This document shows, one piece after another, positions 1 through 64,000 of a stretch of 64,000 nt of DNA; the stretch's first letter is position 1, and each line of letters begins with the position of its first letter. The notes under the pieces were generated by a model, which worked only from the letters and a program-made list of their open reading frames with translations, had not been told where the DNA came from and made no database searches. The translations under genes and the position numbers were made by a program. Source of the stretch: an uncultured Nitrospiraceae bacterium (lineage in GTDB: Bacteria > Nitrospirota > Nitrospiria > Nitrospirales > Nitrospiraceae); assembly GCA_963846575.1 (NCBI GenBank), contig CAWJWJ010000001.1:1216001-1280000 (forward strand), given 5' to 3'.

Positions 1-1
1 T

Positions 2-70
2 GTCGGCGCCTCGGATGATTCGCTGGAACGGATTTTGCGCGCGCAAGCGTTCAATCGGGAGTTTGAATGA
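2..70 (+). CDS. 3' end of an upstream CDS (partial, unknown product)
   Basis: Open frame from the window edge, VGASDDSLERILRAQAFNREFE*, ending at TGA 68-70; too short to identify. Confidence 0.4.
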   Translation, partial: VGASDDSLERILRAQAFNREFE

Positions 71-306
71 TTCGATTCGTACTACGTGATGATCGAGGCA
101 GATCGGCTGCAGGCCGACGGTTCGCGCGAGGTATTAGCGATTGCAAGCAGAAAATTTTCGGACAATACCAAACGTATGAAAGTGTTGTTCTTGATCCTCA
201 ATGATCATATTATCGGCGGCCAGGTTTTGAGGGTACCGGTCTCCCGCCTTGCCTGGCGTCGGATTTTCGTTCGTCCTTATCTCTTTAACCTGACAGGAGG
301 TTCCGT

Positions 307-786
307 ATGCTGAGCAGAGTGGCAGTGATGGTTCTGGGAGTGGTGGGCGCGTTGTCAGTCGAAACGACGGCGTGGGCGCTGCAGGCCGGTGGCGTCGAGG
401 TCGGCGACCTCGAGACCGGTTCAGTCGTAGGCCAGCCGTTCAAGGAGCTGGACGTGGACGTGCAGCTCTTTGCCGTCGATTTGGGAACCGTGAAAACCTG
501 GTATCCTCCGACGACCGTGATCGATTTTAAGGTCAGGCCGGGTAAGCCTGTCTTGATCAAGATTACGAACACCACCTCGACGGAGCGGGGTTTCCAGATG
601 ACCGACAAACTGAATGAGGGTTCGCCGTTTGTGATGAAGGCTGAAGTGGTCCTGAAGCCCGGTGAAACCAGGTACATCGGGGTCCCGACAAGCGATCTGT
701 TTTATGCCACCCAGGGCAACACGATTCTCTACCATGACCATCTCAATCCGAAACAGCCTGGCGGGAAGTTGATCATGTTGAAGTAG
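307..786 (+). CDS. Secreted cupredoxin-fold (nitrosocyanin/EfeO-like) protein, lacking Cys
   Basis: RBS AGGAGG; signal peptide ending AWA; cupredoxin-like segments V-x-PG-x-PV-x-I-x-I-x-N, GF, V(L)KPGET, terminal G-K-L-I strand. Confidence 0.6.
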   Translation: MLSRVAVMVLGVVGALSVETTAWALQAGGVEVGDLETGSVVGQPFKELDVDVQLFAVDLGTVKTWYPPTTVIDFKVRPGKPVLIKITNTTSTERGFQMTDKLNEGSPFVMKAEVVLKPGETRYIGVPTSDLFYATQGNTILYHDHLNPKQPGGKLIMLK

Positions 787-949
787 CGTCACGATCTCGC
801 GAGGAGTCCAGTGCCCCGTTCATCGTTTCGGATGGACGGGGCACTGTCATTTTTGGCGAGGGGAGGCTCCGGTCTTCGATGCCTTACGGGAGAGGCGGCC
901 TCGTCAAAATCTCCGGTGAGGCGGCGGCGTTCAGGGATCGGAGCGATTC

Positions 950-1510
950 TTACCAGTAGTAGGGAAAGGCACGCCCGTAGGGGCCCCAGAAGGAATAACC
1001 GAAGGGGCCATAGTATGGGTAGGGATAGGCGCGGTTTCTCCATTGGTGAGATTCTTGCGCGGGATTCCAGGTGTGAAGAGTTTTGATGTCGATGACGGGA
1101 TAGGTGTAATCCGTTTCGTCGAGCGGCAGGACCATGGAGCCGGTCAGTTCGCCGGTGATAGTGACGAACGTGCCGTGGGGAACCGTCGCCGGGTCCAGGA
1201 ACTCCCGCTGAATGGCGAGAAAGCGACCCTGGGATTTCATGAGGTCAAGGGTCGGTTGTTGCGACTCGTTGAGAGGGAGCTGGAGTACTTCGATGCGGGT
1301 GCCGTCTTTCATCCGCCGAGCCGTGAGCACCTGGCCTCCGAGCACGAGAGGTTGGCCTCTGAAGGAATCCGGGCTGGCCTTGATCTGCGCAAATGGCGGC
1401 GTCTGTGGCGCGTCCTGGATGGAATCGCGGACCTCGTTCGAAGCGCTACACCCCGCCAGGACCGCGGCAATCGAGAGCATCACAATCCGCTCTAGAAGTT
1501 TGGCACGCAT
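950..1510 (-). CDS. Slp family outer-membrane lipoprotein
   Basis: Lipobox LAGC; Slp motifs G-x-V..GG, IEVLQLPL, GRFLA, FLDP, TITGE, YTYPVI; Tyr/Pro/Trp-rich tail; start trimmed to M32 of the ORF. Confidence 0.85.
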   Translation of the reverse strand: MRAKLLERIVMLSIAAVLAGCSASNEVRDSIQDAPQTPPFAQIKASPDSFRGQPLVLGGQVLTARRMKDGTRIEVLQLPLNESQQPTLDLMKSQGRFLAIQREFLDPATVPHGTFVTITGELTGSMVLPLDETDYTYPVIDIKTLHTWNPAQESHQWRNRAYPYPYYGPFGYSFWGPYGRAFPYYW

Positions 1511-1606
1511 CACGGGCATTATACCAGAGGCATAAAGTAGCGAGCATTGTTTATAATGCCGAGTAGACTGTCGAATGATATGGAGCGTAGAAAAGGAGTG
1601 CATCGT

Positions 1607-2251
1607 ATGGTGAAGCGTCGTGGGTGGGGGCGAGGACTGGTTGGAACGATGGTGGTGACGGCCGCATTGGTGTTCGCAGGCTCAGTCTGGGCGGGCAAGG
1701 CCGAATTGAAGGGCAAATTCGAGATCCTTAAGGACGAGCTGTCGACGCATAAGCCGGGGAAGGTCCAGCTGATAGAATTTGCCGATTTCTATTGTCCCCA
1801 TTGCCACCGGTTTGACCAGGAAGGTATCCCTCTTCTGGAAAAGGAATTCGGAAAAAAATTGGAAGTCACGATGGTCGGATACCCGGTCATGCCAGGAAAG
1901 TTGCCCACCGCGTTCGACATGTATGAACAGGCCAGAATCATGGGCAAGGGCGATGAGATGAAGCGGGTCTTGTTCCGGATCATTCACAAGGACAAGATCG
2001 GCATCATCGACCGGACGATCCGCGAATTGCTGATCCGCGACGTGGGGCTTGATCCGGTGAAGTTTGAAGAAGGGTTGGCCAGCGCCAAGCCGGCAAGGAT
2101 TTTTGAGGAAGGCCGGAAATGGGGTGATCGGATCAAGGTGCAACAGACGCCCACCGTGTTATTGGATGGGAACATCAAGGTGGAGCAGATCGATCCTGAC
2201 AATCTGAAGGTGGTCATCCAGAGCATTCTGGATGGCGATGTGAAGAAATAG
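1607..2251 (+). CDS. DsbA-like thiol:disulfide oxidoreductase
   Basis: RBS AAGGAG; signal peptide; EFADFYCPHC active site; cis-Pro loop QTPT. Confidence 0.85.
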   Translation: MVKRRGWGRGLVGTMVVTAALVFAGSVWAGKAELKGKFEILKDELSTHKPGKVQLIEFADFYCPHCHRFDQEGIPLLEKEFGKKLEVTMVGYPVMPGKLPTAFDMYEQARIMGKGDEMKRVLFRIIHKDKIGIIDRTIRELLIRDVGLDPVKFEEGLASAKPARIFEEGRKWGDRIKVQQTPTVLLDGNIKVEQIDPDNLKVVIQSILDGDVKK

Positions 2252-2305
2252 CAGGTATCCATCGGGAGGCGCGGCGCCTCGCAACTTTATTTCCCGGGGC
2301 ATGGC

Positions 2306-5172
<2,867 letters not shown>

Positions 5173-5176
<4 letters not shown>

Positions 5177-6684
5177 GTTCTGAGTGTGTGCCCTCTCCAC
5201 GCATGATAGGCTGGGGCCTGCCGTTTCGAAGGATGTGCAACGCCATGTCGTTTCCCCTCTGTCGCCCGTTCGTTGTGATTGCCGCGCTGTGCGGTGCGTT
5301 GTTTGGATCTTATGCTGTGGGGCCGGTGGCTGAAGCCGGTTCCGGCTCGTTACCGCTGCGTCCAACGCCGGTCAACACGATTGCTGACCTGCAGACGCAG
5401 GTGCGCACCACGGCGGCCAAAGTCATCCCCGCCGTCGTCAGTATTGCCTCCACGGTCATGGTGCACGATCAAACCTTCAGCGATGAAGGCCTTCCGTTCG
5501 GCATGCTCAAAGACGCGCCGCCTCGCCGGCAATACGGTCAAGGATCCGGCGTGATCGTGTCGTCGGATGGTTATATCATCACCAATAATCATGTGGTGGG
5601 GGATGCGGGAAACGTGGAAGTCATTTTGGCGGATCGCCGGCAATTCAAGGGCCGCGTCGTGGCGACGGATCCCAAAACCGACGTGGCGGTCGTCAAAATC
5701 AACTCCACGGGGCTTCCTACCGCGGCCTGGGGTGATTCGAGCGCCCTCGCGGTCGGCGATTTCGTACTGGCGATCGGGAACCCGTTGGGATTGAGTCGCA
5801 CGGTGACGTTCGGCATTGTCAGCGCGGTCGGTCGCGCGGACGTCGGCGTGGCCGACGTGGAGGATTTCATTCAAACCGATGCGCCGATCAATCCCGGGAA
5901 TTCCGGCGGCGCATTGGTGAACATCAACGGTGAGGTCGTCGGGATCAATACCGCCATCGCGAGTCCGACCGGCGGCAGCGTCGGGGTGGGATTCGCGATT
6001 CCCAGCAATATGGCGCGAACTGCCATGCAAAGTCTCATCAAGACCGGCCGCGTGGTGCGGGGGTTCCTGGGCGCCTCGACGCAGGATGTCACGCCGCTCC
6101 TGGCCAAGATCTTTCATTTGCCTGATGTCAAAGGTTCGATCGTGACTGACCTCCAGTCCAAAGGGTCGGCTGAGCGGGCCGGGTTGAAGCGCGGTGACGT
6201 GGTCGTGCGTTTCGACGGGCGTGACGTCATGGACAGCGGCCATTTGCGCAACCTGATGGCGGCGGCAGTCATCGGCAGCAAACACCGGATCGAGCTGATC
6301 CGTGATGCCAGGCTCATGCAGACCGAACTCATCGTGCAGGAGGCTCCCCGGGAGCGGGTCAGAAAGAGTCAGTCGGCAGATACCGCGAGCCTGACGACGA
6401 ATCCATTGGCCGGCGTGATCGTCGACGATGTGACCCCGGCACTGGCGCGGCAGTTGGATTTGGCTGTCGATTTCGGACTGGTCGTGACGGATATCGAAGA
6501 AGGAAGTTTGGCCGAGGTGTCCGGTCTTCAGCCCGGCGACCTCATTGTGGAACTCAATCGCCAGCCGATCCCGAATTTCGCCACCTTTCAACGGCTCGCC
6601 GAAACGTTCCGTTCCACCGATCTCGCGCTCCTCCTCATTAACCGCCAGGGCAATCTCCTCTATATCCCGATCCAAGCCGAATAG
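5173..6684 (+). CDS. DegP/DegQ (HtrA) serine protease with two PDZ domains
   Basis: [23 protein letters not shown] triad; PDZ motifs; true start may lie downstream. Confidence 0.92.
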
Positions 6685-6725
6685 ATTCCGGTCACACGCT
6701 CCATGCAGGCGTCGTGATTCTTCGG

Positions 6726-6771
6726 TTGACGCCCGGCGTTCGCGGTGTTACGTTTTTAAAAATCGTAACAC
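6726..6771 (+). promoter_or_regulatory. sigma70-type promoter overlapped by a palindromic NikR operator
   Basis: TTGACG(6726)-N17-TACGTT(6749); inverted repeat GTGTTACG-N11-CGTAACAC at 6745-6771 just before the nikR ATG. Confidence 0.75.
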
Positions 6772-6782
6772 TGGTGATGGTC

Positions 6783-7202
6783 ATGAAAAAGCTTGTCCGC
6801 TTCGGGGTCTCACTCGATCAGCATCTGCTCATGGACTTCGATCGACTGATCGAGCGCCGTAGATATACCAGTCGGTCCGAGGCGATTCGCGATCTCATCA
6901 GGGATAATCTTGTGGGTCAGGAGTGGGACGAGAACAAAGAGACGGTGGGCACGATTACCTTTGTCTATGATCATCACGTCCCGGATCTGACGCGAAAGCT
7001 CACCCACATTCAGCACGACTTCCAAGGTCACATCATGGCCGGGATGCATGTCCATCTTGACCATGACCATTGCCTGGAGGTTCTGGTGGCGCGAGGCAAG
7101 GGGGGCGCCATCCGGAAGGTGGCCGACGCATTGCTCAGCGTCAAGGGTGTCAAGCATGGAAAGTTGACCATGAGCACGACCGGCAAGGGACTGGGCCTCT
7201 GA
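6783..7202 (+). CDS. nikR: Nickel-responsive regulator NikR
   Basis: RFGVSL ribbon-helix-helix, SRSEAIRDLIR, YDHH, QH, H-x-H-L-x-H-x-x-C-LEV Ni site, GVKHG. Confidence 0.95.
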   Translation: MKKLVRFGVSLDQHLLMDFDRLIERRRYTSRSEAIRDLIRDNLVGQEWDENKETVGTITFVYDHHVPDLTRKLTHIQHDFQGHIMAGMHVHLDHDHCLEVLVARGKGGAIRKVADALLSVKGVKHGKLTMSTTGKGLGL

Positions 7203-7707
7203 TGCCGATCTGTGGCGGCGGTGGCCTGATCGGCGGATAGCCAAAGGGGCGGTGTGGCGTTGCGGATGGGGCGCAGGAGGTCCTTGGCCGGAGAATCAAT
7301 CGAATCCCTGCCAAAGCGCTGGCGAGGGCCATCGAAACTTGCACTCAAACCCGCCCGGCCGGTGGGGGATCGGCCTTTTCTGAGCGCCGGTATGCACGTG
7401 GGTTTCTTGAGTCCTCCGATGTCCGGTTCCCTAGTTGGGAACGTCACTGCCATTGTTGTGCAGGCGTTGCTCGAATCTGCCGCGATAAGTTGTTCTTCCC
7501 GTCGGCGTCGGGGGATGAGTGCTCCAGGCGTCGAGTGACCATGCCGCTTAGCGCATTGCGTCTCTTCTGAGGCAATCGCCTGAGTGCCACCGCGGGTTTC
7601 TCACGTTCACGACATTCGGATCGCGAGGTCCTGAACCGGCCGAATCGGGGCGCCTGTCCGCTCTCATGAGCGCCCCGTCCCTGCATGCGATTTGAATCGG
7701 AGTGGTT

Positions 7708-9753
7708 ATGCGACGGTTGGCACGTATCCTAAGTCTGACAGTGCCCATGGTTCTTTCCGGTCTGACAGTCTTCGCCCATGACCCGGACCTGCTCGATATC
7801 GAGGTTCCGGAAGTAACCATAGAGGCAAAGCGTCCCATTGCCGCCTCGTCCCAGCAGTTCATCCCCGACAAAGAATACGTGATGCAACCGCAAGGGCGAC
7901 CCGCGCAGGTTCTCCGTCTGATTCCAGGGCTGGTCACGGTGGAACATTCCGGAGGGGCGGGGAAAGCGGATCAATATTTCCTGCGCGGGTTCGATGCGGA
8001 CCACGGTACGGATGTCGCCTTCTTCGCCGATGGCATGCCGATCAATTTACGGTCGCATGCGCATGGTCAGGGATATGCCGACTTGAACTTCATCATCCCG
8101 GAAACCATTGAAGGAGTGGATGCCTACAAGGGGGCCTATCACGTCGAGTTCGGAGACTTCTCGACGGCCGGAGCGGTCAATTTCAGGACCAGGGACGCGG
8201 TTCGCGAAGGCATCGTGCAGGCGGCCGGCGGGCAGTTCGATACGCACCGGTATCTGCTGATGCTGTCTCCCACGAAGGACAAGGTTCGGACGCTCGTTGC
8301 GGCGGAAGGCTACTACACCAACGGGCCGTTTCAGAACGACAATCGTTATGTTCGGGCGAATCTGTTGGGGAAGGCGACGGTGAATCCGACGGTCCGGTCT
8401 GAATTGAGCCTGACCGGAACCTTTCAGAAATCGCAGTGGAACGCCTCGGGCGAAATTCCCTTACGGGCGGTGCAGGACGGCTCCCTCAATCGATTCGGCG
8501 CGATCGATCCGTCCGAAGGGGGGAACACGCTGCGTTCGACCCTGCGCCTCAATTACCATTATGACACGCCAACCGGCGGTCACTGGTTCGCGAATGTGTA
8601 CGGGCAGTATTACCGATTCGATCTGTTCACGAACTTCACATTGTTTCTCGACGACCCTGTCAATGGCGATGGGATTCAACAATCCGACCGGCGGGTCATG
8701 TACGGTGGAGATCTCGGTTATCGACAGGCCCTTCACGCTCTGGACATGGACAGCGTGGTCACGGTCGGCCTGCAGTCGCGGGTGGACGATATTCATGCGC
8801 GTCTGGGCACGCAAACCAGACGCAATCCACTGGGAACGACGATCAATAGCACAATTTTCGAAGCCTCCTATTCGCCGTTTGTAAAATTGGAGGTGCAACC
8901 GGCCTCATGGCTGCGATTGACCGGCGGAGTGCGAAGTGAGCTGTTCACATTCGATGTGCGTAATCGCTGCCCTGATTGCGCCGAACAGCCGGCCGGACAC
9001 ACCAGCAGCGGACTCGTGCTCCCCAAGGCCAATATGATTCTTGGACCCTGGTTCCGCACGGAGATGTTTGTAAACTATGGCGAGGGTTTCCACAGTAATG
9101 ATGCGCGGTCAGCCGTGACGCCCGGCTCCGCTTCCCTTGCGCGTGCCAAAACCTACGAGGTGGGGCTTCGATCCAAACCCTGGGGACCAGAGGGATTGGA
9201 ACTGATCGCCACCTTGTGGGCGATTGATCTCAAATCAGAGTTGCTGTTCATTGGGGACGCGGGCACGACGGACATCCGCGGGGCGACACGACGGCGTGGC
9301 GTGGAAGTAACCGCACGCGGCCAGATTGCGGGTCCTCTTTATTTTAACGGCAGTATGACCTGGTCGCAGGCGGAATTTGTCAACGGCGATGCGGTTCCCC
9401 TGGCGCCGGAACTGACCGGTTATGGCGCGCTCATTGTGCGATGGCCGGAAGGCCTGACCTCTCAGCTGCAGGCGACCTATATGGGAGTCCGGCCCCTGGT
9501 GGAGGATCGCAGCATCAAGTCGCCTGCCTGGGTGACTCTTGACCTGTCCGAGCGTTATCACATTCCGGTTAAACTGGCGCATGGCCGCCTGGAAGGGTTT
9601 CTGTTTGTGCAAAACCTGTTCAACACCAAGTGGGAGCAGGCGGTCTTTGCATTCGAGTCGAGGCTGAGAACCGAAGCAGGGGGTGTGACGGATATCCACT
9701 TCGTGCCGGGCAATCCACGGATGGTCATGGGAGGCGTCGCGTGGTATTTTTAG
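7708..9753 (+). CDS. TonB-dependent receptor, possibly for nickel/metal
   Basis: Signal peptide; plug motif GKADQYFLRGFDADHGTD and HAHGQGYAD; C-terminal aromatic WYF; downstream of nikR. Confidence 0.9.
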   Translation: MRRLARILSLTVPMVLSGLTVFAHDPDLLDIEVPEVTIEAKRPIAASSQQFIPDKEYVMQPQGRPAQVLRLIPGLVTVEHSGGAGKADQYFLRGFDADHGTDVAFFADGMPINLRSHAHGQGYADLNFIIPETIEGVDAYKGAYHVEFGDFSTAGAVNFRTRDAVREGIVQAAGGQFDTHRYLLMLSPTKDKVRTLVAAEGYYTNGPFQNDNRYVRANLLGKATVNPTVRSELSLTGTFQKSQWNASGEIPLRAVQDGSLNRFGAIDPSEGGNTLRSTLRLNYHYDTPTGGHWFANVYGQYYRFDLFTNFTLFLDDPVNGDGIQQSDRRVMYGGDLGYRQALHALDMDSVVTVGLQSRVDDIHARLGTQTRRNPLGTTINSTIFEASYSPFVKLEVQPASWLRLTGGVRSELFTFDVRNRCPDCAEQPAGHTSSGLVLPKANMILGPWFRTEMFVNYGEGFHSNDARSAVTPGSASLARAKTYEVGLRSKPWGPEGLELIATLWAIDLKSELLFIGDAGTTDIRGATRRRGVEVTARGQIAGPLYFNGSMTWSQAEFVNGDAVPLAPELTGYGALIVRWPEGLTSQLQATYMGVRPLVEDRSIKSPAWVTLDLSERYHIPVKLAHGRLEGFLFVQNLFNTKWEQAVFAFESRLRTEAGGVTDIHFVPGNPRMVMGGVAWYF

Positions 9754-9881
9754 CAGGACGCTGTCAGAACTGGTTGATCTCCCTTGGTAACCGGGAGACA
9801 CAAGGCTACGACGGTCGCGAAAGGGATCAAATTCCCGGCGGGCCCAACGTTGCCCGGTGCGTGGAATAGCGGTGTTTCGAA

Positions 9882-10472
9882 ATGAGTGAACTCAGAGCTC
9901 GTAGGTTGGACCGTGCCTACTTCGCCCGGCCCACCCTCGATGTCGCGCGGTCGTTAATCGGCAAGTACCTGGTTCGCGAGCAGGACCAGGGTGTCGTCGC
10001 GGGTCGGATTGTGGAGGTCGAGGCCTACATCGGCCCGGAGGACAAGGCCTGCCATGCGTCGAAAGGCCGCACAGGTCGGACGGAGGTGTTGTTCGGTCCG
10101 CCCGGACATGCCTATGTGTATCTCTGCTACGGGATGCATGAAATGTTGAACGTCGTGACCGAGCAGGATGGATATCCGGCTGCCATCCTTGTGCGGGCGG
10201 TGGAGTGTGACGGGAGGCTCATCGACGGACCGGGCCGGCTGACCCGCATGTTCGGCATTGATCGCCGGTTGAATCGTTGTGACCTCACGGCCGGGGAAGC
10301 CCTCTGGTTCGAGGATCGCGGGGAGTTGCTGCCGCAGGGCGCATTGAAAACCTATCCGAGGATCGGGGTCGAATACGCAGGAGAATGGGCGAAGAAACCC
10401 TGGCGATTTCGACTGCATCTGGAGACGGGTCAGGTCAAAAGAAGCGTAAGGACAGCCAGGCGCCAAAAATAA
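9882..10472 (+). CDS. mpg: DNA-3-methyladenine glycosylase (MPG family)
   Basis: VARSLIGK, GRIVEVEAY, D.ACH, YVYLCYGMH, GPGRL, PRIGV, PWRF. Confidence 0.92.
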   Translation: MSELRARRLDRAYFARPTLDVARSLIGKYLVREQDQGVVAGRIVEVEAYIGPEDKACHASKGRTGRTEVLFGPPGHAYVYLCYGMHEMLNVVTEQDGYPAAILVRAVECDGRLIDGPGRLTRMFGIDRRLNRCDLTAGEALWFEDRGELLPQGALKTYPRIGVEYAGEWAKKPWRFRLHLETGQVKRSVRTARRQK

Positions 10473-10504
10473 ACGGGGCCGCCGTCCTGAGACGGCGGCC
10501 CCGT
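10465..10504 (-). terminator. Intrinsic terminator between convergent genes
   Basis: Perfect 14-bp stem ACGGGGCCGCCGTC/GACGGCGGCCCCGT (10473-10504), 4-nt loop, A-tract on the left giving a U-tract on the minus strand. Confidence 0.8.
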
Positions 10505-10527
10505 GTGTGATGCGTCAGGAGGGGAAC

Positions 10528-10893
10528 CTAGTCGATCTTCCGATCGCCGGTGATCTTCGTGGCCGAGGTCACAGGTGGCTCAATCTTGATTTGCGGTCCC
10601 TGCACGTTCGGCAACCGTCCGGCACCCTGGCTCTGAGTGATCCGCGCATTGTCGGTCTTGACCAAATTCTGCTCGGCATGTTTGGTGGAATTAGCGGATT
10701 TCATCAACGTGGAATCGCCGTGGGCGTCCTTCTGTCCCGGGTCATTGGCCGTCGGCTGTCCATTCACGGGGCTGCCGTCATTCTTCATCGGATAGCCTTC
10801 ATGCTTCGGCAACAGCGCCGGATTTGCGGAGGCCATCGAAACCATAAACAATACGCCTGCAAGGGTCGCCACGGTGCCGATCACGAATTTCAT
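10528..10893 (-). CDS. Small secreted hypothetical protein
   Basis: RBS AAGGAG; signal peptide ending ASA; own promoter and terminator. Confidence 0.8.
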   Translation of the reverse strand: MKFVIGTVATLAGVLFMVSMASANPALLPKHEGYPMKNDGSPVNGQPTANDPGQKDAHGDSTLMKSANSTKHAEQNLVKTDNARITQSQGAGRLPNVQGPQIKIEPPVTSATKITGDRKID

Positions 10894-10967
10894 ACCCCTA
10901 CTCCTTTGAAAGAATGTGAAAGTATGCTGGTCGATGATAATCGATTAGGAGCCTAAAGAGTGCCGGA

Positions 10968-10996
10968 ATCTTAACTATCCGGAGAAGCGGTGTCAA
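10968..10996 (-). promoter_or_regulatory. sigma70-type promoter
   Basis: Minus strand TTGACA-N17-TAAGAT upstream of 10528..10893. Confidence 0.65.
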
Positions 10997-11259
10997 GGAC
11001 AAAGGGGGAAAGGCGTGGTGACCTGTAATCAGGCTCTTCGCTCGAGCATTTTGCGGTCTCAAAAGGCCCCCCCTAGGATGGAGTGTGCCGAGAATGGGCC
11101 TCCCGGGCCCGCATGGAAGGAATCCGGAACAGCCTCGTCTGGCTGCAGCAGAGTGGCCATGCCGGTCGTGGTCCGGATAGGCCGTGAAGAAAACTCTGGC
11201 GCTCGTGCAAGGACTGCAGTCTGAAGCCGGTCAGTTCGTGCGCCGGTGCGAACGAGGGT

Positions 11260-13089
11260 TCAGGCTGATGCCGTGGGACGACGAGGTGGGCGGCGACCGC
11301 GTCCTCGATAACGATGCGCGGGGCCGCGACTCACACCTGGCAGGCGGATGGTGACGGTTGTTCCTTCGCCTGGTGTTCCCGAAATGCCGATGCTGCCCTG
11401 ATGCTCCTCGACAATTTTTTTGACCGTGGCGAGGCCCAGGCCGGTGCCGGATCGTTTCGTCGTAAAGAAGGGCTCGAAGACCTTGTCCACATGCTCCGGA
11501 GGAATCGGGGCTCCGTTGTTCTTGATCAGAATCTGGACTTCCAGGTGGCGTGCCGCCCGCTGGTTGCTCATCGCAATGGTCAGAATGCCGCCCGGTGTCA
11601 TTGCCTCGATCGCATTTTTGAAAATGCTGAGGAAGACCTGCTGCATCTTGGCTTCGTCCGCTCGAACGGGGGCCAGCAGGCCGGCGTATTCCTTGACCAC
11701 CTGAATGCGTGTGGCTTCCAATTCCGTCGCCACTACCGTAAGGGCGTTTTCGACCATTTCAGGGACCCGGCAGAGCCGGCGAGTCAGATCGAGGGGTTTG
11801 GCGAAGTCGAGAATCTCATTGAGAATCGCTTCAATGCGGATCAGATCTCGCATGGCGTTCTCAACCCTGGTCTGGGGATCGAAATCGAGAATTCCTTCCG
11901 CCGTGACTTCTTCCAGCTGGGCTCGAATCGAGGCCAACGGCTCGCGGACTTCGGTGGCGAGGAAGGCGCTGAACTCTCCGACGGCAGCCTGCCGTTCCTG
12001 TTTTCTGATAACCGGTTCCGCTGAGATGAGCGGCGCGGCACCCGGTTCGGCGCCCGGCGTTCCTTCAGCCTTTGCGGCGCTTGTTGCCGCTGGCGGAGCG
12101 GCCTGTAGCAATTCCACCAGCTTCAGGTTGATGGGTTCCAACTGGCGGGCGTCAGATACGGCGAAGCGGTCAGCTTCTTTCGATGCCAAGGTGATGGTGC
12201 CACCGACCTGGCCGCGCAAGAAGAACGGGAGAACGAGCGACGACTCAAACCGGTCCTTGTAGAGGTGTTTGTGATCGAGGAAGCGACCCTGTGTCGAAGC
12301 GAGATCGTGATCGACGCGGGGTTTCCTGTGCCTGACCACCCATCCGGCGGCGGAGGCATCGAGCGCCAGCCGCTGACCCGCCTTGAGATCCTTCTTTTGA
12401 TCCTTCGGGTCTGTTTTCTGCTCTCCCGCGATGCCGAGCACTTCAACATTGCCGGCCAGAGGATCGTAGGCCCCGATCCAGGCCCGATCAAAAGGGAGGG
12501 TCTGCCCAAGCTCGTTGAGGAGCAGGACGATTTTCTCCTGAATCTCAGGCGTCGCATGGGAGGTAGGCGCCGCATAGACGTCCGCCGGCGCGGCTACCGG
12601 AACCGGCTCCGCCACCACTAGAGGACGGCTGAGAATGACGTTCATGTCGAATAGGCTGTCCCGTTCGAGGGCTTTGGTAATATCGTCGCCGGCTTGCTCC
12701 AGCATGACCTTGTCTTTTTTGGCATAGGCGGCATTGTCCTTCCGGCCGATCACCAAAAAGCCGTAGGTTCGCTGGCGAAGCCGCAGCGGCATGCCGAGGA
12801 GCGATTTTGCGCCGGGCGTCACCAGGCGGAGTCGCATCGTGCGCGAGGCATCCGCGTCACTGGCGGCCGGCACGGTTGTCAGCACCTTTTGTGAGGAAAG
12901 AGTGCGGACAATCGATTGCACGTCGCGGGGTGTAAATCCGCGATGCACCTGCGTCGTGAGCGGTCCCTGTTCCTGGTGAAAAATCGCGACCAATGCGGCA
13001 TCGGCCGGCAATCCGTTGAGCACGGAGGTCAGGGTGCGTTGCAGATGGGTTTCGGCCGCGGCTTTACTTTGTTCGACTGAAGGACTCAT
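11260..13089 (-). CDS. Two-GAF sensor histidine-kinase-like protein with a degenerate H-box
   Basis: Two GAF-like segments; HisKA-like LATEVREPL; HATPase N (KNAIEAM), F (FEPFFTTK) and G2 (GTGLGL) boxes. Confidence 0.85.
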   Translation of the reverse strand: MSPSVEQSKAAAETHLQRTLTSVLNGLPADAALVAIFHQEQGPLTTQVHRGFTPRDVQSIVRTLSSQKVLTTVPAASDADASRTMRLRLVTPGAKSLLGMPLRLRQRTYGFLVIGRKDNAAYAKKDKVMLEQAGDDITKALERDSLFDMNVILSRPLVVAEPVPVAAPADVYAAPTSHATPEIQEKIVLLLNELGQTLPFDRAWIGAYDPLAGNVEVLGIAGEQKTDPKDQKKDLKAGQRLALDASAAGWVVRHRKPRVDHDLASTQGRFLDHKHLYKDRFESSLVLPFFLRGQVGGTITLASKEADRFAVSDARQLEPINLKLVELLQAAPPAATSAAKAEGTPGAEPGAAPLISAEPVIRKQERQAAVGEFSAFLATEVREPLASIRAQLEEVTAEGILDFDPQTRVENAMRDLIRIEAILNEILDFAKPLDLTRRLCRVPEMVENALTVVATELEATRIQVVKEYAGLLAPVRADEAKMQQVFLSIFKNAIEAMTPGGILTIAMSNQRAARHLEVQILIKNNGAPIPPEHVDKVFEPFFTTKRSGTGLGLATVKKIVEEHQGSIGISGTPGEGTTVTIRLPGVSRGPAHRYRGRGRRPPRRPTASA

Positions 13090-13316
13090 CGACCTCAATG
13101 CAGAATGCTACCGACCTGGCAGGGGGTCATCGGTTGTGCGCCGATGCCTGTGGACTCTGAAGAGTCATGACCCGCAGCCCGTTCGAAACATGGTGCCCGT
13201 TATAGGTTGTGCGCTCTCCGCGGTGAAAGTCGAGCGTCGAGGCGCATTGTAGCAGCCGAATCCCGGTAACTCAAGAAATGCCGCATTGAGCCAGGATCTT
13301 TTTCGGAGCGGGTTGC

Positions 13317-13772
13317 TTAGTCGGGATTGATGATGGTCGGGGGGCGTTGAGACCGGTCGATCGTGCCGGGGCGAGTTTGCTCGACGGCCAGGATCATGTT
13401 CAGCAGGGCGCTGACCACGCTGATGACGAGGGCGCCCCAGAAGGAGGCCCCGAATCCGGCCACATTGAAGCCCTTCACAAGGGCGGCCGTCAGTTGGAGC
13501 AGCAGCGCGTTGATGACTACCATGAACAGGCCGAGCGAGACGACGATCAAGGGGAGTGACAGCAAATAGAGCAGTGGACGGATCAGTGTGTTCAGCAGGG
13601 TGAGCACGAGTACAGCCGCCACGCCGGAACCGAGGCTATTCGATTCGATGCCGGGCACGACCGTCAGCGCCAAAAAGACGGCGATCCCCATGATGAGCAC
13701 GCGCATCACGATGGGGCGGAGGCCGGGACCCGCCGTAGTCTGTTGCATATGCTGGATGCGAAAGACAGGCAT
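13317..13772 (-). CDS. 4-TM phage-holin-family (YvlD/DUF360-like) membrane protein
   Basis: LNTLIRPLL..LSLP..LGLF..VINALL..GF..GF..FWGAL pattern. Confidence 0.85.
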   Translation of the reverse strand: MPVFRIQHMQQTTAGPGLRPIVMRVLIMGIAVFLALTVVPGIESNSLGSGVAAVLVLTLLNTLIRPLLYLLSLPLIVVSLGLFMVVINALLLQLTAALVKGFNVAGFGASFWGALVISVVSALLNMILAVEQTRPGTIDRSQRPPTIINPD

Positions 13773-13778
13773 GGCTGG

Positions 13779-14123
13779 CTATTGAGCGGCCTTCGGTTTG
13801 GAATCCGAATAGTGGACTTCGGTGGCGATCAGCCCCTTGGCATCTTTTTCGGCTTCCACGACCACGCGATCCCCCACCTGAGGGGGACTCTTCGGTCTGC
13901 GAAGATTCCTTACCTTATACGTGGTTTTGTCCGTGAGTCGTACCGACACCGACTGGCCCTTGGGCGTTTTTATTTCCATGTGAGTCGCATCAATGACGGT
14001 GACGACGCCGAGCACATGCTGGCCGCTGCCATGGGCAGCCACCCATATCGGCGTACACATCAGAGTCAGCGCCACTACAATGAGTCGAAGGAATGTCACG
14101 GCCGTGTCCTTTCGTTGGGGCAT
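13779..14123 (-). CDS. Secreted small OB-fold (DUF5666/CusF-like) protein
   Basis: Signal peptide; mature N-terminus HGSGQH; G-x-V..ID, T.Y, VGDRVVV, A.EV. Confidence 0.6.
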   Translation of the reverse strand: MPQRKDTAVTFLRLIVVALTLMCTPIWVAAHGSGQHVLGVVTVIDATHMEIKTPKGQSVSVRLTDKTTYKVRNLRRPKSPPQVGDRVVVEAEKDAKGLIATEVHYSDSKPKAAQ

Positions 14124-14125
14124 GT

Positions 14126-14740
14126 TCAGTGCTGATGGGCTCCTGCCGTTCCCGTGGCAGCATCGTCTCCCTGGAGGAATTGTTCGAACAATGCTTCTTC
14201 CTCCAGTTCTTGTTTCGTTTTGGGATTCAATGCCTTCATCGTCACCAACTCTTCCTCAGTCAGGCTCGGTAGATGGCGAATGAAATGGACCAGTTGCCAG
14301 CTGGTGCTGTCTTTCACCGGATCGCCGGTGCCCCAGGCTGGCATGCCGGTGAAGCGAATGCCGTTCTGGATGATGAAAAACAATTCTCCGTCGGACATGT
14401 TCTGCGTGTCAGCAAGACGCAAATCCGGAGATTTTGGATACATGTTCTTGCCGATGGCGGTCTGCCCGCTGCCATTATTGGCATGACAGCCGGCACAATG
14501 GTCGGCAAAGTGCGCCAGCCCTTCCTTGAGCAGCTCATCGGTCAGGGGAAGCGGATTACGCAGCCGCCGGTTTTCGATCGGGATGGCGAGATGCCGGAGC
14601 TGTCGGGCGATGAGGATTTCCAATTCGTTCGGTTCGGCCTTGGCGCTGAATCCGGTGGTGTAGGACTGGTACCCGAACCATCCCAACAGCGCCAGGGAGG
14701 CGAGAACGCCGACAACGAGGATCCCGCAGATCTTTTTCAC
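14126..14740 (-). CDS. Membrane-anchored monoheme cytochrome c
   Basis: N-terminal TM; CAGCH; SDGELF.II.NGIR.TGMPAW. Confidence 0.9.
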   Translation of the reverse strand: MKKICGILVVGVLASLALLGWFGYQSYTTGFSAKAEPNELEILIARQLRHLAIPIENRRLRNPLPLTDELLKEGLAHFADHCAGCHANNGSGQTAIGKNMYPKSPDLRLADTQNMSDGELFFIIQNGIRFTGMPAWGTGDPVKDSTSWQLVHFIRHLPSLTEEELVTMKALNPKTKQELEEEALFEQFLQGDDAATGTAGAHQH

Positions 14741-14846
14741 CGGTCACACACCTCTCTCCTGGGTCACAACGCCCTTCTACAATATACAGACTCATCCGAA
14801 TGAATGCCAATCAGTCCGGAGACGAGCGTCCAACAGGGTGATGTCA

Positions 14847-15659
14847 CTAAGTAGAGGACGCAGGGGGCGTGAGCAGGCGGACTGCGACCAGGGCCGTGAC
14901 AGGTACATACATCAGCAGACCCGTCGTCCCCTGCAGCAGTTCACCGATCCAGAAGGTAACGCCGAGGTTAAATGCAAGCACCCCATAATAGAGACCGCCT
15001 CCCAGCAGGAGGCGATGGGTGCTTGAAGGACGGTGCTCCGGAAGGGGAGCACGGAGCCTCCGGTCGAGAGGAAAATAGATCAGCAGGGAGATCAGTCCGA
15101 CGACTGCCCACCCGGCGTAATTCGCCATCGGAACCCCAAAATGTACGCCGGGATCCGGATAATAATAAATTTTCCCCAGGAACCATCGATCGCCCCGCAA
15201 GGCGACCGGATCGATCACCATATCGATGAAGGCGAAGAACAGCACGGTGAGCGTCAGGACCTGCCAGGACGTGCGGAGCGGCAGATCGAATTCCAATTCC
15301 ACCAGCCGGGGAGGGGACGAAGCGGTGGACCAGGGGCGGATCGGCAACAGGCACAGGAGGGCCAGGCAATAACTGGCAAACAGCAGGAACGAAAATGAAA
15401 TCGAGTCCATGAAGGGAATGTTGGACAGGTACAACTCCTGCCCCATCGTGGATCCATTATAAAAATACCAACCGAACGGAATCCCGTTCCGCGTGCTCGA
15501 AAATTCACACAGGAAGGCGGTGCCCCAACTGATGAGCCAGAAGCGCCAGGTCCGCGGCCAGCCGATCAGCTGGACGGCGGCAAATAAAAAGGCCCCCAGG
15601 AAGATGAAGACGTAGGGCCGAAAGGCGATGGTCTTTAGAAAGAGAACGAAGAATTCCAT
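14847..15659 (-). CDS. CruF/DUF422-like 'carotenoid biosynthesis' membrane protein
   Basis: E..S..NG.PFG.Y.Y, D..IDP, FGVP..NYAGW motifs. Confidence 0.8.
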   Translation of the reverse strand: MEFFVLFLKTIAFRPYVFIFLGAFLFAAVQLIGWPRTWRFWLISWGTAFLCEFSSTRNGIPFGWYFYNGSTMGQELYLSNIPFMDSISFSFLLFASYCLALLCLLPIRPWSTASSPPRLVELEFDLPLRTSWQVLTLTVLFFAFIDMVIDPVALRGDRWFLGKIYYYPDPGVHFGVPMANYAGWAVVGLISLLIYFPLDRRLRAPLPEHRPSSTHRLLLGGGLYYGVLAFNLGVTFWIGELLQGTTGLLMYVPVTALVAVRLLTPPASST

Positions 15660-15751
15660 CGAGGCTCACTGTCCGCTGATCGATGAGCGATAGACCCGTC
15701 GAGGCAGGCGGTGACTGATCATTCGCGATACGGCATCCTGCATGGGTAATG

Positions 15752-16735
15752 TCATGCGTAGCCGTGATTGCGGAACCACCGCACCGCCTTTTCGAGCGCG
15801 GTCTCGACCGGTGTTTGGGGCAGGCCGAGTTCTCTGATGGCTTTGCTGCAGTCGTAGTGCATCTTGTATTTGGCCATCCGGACCCCTTCAAGCGGAATTC
15901 GTGGCGGGATGCCGGTCAGGTTCGAGACCCAGTGATTGGCATAGGCCAGCGGCAGAATAGCGACGCGCGGCAGCTTGATGGTGGGGGCTTTGACGCCGGT
16001 GAGACGGCTCAAGATCTGAAAGACGTCATTCAGCAAAAGATTGGTATTCCCAAGGATATACCGCTCCCCCACGCGCCCCTTCTCCATGGCTAACAGGTGC
16101 CCCTGGGCGACATCGTCCACGTCGATCAGATTCATGCCGGTTTCGATATAGGCGGGCATCCGGCCTTTCATGAAATCCAGGATGATGTGGCCGGTGGGCG
16201 TGGGTTTTACGTCCGCCTCTCCGACCGGTGCGCTGGGATTTACGATGACGACCGGGAATCCTGCTCGCGCCAGTTTCAGCACTTCCTGCTCGGCCAGGTA
16301 TTTCGACCGTTTGTAGTGACCGGCCATCTGATCCAGTGAGACAGGTGTCTCTTCCGTCCCCAGCCCGCCGCCCGCCGGGAGCCCGATCGCGCCGATGGTG
16401 CTGCAATAGACGGTACGGTCGATGCCGACTTCGCGAGCGGTTTCCAGCAGCGTGCGCGTGCCGGTCACGTTGATGTCGTAGAAAATGGAAGGATCTTTCG
16501 CCCAGAGGGCGTAATGCGCGGCGACATGGTACAGGTGCCGGCAGCCGGCCAGGGCGCGACGGAGCGACTCGGCATCGCGTAGGTCTCCGATGACCTGGTC
16601 GACCGGGAGCCCGGCGAGGTTCTGGAGGTCCGCGCCGTTTCTGGACAGCACCCGTACCTCAACGCCGGCTTTGACCAAGGCGCGGGCCACCGCACCACCG
16701 ACAAATCCGGTTGCTCCGGTTACGAGGGCTTTCAT
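15752..16735 (-). CDS. hpnA: Hopanoid-associated NAD-dependent epimerase/dehydratase
   Basis: VTGATGFVG, HVAAHY.LW, YKRSK, NPSAPVG..DVKPTPTG, DVAQGH..A.EKGR.GERYILG. Confidence 0.85.
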   Translation of the reverse strand: MKALVTGATGFVGGAVARALVKAGVEVRVLSRNGADLQNLAGLPVDQVIGDLRDAESLRRALAGCRHLYHVAAHYALWAKDPSIFYDINVTGTRTLLETAREVGIDRTVYCSTIGAIGLPAGGGLGTEETPVSLDQMAGHYKRSKYLAEQEVLKLARAGFPVVIVNPSAPVGEADVKPTPTGHIILDFMKGRMPAYIETGMNLIDVDDVAQGHLLAMEKGRVGERYILGNTNLLLNDVFQILSRLTGVKAPTIKLPRVAILPLAYANHWVSNLTGIPPRIPLEGVRMAKYKMHYDCSKAIRELGLPQTPVETALEKAVRWFRNHGYA

Positions 16736-16850
16736 CGGTGAGACCCTGGAAGACATGAGGCGTGACAGCCGGCACGATTGTATTGCCTGACGGGACGACG
16801 GTGAAAGTGAGCGATTAAGCGCGTCACGAGATATGCTTCACGAAGGACGG

Positions 16851-17774
16851 TTAGTTCTTCCGCGAGGTGATGTAGCGAGCCAGTGCGCGGAGGGGATCGG
16901 CTTTGGCACCGAAGGAAGCGAGACGGTCGTTGGCGCGAGTGACGCAGTCCTCGGCCAATTGTTTCGCCCCGTCCACGCCGTAAAACGTGGGATAGGTTTT
17001 TTTGCCCCGTTGCGCGTCGGTATTGGGGTTTTTCCCGAGTTCCTCGCGCGTGCCGGTCACGTTCAGGACGTCGTCGGCAATCTGGAAGGCCAAGCCGATG
17101 TTTTCGGCGTAGACCGTCAAATCCTCGAGTTGTGCGGGAGTCGCCCCGGCGGTAATCGCGCCCATCCGGACGGCCGCCCTGATGAGCATGCCGGTCTTGT
17201 GTTTGTGGATGGACTGCAGGGTCGTCAGATCGATGTCCTTGTTTTCCGCTTGAATGTCCAACACCTGCCCGCCGACCATTCCGACATTGCCCGACCCCAG
17301 GGTCAGTTCGCGGACCAGCCGAACCTGGCGGACCGCGTCGAGACCAGGAGCGCCATTCGAGCTCGTGCAGAGTTCAAAGGCCATAGTCAGGAGGGCATCG
17401 CCGGCTAAAATGGCCATGGCCTCGCCGTAGACCTTGTGATTGGTCGGTTTCCCCCGGCGGAAATCGTCATTGTCCATTGCGGGGAGATCGTCGTGAATGA
17501 GGGAATAGGTATGAATCAATTCCAGGGAAGAGGCGACCGGGAGCACGGCTTCACCCGGTTCGCCGACTGCTTCCGCTGCGGCGATCGCCAGAATGGGGCG
17601 TATCCGTTTCCCGCCGGCAAACAGGCTGTACCGCATGCTTTCATGCAGGGTCGTCGGCATGGTCTCGGCCGAGGGAATGACCGACTGTAGATAGCGGTCC
17701 ACATGCTCGCGTTTTCGTTCGAGATACTGGCGGATATCCATGCCGGTCGGGGTGAGCTGACTCGTGGGACTCAT
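16851..17774 (-). CDS. ispA: Farnesyl/geranylgeranyl diphosphate synthase
   Basis: GGKRIRP, SLIHDDLPAMDNDDFRRGKPTNH, GQVLD, KTG, FQIADD; start trimmed. Confidence 0.93.
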   Translation of the reverse strand: MSPTSQLTPTGMDIRQYLERKREHVDRYLQSVIPSAETMPTTLHESMRYSLFAGGKRIRPILAIAAAEAVGEPGEAVLPVASSLELIHTYSLIHDDLPAMDNDDFRRGKPTNHKVYGEAMAILAGDALLTMAFELCTSSNGAPGLDAVRQVRLVRELTLGSGNVGMVGGQVLDIQAENKDIDLTTLQSIHKHKTGMLIRAAVRMGAITAGATPAQLEDLTVYAENIGLAFQIADDVLNVTGTREELGKNPNTDAQRGKKTYPTFYGVDGAKQLAEDCVTRANDRLASFGAKADPLRALARYITSRKN

Positions 17775-17946
17775 GCTGAATTCGTTCGAACGCCGTGGCT
17801 CTCCATGTGCGCGAGAGAGTAGCAAAGGGGTTTGAGGGCTGTCAAACGGGGAGAGAGAGTTCAACGCACTCGGACGAGCGTAGTGTATCGTACCTCTCCC
17901 ACCGCTCCTTGTTTTTTCTTCGACCCGTTCGCTATACTCCCCCGAT

Positions 17947-18237
17947 ATGAGTATTCGCAAGGCAGCCGGTGAGTGGGAGCCCATGCTCTTGGGGATCGAG
18001 CCTCGCAATTGCAAGGTATGTGAGCAGGGGCTGTATCGCGACAAAACGATGTTCCGCGGCGGCTGGTCCCGGTGTGCCGTGTGCGATGAATTCGTGCACT
18101 ATAGTTGTCTGGCTAGCGGTAAAGTCAGCTTTCTCAAGGCCCGTCCGCGCATCTGTAAGACCTGTCGCGCCGCTGAGGAACAGGCGAAGCAGATTGCGCT
18201 CCCTCCGTCAAGCCAACCAGCGCCAGTCGGATCATGA
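17947..18237 (+). CDS. Small C4HC3 (PHD-finger-like) zinc-binding protein
   Basis: CKVC-x17-CAVC-x4-H-x2-C-x15-CKTC; TATACT at 17933; alternative start 17983. Confidence 0.7.
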   Translation: MSIRKAAGEWEPMLLGIEPRNCKVCEQGLYRDKTMFRGGWSRCAVCDEFVHYSCLASGKVSFLKARPRICKTCRAAEEQAKQIALPPSSQPAPVGS

Positions 18238-18569
18238 CCCTCCTCCTCGACCCGCAGCAGCGATCAGCCAGACCAGGCTGGCACGCGTTTTTTTACCACG
18301 CCATCCGGTATGTGCTGGCGCCCGTGCTGTTTATCTCTGGCGGGTTCTTCACGTCCAATTTCATCCTGAGCGGGCATTACACTTGGCCAAGAACGAGCCG
18401 GGTGTTCGTGCTGACGCTCACGTTGATGATCCTGGCCTACGAGTTCATTTACAAGGACCGTACAGTGCCGTCGGCGTCACCGGAGCGGGCCTTCAACGCC
18501 GTGCTGTATTCCTGTATGATTCCGTACGCCTTCGGCGTCCTGCTGATGTGGGCGTTAGCGAACCTCTAG
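18234..18569 (+). CDS. Small 3-TM membrane protein
   Basis: ATGA overlap with the previous gene; three hydrophobic segments. Confidence 0.75.
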   Translation: MTLLLDPQQRSARPGWHAFFYHAIRYVLAPVLFISGGFFTSNFILSGHYTWPRTSRVFVLTLTLMILAYEFIYKDRTVPSASPERAFNAVLYSCMIPYAFGVLLMWALANL

Positions 18570-18616
18570 CCGGTGCCGGACGCGGGAATCATCGGCCGGT
18601 CTCCCCACAGGTGACT

Positions 18617-18991
18617 ATGGGACAGCGTTTTCAAAGTGGTGCCTTCGTCCAGCAATGCTTCGCCGTCCATCCGCTCTGTTTATCGCTGAAGCGCATGGAC
18701 GGGGATGGCCGGTTGTTCGTCGCCTGTACATCCTGCCGTATGATGCATCATCTGCTGATTGAGCAGATCGTCGCGCGAGTCGCCGCCGTGCCGCTCGGCG
18801 GCGAGTCGATCAGCGCGAAAACAATTCCGACCGCGAAGGAACTCCTGACCGCCTGCCTCCAGACCCACCCCGAGGCGGTTACCATTCGGGAGTTAGACGT
18901 GATCCGGGACAATGTCGGCTTGCGTTGCGCCGAATGTCGCCGCATGTTCGATCTGCAAGTCTCCACATTCGAATCTCACCAGAAGTCGTAA
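18617..18991 (+). CDS. Hypothetical protein with duplicated C-x3-HP...CxxC modules
   Basis: C-terminal part of ORF 17969..18991 from ATG 18617; internal two-fold repeat. Confidence 0.7.
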   Translation: MGQRFQSGAFVQQCFAVHPLCLSLKRMDGDGRLFVACTSCRMMHHLLIEQIVARVAAVPLGGESISAKTIPTAKELLTACLQTHPEAVTIRELDVIRDNVGLRCAECRRMFDLQVSTFESHQKS

Positions 18992-18996
18992 TCCAC

Positions 18997-19626
18997 GTGG
19001 CGCCGTCTCAAGAGGAGCTCAGCCTGACCTCGGATGAGCTCAGGCTGGTTGCCGACGGGGACCTGTTTCGAGCGAAAGAACGCATCATCCTCAAAGTTCT
19101 GGGTTGGTTCCCGGAACTTCAGCGAGGTCTTCAGGAAGAAGTTGGCCGGAACGTCCTGCTGTTGCCGCCCGAGTTCGATACGAGGAAGATGCAGTCGGTA
19201 AAAGGCGAGCGGCTGGAGAACTGTCCCTACCAATATCTGGACTATCCCAAACATTTTCTCGGCGAGGACAAGTTCACGTTTCGATCGCTATGCTGGTGGG
19301 GACACCACCTCGCGTTCGCGATGATCATCGAGGGCGGACAGGTCAAGCAGTACAAGAAGAACTTCGTCGACCGGTTCCACCAACTGGCCGGTCAGGATCT
19401 GGAACTTTCATTAGCTCCGACGCTCTGGGAATGGAAACGGGGCGAGGGCTATACCCTCCCGATTACGCACGATCGGAAAGCGCAGCTGGCGGCAGTGCTG
19501 GCGGGACGTTCACGGTTCAAACTCATCCGGTTCGTGCCGTTGGATTCGCCGGCCATACTTGAGGGCCGTGTGTGTGAGCTGGGCCGAGAGACCTTCCGCA
19601 CCCTGCTCCCGCTGCTGACTCCCTGA
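18997..19626 (+). CDS. Conserved hypothetical protein
   Basis: Protein-like composition (KGERLENCPYQYLDYP..F.FRSLCWWG); 5 nt after the previous stop. Confidence 0.7.
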   Translation: MAPSQEELSLTSDELRLVADGDLFRAKERIILKVLGWFPELQRGLQEEVGRNVLLLPPEFDTRKMQSVKGERLENCPYQYLDYPKHFLGEDKFTFRSLCWWGHHLAFAMIIEGGQVKQYKKNFVDRFHQLAGQDLELSLAPTLWEWKRGEGYTLPITHDRKAQLAAVLAGRSRFKLIRFVPLDSPAILEGRVCELGRETFRTLLPLLTP

Positions 19627-19777
19627 TGCGCCCGCTGCCTGTGCCTATCTCTCTCACGCCCCCGTTCAGGACCGGACTGAGGGCTGATCCTAGCGCCCTT
19701 CAGGTTTGTCATCCAGGTTCGAGTTGGGTAGACTGTGGGCCGTCTTAGGAGAACCCACTTACTGACAGGAGGAATGT

Positions 19778-20428
19778 GTGATTGCACTGGGATGTCGGAT
19801 CGCAAGTCAGGTTGGTATCGCGGTAGGTCTGGCGCTAGTCTGGGGCTGTGCGGGAACCGGGGAAATGGTATCGCTCAACGTGCAGCCGCGGCAGCCGTTC
19901 GTTCAAAGCGGCCAGCCGGAACCGTTGAAGATCGTCATTTTGCCGTTTGAAGATCTCCGCGCAGACAAAACGAAGATCGGCCAACGCACCCATCTGGGCG
20001 GCGGCGTCACGAATTTCAACGTCAATGGAAGTGTGCCCGGTGTGACCATCGCCGAGGCATTGGCGGAGGCTTTGCGCTGGCAGGGGTGGAACCGCCGCGG
20101 ATGGGACGCGCGGGTCGTCCAGTCGGGGGTCGAGATCTCGGGGGCGGATATCGTCATCTCAGGAGACATACAGGAATTCTCGACTCATGCGAAAAGCCGC
20201 GTGTTCAATACGAAACTGAAGGGCGAGAGCCGGCTGGTCATTCGGGCGAAGAATCTCACCGACGACAGCAGCACTCAGCGCAATATCCAGGGCGAACAGA
20301 CCAAGCTCGTGTTCTGGTTCACCAGCGAGGATATCGAAACCCTCATGTCCGCGCTCCTGCAGGATGGAATTGACCGTTTTATCACGGATACGAAGATCGA
20401 AGGCCGCGCCTTGAAGTCCGCCAAGTGA
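19778..20428 (+). CDS. Lipoprotein (YajG-like)
   Basis: RBS AGGAGG; lipobox VWGC; FEDLR motif. Confidence 0.7.
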   Translation: MIALGCRIASQVGIAVGLALVWGCAGTGEMVSLNVQPRQPFVQSGQPEPLKIVILPFEDLRADKTKIGQRTHLGGGVTNFNVNGSVPGVTIAEALAEALRWQGWNRRGWDARVVQSGVEISGADIVISGDIQEFSTHAKSRVFNTKLKGESRLVIRAKNLTDDSSTQRNIQGEQTKLVFWFTSEDIETLMSALLQDGIDRFITDTKIEGRALKSAK

Positions 20429-20449
20429 GGGACGGGTGCTGGACCGGCG

Positions 20450-21526
20450 GTGCGGAGGGTTGTTGTGCGTGAGCGTCGGTGGGAAACTCAGAGCCGGCTC
20501 ACCTTCCGCGACGTCCTGGCTGTCGGCGAGCGATTCGGCGCGTTAGGGTTGAAGCCCGCACCTCCGGCCAAGGACGTGATCTGCTATGTGGAGGACTGGA
20601 CGGTCGACTCTCCTGACGCGTTCGATCAGCTCGATCACTGGCCTACCGAAGATGTCACGCTCCTTCACGTCCGCGAGGGATGGCAGGGGGATTTTTTTCT
20701 CCTGGCGGGCGGGTACCATACTATTTACCAACAGTATCAGGACGTCGGCACCTACTGTTCAATCAGCCATCCCTGGCGCACCAGTGGGGAACTGCAGTTT
20801 CATCATCCGACCAGCATGCTGTGGCTGGGCTTCCGGCACACCCATGCGTTTGTCAGGGTCCGGTTACACACGCGCGAAGTGGTGACGCCCGGAGAAACGC
20901 GCGAGGACGCCAGGCGGGCTGCCTGGGTCGATGAGCGACGAACCATTTTTCTGGATGCCATCGCCACGCTGGGGCTGCCGGTTGAAACGTCGGTCGAGAA
21001 GGGGAGTGTGCTGCTGACACCCGCGGACCCGGCGACGCCGTTTTTCTGCTCATGGCCGGACGCCTTCGGGCCCTCCCAGTTTGAATTTAATTCTGCGGAT
21101 GCCTACGAATTTCTCGTGCCTGCGAGCAAACTCGCGGCCACCTTCGCTCCACAACCGGCCAATGTGCGGGCCTATATGACGGGGTTCGCGGCGGAGACGC
21201 TTCAACAGTTTGGCGCCATACAGCCATCTGCCCGCTCTGTGTATCGCTGCTCCGTTCATTGCGCGCTGGGAGAATTGCCAGAACTCCTTGCCATCATCGA
21301 GCCGGACGGTCGCTTGTACAGCACCCTCTGCGAATTCAATGCCCAGGATTTGCTGCCGGAAGGAGAGGAGGCCTCGGCCATCGTCGGGATCGTCGGCAGC
21401 GCGGCAGGTTTTCAGCTGGAAATGCGGCTGAACCGGGCTCCGTTGCCTGAGGAGCAGATGGCCGCCTGGTTGGAACGCCTGTTTGGATATCCGATGCTGT
21501 ATGCGCCTCTTCCCCCCTTCGTGTAA
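20450..21526 (+). CDS. Hypothetical protein
   Basis: 358-aa ORF in operon orientation; no recognisable motif. Confidence 0.7.
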   Translation: MRRVVVRERRWETQSRLTFRDVLAVGERFGALGLKPAPPAKDVICYVEDWTVDSPDAFDQLDHWPTEDVTLLHVREGWQGDFFLLAGGYHTIYQQYQDVGTYCSISHPWRTSGELQFHHPTSMLWLGFRHTHAFVRVRLHTREVVTPGETREDARRAAWVDERRTIFLDAIATLGLPVETSVEKGSVLLTPADPATPFFCSWPDAFGPSQFEFNSADAYEFLVPASKLAATFAPQPANVRAYMTGFAAETLQQFGAIQPSARSVYRCSVHCALGELPELLAIIEPDGRLYSTLCEFNAQDLLPEGEEASAIVGIVGSAAGFQLEMRLNRAPLPEEQMAAWLERLFGYPMLYAPLPPFV

Positions 21527-21712
21527 CCTCGCGGCTGAATAGACCGCCTGACTTCGCGCTCACTTCGTCACACCCTCAACATACCGACGTGGCAGGACCT
21601 GAATTATTGCTCGCCTGCGGAGTCCAGACGGGGTCCTCGCGGGCGCTCCGGCCCATGCGCCCGATTTTTCTCTTCGTTTGACAATCCATGGCATCTCCTG
21701 AACTCTAGCCCC

Positions 21713-22822
21713 ATGGTCTCGATGCAACGGTTTCAATCGGTCTTGGGCAAGCCCTATCTTCCGCCGCTGTTTTTCTTCAGCGGCGTAACGTACGACACAC
21801 TCACTCTCACCAGAATTGACCGACTGCAGGACAATCTGCTGCTTCTGCTTTATCTCGCGCTCTTGGGGTTTTTGATCGTCCTGACCGGGCGGTTGGGCAC
21901 GAACGACCTGAAGGCCGAAGAGCTGTCGCAGGAGGCCCCGCGTCACATCAGGTGGTTGCTCCTGGCCCGGCCCTATGCCCCGATGGCCATTCAGTTCCTG
22001 CTCGGTGGTCTTTTCAGCGCCTATGCGATTTTCTATTCGAAAAGCGCCACCTTCACAGGGACCGCGGTGTTTTTCACGGTGCTGGTCGGGTTACTCGTCG
22101 CGAACGAATTCCTGCGGGACAGGCTGTCGAATCTGCAATTGCTCGTGGGCCTGTACGCGTTGGTCTGTTTTGGATTCTTTACGTTTTTTCTGCCGGTGAT
22201 GACGGGGTGGATGAACCAGGCCATGTTTCTGGCCGGAGCGGGGTTGAGCATGCTCCTGACCTTGCGGGTGGTGGAATTGATCTACCGCGGCAATGCCGAC
22301 CGAACGCGCCGCGAGGCGCTGCTGACCAGTGCTCCGGCCCTGATCGTGATCAGCCTGTTGGTAGGGTTTTATTTCTTGAACTGGATTCCCCCCGTGCCGC
22401 TCTCCATGAAGTTCGGCGGGATCTATCACGAGGTCAAGCGGTTCAACGATCAGTACGAACTTTCCTATGAACGAGAGTGGTATGAAGTCTGGAAGCGGTC
22501 CAATACGAGTTTCGTCGCCGACGAACCGATCTATTGTTTCACCGCAGTGTTTGCGCCAGTGACGCTTGAAACGACGGTCTATCACCATTGGCTGTATCGG
22601 CGGGACCATCATCACCCGTTCAGCCATGCAGACAGGATCCCCTTAAAGATTGCCGGGGGCCGGGAGGGCGGGTATCGGGTCTATACCTTCAAGCGGGGGC
22701 TCGATGCCGGCGACTGGCGGGTGGACGTCGAAACCGAGGACGGCCGCGTCATCGGGCGGGTGGCGTTGCAAGTGGAGCAGCGGGGCGAAGCGCCTCGGTC
22801 GCTCACGACCATCGTCTACTGA
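21713..22822 (+). CDS. DUF2914-domain membrane protein
   Basis: Multiple TMs; IPPVPL; YCFTAVFAP..L...YHHW; GGREGGYR; GDWRVDVET.DGR. Confidence 0.85.
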   Translation: MVSMQRFQSVLGKPYLPPLFFFSGVTYDTLTLTRIDRLQDNLLLLLYLALLGFLIVLTGRLGTNDLKAEELSQEAPRHIRWLLLARPYAPMAIQFLLGGLFSAYAIFYSKSATFTGTAVFFTVLVGLLVANEFLRDRLSNLQLLVGLYALVCFGFFTFFLPVMTGWMNQAMFLAGAGLSMLLTLRVVELIYRGNADRTRREALLTSAPALIVISLLVGFYFLNWIPPVPLSMKFGGIYHEVKRFNDQYELSYEREWYEVWKRSNTSFVADEPIYCFTAVFAPVTLETTVYHHWLYRRDHHHPFSHADRIPLKIAGGREGGYRVYTFKRGLDAGDWRVDVETEDGRVIGRVALQVEQRGEAPRSLTTIVY

Positions 22823-23353
22823 TTCATCAAGGGGAACCTGACGTGCGTAGGATCAAGGGGCTGGAACGGGTGGAAGAACGGGAAGGCCGGCGGGCCGGAA
22901 GGTATCGCGTCGCCTACCACACCCACCTGTTTCTGAATCGCGGGAAGTGTTTTTAACTGAACGCTAGCCGGAAGAGCTTCCGCCGGAAATGATGCGGCTC
23001 GAATGAGGAGTGACCTTGATCGACCTGCAGCCGTGCCGGGTCTCATCCAGGCCATGGCTGGAATCGGACAGGTGTCGATCGGAACGACGGTCGGCGGCTA
23101 GCGGAAGGTGCGCATCAGTCCACACCGGCTTCTAGGGATAAGGGCGTCCACGATCCGAAACCACCGGACGCCGTGCTGGCGGGCGGTGCGGCACTTGGCC
23201 GGCACACATATCGAGGGAAGAAATAAGGCATAATGACGTCACAGCGTTCTTCCGTGACGATGCTTAGTGTGCCGAGAGGCCATGGACGGTGACCAACGAC
23301 GCAGACGTCGTTCGGGTGCCGGGAATGGGACCGATAGGATAGGAGGCCTTGCA

Positions 23354-24250
23354 ATGGGATTGGAGCAGGTTCGTTTTATACTGGCACTGGTCTGTCTCAG
23401 CCTGGGGGGATATGCCTGGCCCGCCATTGCCGAGGACGCCGCTCCTCAGGCGTTGCCCTGGCAGGTTGGACCGACTGAGGCAAAGTTGGGTGACCAGGCG
23501 CTCCTCAAGGTGCCGACGGGCTATCAATTTCTCGGGTCGGAGGAGACTCAGCGGCTGCTCAAGCAGATGGGGAATATCCCGTCGGGGTCCGAGTTGGGCC
23601 TGATCACCTCGGCTACCGGGGGGGAGTCGTGGTTCATGGTGGTCCGTTACATCGACGCGGGGTATGTGAAGGACGATGAGGCGGCCAACTGGGATGCCGA
23701 TGCACTGATGGCTTCGATCAAGGCAGGAACGGAAGAGGACAATAAGGTGCGGCAGTCCCAAGGATTTCCTCCGCTCGTCATACGCGGCTGGGAGGAAAAG
23801 CCTCATTACGACAAGGCCGCGAACAAGGTCGTGTGGGCCATCGCGGCGCAGGAGCGTGATTCGGTGGGCGTCAACTACAATACGCTTTCCCTGGGTCGGC
23901 AGGGGTATCTCAGCATGAACATGGTCGGGTCATTGGAGGAGTTGCCGACTCTCAAGCCGCATGTGGGCGTGTTGCTGTCCAACGTGGAGTTTATCGACGG
24001 AAAACGCTATAGCGATTTCGATAGCACCACGGACAAGGTCGCCGCCGTCGGCCTGTCGGCACTGATCGCCGGCGCGGCGATCAAATCCGGCCTTTTCGCC
24101 AAGCTCTGGGCCTTCATCATCCCTCTGATGGTGGCGGGCAAGAAGCTCCTGATGTTATTGGTCATTGCGCTCGGCGGTCTGGCCGCCAAATATTTCAAGA
24201 AGAAATCCAAACCGGAGCCGCTGGAAGGTGGCGGGGGAGTGTCGTCGTGA
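23354..24250 (+). CDS. DUF2167 membrane-anchored protein
   Basis: RBS AGGAGG; GYVKDDEA, W.E.PHYD, VNYN..LGRQG, G.RY.DF...TDKVA..GL.ALIAG. Confidence 0.88.
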   Translation: MGLEQVRFILALVCLSLGGYAWPAIAEDAAPQALPWQVGPTEAKLGDQALLKVPTGYQFLGSEETQRLLKQMGNIPSGSELGLITSATGGESWFMVVRYIDAGYVKDDEAANWDADALMASIKAGTEEDNKVRQSQGFPPLVIRGWEEKPHYDKAANKVVWAIAAQERDSVGVNYNTLSLGRQGYLSMNMVGSLEELPTLKPHVGVLLSNVEFIDGKRYSDFDSTTDKVAAVGLSALIAGAAIKSGLFAKLWAFIIPLMVAGKKLLMLLVIALGGLAAKYFKKKSKPEPLEGGGGVSS

Positions 24251-24960
24251 AGGTGCTGTTACTCTTATTCGCGGGACTCAAACTCGGGAAGGTCGCGCTC
24301 ACGGGCGGCACCATGCTGCTCTCCATGGTGGCCTACAGCTTCATCTTCGGGTGGTGGTATGCGGTGGGGTTCGTATTGTTGATTCTGTTTCATGAACTCG
24401 GCCATTACGCCGCTGCCAAACAACGCAATCTGGACGTGGGCGCACCGACGTTTATTCCTTTTGTCGGGGCCTGGATCCAGCTCAAAGAACAGCCGATGGA
24501 CGTCGAAACCGAGGCCTATGTGGGTATTGCCGGGCCGGTGGCTGGAACCTTCGCTGCCATGGCCTGCTACTACGCAGCCGAATACTTCCAGAGCCAGTTG
24601 TTGCTGGCCCTTGCTTATGCCGGGTTCATGATCAACCTGTTCAACCTGATCCCGATTTCACCGCTGGACGGGGGCCGTATCACCGCCATCATCTCCCCCA
24701 AGGTCTGGTGGCTGGGTGTGCCGGTGTTGATCGGGCTGTTCATGGTCAGCCACAGCCCCATGTTGTTGCTGGTCGCAATCCTGGCCTTCCCCCACGTGAT
24801 GTCCACGTTCCGGGGCGGCCCTCCTGGGCTGCCGGACCGCTACTACGATGTGCCGCTCGGGACCAGGGTGAGTTACGGTTTGTACTACCTCGGCCTCGCG
24901 GTATTTCTTGGTATCATGACGTATGAGACACATCTCCTGCTGCCCTCTTCACGAGGCTGA
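24247..24960 (+). CDS. Site-2 protease (M50) intramembrane metalloprotease
   Basis: HELGH, AGP, NLFNLIPISPLDGG. Confidence 0.92.
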   Translation: MKVLLLLFAGLKLGKVALTGGTMLLSMVAYSFIFGWWYAVGFVLLILFHELGHYAAAKQRNLDVGAPTFIPFVGAWIQLKEQPMDVETEAYVGIAGPVAGTFAAMACYYAAEYFQSQLLLALAYAGFMINLFNLIPISPLDGGRITAIISPKVWWLGVPVLIGLFMVSHSPMLLLVAILAFPHVMSTFRGGPPGLPDRYYDVPLGTRVSYGLYYLGLAVFLGIMTYETHLLLPSSRG

Positions 24961-25013
24961 TCAACGCCGGCCACGAGTTCGGTGCGTTCCGGTTCAAGTG
25001 CCGGGGAGGCGCA

Positions 25014-25721
25014 GTGCAGTCGTTTATCGCTGAAGTGAGCCGCATCGAGGACCTCACGCACGATGTGCGGGCCATCGAACTCCTGCTCCTGGATCCCGGC
25101 GAGATGACCTTCAAGGCCGGGCAGTTCGTGTCTTTCGAGGTGCCGAAGGAAGGCCATCCCCGCCCCGTGACCAGACCCTATTCCATCGCGTCACCCCCGC
25201 ATCAGCGCAACCCTCTGCTCATCTTGAATCTTGTCCCGGGCGGGCCTGGCTCCGGTTACCTGTTCGGCTTGCGGGAAGGCTCGCGAACCGAATTCAAGGG
25301 GCCGGCCGGAGCGTTTTATCTGCGAGACGATGGCACGAAAAATCTGCTGTTCGTCGCCACGGGGACCGGCATTGCTCCGCTTCGCAGCATGATCCTGGCT
25401 CACCTGGAGCGCGCCACCGCTCAGTCGGTGACATTGTTCTGGGGACTTCGCAGTCAGAGGGATCTCTACCTTCAGGGGGAACTGCAAGCGCTGGCCGAGG
25501 CCTATCCCACGTTTTCGTTTGTGACGACGCTTTCAAAACCGGAGCCGGGATGGGAGGGAGCCAGCGGACGGGTGACGACACTCATTGAACAACGTGTTTC
25601 TTCCGTGGCGAACCTGGCGGTCTATGTCTGCGGCGGGAGCGGCATGATCAAGGATGTGACAGCCAGGCTCAATGCCAAGGGACTTTGTCCCATCCATCGG
25701 GAAAAATATTATGATGATTAG
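25014..25721 (+). CDS. FAD/NAD(P)-binding oxidoreductase (FNR-like)
   Basis: GQF, RPYSIAS, G.GS, GP.G.F, ATGTGIAP, YVCG...M. Confidence 0.9.
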   Translation: MQSFIAEVSRIEDLTHDVRAIELLLLDPGEMTFKAGQFVSFEVPKEGHPRPVTRPYSIASPPHQRNPLLILNLVPGGPGSGYLFGLREGSRTEFKGPAGAFYLRDDGTKNLLFVATGTGIAPLRSMILAHLERATAQSVTLFWGLRSQRDLYLQGELQALAEAYPTFSFVTTLSKPEPGWEGASGRVTTLIEQRVSSVANLAVYVCGGSGMIKDVTARLNAKGLCPIHREKYYDD

Positions 25722-25876
25722 GATTTCGGTTGGAGCGGTGCGGACCCGGTAGGATGCCGGTCGGGCGGGGTGGCGCGCCGGCCGGCCTGACGCGTGACAT
25801 CCGGCGGCCACAGACCTCACCGCGACACGGTTTTTCCATCGGGTTGGGCAACCCTGCCGTGTCAGGCAATGGTCGA

Positions 25877-26062
25877 TTACTCAGTCTTGGCGGCTCGTTT
25901 GGTCGTATGTTGAAAGACGCATTTGGGGCAGGTGTAATGAATGAACTGCCCGCTTGCGACTGATCGTTTGGTCATCGCGACCTTGCACCAGGTGCAGAGA
26001 CGATCGGGCAGCGTCTCGATGTGGGTCTGGTCGGTGGAGTGCTGTGTGGACAGGTCAGTCAT
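25877..26062 (-). CDS. Small zinc-ribbon protein
   Basis: CTWC-x16-CPKC; TTGACA on the minus strand near 26094-26099. Confidence 0.6.
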   Translation of the reverse strand: MTDLSTQHSTDQTHIETLPDRLCTWCKVAMTKRSVASGQFIHYTCPKCVFQHTTKRAAKTE

Positions 26063-26133
26063 GCCAAGCATTCTCGCTAAGGGCCTGAGAGTTTGTCAAT
26101 GCGCTCCGTTGGCAGAAATTTCGGAGATAAACA

Positions 26134-26162
26134 TTTACAGCCTTTCAATCGTTCAGTATATT
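26134..26162 (+). promoter_or_regulatory. sigma70-type promoter
   Basis: TTTACA-N17-TATATT upstream of the speD-like gene. Confidence 0.55.
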
Positions 26163-26216
26163 GCAAGCGTATGCGTCATCACTCCACCCATCCCCAACAG
26201 AAAGGTCGTATCGTTT

Positions 26217-26660
26217 ATGCAAAACGCCGAAGGCGCCACGTCCGACGATATCTCATCACCCTCAGCCAGGTTTGCTGATTCCGCGATCCACCCGGACTCC
26301 GTCGGACCCGGCAAAGCCTGGGGAATTTGCACCTCCGTTGATCTCCACGATTGCGACCCCGACCGTATCCGCGATGCCAAACAAATCGAAGCCTACGTGG
26401 TGCAGCTCTGCGAACTCATTGAGATGAAGCGGTATGGTTCCTGCCAGATCGTCAATTTCGGCGAAGGTCGCGTCGCCGGCTACAGCATGGTGCAGTTGAT
26501 TGAGACCTCGCTGATCAGCGGCCACTTCGCCAACGATACCAACAGCGCCTATCTCGACATCTTCAGTTGCAAGGGTTACGATCCGGCCGTCGTCGAAGAA
26601 TTTTCCAAATCCTTTTTCAGCGCCCGTCGTTCAAGCCATCGGGCCATGTTGCGTTACTAA
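26217..26660 (+). CDS. speD: Pyruvoyl-dependent S-adenosylmethionine decarboxylase-like proenzyme
   Basis: DLHDC, GYS...LIETSLISGH, AYLDIFSCK. Confidence 0.8.
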   Translation: MQNAEGATSDDISSPSARFADSAIHPDSVGPGKAWGICTSVDLHDCDPDRIRDAKQIEAYVVQLCELIEMKRYGSCQIVNFGEGRVAGYSMVQLIETSLISGHFANDTNSAYLDIFSCKGYDPAVVEEFSKSFFSARRSSHRAMLRY

Positions 26661-26719
26661 CGCAGAGCCGTCGCACGCCCGGCCCTGCGGGGCCTGGTGT
26701 CTCGCCGGGCAGGTACGTC

Positions 26720-27064
26720 ATGAATCAGAGTCCACCCAAAACGGTGCGGTCGTTTTTTTCGACTCTCGCCGCCAAACTGGATCCGGAGGCAGCGGAAGGA
26801 CTGGATGCGGTCTACCAGTTCGATTTGAACGGCGCCGATGGGGGACAGTACCAACTGCAGATCCGGGACGGTGTCTGTCAGGTGTCGGAAGGCACCCACC
26901 CGGATCCGCATGTGACGCTGGCCATGTCGGGCGAAGATTGTCTCCGAGTGTTGAACGGTCAGCTGAGCGGCACCATGGTGGCCATGTCAGGTCGCCTGCG
27001 TATCAGCGGCGATATGGGGTTGGCCCTGCAGCTGGGATCGTTGTTCCCCTCCCTGCGTCCCTAG
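26720..27064 (+). CDS. SCP2 sterol/lipid-binding domain protein
   Basis: YQFDL.G..GG.Y.L.I.DG, P.VTL, M.GRLRISGDMGLA. Confidence 0.88.
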   Translation: MNQSPPKTVRSFFSTLAAKLDPEAAEGLDAVYQFDLNGADGGQYQLQIRDGVCQVSEGTHPDPHVTLAMSGEDCLRVLNGQLSGTMVAMSGRLRISGDMGLALQLGSLFPSLRP

Positions 27065-27192
27065 AGGCCTGTCGAGTGACTCTCCCGCTATTCCTTATCT
27101 CACTGACCTGAATATCGGCCGGGAATAGTCTGCTCGCTCCGGTCGTCAGACCTGCCGGGGAGATGTGAGGCTGACGATCCTGCAGGGAGCGG

Positions 27193-30100
27193 CTATGCCT
27201 GCTGGACGGCCGGCTCACCGGGTGTGGCACCGGCCAGTTGGTCGGCGCTACGCGGAAACCGTTCCTCCAGCATCGCATAGACCGTCGGGACCAGGAAGAG
27301 CGTCAACATCGTCGACATCGTGAGCCCGCCCACGACGGCGCGGGCCAACGGCGCGTTGGTCTCGCTGCCCGTGCCGAGTCCCAGGGCCATCGGCATGAGC
27401 CCGACCACGGTAGCCAATGAGGTCATGAGGATGGGGCGAAGCCTGGTACGTGAGGCCGTAATGACCGCGCTCGCGAGATCCAGGCCACGGCGACGCAGCA
27501 CATTCGTATAGTCCACCAGCAAGACTCCGTTCGAAACGACGATCCCGAGCATCATGATGATCCCCATCATCGAAGAGGTGGAAATGGTGGTGTTGGTCAG
27601 GTAGAGAATGACGATTACACCCGGAATGCCCATGGGCACCGAAAACATGATGATAAAGGGATCGATGAGCGACTTGAACTGCGCCGCCATCACCATATAG
27701 ACCAGCATGAGGGCCAGGATGCTGGCAAACAGCAGGCCTTCGAACGTTTCCCGCTGCTGCTGGATCTGGCCGGCGAGCCGGATGTTGAAGCCGGGGGGCA
27801 ACTGGAGTTGGGCGAAGGCCGACTCCAGATCTCCCGCGATGGAGCCCAGATCGCGATCGACGGGGTTGGCGGTGAGGTGGACGACCCGCTGGAAGTATTT
27901 TCGTTCGATCTTCACCGGCCCGGCATTCAGCTTCAGCGTCGCCAGATTCTTCAACAAAACCGGCTCCCCGTTTTTGGTCGTCAAGAGCACGTTCTCGATG
28001 TCCGTCAGATCCTTGCGATGCTCCTCCGCGAGCCAGGCGCTGATGTAATATTCGTTTCCGTTCTGGGGGTCGGTGAAAATGATCGGATCGGTCTGGCCGT
28101 TTCCGTTCATGGAAAACAATACCGCATTGGCCACGTCCGTTTCGCTGATCCCCAGGAGCGCCGCCTTCTCCCGGTCCACGACCACATTCACCTCAGGGTA
28201 GTTTTCTTCTCGGCTGACCTCGATGTCGGCCATGCCCGGGATGTTGTGCATGATGTCCTGCACTTTCTGGATCACGGTGCGGGCCTTTTCAAAATCGTAG
28301 CCGTAAATCTCGACATCGATGGCTTTTTGAGAACCGAAGCTGGTGACGCGTTTGACCAGTCCTCCGGGATCGAAAAACATGGCCACGCCGGGAAAGAGCT
28401 TGAGCACCTTGGGGCGCACGGCGTTCATCACGTCGACCTGGCTGCGGCGACGTTTGTCGGGAGACACCAGATAGACGGAGATAACCGAGGTATGCGGACC
28501 GGTGTTGGGGTTGAAGAGCGAGGACCGGCCTTGCGCGAGGACCCCGGTGCTGGAGGCGATCGCTTCCAGCTCCTCCGGCGGTATCTGTTCCCGCAAGACA
28601 CGCTCGACCTCGGCGACCTGATCGACGGTTTTTTCCACCCGCTGCCCCACCGGCGCCCGGAGCACGATGCGAAACTGGCTTTCATCGGAAACCGGAAGGA
28701 ACTCCGTTCCGATGAAGGGCAGCAGCAGCAGCGAACTCACGAAGATCGCGATGACGGAGAGGATCAATGTCCGTCGATGCGCCAGGACCCAGCGCAGGCT
28801 GCGCTCATAGCCTTCATCAAGCGCCTCGTAGCGTCGCTGGCTCCACCGCATGATCCGTACGAACCAGTTGGGCAGGTTGCGATGGGCATCCTGTTCGGAT
28901 TTCAAGAATCGATAACAGAGCGCCGGCGTGACGGTGCGGGAGACGAAGAATGAGGTGAATAAGGCGATGGCGATGGTCAGGGTCAGCGGGATGAGCAGCA
29001 GGCGCGCGATCCCTACGATAAAAAACATCGGCAGAAAGACGACCACCGTCGTGACCGTGGAAGCGAAGATCGGCATGGCGACCTCGCGGGCGGCATTGAC
29101 GATCGCGTCCCAACGGTTTCTCTCGACGTTCAAGTGGCGTTGGATGTTCTCCAATTCGACGATCGAGTCGTCCACGAGACGTCCGATGCCGAGGGCCAGC
29201 CCTCCCATGGTGAAGACGTTCAGGGTTTGATTGGTGAAGTAGAGCGCAATGAAGGTCACGAGGATAGACAGCGGGATCGCGACAGAGATGATCAGGGTGC
29301 TGGTCAGGTTTCTGAGAAACAGCAGAATCACCGCCGCCGCGAGCAGCGACCCGTGAAGGGCCTGCTCGATCAGGTTCTTGATGGATTGACGGATGTAGAC
29401 GGACTGATCGAAGGAGATCCCCAATCGTACCCCTGGCGGAATGCCGATCATCTTGGGAATGGCTTTCCGCAAGGCGTCGACCACCTCCACCGTATTCGCG
29501 ATCGGCTGTTTGTTGACCCGGAGGTAGACGGAGCGTTTGCCGTCCGTACGGACGACGTTGGTCTGGATGTCGGAGGAATCGGTCAGCGTGCCGATGTCAC
29601 GGACCCGCACCGGATTGCCTCGCGGATCGATCTTGACCACGACGTCGTTGATGGGTTCCACGGTTTTGAACTGTGTGTTCGTGAACACGTTGTAATCGAG
29701 GTTGCCCGCCTTGATGTCACCCGACGGAAGAATTAAGTTGGAGGCCTTCACGGCCTTGACCACGTCGAGAATCGAGAGGCCGCGCGCCTGGAGCAGGGCG
29801 GGATCCAGGTTGATGTTGATCTGACGGATTTTCCCCCCTTCGACCGTGGCGGCCGCGACATTGGCGATCTGTTCGATCTGCGGCGCGATGGTGTTATACG
29901 CCAGATCGTAGAGCGCGCGTTCGTCGAGGTCCCCGCCGGCTGCCGTGACGATGGCGACCGGAATGTTGGATACATCGAACTTGACGATGAACGGCTGCAG
30001 AATGCCGGGCGGCAGGTTGTTCAGGATCTGCGTGATGCGCTGCATCACCTCCATCTGTCCCACGTTGATATCCGCACCCCAGTTGAACCAGACCTGGACG

Positions 30101-30369
30101 GCTCCGATGCCCTGTTTGGCGAAGGATTCGACGTGTTCGACGTTGGACGCTGAGCTGACGGCCTTTTCGATGGGATAAACGACGCTCTGTTCGATGTCGA
30201 GGGGCGGGGCGCCCTTGTAGATGACGCCGACAAAGGCTACCGGAACCTGAATATTGGGGAAGAGATCGACCGGCAATCGTTCCAGCGAGGTGCCTCCGAG
30301 GATCACCATCGCGAGGGACAACATCAGAATGCCGATGCGGTTACGAAGTGCGAGGAGCGTCAGCCACAT
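27193..30369 (-). CDS. RND efflux permease (AcrB/MdtC/CusA superfamily)
   Basis: 1058 aa; LPVDLFP, VDDSIVELENI, GIVVSNGVLLVD, RLRPILMT. Confidence 0.95.
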   Translation of the reverse strand: MWLTLLALRNRIGILMLSLAMVILGGTSLERLPVDLFPNIQVPVAFVGVIYKGAPPLDIEQSVVYPIEKAVSSASNVEHVESFAKQGIGAVQVWFNWGADINVGQMEVMQRITQILNNLPPGILQPFIVKFDVSNIPVAIVTAAGGDLDERALYDLAYNTIAPQIEQIANVAAATVEGGKIRQININLDPALLQARGLSILDVVKAVKASNLILPSGDIKAGNLDYNVFTNTQFKTVEPINDVVVKIDPRGNPVRVRDIGTLTDSSDIQTNVVRTDGKRSVYLRVNKQPIANTVEVVDALRKAIPKMIGIPPGVRLGISFDQSVYIRQSIKNLIEQALHGSLLAAAVILLFLRNLTSTLIISVAIPLSILVTFIALYFTNQTLNVFTMGGLALGIGRLVDDSIVELENIQRHLNVERNRWDAIVNAAREVAMPIFASTVTTVVVFLPMFFIVGIARLLLIPLTLTIAIALFTSFFVSRTVTPALCYRFLKSEQDAHRNLPNWFVRIMRWSQRRYEALDEGYERSLRWVLAHRRTLILSVIAIFVSSLLLLPFIGTEFLPVSDESQFRIVLRAPVGQRVEKTVDQVAEVERVLREQIPPEELEAIASSTGVLAQGRSSLFNPNTGPHTSVISVYLVSPDKRRRSQVDVMNAVRPKVLKLFPGVAMFFDPGGLVKRVTSFGSQKAIDVEIYGYDFEKARTVIQKVQDIMHNIPGMADIEVSREENYPEVNVVVDREKAALLGISETDVANAVLFSMNGNGQTDPIIFTDPQNGNEYYISAWLAEEHRKDLTDIENVLLTTKNGEPVLLKNLATLKLNAGPVKIERKYFQRVVHLTANPVDRDLGSIAGDLESAFAQLQLPPGFNIRLAGQIQQQRETFEGLLFASILALMLVYMVMAAQFKSLIDPFIIMFSVPMGIPGVIVILYLTNTTISTSSMMGIIMMLGIVVSNGVLLVDYTNVLRRRGLDLASAVITASRTRLRPILMTSLATVVGLMPMALGLGTGSETNAPLARAVVGGLTMSTMLTLFLVPTVYAMLEERFPRSADQLAGATPGEPAVQQA

Positions 30370-30451
30370 AAAGCATTCTGCGGGAGATGATTGGGCAACA
30401 GGCTCATTGTTACGCCGGCCGGGACGTCCCTACCCTGTCGGAATGACTGGA

Positions 30452-31624
30452 TCACAATGGTTGGACTTGCACGGACGCGCCTTCACTGACGAGATCCTTT
30501 CCGGAGACGATGAGTTGTTCCTCTCCGGTCAGCCCTTCCAAAACCTCGACACGGTTATCCACACGGGTCCCCAGCCGGACCGGGACCTGATGCGCTTTCC
30601 CGTCCTTGACGACATAGACATATTGGGAGTCCTCCATGCGGCTGACTGCGTCCAGCGGTATTTGGACCGCCTGCGGATGTCTGCCGACCAGGACTTCGAC
30701 ACGGGCGAACATGCCGCCCTTGAGGCGATGATCCTTGTTCGGGAGATCGACTTCGACGGTCATCGTGCGAGTGGCGCGATTCAACGCCTGCACAATACGG
30801 GTGACCGTGCCCTCGAACACCTCGTTCGGATAGGCTTCGGCCCGAACATCTGCGCGCTGGCCGATCTGTATCAAAGGCACGTCCTTCTCCACGACCTCGA
30901 TGAGGGTGCGGACGGTTTCAACATCATGGATACTGAGGATGCCGCGCGACATGGTGGAGGTACTGGCGGTCGTTCCGCTCACATAGGCGCCGGGGTCGAG
31001 ATTGCGTTCCGCGATATAGCCGGCGAACGGGGCGCGGATGGAGGCGTAGGCCAGATTCGTTTCGGCCTGGGCCAGCGCCACCGCCATCTGTTGCACCTGG
31101 GCGCGCAGGGAATCCTGCAGGGCGAGCGCCGCATCGCGATTGACCTCTGCCGTATCCAGGTCCTGTTGGGACACGAACTCGTCCTTGATCAGCGCCCGCA
31201 TGCGGTTGAGCGTCAGCGCGGCGTTGCGTACGGCTGCCTCCTGCTGGACGACCTTCGCCTTCGCGGACAACAGATTCGCCTTCGCCTGGTTGACGGCATG
31301 GACATAGTCGGTGTGATCGATTTCGACGAGCAGTTGATTGGCCTTCACCAGGTCGCCCTTGTCCACGTAGATCTTGGCGATATATCCATCCACGCGCGAG
31401 AAGATGTTGACGAGTTGGTTCGGGATGAGGTCGGCGGTGTAGGTCAGCCGCACGTCCAGGTCCTGCCTGACGGGGCTCATGGTGCCGACGGTGAGAATGC
31501 GGTTTTTTCGCGCGTCGGTCTTGGCGCCGCTGCTGAGTCGAAACACGATCAATGCCGTGACGGCCACGAACAGAATGATGCCCAGGATGACGATCGGATG
31601 GCGCTTGATGGGGTTACCTGACAC
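30452..31624 (-). CDS. RND periplasmic adaptor (MFP)
   Basis: N-terminal TM; lipoyl-like G.I..I.VDKGD.V; IRAPFAG; GMFARV. Confidence 0.93.
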   Translation of the reverse strand: MSGNPIKRHPIVILGIILFVAVTALIVFRLSSGAKTDARKNRILTVGTMSPVRQDLDVRLTYTADLIPNQLVNIFSRVDGYIAKIYVDKGDLVKANQLLVEIDHTDYVHAVNQAKANLLSAKAKVVQQEAAVRNAALTLNRMRALIKDEFVSQQDLDTAEVNRDAALALQDSLRAQVQQMAVALAQAETNLAYASIRAPFAGYIAERNLDPGAYVSGTTASTSTMSRGILSIHDVETVRTLIEVVEKDVPLIQIGQRADVRAEAYPNEVFEGTVTRIVQALNRATRTMTVEVDLPNKDHRLKGGMFARVEVLVGRHPQAVQIPLDAVSRMEDSQYVYVVKDGKAHQVPVRLGTRVDNRVEVLEGLTGEEQLIVSGKDLVSEGASVQVQPL

Positions 31625-32261
31625 GTGAGGATCCTCGCGGCTTGTTCATGGGCGCACGGGTGAGTCCGTGGAGAAAGAGTTCGACATAGGTGTCCACGAT
31701 TTCTTTGTGAGAGCAATGCAATGGCACCTCGAAGATCTCGTGGAGCAGCCGGTGATGGACCACCATGCCGATGAAGGCTCGTGCGGCCAATAGCGGATCG
31801 ATCGGCCGGAAGACGCCTTCGTCAATCCTGGTCTGAATGTACCCGGCAAGATAATCGTAAAACACCCGGTGTTGTTTGCCGAAAAACATGTCCGCCAACT
31901 CGTGGCCTTCGAGCGCGCTAAAGAGCAGCAGTCGAAGCATTGTGGGGTCGGCACCGGGACGGATACGGTAGCCGGCAATCTGCATAAAGACACCGTAGTC
32001 GTCCCGTTTACGGGCCAGGTGGTCGACGGCGCCGAGCAGTTCGCTGAGCGGAGCCTTTTCCGCAAGGATGGCTGCGTAGAGCGCTCGCTTGGTGGGAAAG
32101 TATTTGAACACCAGAGCCTCGCTGACGCCGGCGGCGCGGGCGATTTCCTTGGTGGTGGTCCCCTTGAAGCCTTTCGCCGCAAACAAGGCGGAGGCTGAAG
32201 AAATCAGGCTGGCCTGTCGATCCCGGCTGGGACTGCGCGCAAGGACGGTGTGTGAACTCAT
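31614..32261 (-). CDS. TetR/AcrR-family regulator
   Basis: LFA.KGF.GTTTKEIARAAGVSEALVFKYFPTK. Confidence 0.93.
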   Translation of the reverse strand: MSSHTVLARSPSRDRQASLISSASALFAAKGFKGTTTKEIARAAGVSEALVFKYFPTKRALYAAILAEKAPLSELLGAVDHLARKRDDYGVFMQIAGYRIRPGADPTMLRLLLFSALEGHELADMFFGKQHRVFYDYLAGYIQTRIDEGVFRPIDPLLAARAFIGMVVHHRLLHEIFEVPLHCSHKEIVDTYVELFLHGLTRAPMNKPRGSSRVR

Positions 32262-32275
32262 CAGTATCTTCTCGA

Positions 32276-32297
32276 GGTGAGTGAGTAATCACTCACC
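32276..32297. promoter_or_regulatory. Putative TetR operator
   Basis: Perfect inverted repeat GGTGAGTGA-GTAA-TCACTCACC, 14 nt upstream of the tetR start. Confidence 0.75.
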
Positions 32298-32424
32298 GTT
32301 CAAGCTACCACGAGCCTGAATGGCAAGACAAGAATCTCAGACATGCCGCGAAGGCCCGATCCCTGCGAACCAGGTCGGGATGACGCTCCGTCGGTTCCGG
32401 GGCCTGTCCGGCCAGCTTCCCCCA

Positions 32425-32961
32425 TCAAGGCGCGGGGGCGTTGCTTTCATTGAATTTGGCGCGGAACGCCTGACCTTCAAAGAAGATGATCCCTTGGCCG
32501 GTCCGCACATCATACCGAAGGATGATCTCGCTTTCGTCGCCTTGCCAGTCGAAAAACTTGACGGCCCCTCCGGCCATCTGGCCGGGCGTGCGGTCCAATG
32601 GGCCATATCGCTTTTGCAGAAATTCCAGCAGGCGGTCGTGAGTCTCCTTGCCGTTGTATCGCACCGCCACACGGGCAAAGGCTCCATCGACGGTGCTGAA
32701 TCGCATGGAGTCGACGGGACTTGCTCCCAACGTCGGAGAGGGTCCTCTGAGTTCATACGTACGTACGCGGCCGCTGTCTTCGACCTTTGCGAACGTGTCC
32801 GACTCGGAAAAGGCCGCCCCCCAGGGAATGCCTTCGAAACCGTTGGGATCATTCTGCATGGGAACGGCGAGCGCGATGGATGCCGGCAGCCACGCGGCAA
32901 GAACCAGGAACCTGGCGGCAAGAGTGAAGAGATTGCGTGAGGCGGCGGCGCTGTTGTGCAT
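32425..32961 (-). CDS. Secreted hypothetical protein (paralog B)
   Basis: Signal peptide; aligns by eye with 32963..33505. Confidence 0.8.
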   Translation of the reverse strand: MHNSAAASRNLFTLAARFLVLAAWLPASIALAVPMQNDPNGFEGIPWGAAFSESDTFAKVEDSGRVRTYELRGPSPTLGASPVDSMRFSTVDGAFARVAVRYNGKETHDRLLEFLQKRYGPLDRTPGQMAGGAVKFFDWQGDESEIILRYDVRTGQGIIFFEGQAFRAKFNESNAPAP

Positions 32962-32962
32962 G

Positions 32963-33505
32963 TTACTCCGCAGTGTCCGCAATCCGGTCCTGGAATCGCG
33001 GGGCCAGGGTGCGGCTCTCGATGAAGATAAATCCACGGTCTCTATTGGCTTCATAAGTCAGGCTGATTTCCGTATCCGCCCCGCGCCACGTATATTGCTG
33101 ATTGAGCCCTCGCATCATCTGACCCGGAATCCGGTCGATCATCCCATAGGAGCGTTCCAGAAATTTCAGCACCTGTGCATGTGTCTGCGCGCCGCGGTAG
33201 CGGACGGTGACACGCGCAAACTGGGCATCGACAGTGGAGAGTTGTATGCTCTCGACCGGAACCCCGGCATAAAGCGGGGGCTGCTCGCGAAATTCGTACT
33301 CCGTGGTGTGGGAATTGGTCCGGGTCACGATGAGGTCGGACATCCCGGCAAGCGGGGTACCCCAGGGAATCTGGCGAAACCCGTGTGGGTCGTCTGCCAT
33401 GGTGATGGCGGATGCCGATCCCGCTGTGGCGGACAGGAGCGCACTGAGAACCAGAACGCGGCCGACCGAACGGATGGGTGACCATATCGAGGATGTGTAA
33501 GGCAT
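32963..33505 (-). CDS. Secreted hypothetical protein (paralog A)
   Basis: Signal peptide ending ASA; DP.GF..IPWG motif. Confidence 0.8.
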   Translation of the reverse strand: MPYTSSIWSPIRSVGRVLVLSALLSATAGSASAITMADDPHGFRQIPWGTPLAGMSDLIVTRTNSHTTEYEFREQPPLYAGVPVESIQLSTVDAQFARVTVRYRGAQTHAQVLKFLERSYGMIDRIPGQMMRGLNQQYTWRGADTEISLTYEANRDRGFIFIESRTLAPRFQDRIADTAE

Positions 33506-33573
33506 GGCCGACAGATCTCGTTTCGCACGCTACCATGGTTGTCGAGCTGACGGCAACTGTCGAGCGGCCGTTC

Positions 33574-33602
33574 TTGTGAATGCAGGACCCCTTGGCTATA
33601 AT
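33574..33602 (+). promoter_or_regulatory. sigma70-type promoter of the decarboxylase operon
   Basis: TTGTGA-N17-TATAAT. Confidence 0.6.
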
Positions 33603-33646
33603 GCGCGCTCTCGTGCGCAGTCCCTCGGGCATTAGAGGCGGGGTTC

Positions 33647-34144
33647 ATGATCGACAGCGACGTATTTGTGCAGGCGCTCCAGGAGATGGGCGTCAATTTT
33701 TTTACGGGCGTGCCCGATTCAATTCTGGGCGGGATCATCGAAGAACTGATGACACGCAAAGCCTATACTCCCGCCGTGCGGGAGGATGAAGCCGTCGCCA
33801 TGGCCGCGGGCGCCTACATGGCCGGAAAGGTACCCGCCGTGCTCATGCAGAATTCAGGGCTGGGCACTTCGCTGAACACGCTGATTTCCCTTAATATGAT
33901 CTATCGGCAGCCTTGTATTTTGCTCGTGTCGTGGCGGGGAGCTCAAGGCAATGACGCACCGGAGCATCTCGTCATGGGAGAGACCATGGTGCCGCTGCTC
34001 GAGACGATGAAGATCCCCCACCGGATCCTGTCGGAGCAAACGATGGCGGATGATTTCCGGTGGATGGGACAAACGTTTATGAAACAGCGCATTCCGCTCG
34101 CGCTCGTGATCAAGAAGGGCATTGTCAAAGGGCTGCACCCATGA
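33647..34144 (+). CDS. Phosphonopyruvate/sulfopyruvate decarboxylase alpha subunit
   Basis: TGVPDS, EDEAVAMAAG, MQNSGLG, WRG, PEH. Confidence 0.88.
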   Translation: MIDSDVFVQALQEMGVNFFTGVPDSILGGIIEELMTRKAYTPAVREDEAVAMAAGAYMAGKVPAVLMQNSGLGTSLNTLISLNMIYRQPCILLVSWRGAQGNDAPEHLVMGETMVPLLETMKIPHRILSEQTMADDFRWMGQTFMKQRIPLALVIKKGIVKGLHP

Positions 34145-34719
34145 GGCCGGAAGAAGGCACCATGCAGAGCCGGGCCCAGGCCATGGCCGCGTTGCTGGAA
34201 TTGTTGACGGATCAGCCGGTGATCGTATGCAATGGATTTCCTTCCCGGGAGGCGCAGAAGCTTGCGGACCGGCCGACCCACTTCTACATGATCGGGTCGA
34301 TGGGGAATGCGGCCGCGATCGGACTCGGTGTGGCATTGGCCAAGCCCGCCAAGCAAGTCATCGTGTTCGACGGGGACGGGAATGTCCTGATGGGAATGGG
34401 AACCCTGGCGACCGTGGGCGCCTTGAAGCCGAAAAACTTCATTCATGTCGTCTTCGATAATGAAGTGTACGGGTCGACCGGCAACCAGCCGACGATCTCC
34501 AACGTGGTCCCGCTGGAAAAGGTGGCGAAGGCCGCAGGGTATGCCCATGTGGAGCGGGTGCTCGACCGGGACGATCTGCTGTATGAGTTCAAAGATCTGC
34601 TGAAAAAAGACGGGCCGAGCATGTTGCTGATCAAGGTCAACGAATTCGTGGAAGATGCCGGCCGTATCCTCCATGAGCCGCCGGCCATCACCGCTCGGTT
34701 CATGAAAGCGATTGAATAG
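34141..34719 (+). CDS. Phosphonopyruvate/sulfopyruvate decarboxylase beta (ThDP-binding) subunit
   Basis: FYMIGSMG, DGDG..LM, DN..YGSTG.Q; ATGA overlap. Confidence 0.88.
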   Translation: MRPEEGTMQSRAQAMAALLELLTDQPVIVCNGFPSREAQKLADRPTHFYMIGSMGNAAAIGLGVALAKPAKQVIVFDGDGNVLMGMGTLATVGALKPKNFIHVVFDNEVYGSTGNQPTISNVVPLEKVAKAAGYAHVERVLDRDDLLYEFKDLLKKDGPSMLLIKVNEFVEDAGRILHEPPAITARFMKAIE

Positions 34720-34781
34720 CCCCGTGTGCTGAGTGTGATGTGTGGGGCCGCGCCGCTCAGTTTCGATCCACAGCCTGAGGC

Positions 34782-35882
34782 ATGAACATGATACTTTTGA
34801 ATCCAGGTCCGGTGAACGTGAGCGAACGGGTGCGACAGGCCTTGATGCGCCCGGACATCTGCCATCGAGAAGCCGAGTTCTCTGAACTTCTGAGTCGGAT
34901 TCAGCAGAAATTACTGACGGCGTTCGTGCCGGGGGCGGAATCCGACTATGTGGCGGTTGTCTTGTCCGGCTCCGGCACCGCCGCAGTGGAGTCTGCCGTG
35001 ATGTCCTGCCTTCCGACTGGAAAACGCATGCTCGTGCTTAACAACGGGGTCTATGGCGAGCGGCTGTCCAACATGATCGGATTGCATCGACTCGGCGTGT
35101 CCGAACTGAAGTCCGAATGGCACATCAAGCCCGATCCGGAGCGGGTGCGGTTGGCATTGCGCCAGCATCCCGAGGTGCACGCGGTTGCCATGGTCCACCA
35201 TGAAACGACCACCGGCTTGATTAATCCCATCAAGGAAATTGCGGAGGTTGTCGATAGTCAGAACCGCGTGTTTGTGGTCGACTCCGTGAGCGGCCTCGGC
35301 GGCGAAAGCATCGATATCGCCGGCTCGCACATGTATATGGTGGCGGGTACCGCCGGAAAGTGCATCCAAGGTTTTCCCGGTGTTTCTTTCGTTCTCCTGC
35401 GCAAAGGGTTTTTGGAACGGATGCGCGGCTATCCCAAGCGGTCGTGGTATCTCCACATGACCCACTATGTGGACGATCAGGGCAGGGGAATGGTGCCCTT
35501 TACCCCGGCCGTCCAAGTCTATTACGCCTTTGAGGAGGCCTTGAACGAATTGTTGGAGGAGGGAGTTGCCAACCGGGCACAGCGATACCGGCGGACTGCC
35601 ACGCGCATCCGGGAGCGCCTCGCGCAACTGGGCGTCAAATCCTTGTTGCCGGCGGAGTCCCAATCGAATACCATCACGGCGTTTCATCTGCCTGCCGGCC
35701 TCACCTATGCGTTTTTGCACGATCAATTGAAAACCCGTGGCTACGTGATCTACGCAGGGCAGGGGCAGTTGGAGTCGAAGATTTTCCGTATTGCCAATAT
35801 GGGCGCGTTGACCGAATCGGACATCCAGGGATTTCTCACGGCCTTCGAGCAGGTGCTCGCGGGCGCTGCCGTGCACACATGA
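34782..35882 (+). CDS. 2-aminoethylphosphonate aminotransferase-like (class V PLP)
   Basis: LLNPGPV, GSGT.AVE, NG.YG.R, HHETTTG, DSVS, K-CIQG.PG, PFTP, IY.G, FRIANMG. Confidence 0.88.
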   Translation: MNMILLNPGPVNVSERVRQALMRPDICHREAEFSELLSRIQQKLLTAFVPGAESDYVAVVLSGSGTAAVESAVMSCLPTGKRMLVLNNGVYGERLSNMIGLHRLGVSELKSEWHIKPDPERVRLALRQHPEVHAVAMVHHETTTGLINPIKEIAEVVDSQNRVFVVDSVSGLGGESIDIAGSHMYMVAGTAGKCIQGFPGVSFVLLRKGFLERMRGYPKRSWYLHMTHYVDDQGRGMVPFTPAVQVYYAFEEALNELLEEGVANRAQRYRRTATRIRERLAQLGVKSLLPAESQSNTITAFHLPAGLTYAFLHDQLKTRGYVIYAGQGQLESKIFRIANMGALTESDIQGFLTAFEQVLAGAAVHT

Positions 35883-36598
35883 AAGCCATTATTCTGGCCG
35901 CCGGAGTCGGCAAGCGTCTCTGGCCGGTGACTCAACATAAGCCGAAGTGTCTGATCGAAATCGGCGGGCAGACGCTGCTGTCCCGCTATCTCGAGGTGTT
36001 GGCGAGCGTCAAGATCAAGGATGTCACGATTGTGGTCGGATACAAGCAGGAGATGATCCGGGCCGCGGTCGGGACGCAGTACAAGGGCGTCAGCATCACC
36101 TATCTCGTGAACGAAGAGTTTCACCGTGGCAGCATTTCCTCGCTTTGGATCGCGCGGTCGGCGTTTTCCGACGACGTCGTGATTATGGATGCGGATGTGT
36201 TGTTCCATCGCGAGATCCTCAGGCGCTTGGTGCAGTCGCCGTTTACCAACTGCCTGCTGATGGATGACACGGTCAAGCAGACGGGCGAAGAATGCATGGT
36301 GGTGGTCCAGGGCGGGCGGGTGGTCGCCTTGAGCAAAAAGATGCCCGAGCGGTACGATGTCGCGGGCGAGGGCGTGGGATTTCTTAAGGTGCGGCGAGCC
36401 GATACGGCCCATGTCATCGGTTCACTCAAACAGTATGTCGATCAAGGCCGCTGGGAGATGGAGTATGAAGACGGCTTGCTCCAGTATTTTCAGGACGTGA
36501 AAGTCGGACACGAAAAGATCGGGGGGCTTCCTTGGACGGAAATCGACTTCCCCGAGGACATCACGCGGGCCGAGCGCGAGATCTTGCCGCGGCTGTAA
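35879..36598 (+). CDS. LicC/PntC-like cytidylyltransferase
   Basis: AIILAAG.G.RL...T...PKCL; DAD; W.EIDFPED. Confidence 0.88.
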   Translation: MKAIILAAGVGKRLWPVTQHKPKCLIEIGGQTLLSRYLEVLASVKIKDVTIVVGYKQEMIRAAVGTQYKGVSITYLVNEEFHRGSISSLWIARSAFSDDVVIMDADVLFHREILRRLVQSPFTNCLLMDDTVKQTGEECMVVVQGGRVVALSKKMPERYDVAGEGVGFLKVRRADTAHVIGSLKQYVDQGRWEMEYEDGLLQYFQDVKVGHEKIGGLPWTEIDFPEDITRAEREILPRL

Positions 36599-36619
36599 GT
36601 TCTTCGAGACAGGATTGCC

Positions 36620-38074
36620 ATGAGCGAAAGCACACTGGAACGCGGCGCTGAATTGCAGGGATTGAGCACGGCCATTTTGTTGCCGGGCGCCGCTCTCTTC
36701 GGCAATCGCCCCGGTCGGGGTGTGACCGACGTCGGTCCGCTCACCCTCATCGGAGGGCTCAGTCTCTTCCAACGTACGGTGCTCACGCTGCAGAGAGCCG
36801 GTATTCGCCAGCTCATCATCCTGGCGGGCGCCGACGAAGAGTTGCTCAAACACACGCTGGGGAGAGGGGCCCGGGTCACGATTCCGGTTCGATGGATGCC
36901 GGTCAGGGAGTTCCCGCTCGACGATCCCCGTACCTGGGAATCGCTGGCCACCGAGATGCGCGGATTCTGTCTGGTCGCCGGGGTTCAGGCATTGTTTTCC
37001 AGAAGCCTGATCGAACACCTACGACAGACGGTGCGTGACGGCGAAGCGGTCGTCGTGACACGCGAAACCGGCGCGATCGAACCAGCGGTGGGCCGGCGGA
37101 ACCCGGCTGTCGCGTTCGAGGAAGGCCGGCTCGTTTCTTTCCGTCACGACACGGCCGCTGAAGGCCAGCAGGTAGCCGCCGATCTGGTCGTGTTGCCGGC
37201 GAGTATCCTCAGCCGCCCGGACGGGCCGTCCTCTTCGACCGGTGACGCCGGCTCAGACGCACTGGGGATGGTCCCCGTGCGCCGGTGGCTTGAGCGGGCG
37301 GCGGCCGAAGGTCGGGTGCGGGTTGTGTCGGCCGCATCCCACGCGGGACTTTGGTACCGAGACGTGTGGGACCAGACGAGCGCCGGCATTGCAGAGCGCA
37401 CCCTCTTGCGTTCGCTCAAGGGAGAGGCTGAAGGATTCGTCGACCGGTACTTCAATCGGACCTTCTCCCGGCTGCTGACAAGAGCCTTTCTGTGGATGAA
37501 ATGCTCGCCCAATACGATCACCATGATTGCAACGGCGGTTGGGTTGTTCGCAGCCATCGGGTTCGGGTGGGGGACCTACCAAGCCGGGATCATTGCCGCA
37601 TTGTTATTTCAATTGGCGGCGGTGATTGATTGCTGCGACGGGGAAGTCGCCCGCCTCACCTTTAGCGAATCAGCGTTCGGCGCATGGCTCGACATCACCA
37701 TGGACAATGTGGTGCATATCGCCATTTTCGCCGGGATCGCCTGTGGAGCCTATTTGCGGCAATCCGGAACCGAGGGCGCCTGGGTGCCCCTGGCCCTCGG
37801 TGGTGCGGCTGTATTAGGTAATGTGATGTCCTTCTGGTTGGTGACGAAGGCCCAAAAGATCGGCGCGACGGGGGGCTGGCATACGCCGACACAGGCCGCT
37901 TGGTCTGACTTTATTCTCAAGAACGTTGCCAGCCGGGACTTCTCCGTGGTGGTGCTCCTCTTCGCGATACTGGATAAGCTCGAATGGTTTCTGTGGATGG
38001 CCGCGCTCGGGTCAACGGTGTTTTGGCTGTTGATGGTCTGGGTCATTCGCCCGTCGGCACGCGCTCGTGCTTAA
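36620..38074 (+). CDS. Degenerate NTP-transferase-like domain fused to CDP-alcohol phosphatidyltransferase
   Basis: PN.IT; DCCDGEVAR-x7-G-x3-D-x3-D signature; C-terminal TMs. Confidence 0.88.
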   Translation: MSESTLERGAELQGLSTAILLPGAALFGNRPGRGVTDVGPLTLIGGLSLFQRTVLTLQRAGIRQLIILAGADEELLKHTLGRGARVTIPVRWMPVREFPLDDPRTWESLATEMRGFCLVAGVQALFSRSLIEHLRQTVRDGEAVVVTRETGAIEPAVGRRNPAVAFEEGRLVSFRHDTAAEGQQVAADLVVLPASILSRPDGPSSSTGDAGSDALGMVPVRRWLERAAAEGRVRVVSAASHAGLWYRDVWDQTSAGIAERTLLRSLKGEAEGFVDRYFNRTFSRLLTRAFLWMKCSPNTITMIATAVGLFAAIGFGWGTYQAGIIAALLFQLAAVIDCCDGEVARLTFSESAFGAWLDITMDNVVHIAIFAGIACGAYLRQSGTEGAWVPLALGGAAVLGNVMSFWLVTKAQKIGATGGWHTPTQAAWSDFILKNVASRDFSVVVLLFAILDKLEWFLWMAALGSTVFWLLMVWVIRPSARARA

Positions 38075-39062
38075 AACCGCGCTCCTGCTCATCGGAGCGC
38101 TGACTCTCTCCCTCCTTGTCTGGCACATCGGCATTGCCCGGATCTATGAGGCCGTGACCCAGTTGGGTCCTGCCGCGATAGGGGCGATTCTTCTGCCTTC
38201 CCTGCTCATGTACCTGCTCGAGGCCTATGGCTGGCGTGTGACGCTCGGCCGGTGGGCGGAGGAGGTGCCGTTCTGGCGGGTGTTGGCGATTCGCACGGCA
38301 GGGGAAGTGGTGAATATGACCACGCCCACCGCCTATGTGGGCGGCGAACCGCTCAAGGCCTACCTACTCAAACGCCAGGGCGTCCCGCTAGTTGAGGGGT
38401 TGGCGTCGGTGGTGACGGCCAAAACCACGATGACTATCGCCCAGATCCTCTTCATTCTGGCGGGAATCGGGCTGGGTTTCTGGCTCTTGGGCTCCGAGGG
38501 GTCAGCGGGTCAGACCATCACGGCTGCCCTGGTCAGCGCCGGATTGCTGGTATTCGGCGTAGGGGCGTTTGTCCTCGTCCAGCGCCAGGGCCTGTTTACA
38601 TGGATGTTACGGGTCTTGCGCCGCGTCGGGATCCGGATTCAGTATCTGGAGTCGCGTGAACAGAAGCTGCTCGAATTGGATCGGACGATTGCTCACTTCT
38701 ATGCCGGGCGACGGCAGGCGTTTCTCTTGTCCACGGGGTTGTTCCTGCTCGGCTGGCTGGCTGAGGCATTAGAGGTGTTTGTGATGGTACTGTGCCTCGG
38801 GCAACCCATCAGCGTCCTGTCCGCCGTGGCTATCGGCGCGCTCTCGGTGTTTATCAAGGGCGGCACCTTTTTTATCCCCGGTAGCCTGGGGGCACAGGAT
38901 GCGGGCAATTTATTGTTGCTGACGGCCTTTGGATACGGGGAAGTCACAGGCATCATGTTCGCGCTTTTGCGGCGTTTTCGAGAATTCGTGTGGATCCTCC
39001 TCGGACTTGCCTGTCTGGCCGTGATGACCAAAGGTGTCGATCGCTCCCTCTCCACCGAGTGA
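38067..39062 (+). CDS. Lysylphosphatidylglycerol-synthase TM (flippase-like) protein
   Basis: N..TP...GGEP.K, PGSLG..DAG, RRFRE; multiple TMs. Confidence 0.85.
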   Translation: MLKTALLLIGALTLSLLVWHIGIARIYEAVTQLGPAAIGAILLPSLLMYLLEAYGWRVTLGRWAEEVPFWRVLAIRTAGEVVNMTTPTAYVGGEPLKAYLLKRQGVPLVEGLASVVTAKTTMTIAQILFILAGIGLGFWLLGSEGSAGQTITAALVSAGLLVFGVGAFVLVQRQGLFTWMLRVLRRVGIRIQYLESREQKLLELDRTIAHFYAGRRQAFLLSTGLFLLGWLAEALEVFVMVLCLGQPISVLSAVAIGALSVFIKGGTFFIPGSLGAQDAGNLLLLTAFGYGEVTGIMFALLRRFREFVWILLGLACLAVMTKGVDRSLSTE

Positions 39063-39344
39063 CGAGCCCGGCTCCTCGCCTCGAAATTTCCCGTCGAAGT
39101 GCAGAGTGGTGCAGCCACAGCTCTGTCCGATGTGATGAGCGATCGAGGCGAGCCGGGCGTGAACACGCGGCTGCGTCAGTACGAAGCAACCGTCCGCCTC
39201 GCCGTTGAGCCAGGTGTCGTTTCATCGCGATATGTAGCTGAAACCTGCGCGCTACGGTAGAGTATTGCTGCAAAGCGGTTCGTCACGATTCGAACAACAG
39301 TTGACGCAAACGGGAGCGACGCAACTCTAGGAGCGGGTGAGGCC

Positions 39345-40508
39345 ATGGCACGACCGAATAATCCCCGTCCCAAAGATCAGCAGGCCGAGGAACAACAGTC
39401 CAAAGACAGGCCGGCGGAACCGCAAGGTCGACTACTCTTGCCTCCCTTCGATGATCCCGCCGAGGCTGTGAAATTCTGTCGGGCTTTAGCCGCCGCGATG
39501 GATTGCATCTCGCAGGCCGAAGATCATCGCTTACAGCCTGCACATATGTTGGCGTTGATGGCGCAGGCGGAGGAGGCCCTCCCTCCCCCGATGCTGTCGG
39601 TCGTCATTCCGGTGTTCAACGAGGCAGAGAATTTGCCGACCCTGCATGCCCGCCTCACCGACACGCTCAATCGCATGGGATACGATTACGAAATCGTGCT
39701 CGTCGACGACGGGAGCAAGGATCAGAGCCCGGAGATCTTGCGGCGGATGGAACTGGAAGATCGGCGGATCGTTGTCGTGGAGTTTGCGAGAAATTTCGGG
39801 CACCAGGTCGCCATTAGCGCCGGACTCGAGCATAGCCGGGGGCGCGTCGTGTGCATCATGGATGCTGATCTACAGGATCCTCCTGAAGTGCTGCACACCT
39901 TCCTGGCCAAGTGGCAGGAAGGGTGGGAAGTGGTCTACGCCATTCGCACCGAGCGGAAAGAATGGTGGGGCAAGAGGCTCGCCTATGCCGTCTTCTACCG
40001 GCTGCTTCAACGGGTCGCCAATATCGACATACCATTGGATGCAGGCGATTTTTGTATCATGGATCGCCGCGTCGTAGACGAGCTGGTCGGCATGCCGGAA
40101 CGTAATCGGTTCGTCAGAGGTATTCGGAGTTGGGTGGGGTTCAAACAAGTCGGCGTACCCTACGAGCGGCAGGCCCGCCACGCCGGTGTTCCCAAGTATA
40201 CCTTCCGGAAGCTGCTGTATCTGGCGCTGGATGGGCTGATTTCCTTCAGTCATACCCCGCTGCGTATCATCACGATCCTGGGTTTCACGGTGTCGGTGTT
40301 GTCCTTCCTGGTTGCATCGTTCTATATCATCAAGAAGTTCACGCTGGGAACCGGTGTGCCAGGTTTCACCACCCTCGTCGTCTCGATCTTCTTCCTCGCG
40401 GGTATTCAGTTGATGACGATCGGGGTCATTGGCGAGTACATCGGCAGGATTTCAGACGAAGTGAAACGCCGTCCGTTGTATGTGGCACGCCGCGTCACGA
40501 GGAGATGA
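39345..40508 (+). CDS. GT2 polyprenol-phosphate glycosyltransferase (GtrB/ArnC-like) with N-terminal extension
   Basis: SVVIPVFNE, VDDGS.D, RNFGHQ.A, DADLQDPPE, RF.RG...WVGF; two C-terminal TMs. Confidence 0.92.
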   Translation: MARPNNPRPKDQQAEEQQSKDRPAEPQGRLLLPPFDDPAEAVKFCRALAAAMDCISQAEDHRLQPAHMLALMAQAEEALPPPMLSVVIPVFNEAENLPTLHARLTDTLNRMGYDYEIVLVDDGSKDQSPEILRRMELEDRRIVVVEFARNFGHQVAISAGLEHSRGRVVCIMDADLQDPPEVLHTFLAKWQEGWEVVYAIRTERKEWWGKRLAYAVFYRLLQRVANIDIPLDAGDFCIMDRRVVDELVGMPERNRFVRGIRSWVGFKQVGVPYERQARHAGVPKYTFRKLLYLALDGLISFSHTPLRIITILGFTVSVLSFLVASFYIIKKFTLGTGVPGFTTLVVSIFFLAGIQLMTIGVIGEYIGRISDEVKRRPLYVARRVTRR

Positions 40509-41740
40509 CCGACATCCGTATTCTCATGTTCGATAATGAATTCCCTCCCCTCGGTGGCGGCACGGGAGTCGTCAACTATTATCTGTTGCAGGAAATGGCC
40601 CGGCGCCCGGATGTCATCGTCGACCTGGTGACGTCGTCGCGCAGCAGGACGGCGTATGAGACCGAACGGTTTGCGGATCGCATCACGATCCACAAAGTGC
40701 CGGTGGACAATCACAACATTCACCATGCGCGCAACGTCGAGCTCCTCCGCTATAGTTGGCGCGGTCTGCGGAAGGCACGGCAATTGGTGCAGCGGCATCG
40801 GTATGACGTCAGTGTTGCGTTTGCGGGCGTTCCAGCGGGTGCGATGAGTTACGTCCTGCAGCTGACTCACGGACTGCCCTATGTGCTCTCCCTCCAGGGC
40901 CCGGATGTGCCGGGTTTCGAGGCGCGCTACAACTACCTCTATCCCGTGCTGACGCCTGTGATCAAAAGGATCTGGCGGCGGGCCGGCGCGGTCACCGCGA
41001 TCAGTCGAGAGCAGGAACTCCTGGCGCATCGGACGATGCCGGAGCTGCCGCTGGTGACGATTCCCAACGGCGTCGATACCGGACTGTTCGCGCCCCGCTC
41101 CGATGACGTAAAGCGGCCGTTCACCGTCGTCTGTGTGGCGCGTCTGATCGAGCGCAAGGGCCAGCACCATCTGTTGCGGGCCTGTGCGCAAGTGCGCGCC
41201 GGTCACCCGGAACCCATGCGACTGATCCTGGTCGGGACCGGCGATGCCGAGCCGCACTTGCGGGAATTGGCCGCTCAACTTTGTCTCAGCGAATCCGTGA
41301 CTTTCACGGGGTTTCTCTCGCGAGAAGAGATGCCTTCTGTCTACCGGGAGGCGGATGTCTTTGTCCTTCCCTCTCAACAGGAGGGGATGTCCATTGCCCT
41401 GCTGGAGGCGATGGCGTCCGGCTTGCCGGTTATCGTGACCGATACGGGAGGAACCGCCGAACTGGTGTCGCAGGGGCAGAACGGAGAGATCGTCCCTTGG
41501 GGAGATGTTCCGGCACTCACGCGAGCCCTGCAAGTTATACAACAGGCAGCAGCAGGGCTTCGTCGCCGGATGGGTGAGGAGAGCCGCCGACGGGCGATGC
41601 AGTTCGGGTGGCCGGTGCTGGCGACCCGCTACATCGAGTTGTGTGCGCAAGTGATGGCGCCTTCGGCGGCAAGCCGGCCTTGTGTCGCGTGCTCAGAGGT
41701 GGATCTGCAAGGCGACCCGCACAAGGAGCCTCGAGTATGA
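40505..41740 (+). CDS. GT4 glycosyltransferase
   Basis: EFPP.GGG, IPNGVD, RL..RKG, EGMSIALLEAMASG.P. Confidence 0.92.
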   Translation: MTDIRILMFDNEFPPLGGGTGVVNYYLLQEMARRPDVIVDLVTSSRSRTAYETERFADRITIHKVPVDNHNIHHARNVELLRYSWRGLRKARQLVQRHRYDVSVAFAGVPAGAMSYVLQLTHGLPYVLSLQGPDVPGFEARYNYLYPVLTPVIKRIWRRAGAVTAISREQELLAHRTMPELPLVTIPNGVDTGLFAPRSDDVKRPFTVVCVARLIERKGQHHLLRACAQVRAGHPEPMRLILVGTGDAEPHLRELAAQLCLSESVTFTGFLSREEMPSVYREADVFVLPSQQEGMSIALLEAMASGLPVIVTDTGGTAELVSQGQNGEIVPWGDVPALTRALQVIQQAAAGLRRRMGEESRRRAMQFGWPVLATRYIELCAQVMAPSAASRPCVACSEVDLQGDPHKEPRV

Positions 41741-42864
41741 GGACGCGGCCGCAGGTCTGTATTGTAACCAGTCAGTATTTCGATTGGGGCATTTACGGCG
41801 GGTTCGGAAGCATGTCCCGAAAGCTCGCGGAAAGTCTTGCCGCCTCCGGCTTTCGTGTCAGCGTCATCGTGCCGGGGCGTCAGGGCCAGAAGCCCATCGA
41901 GACGATCGGGGGGGTCGAGATTCAGAGCTTCTCTCCACGGAATATCCTTGAGGCCTGCCGGATCATTCGCGCCTCGCGCGCCGATATTTTTCACTCTCAG
42001 GATCCGACCGTGCTGACCTATCTGGCCCAGCGGATCCATCCTCGCCGGACGCATTTGGTCACCAGCCGCGATCCCAGGGAAATGCATGATTGGTGGATCG
42101 AATTTCTCTATGCCACGCCGATGCGGCGGATCCTGACTCCCTTCAACTATCTCACCGAATCCGGTCTTTTCGTCAGGCAGGCCGTTCGCCGCGCCAACGG
42201 AGTCTTTTGTCCCGCGCATTTTTTGAAGGAAAAGGTGAAACGGTTGTATGGCCTGTCGCTGCTGCCGACTCTGCTGCCGAATCTCATCGATGTGCCGCCG
42301 GAGCTTCCGAAGAAGGGGCCCCGCCCCACCATGACGTTTGTCGCGCGATGGGACAAGCGGAAGCGGCCCTGGATTTTTTTGGATCTGGCCAGACAGTTTC
42401 CGGATTACCGGTTCGTGGCGGTGGGGCAGGGCAGCGCGTCCGCGGAATCGGGCTTCGACGCGGAGTTGCGCCGGCGTTTTCGCGACGTGCCGAATCTGGA
42501 AATGCCCGGCCTGATCAACCGGTTTCGTGAGCCGGAGCGCATGCATCAGATTTTGTCCGACACGTGGGTCTTCGTCAGTACCGCGGTGCGTGAGGGCCTT
42601 CCGCTGACCTTCCTGGAGGCGGCCGCCTATGGATGCCCCATTATCAGTCGTGTCGATCCCGACCAGTTCGCCACGAAGTTCGGCAGGCAGGTGCACGACG
42701 ACGACTATGCTGCGGCCATCCGAAGTCTCCTGGCAGATGCCCCCCTCGAGAAGGGCCGCGCCGCCTATGACTATGTGCGTCAAACCTACGAAACGTCCAA
42801 GGCCCTCCAGGCGCACATCGACCAGTACGAGAGACACATCCAGCAATCGGGGCACGCGGCATGA
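41737..42864 (+). CDS. GT4 glycosyltransferase
   Basis: YGGFG, R...KRP, EGLPLTFLEAAAYG.P. Confidence 0.9.
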   Translation: MRTRPQVCIVTSQYFDWGIYGGFGSMSRKLAESLAASGFRVSVIVPGRQGQKPIETIGGVEIQSFSPRNILEACRIIRASRADIFHSQDPTVLTYLAQRIHPRRTHLVTSRDPREMHDWWIEFLYATPMRRILTPFNYLTESGLFVRQAVRRANGVFCPAHFLKEKVKRLYGLSLLPTLLPNLIDVPPELPKKGPRPTMTFVARWDKRKRPWIFLDLARQFPDYRFVAVGQGSASAESGFDAELRRRFRDVPNLEMPGLINRFREPERMHQILSDTWVFVSTAVREGLPLTFLEAAAYGCPIISRVDPDQFATKFGRQVHDDDYAAAIRSLLADAPLEKGRAAYDYVRQTYETSKALQAHIDQYERHIQQSGHAA

Positions 42865-44105
42865 TCGGCACGAGAGAAGCCGGCGGCCCGATCCGGCTGT
42901 GCCTTACGGGGGGCTGGTTCGACAGCCCCAATGTCGGGGATAACGCGCTTCTCCTGGGAATTGTCGAATCGATCAATCAGGCCTTGCCCGCGGCGTTTAC
43001 CGTCCTCACTCCCGATCCCGCCCGTGTTCAATCGCTCCATGGACTGCCGGCCATCGCGCCACGACGTCATCCCCTCAAGCTCCTTCGCCTGCTCTGCTCG
43101 GTCGACGCTCTCGTATTTACCGGAGGATCGCCATTTTTTGATCATGCCGGGCATATGCTGTATTGCGCCGCGCTTGCGGCGGTGGTGCGTCTGAGCGGCG
43201 GCAAGGTCATCGTCTGGGGCATATGGCTCAGGCCTCTCACGAACCCGTTTTGCCGTATGCTGGTTCGCTTTGTGTGCCGTCAGGCCGCCTACCTCAGCGG
43301 CCGTGACCAGGAGACCGTGCGAGGGATATCGCAGTTGATCAAAGAGATTGCCCCGGTGGCCTTTGTTCCAGACCCGGCCACGCGGCTGACGCCCGTGGGG
43401 AGCGACGAGGCGCGGGCTCTGCTGGCGGAACAGGGTGTCCGACCTGCTCAGAAATCGATTGCGATCTGCCTGCGGGATTTTCGTGCGAACCGGCAGTTCG
43501 GCATCCATCACTATGATCGCCAGTTTTCACCCCCGGAGGTGGAGAATTATCTGAAGGCCATGGTGCAGCTGGTGACGACACTGTTGGAGCAGACCGACTA
43601 TACGGTGCTGTTTCTTCCCATGCATACCGTGCAGCCGGACGACGATCGCATTCCGGCGAACATGGTGACAGAGCGATTGGGAACCGCAGCCGATCCAAAG
43701 CGGGTGAAAGTGGTGATGCGACAATTTCAACCACGAGAAATGAAAGCGATCCTGGGTTTGATGGACCTGGTGGTGGGGATGCGCTTCCATTCACTCCTGC
43801 TGGCCTCCTCGATGGGGACCCCTGTCGTGAGCATCTCCCATGCCTCAAAGAACGAGAGCATCATGGACCTGATCGGACAACGGGAACACCTGGTCAGGGT
43901 TCAGGATATGTCAGGTGACTGGCTGAGCCGGCATGCCCTTGACGTGTTGTCCCACCAGGATGTCATTCGCGCCGGTCTCACCACCCGGTATGCGGCGTTG
44001 GCCACCGTCTATGAAGTCGAACTGACCCGGCTGCTCGGACTTTTTGACGGAGCCGGCAGCCATCCACTCAAGGAACGGCAATGGCATGCCTCCGCCGGGG
44101 AATGA
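42861..44105 (+). CDS. Polysaccharide pyruvyl transferase (CsaB/WcaK-like)
   Basis: G.F...NVGD.A, GG, RD..T, DPA, GMRFH. Confidence 0.88.
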   Translation: MIGTREAGGPIRLCLTGGWFDSPNVGDNALLLGIVESINQALPAAFTVLTPDPARVQSLHGLPAIAPRRHPLKLLRLLCSVDALVFTGGSPFFDHAGHMLYCAALAAVVRLSGGKVIVWGIWLRPLTNPFCRMLVRFVCRQAAYLSGRDQETVRGISQLIKEIAPVAFVPDPATRLTPVGSDEARALLAEQGVRPAQKSIAICLRDFRANRQFGIHHYDRQFSPPEVENYLKAMVQLVTTLLEQTDYTVLFLPMHTVQPDDDRIPANMVTERLGTAADPKRVKVVMRQFQPREMKAILGLMDLVVGMRFHSLLLASSMGTPVVSISHASKNESIMDLIGQREHLVRVQDMSGDWLSRHALDVLSHQDVIRAGLTTRYAALATVYEVELTRLLGLFDGAGSHPLKERQWHASAGE

Positions 44106-44126
44106 TCCTCACGGGCAGCCTCAATC

Positions 44127-45662
44127 ATGTCTGTAAAAAACATTACTAAAGGCATCGTTTCAATCGGGATGTGGTCCATCACGAAATTGATCGTGACCGG
44201 ATTGGTGGTACCGATTTACTCCCGGGTACTCGGGATCGATGGCTACGGGCAGTACGCCTACTATGTCGCGCTGCTGTTGATCGCATCCCATCCGGCCGGT
44301 TTCGGTATGCGGCACATGCTGACCAAGTATATTGCCGAACGTCGGACCGACCCGGCATGGCAGCGACAGTTGGCCGGATTCGCGGCGTGGGTCATGGCAG
44401 GAAGCGGCCTACTGGTGGGAGCGAGCCTGTTCGTCCTCCTGACGAGCCTGTCCGGAGTCGGGGGTCAGGCGCTCGGAGCCGCGCTCGTCGTGGTGGGTAT
44501 TCTCTGGTGCGAACAAGTCCATCAATATGCCAGCGGCATTTTGTACGGGTTGCATCGTGAAGAAGATGCCACCATCCCAGCCGCGTTGGGAATCGTGATC
44601 GGGGGAGGAATAGGTGCGGTCCTGACGGCCGCCGGCTTCGGCGTGATGGGGGCTTTGAGCGGGTTGCTGGCTGCGGGGGCGCTAGTGGCGGGCGTCACGC
44701 TTCGGCAGGCACGGCGGGCGATCGGCCCACCGGACGCCGTCGTCGGAATGCCTCTCCCTCGCCGCGAATTGCTAACTTTCGGGTTCTCTACGATGGCCTA
44801 CGCAGGAGTGGCGATGACGCTGTATTCCGTCGATGTTGTTCTGGTCCGGTATTTAGCCGGCGACCAGCAGACCGGGCTCTATGCCGCGGCCGTTCAATGG
44901 TCGGAGTTTGTGTGGTTCGTTCCCATTGCGATCGAGGGAGTCATGCTGCAGTCCACCGCCGGCTTGTGGGCGCAGGGAAAGGTCGAGGAGATTTCGCGAT
45001 TGGTGAGCCGGCTGATGCGGTACGTCGCCGTAATGACCGCCTTTTTCCTGATCTATGTGCTCGTCTTTTCCGACCACTTAGTCACCTTTTATTTTGGCCC
45101 CCAATTCCAGGACGCCGCACTGCCCTTGCAGTTGCTGATACCGGGAGCCTTTGCGTTTTCGCTCGCCCGGGTGATCCGGCCCGTTATCCAGGCGCATGGC
45201 TTGGTCACGACGCTCCTCAAGGTGGTCTCGGCCGCCACGGTAATCAATATTGCCTTGAATGTGGCGCTTGTCCCGCGATGGGGGGCAGCGGGAGCCTCTG
45301 TGGCGACGTCCCTGTCCTTCATCTGCGTGGCGCTGCTGTATGTGCGGTTGCTGCAGAGGGAAGGGGCGCGTTCCTTTCAGGGGTTCGCCGCAGGACGTCT
45401 CCTTCTGCTCTGCGCGGGTACCGCGGCGGTTCTGGTGCCCATTGCCCTGACGATATCCACGCCGCTCTTCGCTATCACGCTCGGGGGCCTTACGGCCATG
45501 GGAGTGTATTGGTGCGGGGTCTTCTGGTTGGGCCTCATCCGGGTTCGGGAACTCGAACAGATCGTGGACAGCATGCCGGGACCGCTGCGGCAGACCGGAA
45601 TAAAAACTATGCGCCTGCTCCAGCCGATGCTGGTCCGCCTGGATTCGATCGCGATCGGGTAA
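44127..45662 (+). CDS. Wzx-like oligosaccharide flippase
   Basis: R.LG...YG.Y, D..L, GLYAAA, N..LN..LVP.WG..GAS.AT; many TMs. Confidence 0.88.
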   Translation: MSVKNITKGIVSIGMWSITKLIVTGLVVPIYSRVLGIDGYGQYAYYVALLLIASHPAGFGMRHMLTKYIAERRTDPAWQRQLAGFAAWVMAGSGLLVGASLFVLLTSLSGVGGQALGAALVVVGILWCEQVHQYASGILYGLHREEDATIPAALGIVIGGGIGAVLTAAGFGVMGALSGLLAAGALVAGVTLRQARRAIGPPDAVVGMPLPRRELLTFGFSTMAYAGVAMTLYSVDVVLVRYLAGDQQTGLYAAAVQWSEFVWFVPIAIEGVMLQSTAGLWAQGKVEEISRLVSRLMRYVAVMTAFFLIYVLVFSDHLVTFYFGPQFQDAALPLQLLIPGAFAFSLARVIRPVIQAHGLVTTLLKVVSAATVINIALNVALVPRWGAAGASVATSLSFICVALLYVRLLQREGARSFQGFAAGRLLLLCAGTAAVLVPIALTISTPLFAITLGGLTAMGVYWCGVFWLGLIRVRELEQIVDSMPGPLRQTGIKTMRLLQPMLVRLDSIAIG

Positions 45663-45677
45663 TCGCCCAGGATATCG

Positions 45678-46571
45678 ATGGCCAAGGATCGTCACAGCAT
45701 CTCCGTCGTCATTCCCACCGTTGGCCGGGAGAGCCTGGCGTTGTGCCAGGCAGCCTTGTCCAGGCAGACCAGGCAGCCCGACGAGGTGGTGGTCGTCATC
45801 GACCGAGACCGGCGAGGGGTGGCATGGGCCAGAAATGAAGGGATTGCACGAGCCAAGGGCGATCTGGTGGCGTTTGCCGATGATGACGGCATTCCTCCAC
45901 CGAACTGGATCGAACGGTTGGCAGCGGCACTCGATCGGCATGACGCCGCCGCCGCGGGAGGCACGTTTCAAGAGACCGATCCGCTCCTGGACGCAATTCG
46001 CCGCCGCCGTCCGCTGCCGGAATGCGAACAGATCGATCAGGGAGGATTGGTCGGCAACGGCGGTAATCTCCTGATCAGGCGGGAATGGTTGGATCGCTGT
46101 ATTCGAGAAGACGGACATGCCTTCAATCCTCTTTTTAAGGGCTCAGGCGAAGATTGGGAGTTGATCTGGCGATTGAGAAAAATCGGAGCCGTCATGGTAT
46201 ATGTGCCAATCCCGGTCACGCATTTGCGCCGGGCGACGGTGAGTCAACATCTACGGCACTCGTTCCAGCGGGGGAGTGGGATCGCCAAGCTGTTTCGAAT
46301 ATTGAATACGGATGGAAGCGAGTTGGTGCCTCAGGATAGTCTCTTATGGGGACAAGGCGGGCGGAAAACCCGTCCACAATGGTTCAGAGCCTTGTGGGAA
46401 AAATCGATTGGACCGTTTGAATGGAAGCGATTTCGACAGAAGCGACATTTTTTGGTGTTTTGGCTTGGCGAGAAAGCCCAGGCCGCCGGGTTTGTCTGGG
46501 AGCTGATAAGAGGGGTGCTGGGCTCTGGCGGTGAAAATTCCGGGGCCGCTCGGGACCGGCCCGGCCGCTGA
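45678..46571 (+). CDS. GT2 glycosyltransferase
   Basis: SVVIPT, ARN.GI..A.GD.VAF.DDD, GED.E. Confidence 0.9.
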   Translation: MAKDRHSISVVIPTVGRESLALCQAALSRQTRQPDEVVVVIDRDRRGVAWARNEGIARAKGDLVAFADDDGIPPPNWIERLAAALDRHDAAAAGGTFQETDPLLDAIRRRRPLPECEQIDQGGLVGNGGNLLIRREWLDRCIREDGHAFNPLFKGSGEDWELIWRLRKIGAVMVYVPIPVTHLRRATVSQHLRHSFQRGSGIAKLFRILNTDGSELVPQDSLLWGQGGRKTRPQWFRALWEKSIGPFEWKRFRQKRHFLVFWLGEKAQAAGFVWELIRGVLGSGGENSGAARDRPGR

Positions 46572-46588
46572 CGAGGGACGCGCGAACG

Positions 46589-47929
46589 ATGAGTCAGATA
46601 CAGCTGTGTACCAGGGCGTGGTTTGGCGATGAGACCCTGCCGATGGACCTCCCGGCTTCCTGGAAAGTTGTCGAAGTCGGTCCTCAGGATCAGCCCGCAC
46701 TCACAACGGCCTCGATGCGAGAAACCTTGAGCCGACCGATTGGCACTCCACGCCTCTCAAAGATCGCCCGAGGAAAGACCAGGGCCGTCATCCTGGTCGA
46801 CGACCTCACCAGACCCACCCCCGCCGCCGATCTCCTCCCCTTGCTCGTTGAGGAATTGGCGCGCGGCGGCCTGTCCGAGCAGGCTATCATCGTGATGCTC
46901 GCAGGGGGCACGCATCCTCCGGCGTCCCTCGAGGATAGGATCAAGAAAGTCGGTTCAGGCCTTTCTCGGGCGATCACGGTCCTGGCCCATGATAGCCGGG
47001 GGGACCTTGTGAATCTGGGAACGTCGCCCGGAGGACTGCCGCTCCGGATCAACCGTACGGTGCTGGAGTGCGACCTCAAAATTGGAGTCGGGTGTATCTA
47101 TCCCCATCCCATAGCCGGATTCTCAGGCGGCGCAAAGATCATTCTCCCTGCGGTCTGCGGTGTCGAGACGACCAGAATGATGCATGACTATCTGCGCGGA
47201 TCCCGTGAGCGAGGCGGGTCCATTGACACAGAGCTGCGGCGGGATATGGTCGCCGTGGCCCGGCAAGTCGGGCTCGATTTTATTGCGAATGTGACTCTGA
47301 ATCATCGACGAGAGATCAGTGGACTGTTTGCCGGTGATGTCGTCCAGGCGCATGAACAAGGAGTGCGTGCCGCACAGCGAGTCTATGCGGTGCCCCTGTT
47401 ACCTCAGGCGGATGTGGTCATCGCCGATATGTATCCCTTCGATACCAGTTGGCAATTTGCTCAGGATCGAGGGATGTGGCCGATCGAGCGCGCGGCGCAG
47501 AAGGCATCCCGGGTGGTGATTGCCGCGTGCCCGCTTGGCCTGGGCACCCATGAACTGTTTCCGGTAGCCAGCCCGCTCTGGTCGCGCATCGCCAGGCGTA
47601 TCAAACACTTTCGAATGGCGGACCTGGATCGTCCCGTTGAGAAAATACGGACGGTGGCCAAGTTGATCCGGCAAAAACAGCATCACTTGATGGTGCTGTC
47701 ACCCGGTTTGAAGGCGGATGACCTGACGGCGCTCTTTCCTCATGCGCAATGGTTTGGAGAGTGGTCCGCGCTGAGGGCTGCCCTGCAGGCGCGCCATGGT
47801 GATGGGCCTGTGACGGTGGCACTGTATCGCTGTGCGCCGCTACTCATTCCAGAGGGGACGGAGCAGACTCAGGTTGTCGAATCACGAGTGGAACGTCCCC
47901 AGCGATTATCGGCGTCGGCCTCATCGTAA
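46589..47929 (+). CDS. LarA (DUF2088) nickel-pincer racemase/epimerase homolog
   Basis: DDLTRP, GGTH, PHPIAGFSGGAK, downstream H (MMH), GD....H. Confidence 0.85.
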   Translation: MSQIQLCTRAWFGDETLPMDLPASWKVVEVGPQDQPALTTASMRETLSRPIGTPRLSKIARGKTRAVILVDDLTRPTPAADLLPLLVEELARGGLSEQAIIVMLAGGTHPPASLEDRIKKVGSGLSRAITVLAHDSRGDLVNLGTSPGGLPLRINRTVLECDLKIGVGCIYPHPIAGFSGGAKIILPAVCGVETTRMMHDYLRGSRERGGSIDTELRRDMVAVARQVGLDFIANVTLNHRREISGLFAGDVVQAHEQGVRAAQRVYAVPLLPQADVVIADMYPFDTSWQFAQDRGMWPIERAAQKASRVVIAACPLGLGTHELFPVASPLWSRIARRIKHFRMADLDRPVEKIRTVAKLIRQKQHHLMVLSPGLKADDLTALFPHAQWFGEWSALRAALQARHGDGPVTVALYRCAPLLIPEGTEQTQVVESRVERPQRLSASASS

Positions 47930-47935
47930 GATCTT

Positions 47936-48808
47936 ATGAATACCGGCATCTGGCTCTTTTTTGAAGTACTGTTCGATACGCTGATGTTCTCGCCCTATTT
48001 GCTCCGGGGGCGGTTTTCCGCGCGGGTCAAGTGGAAGATCCTGGTCACCTATTTCCGTTTGAGCGTCAAGTTGCTGGTTATCAATCCGTTCCGGCCGATC
48101 AAGACCGAGCGCGTGTTGGGTTTCACGGTGCACTGTTTCGATTATCGGACCATGCACCTGTTGTTCAGGGTCATCCTCCTGCGCAATGAATATTACTTCC
48201 GGAGCGCAAAAGACGGTCCGGTGATCTTCGACTGTGGCGCCAACATCGGTCTGGCCACGCTGTTCTTCAAGTGGCTGTACCCGTCCAGTGAGATCTACGC
48301 GTTCGAGCCGGACCGTGAAACCTTCGCCCTCCTGAAACGCAATGTCGAAGTGAATCAACTGGTCGGCGTACATCTCTACAATGCGGCCCTCTCCGATCGG
48401 GCCGGGACGGCCGCATTCTATGTGGACCATACCAGACCGGGCTCTCCGCGAATGAGCCTGACGTATGAACGCATGCCGAAAGATAGCATTACGGTCGAGA
48501 CGCTGCCCTTATCTCAGATCATCCGTGAGCAACTGGCAGGACGGGAACTCGATTTTCTCAAACTCGATGTGGAGGGGGCGGAAGACATCGTGCTGCGCGA
48601 TCTCGCGACCTCGGGGCAGCTGACACCGGTGCATGAACTCCTGATCGAATATCATCATAAGATCGGCGAGGACCGTGCGAGACTCGGGCCATTCCTTTCT
48701 ACGCTGGAGAACGAGGGATTTGACTATCAGCTGGATGCGGCCTGTATGCCGATTTATTCGCCTCGCCGGTTTCAGAATATCATTTTGTATGTATACCGTG
48801 TTTCTTGA
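47936..48808 (+). CDS. FkbM-family methyltransferase
   Basis: FDCGANIG, AFEP, LKLDVEGAE, EYH. Confidence 0.9.
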   Translation: MNTGIWLFFEVLFDTLMFSPYLLRGRFSARVKWKILVTYFRLSVKLLVINPFRPIKTERVLGFTVHCFDYRTMHLLFRVILLRNEYYFRSAKDGPVIFDCGANIGLATLFFKWLYPSSEIYAFEPDRETFALLKRNVEVNQLVGVHLYNAALSDRAGTAAFYVDHTRPGSPRMSLTYERMPKDSITVETLPLSQIIREQLAGRELDFLKLDVEGAEDIVLRDLATSGQLTPVHELLIEYHHKIGEDRARLGPFLSTLENEGFDYQLDAACMPIYSPRRFQNIILYVYRVS

Positions 48809-48861
48809 TCGGCTGGTGTCTGAGCTTGCTGCAGCATCGGCACAGAGAAAGATTGTGTGAG

Positions 48862-50451
48862 ATGATCCCTCTGGCAGCGAGTACGTCAACGACCGTTACC
48901 AATCCTCGTGAGCGCGTCTACACCGCGACGGACGTCATCGTGACCGGCCTGCTGCTGCTGATCGTGTTCGGCAGCGGGCTCTTTCATCTCGAAAGTTTTC
49001 CCCCGCTCTGGTTCGATGAGGGATGGACGGTGTGTGTCGCTCGCACATGGGTTGAGACAGGACATCACGGCTGCCTGCTTCGTGGCGAGCCTGCTCCGCC
49101 GATCCTGGCCGCACATTTCCCCGTGATCGCCTCGGTGGCCGTGAGTTTCAAGCTGTTCGGCATCGGTATCTGGCAGGCCAGGATCGTCGGATTGCTGTAC
49201 ACCTTTGGCGCACTCCTGCTGTTGTACGGGGTCTCGCGCCGCATCTATTCCAGGCCGATCGCCATCGTCGCCCTCGCGCTCCTGATACTGGTTCCCTTCA
49301 AATGGTCGATTCACCCGCTCTTTATCGGGCGTCAGGTGCTGGGCGAAATGCCGATGTTGTGTTTTCTCCTGGCCGGGTTCGCTTGCGTCTTGCGAAGCGA
49401 GGAGAACCGAGGCTGGCTGGCCGGGGCGATCCTCTGCTGGAGTATTGCCTGGTGGACCAAAGGGCAAGCGGCTCCCTTCTTCATCGCCTCGCTGGCCGGA
49501 GGGGCGATGTGGGCCGGCTGGCGCAAAGACTGGACAACCGTGCGCCGGTTGTTGGTGCTGCTGGGTGGATCCTGGGCGGGTTATCGACTGCTACTCGTCA
49601 CGAAAGACCTGTTATTAGCCGGCCATACGATGCCACACCCGCCGACAGATGGAATGACGGAAGCCATTGCCATGGTATTTGTCCCGTCCGTCCGTCTGGA
49701 GACGATCCGGCACATGCTGGCCACTTGGCCGGCGTATACGATTGGTTTGGGATATGCCGCCTGGCGCCTCTGGCGGGCCGACCCCTCGCTACGTATACAC
49801 CAGACCGCGCGGCTTGAGCAGACAGTCCGGACGATGTTGCTGATCCTGGCAGTCACGTGGCTCGCGTGGTTTGCATTCCTCTGTGCGGGTGAGCCGCGTT
49901 ATGCCTTGCCGGGGCTCTTCATCGCTGCGCCATTTACGGCCGCGTTTTTTCACGACTTCACCCAGGGATTCAATGTGACGTTCCTGAGGCAAGCTTTTTG
50001 GGGGCTGGTGCGAGCCAGACGCATTACCCGTGAGGGCGTCCAGGCAGCGGTGGTCGTCGGACTCCTTGCCGTTATGGGCCTAGTTGCTCTTCAGGAGCGC
50101 TACGCGTTTCGGGGGCGAGAGGATGAGCGGGACCTGTTTGCGCTGACCGACTATCTGCATGCTGTTACGCCCTCGACCGGCCTGATCGAAACATATGACA
50201 GCGAGCTGTTCTTGTTTCTCGATCGCCGGTATACCTATGCTCCGCCGAAGGTGCTCGTGGATGTGATGCGGCGCGAGCAGAATCCTGCATGGCCGGTGAC
50301 CTACGATCCGCTGGCCGCGCACCCGGACTATATCGTCCTCGGCGAATACGGCCGCTGGGCCGCTTTTTACAAGCCCTTGATCAAGCAGGGTCGAATTAGG
50401 CTTGTGTCCACCATCGGGCGCTATGAGATCTATGAACCGGTTGATCGCTAG
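48862..50451 (+). CDS. ArnT/PMT-like (GT-C) membrane glycosyltransferase
   Basis: WFDEG loop after TM1, P..A..FKLFG.G...AR, many TMs, RY..P. Confidence 0.82.
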   Translation: MIPLAASTSTTVTNPRERVYTATDVIVTGLLLLIVFGSGLFHLESFPPLWFDEGWTVCVARTWVETGHHGCLLRGEPAPPILAAHFPVIASVAVSFKLFGIGIWQARIVGLLYTFGALLLLYGVSRRIYSRPIAIVALALLILVPFKWSIHPLFIGRQVLGEMPMLCFLLAGFACVLRSEENRGWLAGAILCWSIAWWTKGQAAPFFIASLAGGAMWAGWRKDWTTVRRLLVLLGGSWAGYRLLLVTKDLLLAGHTMPHPPTDGMTEAIAMVFVPSVRLETIRHMLATWPAYTIGLGYAAWRLWRADPSLRIHQTARLEQTVRTMLLILAVTWLAWFAFLCAGEPRYALPGLFIAAPFTAAFFHDFTQGFNVTFLRQAFWGLVRARRITREGVQAAVVVGLLAVMGLVALQERYAFRGREDERDLFALTDYLHAVTPSTGLIETYDSELFLFLDRRYTYAPPKVLVDVMRREQNPAWPVTYDPLAAHPDYIVLGEYGRWAAFYKPLIKQGRIRLVSTIGRYEIYEPVDR

Positions 50452-50697
50452 CCGCGGCTGGGCAGAGGATAGCCCTGCCGGCTGGCAGTAGCCGGTTCGC
50501 TCTTTTCCTCCTCTTGACTTTTCCCGGGGCCGATTTATTTTTCACTCCGTTGCTGATGCTACACCGGATGGATCGGGCTCAGGCCCATCCCTGGAAGAGC
50601 AACGGCGGCAGATGATGCCCCGCTTCGACCTGGGTCCATCCGATAACCTCTTATCAACCAGTAGAAGTCACCTCTCGACGGAGAGGAGGAGGAACGC

Positions 50698-51135
50698 ATG
50701 ACCAGTTATCGAGCAGCCTTGATGAATCCGATTGGACAAGACTCCTTCGACCGAAAAATCGATCGGTTGCTGGAGGAGGCCGTGAGTGCCTTTGGGGTTA
50801 ACGGATCAACGTGGACCCCCGCAAGTAATGCCTGGGAAGATGACAACGGATTCTATCTACAGCTGGCATTACCCGGGTGGGATCCTCAAGAGGTATCGCT
50901 GGAGTTGACGAACCAGATTCTCTCGATCAAAGGTGAGCGCAAAGAGGAATCCGGGCCCTCGCATTCCTTCCATTTACAAGAGATCGGCGACGGCAGGTTC
51001 ATGCGTCTCTTCAGGCTACCGACCTACATCGATCAGGACAAAGTGTCGGCGGTACAGAAGAACGGGCTCCTGACGGTGAGTTTTCCGAAACGCGAGGAAG
51101 CTAAGAGCCGGCGTATTGTAATCGAAGGACAGTGA
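50698..51135 (+). CDS. Small heat-shock protein (Hsp20)
   Basis: Strong RBS; LPG, L.IKGER, G.F.R.F.LP, A...NG.L.V..PK, terminal I.IE. Confidence 0.93.
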   Translation: MTSYRAALMNPIGQDSFDRKIDRLLEEAVSAFGVNGSTWTPASNAWEDDNGFYLQLALPGWDPQEVSLELTNQILSIKGERKEESGPSHSFHLQEIGDGRFMRLFRLPTYIDQDKVSAVQKNGLLTVSFPKREEAKSRRIVIEGQ

Positions 51136-51191
51136 TTGATCGGGATTCCGGGAGGTCAAAACCCTGCCTCGCTCGGCAGCCGGTGCGTCCC

Positions 51192-51229
51192 AAGGCCTCA
51201 CCGACCGCTACTGTCGGTGAGGCTTTTTA
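51192..51229 (+). terminator. Intrinsic terminator after hsp20
   Basis: Stem GCCTCACCGAC/GTCGGTGAGGC followed by TTTTT. Confidence 0.85.
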
Positions 51230-51591
51230 TCTCGCGGACGAAACCGTTCAATTGAATGAGGAGCAAGGGCAAAAGGTTTTCAAGGGCTCTGACTGAGTGA
51301 AAGGAGAACGGACATGAAGCACGGTCTATTTTGGATAAATGGTGGCGTCTGAGCTTCCTCGAGAAGCATTCGAATCGACAAGTGCAGGACGGCGCGCAGA
51401 AGGGGTTCCTGGAAGGTGGGCTTCGGAACTGGTGGCGTAAGGAAAAAGGAAGTGATCGGCACCGGCGTGGACGAGAATCCGGCAGTACCCGTCCGATCAC
51501 TCCCTGGTCTCACGGGTTATTCTGAATATACCTACACGCAGCGCACTCGAAGCATTCCGCGAGACTCGAGAGAAGAAAGGAGGTGAACACG

Positions 51592-51765
51592 ATGATGGAT
51601 TTGAGCTCGGTAATCGATGCCGGGCTGGCGGTAATGGGAGTGATTGCGGTGCTGTCGATGGGACTCTGGACATTGTCTTCTGAGTCCAGCACCGTGTCCA
51701 CCTCACAACAACCGTCACGCTCGACGAGGCAACATCAGGAAGTCTCGCTGCCTAAGGCAGCCTGA
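51592..51765 (+). CDS. Small single-TM protein (57 aa)
   Basis: RBS AAGGAGGTG; one hydrophobic helix; downstream hairpin. Confidence 0.7.
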   Translation: MMDLSSVIDAGLAVMGVIAVLSMGLWTLSSESSTVSTSQQPSRSTRQHQEVSLPKAA

Positions 51766-51797
51766 CGGACTGGCCGTGTCTCGATGGGGAGACCTCT

Positions 51798-51823
51798 GGG
51801 GCAGGCCATCACCGGCCTGCCCC
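51798..51823. terminator. GC-rich hairpin between convergent genes
   Basis: GGGGCAGGCC-ATCACC-GGCCTGCCCC; weak U-tract. Confidence 0.55.
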
Positions 51824-51870
51824 GAAAGGTTCCTTCCGACTCTCCCTCTAAGGACGGCGAACCACAGAGG

Positions 51871-52887
51871 TTATCGCCGGACCGACTTAGTGCGTTCAAG
51901 GTCCACAAGTTGCCGGATGGCGCCTGCGACCAGGCCGGGTTCGTCGAACTGAATGAAATGACCGCTCTGCGCGGCCAGGATCTGGCGGCTGTTAGAGGAC
52001 AGGTCGGTCAACTCCTGCTGAAGGCCCAACCACATTTTTCTGAACTTGGCCTGGTTGACGGCACCGGGCATGTCCGGCCACCAGACAGGACCGGTTGCCG
52101 TCAGCACCACCAGCGGAAGCTCGCCGAGCGGCGCGATGTGGCGAACCTGTTCTAACGTCTCGATCAGTCCATTCCCTTCATCCGCCAATGTGGAGGGGTA
52201 GCTGGTCCGCAGCCACCCGGCCCGCAGCACCGGCCGAATGTCCGCCGGGACCTTTTGTTCCTGTTGAGTCAGGAGAGGGGGCAGGCTCTCGAAAGAGGCA
52301 AGGAGCCGTGGTATGCCCAGGATGGCCATCGCACGGAGGGCCGGGAGCATGGATTTGCCGGCGTTGACGAAGGTTCTAAACTCGGCCTGGCGCATTTCCG
52401 ATTCATGTCCGGCATCGACCAGAACCATGCCGACGACTTCCCGAGGATGTTCCTCGCGATAGAGTCGGGCGACGAAGCCACCGAACGAATGACCCACCAG
52501 AATGTACGGGCCGGCGATCTGTGAACGATCGAGTAATCGACGGAGCTCTCGCGTCATGCGTTCTCCGGTGCGTGGTAGCGGCCCTGGGTCGCTCCATCCG
52601 AGTCCGGCACGATCGTAGGCGCAGACTCGCGTGAAACGGGCCACCGCCGGCTGCACCAAGGTCCAATCGAGGGACCAGCCCGTCGCAGCAGCCTCCAGCA
52701 GGACGGTAGGGCTCCCGTTTCCAATGCAATAGAGGTGCAGCCGGTGGCCGCCGATGTCGACCAGCTGTCCAGGGGGAGGAAAGTGTACCCGGTCGCGCAC
52801 CATGCTGATGAACTGATACGCCGCGCCGCAGATCACCAGCACAAGCAGTGCAGCGAGAAGCCACTTGAGAATAGGCATAGCCGCCAT
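51871..52887 (-). CDS. Membrane-anchored alpha/beta hydrolase
   Basis: YDRAG.GWS, GHSFGG nucleophile elbow, SGH.I..D.P. Confidence 0.9.
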   Translation of the reverse strand: MAAMPILKWLLAALLVLVICGAAYQFISMVRDRVHFPPPGQLVDIGGHRLHLYCIGNGSPTVLLEAAATGWSLDWTLVQPAVARFTRVCAYDRAGLGWSDPGPLPRTGERMTRELRRLLDRSQIAGPYILVGHSFGGFVARLYREEHPREVVGMVLVDAGHESEMRQAEFRTFVNAGKSMLPALRAMAILGIPRLLASFESLPPLLTQQEQKVPADIRPVLRAGWLRTSYPSTLADEGNGLIETLEQVRHIAPLGELPLVVLTATGPVWWPDMPGAVNQAKFRKMWLGLQQELTDLSSNSRQILAAQSGHFIQFDEPGLVAGAIRQLVDLERTKSVRR

Positions 52888-53107
52888 AATCCATTGTAAT
52901 GGGGGATGGAAGCAAACGGCGGCTGAGCGGTGCATCCGCCCCTGGAACGACGGATATCGTGGATCGTCACAGCTCTGTCCTCCGGAGCATGTGATCTCAA
53001 CGGTTCATGCGAGCGCAGAGTTCAAGGTCCCGGAAATCCTTGTGCGCTCGGCCATTCTGGCTTGCCACGTGTCGTAACGTGGAATCCGACGGATTGTCCG
53101 CTTCCAT

Positions 53108-55153
53108 ATGCCTTATGATAGGATGCCGCGCATGAAAATGGCTCATCGTCTGCTCTGGGGGCTGCTCTCAATTCTTGGTGCCGTGGCCTTGAGCCATGTG
53201 ACCGGTGTCATCAATCCCCACGAAAAAGTAAATGGGCTTTGGCTGGTCGTGGCGGCGGCCTGCATGTATGTGCTGGCCTACCGGTTTTATGGTCGTTGGT
53301 TGGCGCGTCGCGTCGTGCAGTTGGATGATACGCGCCTGACTCCTGCGGTCCGTTTGAACGACGGCGTGAATTTTCACCCCACCAATAAGGTCGTCTTGTT
53401 CGGTCACCATTTTGCGGCGATCGCGGGGGCAGGCCCGCTGCTCGGCCCGGTGCTGGCGGCGCAATTCGGGTTTCTTCCCGGCTTCCTCTGGTTGGTGATC
53501 GGCGCGGTGCTGGCGGGGGCGGTGCAGGATTTCATCATTCTCGTGGCCTCCATGCGGCGGAACGGCCGTTCGTTGCCTGAGATCGCCCATGATGAACTGG
53601 GTTCGCTCACCGGCACGGCGACGGCAGTGGCCGTGCTCTTTATTGTGGTGGTGGCGCTGGCGGGACTGGGCTTCGCCGTGGTCAATGCGCTGTACCATAA
53701 TGCCTGGGGCACGTTCACGATCGCGATGACGATCCCGATCGGCTTCATCATGGGATTCTATCTGCAGAAATTTCGTCCTGGAGCGGTGGCGGAAGTGTCG
53801 GTGATCGGGGTGGTCCTGCTGGTGGCGGCGGTGTTATTCGGCCGGGTCGTGGGCCAGTCGTCTTATGCCTGGCTCTTTGAGTTCGATAAGCCGTCACTCG
53901 TCTGGTTGCTGGCCGGCTATGGGTTTCTCGCCTCGGTGTTGCCGGGCTGGATGTTGCTGGTCCCGCGCGGCTACCTGTCCACCTTTATGAAGCTGGGCGT
54001 GGTCTTTCTGCTCGGCTTCGGCGTCATCCTCATGGCGCCGACGATTGAGATGCCCCGGATTACCTCATTCGCCAATGGCGGGGGACCGATTATTCCAGGC
54101 ACGTTGTTTCCTTTCCTCTTTATCACGATTGCCTGCGGCGCGGTGTCGGGATTCCACTCCCTCGTGTCGTCCGGCACGACACCCAAGATGATCGAACAGG
54201 AATCGCAGGCGGTGGTGGGATATGCGGCCATGCTGTTGGAGAGTTTTGTGGGTGTGATGGCGCTCATCGCGGCCTCGGTTCTGATTCCCGGAGACTATCT
54301 GGCGATCAATACCATGCTTTCGACGGAGACGTTGACGGCGATGGGATTCGCGCCCTCCCGGATCGCGGAATTATCCCGGCTGGTGGAAGTGGACGTGGCC
54401 GGAAGGCCGGGGGGGGCGGTGTCGCTGGCGGTGGGCATGGCGTCCATCTTTGCGGCCTTGCCCGGCATGGCCGGGTTGATGGCCTACTGGTATCAGTTCG
54501 CGCTGGTGTTCGAGGCGCTGTTCATCCTGACGACGATCGACACGGGCACGCGCGTGGCTCGCTATCTGATCCAGGAAATGGTCGGACGTGTGTGGACGCC
54601 CTTTCGACAGATGACCTGGTGGCCGGGAGTGCTGGCGAGCAGTGCCTTTGTCGTGGGATCGTGGACCTACTTGATTGGAACGGGGAGCATTTCGACCATC
54701 TGGCCGATGTTCGGTGCGGCCAATCAGCTGCTGGGGACGCTGGCGCTCTGTATCGGAACGACCGTCTTGATCAAGATGTGGAAGTCGTCCTATCTGTGGG
54801 TGACGGCGGTGCCCATGGTGTTTGTGGGTGGCATCACCCTGGCCGGCTCCTATGAGATGTTCTGGATGTTTCTGGCGAAGGCGGCGGGTCTGGCCGCCGG
54901 ACAGGCGTTCGCACTCTATCTCGATGCCTTGCTCGTGGCGGTGGTCGCACTCCTTGGTGTGGTCGTCTTGAGCGACAGCATGAAGCAGTGGTATGGGTAT
55001 GTCGTGCTCAAGCGGCCGTTTACCAGCAGTGAAGTCATCGCGACGGCCGGTGGAGGATCGGCGGGTTGTGTGCAGACGGTGATATCCCAGGAAAGCGTCA
55101 AGGACCCTGAGGCAAGGGGCTTTCGCCTTCCCCATGGAGGCGGCTGTTGTTGA
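53108..55153 (+). CDS. cstA: Carbon starvation protein A family transporter
   Basis: FGHHFAAIAGAGPL.GP, ITIACGAVSGFH, LTT.DTGTRV.RY, WP.FG.ANQLL. Confidence 0.93.
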   Translation: MPYDRMPRMKMAHRLLWGLLSILGAVALSHVTGVINPHEKVNGLWLVVAAACMYVLAYRFYGRWLARRVVQLDDTRLTPAVRLNDGVNFHPTNKVVLFGHHFAAIAGAGPLLGPVLAAQFGFLPGFLWLVIGAVLAGAVQDFIILVASMRRNGRSLPEIAHDELGSLTGTATAVAVLFIVVVALAGLGFAVVNALYHNAWGTFTIAMTIPIGFIMGFYLQKFRPGAVAEVSVIGVVLLVAAVLFGRVVGQSSYAWLFEFDKPSLVWLLAGYGFLASVLPGWMLLVPRGYLSTFMKLGVVFLLGFGVILMAPTIEMPRITSFANGGGPIIPGTLFPFLFITIACGAVSGFHSLVSSGTTPKMIEQESQAVVGYAAMLLESFVGVMALIAASVLIPGDYLAINTMLSTETLTAMGFAPSRIAELSRLVEVDVAGRPGGAVSLAVGMASIFAALPGMAGLMAYWYQFALVFEALFILTTIDTGTRVARYLIQEMVGRVWTPFRQMTWWPGVLASSAFVVGSWTYLIGTGSISTIWPMFGAANQLLGTLALCIGTTVLIKMWKSSYLWVTAVPMVFVGGITLAGSYEMFWMFLAKAAGLAAGQAFALYLDALLVAVVALLGVVVLSDSMKQWYGYVVLKRPFTSSEVIATAGGGSAGCVQTVISQESVKDPEARGFRLPHGGGCC

Positions 55154-55295
55154 AGGCGGGATACAGCCTCGGCGCCGGTGGAGATGCATCGCGGACTCAA
55201 CTCAGAACTCAGGATCCATCGATCCGAGGAGCCATGGAGACCTTGCCAGCAGCAATTGTTGAACATCCTGTCGTCGAAGAGATGAGGAGGTAGTG

Positions 55296-55793
55296 ATGGC
55301 GGACCAATCGTCCTTTGATGTGGTATCGGAAGTAAATATGCAAGAAATGAAGAACGTCGTTGATCAGGCGACAAAGGAGATCAAGCAGCGCTTCGACTTC
55401 AAGGACTCGAAGACCGAACTGACGTTGAAGGAGAAGGAAAAGGAATTGGTGGTGCTTTCCGACGACGAGTACAAGCTGAATGCGGTGAATGAGATCATCA
55501 AGACGAAATGCGTCAAACGCGGGGTTTCGCTCAAAGCCTTCGACTACGGTAAAATCGAGGACGCGTTGGGCGCCACCGTGCGCCAGCTCATCAAGATTCA
55601 GAGCGGTATTTCTTCGGAGAAGGCGAAGGAAATCACGAAGGCCGTCAAAGAATCCAAGCTGAAAGTGCAGGCGCAGATCCAAGGGGAACAGGTGCGAGTG
55701 ATCAGTAAGAGCAAGGACGATCTGCAGGCTGCCATCGCATTTCTGAAGGGCCAGGATTTCGGCATCGATTTGCAGTTCACCAACTACCGCTAG
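55296..55793 (+). CDS. yajQ: YajQ-family nucleotide/c-di-GMP-binding protein
   Basis: SFDVVS, RFDFK, QIQGEQVRV..KSKDDLQ, QFTNYR. Confidence 0.95.
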   Translation: MADQSSFDVVSEVNMQEMKNVVDQATKEIKQRFDFKDSKTELTLKEKEKELVVLSDDEYKLNAVNEIIKTKCVKRGVSLKAFDYGKIEDALGATVRQLIKIQSGISSEKAKEITKAVKESKLKVQAQIQGEQVRVISKSKDDLQAAIAFLKGQDFGIDLQFTNYR

Positions 55794-55931
55794 CCGGGAT
55801 GGCGACGATGGCTCCCGGCTTCGTTCCGCATGGTGCCGAGGCTCGCCCCGGCGGTACCGTACGTCTCGCTTCTTGCTTCAGTGCGATACGGCACTCTTCA
55901 TTGATCCCATGAGGAAACCTCCAAGGTCAGC

Positions 55932-56951
55932 ATGATCAGACTGTTCATCTGTATATGCGTCCTTGCCTGGTCTCTCGGCGGATGTAGTGGCTCCGACCCG
56001 ATCGTCGTCATTGAATTGCATCCTACCAATCCCGATATCATCTATATCGCCACCAACGACTACATTTACAAAACGCGGGATGGCGGACAAACCTGGAGCA
56101 ATCTGTCGAAAGGCATGAGCTATTCCCGTGTCATTGCGATGGCGATAGACCCCACATATCCGGCGACAATTTATGCCGGGACGAAAGGGGACGCCGTGTA
56201 CAAAAGCTATGACGGGGGCCAGCGATGGACGTCGCTCCGGCTCGGGCTCGACGATGCCACGATCTCCTCGGTCGTGAACCAGTTCGTGTTCGACCCGGCC
56301 GATGCCCAACATCTTTTTCTGGCGACGACCATGGGAGTGTTTGAATCGAAAAATGCCGGCGAGCGGTGGGTGAAGCGGATGGAAGGCATGAAAGAGGTCT
56401 TGATGGTCGTGACGCTGGGCATGGATCCCACCAGGTCGTCGGTGCTGTATGCCGGTACGAGCGGTGGAGTCTACAAGTCGACCAACCAGGCGGGGCACTG
56501 GGTGCAGGTGAATAACGGCCTGGTACCGACAGACATGGTGAAAACATCGCGGGCCTTGAGTGTCACATCGGTGCAGGTGGATCCGTCCTCGCCCGAGACG
56601 GTGTATGCCGCGACGCTCGCGGGGCTGTTTAAATCTTCAGATGGTGCGGCGAACTGGGTGCGTGTCGGGGAGTCGCTGCCGGATCAAATGATCGTGGCAA
56701 TGGTGCTCGATCGCGCGCGTGCGGGCGTGCTGTATGTGGCGGCGAGAGATGGAATCCATCGAAGCGAGGACGGCGGGAAGACCTGGACGGCGCTCAATGA
56801 CGGGTTGACGAGCACCAACATTCGGTCACTGGCGCAGAGTCGGATCAATCCAAAACTCTTCTATGCTGGGACGAACGGCAGCGGACTCTATCGAAGTGTG
56901 GACGGCGGGGCTCACTGGGAGGCGCTTTCGTCGGTGTTTCCCAAGGAGTAG
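55932..56951 (+). CDS. BNR/Asp-box beta-propeller lipoprotein (Ycf48/VPS10-like)
   Basis: Lipobox LGGC; about seven S/T-x-D/N-x-G-x-x-W repeats. Confidence 0.85.
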   Translation: MIRLFICICVLAWSLGGCSGSDPIVVIELHPTNPDIIYIATNDYIYKTRDGGQTWSNLSKGMSYSRVIAMAIDPTYPATIYAGTKGDAVYKSYDGGQRWTSLRLGLDDATISSVVNQFVFDPADAQHLFLATTMGVFESKNAGERWVKRMEGMKEVLMVVTLGMDPTRSSVLYAGTSGGVYKSTNQAGHWVQVNNGLVPTDMVKTSRALSVTSVQVDPSSPETVYAATLAGLFKSSDGAANWVRVGESLPDQMIVAMVLDRARAGVLYVAARDGIHRSEDGGKTWTALNDGLTSTNIRSLAQSRINPKLFYAGTNGSGLYRSVDGGAHWEALSSVFPKE

Positions 56952-56975
56952 CCTGGAGAGGTTCGAAAGTCTGGT

Positions 56976-58106
56976 CTAGCGACGAGACGGGCTGTTGAGC
57001 GAAGAGTCACCGATGGCGGGACCGACGCCCCGCATCTGAACAGACGAGGAACTGCCCGCATTTTCCGCATCATTGATTTCAAATCCGAACGCATTCGGCA
57101 GAGTGGTGTCTTGAGTCCGGGGCCCGATCCGGTCCGGGAGCGTGCTGTCTCTGAGATCCGCTCCTCGACGAGGATGGAGCGATTCATCCACGCTGCTGTA
57201 TGGTGAAACCGTCGCACCGATATCGGCACCGAAACTCGGATTGAGCGAACGATTCAGATTCGTGTTTTCAATCTCTCCACCGATCCTCGTGGGAATGGTT
57301 GTGTCCTGGATATCCATCCCGGTCGGGGCTGATCCCGGCGGTTTTCTGGGTCGAAGGTCACTCGTAATGGCCTCTTGTTCCTCCTCGATGCGTCGTTGCT
57401 CCCTTGCGCGCTGCTCATAGTCCAGTGAGTCGAGTTTCTCGAACCGGGTGCCGAGTTCCATCAACCGGGCCTTGGTCTTGGTGAGGGTATCGCGCGCGGT
57501 CGCGACGGTGCCGACGATTTCGCTCAGCGTCCACTGGCGCGCAAAGGTGCCGAGTTTCGGCGACTGTCCAGGGCCGCCCCCGAGTCCCTCCGCTCCACTT
57601 CCGACCCCGAATCCAGCACTATTGTAAATCCCCTTTTGCTGGACTGACATGAGAATGTGATTGGATTGCTCCAGAAGCTCGTGGATTCGTTCGAGCGAAT
57701 CAAAGTCACCCGCGCAGCACTCGAGAAGCTCACGGTACTCCCGCGCAAATTTTGTTGCCTCGTTCTGAATCTCGACGATCTTGAGGGGTTGTTTAGGTGC
57801 CGATTCGTCGCGGTCAGCCGGATCGAGCGACCCGGGTTTTGGGGAGTCGCGCTCTGTCTCGTACAGCGGGACGCAGCCGGGGTCTGAGGTCGCAGAGATC
57901 TGCTTGTCGGCCTTGCGGTTTGGGCACCAATAGATCTGGCCCGGTTGATTCAGCGGGTTGTCGGTTCTGAACTCTCCCGCTTTCGCCGAAGGCCCTGGTG
58001 TGGCCATGAGCAGACCGGTGAACAGCGTCACGCCGGCGCTGAGGGTCTTGATGGACGTCGTACACATCGTGATTCCGATGATGCGCCGGGGGTGAATTTG
58101 TGTCAA
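56976..58106 (-). CDS. Secreted hypothetical protein with coiled coil and C-terminal repeats
   Basis: Signal-like N-terminus ending AKA; long ORF; start uncertain. Confidence 0.7.
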   Translation of the reverse strand: MTQIHPRRIIGITMCTTSIKTLSAGVTLFTGLLMATPGPSAKAGEFRTDNPLNQPGQIYWCPNRKADKQISATSDPGCVPLYETERDSPKPGSLDPADRDESAPKQPLKIVEIQNEATKFAREYRELLECCAGDFDSLERIHELLEQSNHILMSVQQKGIYNSAGFGVGSGAEGLGGGPGQSPKLGTFARQWTLSEIVGTVATARDTLTKTKARLMELGTRFEKLDSLDYEQRAREQRRIEEEQEAITSDLRPRKPPGSAPTGMDIQDTTIPTRIGGEIENTNLNRSLNPSFGADIGATVSPYSSVDESLHPRRGADLRDSTLPDRIGPRTQDTTLPNAFGFEINDAENAGSSSSVQMRGVGPAIGDSSLNSPSRR

Positions 58107-58533
58107 TCAAAGCAGGATTTTGCGATGCGTGACACGGAACCGCTAAGTCGTTACGGACCTCTCCATGATTGAATCTGAAACAGTTCGAGCCCGATGGCGC
58201 ATCCCGAAGCCAGGCGGATACCACCTATGACGAGGGACTGGCCGACGTCCGGTGACCACGCTGTGGAGGCATTCCGTCCCGACATCAACCTGGCGAAGTG
58301 GCGCCCGCGCTCCTACCGTTTTCCCGAGGGACGTCGTTGCAAGACTAGGTGCGCGAGACGCGTGGGCCTTGATGCTGTCACCTTCTCAGTTGAGAGGATA
58401 TGCAATCCGACCAGGTCCTCGGACACGTGATTCATCGAACTACGGAGCCGCCTCTCTTGTGGGTACGTTGGGGATCTCACTCGGTCATGAAGCGACCGAG
58501 GCAGGCTGGAAAACATCTTTAAAGGTGGGATAG

Positions 58534-58565
58534 TTTCCCACAGTGTTATGCACATGTGTGGATAA
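58534..58565. promoter_or_regulatory. Cluster of three DnaA boxes
   Basis: TTTCCCACA (58534), TTATGCACA (58546), TGTGGATAA (58557; perfect reverse TTATCCACA). Confidence 0.7.
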
Positions 58566-58643
58566 CTTTTCCGATCGAAGTGCCTGCGGCGTAATAGCAT
58601 GTATTACGTGGACAATATTCTTGATAAATTGGGGCAAAATCTG

Positions 58644-58710
58644 TTGACAGCTTTTTGGTTGGGTGTATACTCCAGCCGAAAGGTGGGGTGAAGTGGGTGG
58701 AAATGGAGAA
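58644..58710 (+). promoter_or_regulatory. dcw promoter and MraZ-box-like direct repeats
   Basis: TTGACA-N16-TATACT; GTGGGG/GTGGGT/ATGGAG at 10-bp spacing (58683, 58693, 58703). Confidence 0.65.
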
Positions 58711-59634
58711 ATAGATTCTGCTCACCCCTCCCACGAGCCGGTTTTAGTCGAAGAGATCATGTTCTGGTTGCAGTGTAAACCAGGCGGAGTTTACGTGGAC
58801 TGCACTCTCGGATACGCAGGGCTCGCTTCTCACATCCTCGGTCGCACCGCTCCAGACGGCATCCTTGTCGGAATTGATCGTGATGCCACGGCACTTGCTG
58901 AGTCGCGCAGGCGGCTCAGTGCCGATAGCGCTCGGGCGCGTCTGCTGCACGGAAACTTTCGCGAACTCAAATCGCATGTTGTGGAAAGCGGAGTAAGCCG
59001 CGTGGATGGCGTGGTCTTTGACCTTGGCGTGTCATCTCCTCAACTTGATCGTGCTGAGCGGGGATTCAGTTTCCGTGAAGACGGTCCCCTGGATATGCGC
59101 ATGGATCAAAGTCAAGGTTGCACTGCCGCCGATCTCATTCGTGAGCTCCCCGAAACTGAGCTGGCCGACCTCATTTATAATCTGGGCGAAGAGCGTTATT
59201 CACGAAGAATTGCCCGGGCCATCGTGCAGGCACGAACTCTAGGCGCGATTGAGACCACCTGGAAATTGGCAGCCGTCATTGAGCGCGCCGTGCCCGCCGC
59301 TTATCGTCACGGGCGAATTCATTGCGCCACGCGTAGCTTTCAAGCGTTACGGATTGCCGTGAATCGTGAACTGGACGTGCTGGAGCCGGCGCTTCGGGAT
59401 GCCGTCGATATCCTGACGCCCGGAGGGCGAGTCTGTGCCGTTTCCTTTCATTCGCTTGAGGACAGAATTGTAAAACATACGTTTCGGACTCTGGCCAATG
59501 GCCCCGACGCGTCGGTGAAGGTGCTGACCAAAAAACCAGTCACAGCCTCGGACAATGAGCGTAACCGAAATCCGCGATCGCGAAGCGCAAAATTGCGCGT
59601 CGTCGAGCGGGTTTCCAAGGAGTCTATGCAATGA
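58693..59634 (+). CDS. rsmH: 16S rRNA m4C1402 methyltransferase
   Basis: H.PVL, VDCTLG, DLGVSS.QLD...RGFSF...GPLDMRMD, FHSLEDR, NPRSRSAKLR; start uncertain. Confidence 0.95.
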   Translation: MGGNGEIDSAHPSHEPVLVEEIMFWLQCKPGGVYVDCTLGYAGLASHILGRTAPDGILVGIDRDATALAESRRRLSADSARARLLHGNFRELKSHVVESGVSRVDGVVFDLGVSSPQLDRAERGFSFREDGPLDMRMDQSQGCTAADLIRELPETELADLIYNLGEERYSRRIARAIVQARTLGAIETTWKLAAVIERAVPAAYRHGRIHCATRSFQALRIAVNRELDVLEPALRDAVDILTPGGRVCAVSFHSLEDRIVKHTFRTLANGPDASVKVLTKKPVTASDNERNRNPRSRSAKLRVVERVSKESMQ

Positions 59635-59963
59635 AAGCCGTTGCGTTTGCTGCGGTCACGTCGCTGATCTTGCTCTTCGTGTGGGAGCGGGTGGACATCG
59701 TTCGCATCGGCTATCAAATCGAACGTCTCAAGACGCAGAAGGTCTCCCTTGAACGGGAACGCGACGAATTGCGCGTCAAGCTGTCAGGCTTCACGGCACC
59801 TGAACGCATCGCCCGACTCGCGACTGACAAGTTAGGGATGATGCAGCCGGAGAAAGGCCAGGTCGTGGTGATCAATATGGAGCCGGAGGCGCCGGCGCAT
59901 CCGATCGCCGCCGAGGGTGAGGTGCGGATCGCCAAACACATCGTGACGCGGAGAGTTCGATAG
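59631..59963 (+). CDS. ftsL: Cell division protein FtsL
   Basis: TM plus coiled coil, PERI..LA..KLGM..P; lies between rsmH and ftsI. Confidence 0.85.
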   Translation: MKAVAFAAVTSLILLFVWERVDIVRIGYQIERLKTQKVSLERERDELRVKLSGFTAPERIARLATDKLGMMQPEKGQVVVINMEPEAPAHPIAAEGEVRIAKHIVTRRVR

Positions 59964-59964
59964 T

Positions 59965-61680
59965 ATGGCCATGCCGTTTCGAGGTCGCCGTATTGTGGTG
60001 GCTTGCGGGCTGGCCGTGGCGTTTCTCCTCGTCATCGTCCGTCTGGTGAATCTCCAGGTTCTGCAAGCGGCGGAATTGACGGTGAGGGCCGACCGACAAC
60101 ACCAAAAAAACGTGACATTGGAGGGGGCGCGCGGCACCATCTACGATCGAAACAGCAAAGTCCTGGCGATGAATATGGAAGTGCCGTCTGTCTTCGGGGT
60201 GCCGACCTCGCTGGGAAATCCAGGCCTGACGGCACGAAACCTGTCGCCGATTCTGCGGGTCAAGGCGACGGAACTCGAGAAGAAGCTCAAACAGGAAAAA
60301 CATTTCGTCTGGCTGGCGAGAAAGCTGGATCCCGAACAGGGGCGACGGCTCGAACGGCACCCTTTGGACGGTGTCGGAGTCGTCATGGAGGGCCGGCGCT
60401 ATTATCCCAAGGGGCCGCTCCTCTCGCATGTGCTGGGATTCGCCGGGATGGATGATCGGGGATTGGAAGGGGTGGAGCTGCGGTACGAGCAGGAATTGAG
60501 GGGCGAGAAGCGGGCCGTGGTGTTGCAGCGCGATGCGCTGGGACGGGCGGTTTTTCCCAAAGGTCTGAATCAGGACGGCGCGGCAGCCGGGCACAATCTG
60601 ACCCTCACGGTGGACGAAGTGATTCAGTATATTGCCGAGAAAGAATTGGACGAGGCCGTAAACCGCTCCAATGCGAAGTCCGGCAGCATCGTGGTGATGA
60701 ATCCCAAGACCGGGGCCGTCTTGGCTATGGCGGTCAGTCCCAGGTTCGATCCCAACACGGTGGCGGCTCTGGCCCCGGATCGATGGCGCAATCGCGCGTT
60801 GACGGATACCTATGAGCCTGGCTCAACCATGAAGGCCGTGATTGCAGCGGCGGCGCTTGAAGAAAAAGTGATGACGCCCGGCAGTATGTTATATGGGGAA
60901 AATGGACAGTTTGCCATTGCCAACACTGTGATCCATGACCATGAGAAGGCAGGGTGGATGACCTTTGCGCAGATGATTCACAAGTCGAGCAATATCGGTG
61001 CGGCCAAGGTGGGCATGGCACTCGGTGAGTGGCGGGTGTTCGACTATCTGAAGGATTTTGGATTCGGCGATAAGACCGGAATCGACTTGCCCGGGGAGAC
61101 CGGAGGATTACTGCGGGGCCCGCGTCAATGGGGAAAACGATCCCTGGCTTCCATCTCCATGGGACAGGAAATCGGGGTAACTCCGCTGCAGATGGTGACC
61201 GCGGTGGCCGCCATCGCCAATGGCGGTGTCCTCATGAAGCCCTATGTCGTTTCGGAAATTCGAAATGCCAAAGGCCAATTGGTATCGCAAACTCTTCCTC
61301 AAGCCAAGCGGCGCATCATCTCATCCGATACCGCCAGGACCCTGACAACCCTTCTGGAAGGAGTCGTGACGCACGGAACGGGAGGAAAGGCGGCGATTCC
61401 AGGATATCGCGTGGCAGGAAAGACCGGCACGGCTCAGAAGGTGGACCCGCGGACCGGCGCCTATTCCTCCACTCTCCTGGTGGGCTCTTTTCTCGGGTAT
61501 GTTCCGGCTGAGGATCCGCAGTTGGCCATGATCGTGGTCATCGATGAACCACGGGGCGAAGGTTGGGGCGGCGTCGTGGCTGCGCCTGTGTTTCGCCGTG
61601 TCGGCGAGCAGGTCCTGAACTATTTGGGTGTTGCTGTGGATGAGCCGGTCAAGCTGGCGATGGCCGGCGTGAAATCGTGA
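59965..61680 (+). CDS. ftsI: Division-specific class B penicillin-binding protein
   Basis: RG.IYDRN, YEPGSTMK, SSN, KTGT. Confidence 0.93.
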   Translation: MAMPFRGRRIVVACGLAVAFLLVIVRLVNLQVLQAAELTVRADRQHQKNVTLEGARGTIYDRNSKVLAMNMEVPSVFGVPTSLGNPGLTARNLSPILRVKATELEKKLKQEKHFVWLARKLDPEQGRRLERHPLDGVGVVMEGRRYYPKGPLLSHVLGFAGMDDRGLEGVELRYEQELRGEKRAVVLQRDALGRAVFPKGLNQDGAAAGHNLTLTVDEVIQYIAEKELDEAVNRSNAKSGSIVVMNPKTGAVLAMAVSPRFDPNTVAALAPDRWRNRALTDTYEPGSTMKAVIAAAALEEKVMTPGSMLYGENGQFAIANTVIHDHEKAGWMTFAQMIHKSSNIGAAKVGMALGEWRVFDYLKDFGFGDKTGIDLPGETGGLLRGPRQWGKRSLASISMGQEIGVTPLQMVTAVAAIANGGVLMKPYVVSEIRNAKGQLVSQTLPQAKRRIISSDTARTLTTLLEGVVTHGTGGKAAIPGYRVAGKTGTAQKVDPRTGAYSSTLLVGSFLGYVPAEDPQLAMIVVIDEPRGEGWGGVVAAPVFRRVGEQVLNYLGVAVDEPVKLAMAGVKS

Positions 61681-61681
61681 C

Positions 61682-63190
61682 ATGACCCTCGATGATTTGA
61701 TTGCCCCCATTCAGGGGCGTCTCAAAGTGCTGGAACGGATCGGAGACCAGCGCGTGGAGCTGACGAGTCTGACCGACGATTCCCGGAAAGTTGCGCCCGG
61801 ATCGCTCTTTGTGGCGGTCAAGGGCGAGCGGGCCGATGGACATGAGTTTCTCGAGCGGGTCGCGGCGGCAGGAGCCGCCGCAGTCGTGGTCGAGCGGCCT
61901 GTCGCGAGTCTATCGGTCCCCTGCATTCGCCTGCAGGACTCACGGGGAGCGTTGGGTATCCTCGGCAGTCGCTTCTATGGTGACCCTTCGGCCGCGCTCC
62001 GGATGATCGGGGTGACGGGCACGAACGGTAAAACCACGACGACCTATATCGCAAAGACAATGCTGGAAGCGGCGGACCGGCAGGTTGGCCTTATCGGGAC
62101 GGTGGCATACCTTATCGGGAAGGAGTCGATCCCGGCCTCCCATACCACGCCGGGCGCCCTGGACCTGCAGCGGTTGTTTGCGCGGATGGTCGAGGCCCGG
62201 CTGGATACGGTCGTGATGGAAGTCTCATCCCACGCCTTGGCCCTTGATCGGACCGCTGGATCCGAGTTTGATGTGGCGGTGTTTACGAACCTGACTCAGG
62301 ACCATCTCGATTTCCATGTGGACATGGAACAGTATTTCCAGGCGAAGTTGAAATTGTTCGTCGAGCTGGGACAATCCGGTACGCGCAAGACCCACAAACG
62401 AGCGATCGTCAATGCGGATGATCCCTGGGGCGCACGAATTCGCAGCGCCTGTTCAGTCCCGGTGTGGACCTATGGTTTGCGCCAACCGGCGGATCTTCGT
62501 GCGGAAGGGGTCGTGCTCTCGGCGACCGGGACGACGTTTACTCTACGCAGTCCACAGGGAAGCTGTTCCATTCAGAGCCGGCTGGTGGGAGAGCACAATG
62601 TGTATAACCTCCTGGCCGCGATCGGCGTGGTGCTGCATGAGGGGTTGACGCTGGACCAGGTTTGCTCCGCCGTGAGAGCCGTCTCGAATGTGCCGGGACG
62701 GTTTGAACGTGTGGAGGCCGGGCAGGGATTCACGGTCGTGGTGGACTATGCCCATACAGAGGACGCTCTGGTTCGGTTGCTGACCGCGGCCCAGGCGCTC
62801 CGCACGGGACGTATCATCACGGTGTTCGGCTGCGGCGGCGACCGAGACCGGACCAAACGCCCCAAGATGGGTCATGCGGCAGTGCGATATAGCGATGTGG
62901 TGCTGTTGACGTCCGACAATCCGCGGACCGAAGACCCCGCCGCCATTTTGAGGGAAGTGGAAGCGGGGGTGAAGCAAGCGCTGGTCGATCACGCCGAGGT
63001 GCAGTACCGCATGATCGAAGATCGCAGGACTGCCATCCAGGCGGCGATACAAGAGGCCAAAGCAGGCGATATGGTATTGATCGCAGGGAAGGGGCACGAA
63101 GATTATCAGATCCTGGGGACTACAAAACATCATTTCGATGATCGCGAAGTGGCCCGCGAAAGCATCATGGCACTCCGGCCAGGCGCATAG
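61682..63190 (+). CDS. murE: UDP-MurNAc-tripeptide synthetase (meso-DAP type)
   Basis: GVTGTNGKTTT, MEVSSH, DYAH, DNPR, AGKGHE. Confidence 0.95.
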   Translation: MTLDDLIAPIQGRLKVLERIGDQRVELTSLTDDSRKVAPGSLFVAVKGERADGHEFLERVAAAGAAAVVVERPVASLSVPCIRLQDSRGALGILGSRFYGDPSAALRMIGVTGTNGKTTTTYIAKTMLEAADRQVGLIGTVAYLIGKESIPASHTTPGALDLQRLFARMVEARLDTVVMEVSSHALALDRTAGSEFDVAVFTNLTQDHLDFHVDMEQYFQAKLKLFVELGQSGTRKTHKRAIVNADDPWGARIRSACSVPVWTYGLRQPADLRAEGVVLSATGTTFTLRSPQGSCSIQSRLVGEHNVYNLLAAIGVVLHEGLTLDQVCSAVRAVSNVPGRFERVEAGQGFTVVVDYAHTEDALVRLLTAAQALRTGRIITVFGCGGDRDRTKRPKMGHAAVRYSDVVLLTSDNPRTEDPAAILREVEAGVKQALVDHAEVQYRMIEDRRTAIQAAIQEAKAGDMVLIAGKGHEDYQILGTTKHHFDDREVARESIMALRPGA

Positions 63191-63222
63191 GTGAGCATGG
63201 CGAGTGTGGGAGCAGTGACGTG

Positions 63223-64000
63223 ATGGCGATGTTTACGGTGGAAGAAATCTGTGAGGTTCTGAGCGCCAGGCCGCAGACTGGACCGGCCGGGCGCGACTTG
63301 AAGCAACGCATCCGTCGTGTGGTGACCGATTCGCGACTGGCAGGACCAGGCGATCTCTTTCTCGCACTCCAAGGCGAACGGTTTGATGGTCATGCGTTCG
63401 TCGAAAAAGCGCTTGCACAGGGAGCGGTCTGCGCCATCGTCCAGGAAGACTATCGTCTCCGGCCCTCCTCGAAACGAGCGCAGCCCCCGATCTTGCTCGC
63501 GGTGCGGGATACCCTCGAGGGCTATCAGCGACTAGCCACGCACTATCGGAATCGGTTTCCAATTCCACTCATCGCGATTACGGGGAGCAACGGCAAGACG
63601 ACTACCAAGGAAATGGTCGCTCATGTGGTTGCGCAGCGCTTTAAAACGCTGAAGACGGAGGGTAATCTCAACAACCGTATCGGTGTTCCCCAGACCCTCT
63701 TTCAACTGGCGACGCGGCATCAAGCGGCGGTCATTGAAATGGGCGTGGATCAACAGGGGCAGACCACCCGCTTGTGCGAGATTGCGAGGCCGACGATCGG
63801 CGTGATCACCAATATCGGTCCTGACCATTTGGAGTTCTTCGGGAGCATGGAGGGATCCGCCCAAGCCAAGGCCGAACTGTTGGACCATCTGCCTGCCGAA
63901 GGCGCAGTGGTGTTGAATGCCGACGATGAATACTTCGACTACCTGGCCGCCCGGGCTCGATGCCGCGTCGTAGCGTTCGGTCGTTCGCCGAAGGCGGAGA
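63223..64000 (+). CDS. murF: UDP-MurNAc-pentapeptide synthetase (partial, runs off the window)
   Basis: Read directly: TDSR, GERFDGH, ITGSNGKTTTKEM, NLNN.IG.P, EMG, NIG.DH.E. Confidence 0.93.
   Translation, partial: MAMFTVEEICEVLSARPQTGPAGRDLKQRIRRVVTDSRLAGPGDLFLALQGERFDGHAFVEKALAQGAVCAIVQEDYRLRPSSKRAQPPILLAVRDTLEGYQRLATHYRNRFPIPLIAITGSNGKTTTKEMVAHVVAQRFKTLKTEGNLNNRIGVPQTLFQLATRHQAAVIEMGVDQQGQTTRLCEIARPTIGVITNIGPDHLEFFGSMEGSAQAKAELLDHLPAEGAVVLNADDEYFDYLAARARCRVVAFGRSPKAE

Follow-up and report, generated by a model that had tools for sequence, protein, structure and literature searches.

Fingers of the FYVE and PHD types are usually regarded as eukaryotic. FYVE domains display the motifs WxxD, R(R/K)HHCR, and RVC as well as a helix at the last Cys pair, the hallmark of PHD fingers is a Trp two residues before ligand 7, and C1 domains possess an N-terminal His ligand and a single terminal Cys. 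From prokaryotes, RING, U-box, zf-UBP, B-box, AN1, and LIM domains have reportedly been surveyed by Burroughs, Iyer, and Aravind in 2011, and bacterial binuclear treble clefs in general are already known. According to excerpts of the respective papers, FYVE and PHD fingers share one common cross-braced topology (PMC4999995), prokaryotic B-box treble clefs act on membrane proteins (PMC4506424), and prokaryotic RINGs are described as C4HC3 (PMC11354881), so that this ligand order in a bacterium is not unique in itself. Excerpts of two further papers (PMC3417536 and PMC4075521) cite the 2011 survey and contain nothing else of relevance. Our literature search, which did not cover the 2011 survey itself, revealed no relevant paper on a bacterial PHD or FYVE finger or on the gene described here, though the survey may list it. 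Locus tags or accessions of its orthologues were found neither in the main texts nor in the 11 supplements of PMC12342949.

The gene in question is located at 17947..18237 (+) of a stretch of 64,000 nucleotides from an uncultured Nitrospiraceae bacterium (the window) and encodes 96 amino acids, comprising a conserved N-terminal arm (residues 1–21), a C4HC3 finger (22–73), and a variable Pro/Ser/Ala tail (about 77–96). The only Cys and His residues of the translated protein are C22, C25, C43, C46, H51, C54, C70, and C73, displaying exactly the spacing C-x2-C-x17-C-x2-C-x4-H-x2-C-x15-C-x2-C. A sequence-only reading of the window had described this order and spacing, a W-x-x-C ahead of the second Cys pair, and the lack of the usual Trp two residues before the last CxxC; all three were recovered, with W40-S-R-C43 present and R68 at the Trp position. 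Comparison of three patterns (strict, PHD-like, and FYVE/RING-like) with the 4.2-Mb genome in six-frame translation (47,144 segments) resulted in a single C4HC3 match, namely this ORF, while five within-segment shuffles gave 0, 0, and 1 matches for the three patterns. Thus, the motif stands above chance. In databases the protein is annotated as hypothetical or under conflicting automatic names, and the start of the gene is often misplaced at Met13. An overlapping frame of 340 aa (+1 frame, 17969–18991) was rejected as a shadow, because in 64 of 97 loci it is interrupted by a stop inside the core of the finger.

Alignment of 131 homologues revealed that the seven Cys are invariant throughout, while His51 is His in 130 sequences; the single exception (L027) has Cys at this position, an exchange compatible with a role as metal ligand. 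In a 40-sequence alignment, all eight ligands were invariant, so that the conservation check proposed in the sequence-only reading came out in favor of the finger. The natural all-Cys (C8) variant (L027:1501–1728) is useful for metal-binding comparisons. Apart from the ligands, M1, L15, V24, R31, T34, G38, G39, W40, R42, L55, R66, P67, and R68 were found in 131/131 members, position 64 was Lys or Arg in all of them, and positions 35–36 were always hydrophobic (M/F/L/I/V). With pS values of 0.57–0.97 compared to pN values of 0.016–0.061 in 22 same-genus comparisons, and third codon positions as the most variable ones, the gene is under strong purifying selection. The first 15 residues (17947–17991, +) follow the pattern M-S-I-R-K/N...G-x-W-x-P-x-x-L, with R4 in 127/131, W10 in 119/131, and L15 in all members; this arm is highly conserved yet poorly ordered in structural models and may represent a binding or autoinhibitory segment.

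Regarding its distribution, a profile search detected the finger in 141 of 143 Nitrospirales genomes and in none of 58 genomes from other orders of the class. Among 41 relatives, which fall into four families (f1–f4), it was present in 38, including all 32 high-quality genomes, and a single-protein search of a phylum sample revealed no finger in 113 genomes outside the order. The gene is essentially single-copy, with an extra 34-aa fragment in one draft genome. A search of 185,579 species genomes gave 388 candidates, of which 383 could be confirmed, and the 80 of these that were listed were all titled Nitrospira, Nitrospiraceae, Nitrospirales, or Nitrospirota. An unfiltered profile search against 1.84 billion representatives resulted in 41 matches at E ≤ 0.001, namely 36 single-stretch family members or fragments and five multi-stretch matches, and no convincing relative outside the family was found there. 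As remote relatives the multi-stretch matches were discarded, four of the five being unrelated Cys-rich repeats (P0154 left out). Two cluster records assigned to other taxa (P0021 and P0196, on contigs of 8 kb and 3 kb, respectively, with 70–79% identity to the query) are probably mis-binned. Apparent fusions in P0150, P0141, and P0143, either of a Rex-like protein with half a finger or of a finger running out of frame into the three-TM (3-TM) protein region downstream, are probably assembly or frameshift artefacts. The description as a standalone protein held up; no longer or fused form was seen among 7,712 candidates of 295–2000 aa, which counts as weak evidence. In viral contigs, the finger was likewise not detected (0 of 37 candidates), and a BFVD fold search yielded nothing at E ≤ 0.001.

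A tie of the finger to nitrite oxidation was rejected, because all four f4 genomes tested carried it without a true nxrA (the f3 control matched). We infer that f4 corresponds to family UBA2166, and the lack of a true nxrA fits the description of this family as NXR-less in excerpts of PMC12342949. Its retention in f4 without nitrite oxidoreductase points to order-specific cell biology.

Structural modelling was performed with AlphaFold2 in two runs, using 26 sequences (pLDDT 66.9) and 131 sequences (pLDDT 72.8, pTM 0.51, without Zn). Both revealed the same secondary structure, namely a hairpin (40–42/49–51), a short helical turn (52–54), and a terminal helix (71–75) after the last CxxC, with residues 1–20 poorly ordered. 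Of the 22 best rows of a VIA comparison with 48,161 representative chains, 21 were FYVE, Rab-effector, or PHD entries, e.g., the FYVE domains of RUFY (Z 4.3, rmsd 2.3 over 48) and EEA1 (Z 4.0, rmsd 2.3 over 49), Slp4 (Z 4.2), and the PHD finger of PHF23 (Z 3.5), and re-alignment gave Z 4.8 with rmsd 3.5 over 52 for melanophilin and Z 4.1 with rmsd 2.8 over 49 for the AL1 PHD. Lower ranks were taken by C1 (Z 2.6), RING (Z about 2.5), and an archaeal 30S chain (Z 2.5). Foldseek placed FYVE or Rab-effector fingers in each of its first 11 rows (E 0.03–0.13). No strong match was obtained, i.e., no Foldseek E ≤ 0.001 and no Z ≥ 5, and the FYVE-type rows came first yet tied with PHD within 1 Z, so that support for the fold comes from the consistency of weak scores together with the ligand pattern. 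A check suggested in the sequence-only reading, AlphaFold followed by Foldseek, points to a FYVE/PHD-type binuclear cross-brace, albeit with weak scores, and none of the three refuting outcomes named in that reading was observed. Since FYVE and PHD share their topology according to the excerpt of PMC4999995, the safe statement is a predicted FYVE/PHD-type fold that is a member of neither family. Its predicted core extends from 18010 to 18165 (+), based on conservation and the fold model, and by analogy with the family fold Zn1 would be bound by C22/C25/H51/C54 and Zn2 by C43/C46/C70/C73.

Profile searches led to no family assignment. No Pfam family passed its cut-off for the finger ORF: PHD (PF00628) reached 16.1 of 24 bits, PHD_4 (PF16866) 19.1 of 30.6 bits, and C1 17.8 of 26.5 bits. 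FYVE (PF01363) gave no match at the locus at E ≤ 1 and was absent from the families matched by members, and neither NCBIfam nor PHROGs matched the finger. Among the 131 members, sub-threshold Pfam matches at E ≤ 0.01 were to C1_1 (106), PHD_4 (47), PHD (21), and zf_VAL1_N (21). Sequence searches against the PDB resulted in weak similarities to the PHD-type fingers of FBXL19, VAL1, and VAL2 (E 0.24–5.8) and otherwise C2H2 noise. Of the earlier proposal of a prokaryotic PHD-like module, the predicted fold type is supported but not the specific PHD assignment, as FYVE and Rab-effector fingers rank at least equal and the Pfam PHD score stays below its cut-off.

Comparison with known systems showed the closest likeness to FYVE and Rab-effector fingers (EEA1, Hrs, and RUFY; Slp4, melanophilin, RIM, and rabphilin), which were the best model matches (Z 4.0–4.8). 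As in FYVE domains, the eight ligands are interleaved in the same way with x4 between ligands 4 and 5, a terminal helix and a basic surface with a hydrophobic loop are predicted, and RVC has a counterpart in R68-[V/I]-C70 (R68 in 131/131, followed by V, I, L, F, or M, with V or I in 121/131); the all-Cys ligand set typical of FYVE is matched by the His51-to-Cys swap in L027. In place of WxxD, however, the finger harbors W10-E-P-M 12 residues before C22, and in place of R(R/K)HHCR it has G-W-S-R-C; the phosphoinositide pocket of FYVE is absent. Further differences are the His at ligand 5 in 130/131 members and the first loop of 17 residues, and unlike Rab-effector fingers it is a standalone bacterial protein without Rab-binding helices. 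PHD fingers share the C4HC3 order and spacing and reach Z values of up to 4.1, but the Trp before the last CxxC is replaced by Arg68 in all 131 members, the core is basic instead of acidic, and the host revealed no histone gene. A local likeness (G-W-x-x-C-x2-C-x3-[V/L]-H-x2-C-[L/I]-A-S) was observed to the PHD-like finger of plant VAL1/VAL2 (PF25813). C1 domains (PF00130), which likewise bind membranes, gave the commonest sub-threshold match, covering C-x2-C...C-x2-C-x4-H-x2-C; unlike in C1, no His precedes C22 here and none is conserved among members, and the finger ends in CxxC. Prok-RING_1 and the prokaryotic B-box are likewise bacterial, of the C4HC3 cross-brace type that is predicted here, and genetically linked to a membrane protein. 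Unlike Prok-RING_1, the finger shows no match to that profile and its model is nearer to FYVE/PHD than to RING, and unlike prokaryotic binuclear treble clefs it is a vertically inherited core gene rather than a sporadic one, with no ubiquitin-system neighbors seen.

The promoter region of the gene is also conserved. A -10 hexamer TATACT is located at 17933..17938 (+), 8 nt before the ATG, as previously noticed, and a -35-like TTGTTT at 17909..17914 (+), 18 nt upstream of it. Analysis of 105 loci revealed TA[TA]A[CG]T 6–10 nt before the ATG in 99 and a Shine-Dalgarno-like motif in four, and a TTG-led hexamer preceded the -10 element by 17–18 nt in 98 of 101 loci with a -10 match. The exceptions were four f4 loci without the element and two others scored at 2–3 nt. 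The finger promoter was not listed by a consensus promoter scanner. This conserved layout agrees with the leaderless mRNA suggested by the sequence-only reading, the start site being deduced from the sequence. Since TATA[A/C]T also stands 6–10 nt before the ATG of about 29 ORFs genome-wide, a modest excess over most other distances, such a layout is ordinary for the organism, whose genome thus appears to make regular use of leaderless mRNAs.

Directly downstream, a gene for the 3-TM membrane protein of 111 aa (18234..18569, +) overlaps the finger stop codon in an ATGA (18234–18237). It displays three hydrophobic segments and invariant G37, E70, F71, P97, and G101 but no convincing family, and based on charge its E70-F71 loop (conserved E-F-x-Y-K) is probably cytoplasmic. 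Within the class, 111 of 201 genomes revealed the gene, all of them inside the order, and 110 of these also carry the finger; in the remaining one, the 3-TM gene is a fragment at a contig edge. Conversely, no 3-TM gene was detected in 31 of the 141 genomes with the finger, of which 30 belong to genus g7 (30/46), and there the invariant residues of the finger are unchanged. Where present, it is the sole neighbor common to all four families, adjoining the finger in 80 of 105 loci with an [A/G]TGA stop/start overlap in 60 of the 80, which supports the previously proposed translational coupling. Taken together, the near-exclusive co-occurrence and the finger genomes without a detected 3-TM gene suggest a dependence of the membrane protein on the finger and not the reverse; the earlier link to a membrane protein thus holds as coupling, but this partner is dispensable. 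In some f2 genomes, about 5 kb lie between the two genes (G277:C1:1584402–1590021 and G307:C1:1156765–1162269), and G034 (L042), which yielded no 3-TM gene, has a different long ORF overlapping the finger stop codon.

The remaining neighborhood is less constant. Divergent from the finger lies a gene for a polyprenyl (farnesyl/geranylgeranyl) diphosphate synthase (16851..17741, -; NF045485 over its cut-off). This ispA is found in many f1–f3 loci, together with genes we take to be hpnA-like and cruF-like, while in f4 the pair lies beside what are presumably a 2-oxoacid:ferredoxin oxidoreductase-like cluster and hflKC-like genes. We did not pursue the idea that the finger is linked to the synthesis of isoprenoids or hopanoids, as ispA is missing beside the f4 finger. 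In f1 only, the pair is followed by a gene for a Cys/His protein of 124 aa (18617..18991, +), which is no constant part of the unit. It harbors two C-x3-H-P...C-x2-C half-repeats and is a possible second two-Zn protein; no family passed the cut-off and BLASTP of its two halves gave nothing significant. Its N. moscoviensis orthologue was represented by 7 unique peptides (Table excerpt of PMC8407350). Further downstream, genes for a 64-aa double-CxxC protein (25877–26071, -) and a product that is presumably a small sterol-carrier-like protein (26567–27064, +) were identified, which in f3 loci immediately follow the 3-TM gene and are thus about 7 kb nearer to it than in the window.

For the orthologue in N. 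moscoviensis, NITMOv2_0580 (91% identity over residues 1–76, matched by end coordinate), excerpts of published data sets were available. Its RNA reached an RPKM of 560, i.e., 5.7-fold the median and rank 329, at low read counts (PMC6606698 Table S1), and the whole-cell proteome contained 8 unique peptides and 66 spectra (rank 334; PMC8407350 Table S1). Five membrane digests in the same excerpt contained no peptide of NITMOv2_0580, and likewise none of the 3-TM orthologue NITMOv2_0581, for which 2 unique peptides were recorded. In a second proteome, NITMOv2_0580 was seen in 6/6 samples, and nitrite depletion lowered it 1.5-fold, with an adjusted p of 0.002 but without being flagged as significant (PMC9381531 Table S1). 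Thus, the finger gene is real and its N. moscoviensis orthologue is expressed as RNA and protein, so that expression of the ORF, on which the sequence-only reading had depended, is observed for the orthologue (PMC6606698 and PMC8407350, in part).

Regarding its function, net K+R-D-E over residues 21–76 averaged +7.6 among the 131 members (range +4 to +16) and the core pI is 9.3; together with the invariant surface, this basic core points to a specific, probably anionic partner. Our preferred reading, put forward tentatively and as somewhat short of probable, is that of a bacterial FYVE/PHD-type cross-brace finger with an anionic binding target, which most likely lies at the inner membrane. The protein would act as a housekeeping cytoplasmic adaptor of Nitrospirales, in which two structural Zn ions would hold the predicted fold and present a basic/aromatic surface (R31, W40, R42, K64, R66, and R68) together with a hydrophobic tip (35–36). 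Working in the style of FYVE and Rab-effector fingers rather than as a histone reader, it may dock on the cytoplasmic membrane from inside the cell, on anionic phospholipid and/or on the E-F-x-Y-K loop of the 3-TM protein, and would thereby recruit or regulate a partner at the membrane, serving the 3-TM protein where present. We counted in favor the FYVE and Rab-effector top rows, the RVC counterpart, the terminal helix, the L027 swap, the basic core, the order-only range of the 3-TM gene, its near-restriction to genomes with the finger, its place as the one neighbor common to f1–f4, and the prokaryotic B-box precedent (excerpt of PMC4506424). Against it count the weak structural scores, the missing Pfam FYVE match, the C1- and PHD-leaning sub-threshold profiles, the absent phosphoinositide pocket, and the retention of the finger where no 3-TM gene was found, as well as, weakly because the 3-TM protein also had none, the absence of peptides in membrane digests. 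A more specific version, in which a native, vertically inherited finger of the FYVE/PHD branch recognizes an anionic lipid in the inner membrane, using an arginine patch of RVC type together with a hydrophobic turret loop, appears unlikely as it stands.

The same basic and aromatic surface could alternatively bind nucleic acid, the ribosome, or RNA polymerase, making the finger an order-specific translation or transcription factor with a merely co-expressed 3-TM gene, which we regard as the main rival, possible but rather doubtful. Its invariant Arg and Trp residues and high pI would suit such a role, its conservation and single-copy spread resemble a core informational protein, and in 31/141 genomes it occurs independently of the 3-TM gene. 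In the excerpted N. moscoviensis data, it is abundant in whole-cell but not in membrane samples (PMC8407350) and shows a decrease on nitrite depletion that was not flagged as significant (PMC9381531). However, the conserved neighbors include no informational genes, ribosomal and nucleic-acid-binding treble clefs score lower against the model, as with the archaeal 30S chain, and the persistent coupling to a membrane gene would be left unexplained.

A true PHD-like peptide reader, as the sequence-only reading had suggested, would bind a protein terminus or a modified Lys/Arg peptide in a groove along the G-W-S-R-C strand, with W40 and F49, presumably at the positions of PHD cage residues, forming a partial cage. 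The ligand order and spacing, the AL1 match, the sub-threshold PHD, PHD_4, and VAL1 profiles, and the weak PDB similarities to FBXL19, VAL1, and VAL2 speak for it, but a basic tail like that of histones would be repelled by the strongly basic core, the Trp before the last CxxC is absent, F49 is Val in 7/131 members, and a search of the genome with PF00808 revealed no gene for a histone fold, while the control matched. Peptide reading in PHD style is therefore distinctly unlikely, and the finger probably does not read histones. Slightly more improbable still is a prokaryotic RING-type E3 or proteolysis adaptor, a Zn/redox switch, or a pair of independent ribbons without specific ligand, since, against the C4HC3 order of prokaryotic RINGs (excerpt of PMC11354881), an Atlas lead (nearest named cluster with Prok-RING_1 in 34% of members, score 0.86), and four Pup/UBact-type ligase matches in the genome, there stand the silence of Prok-RING_1 (PF14446) in the genome and in all 131 members at E ≤ 0.01, the low RING Z values, the lack of ubiquitin-system genes seen nearby, a basic core and many invariant non-ligand surface residues implying a specific partner, and the failure to find an E2 gene with PF00179 or PF14461, for both of which the controls were silent as well. 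The four ligase matches are PF03136 Pup-ligase/Dop-type genes in two clusters (L111–L114; G000:C2:182648–187471 and 2356983–2361396), not linked to the finger and presumably consistent with the Pup- and UBact-type systems of the group.

Altogether, the finger gene defines a real and hitherto unnamed family that is order-defining and, by prediction, a bacterial variant of a known fold. As an unnamed core gene, it provides a clean marker of Nitrospirales. Being a minimal, standalone, and expressed bacterial finger, it makes the role of the fold without histones or endosomes testable and bears on how the eukaryotic readers arose. If the membrane-lipid reading is true, the phosphoinositide and histone readers of eukaryotes would have a working prokaryotic counterpart in the finger, which might even descend from a sister of their precursor and is expressed in a culturable Nitrospira.
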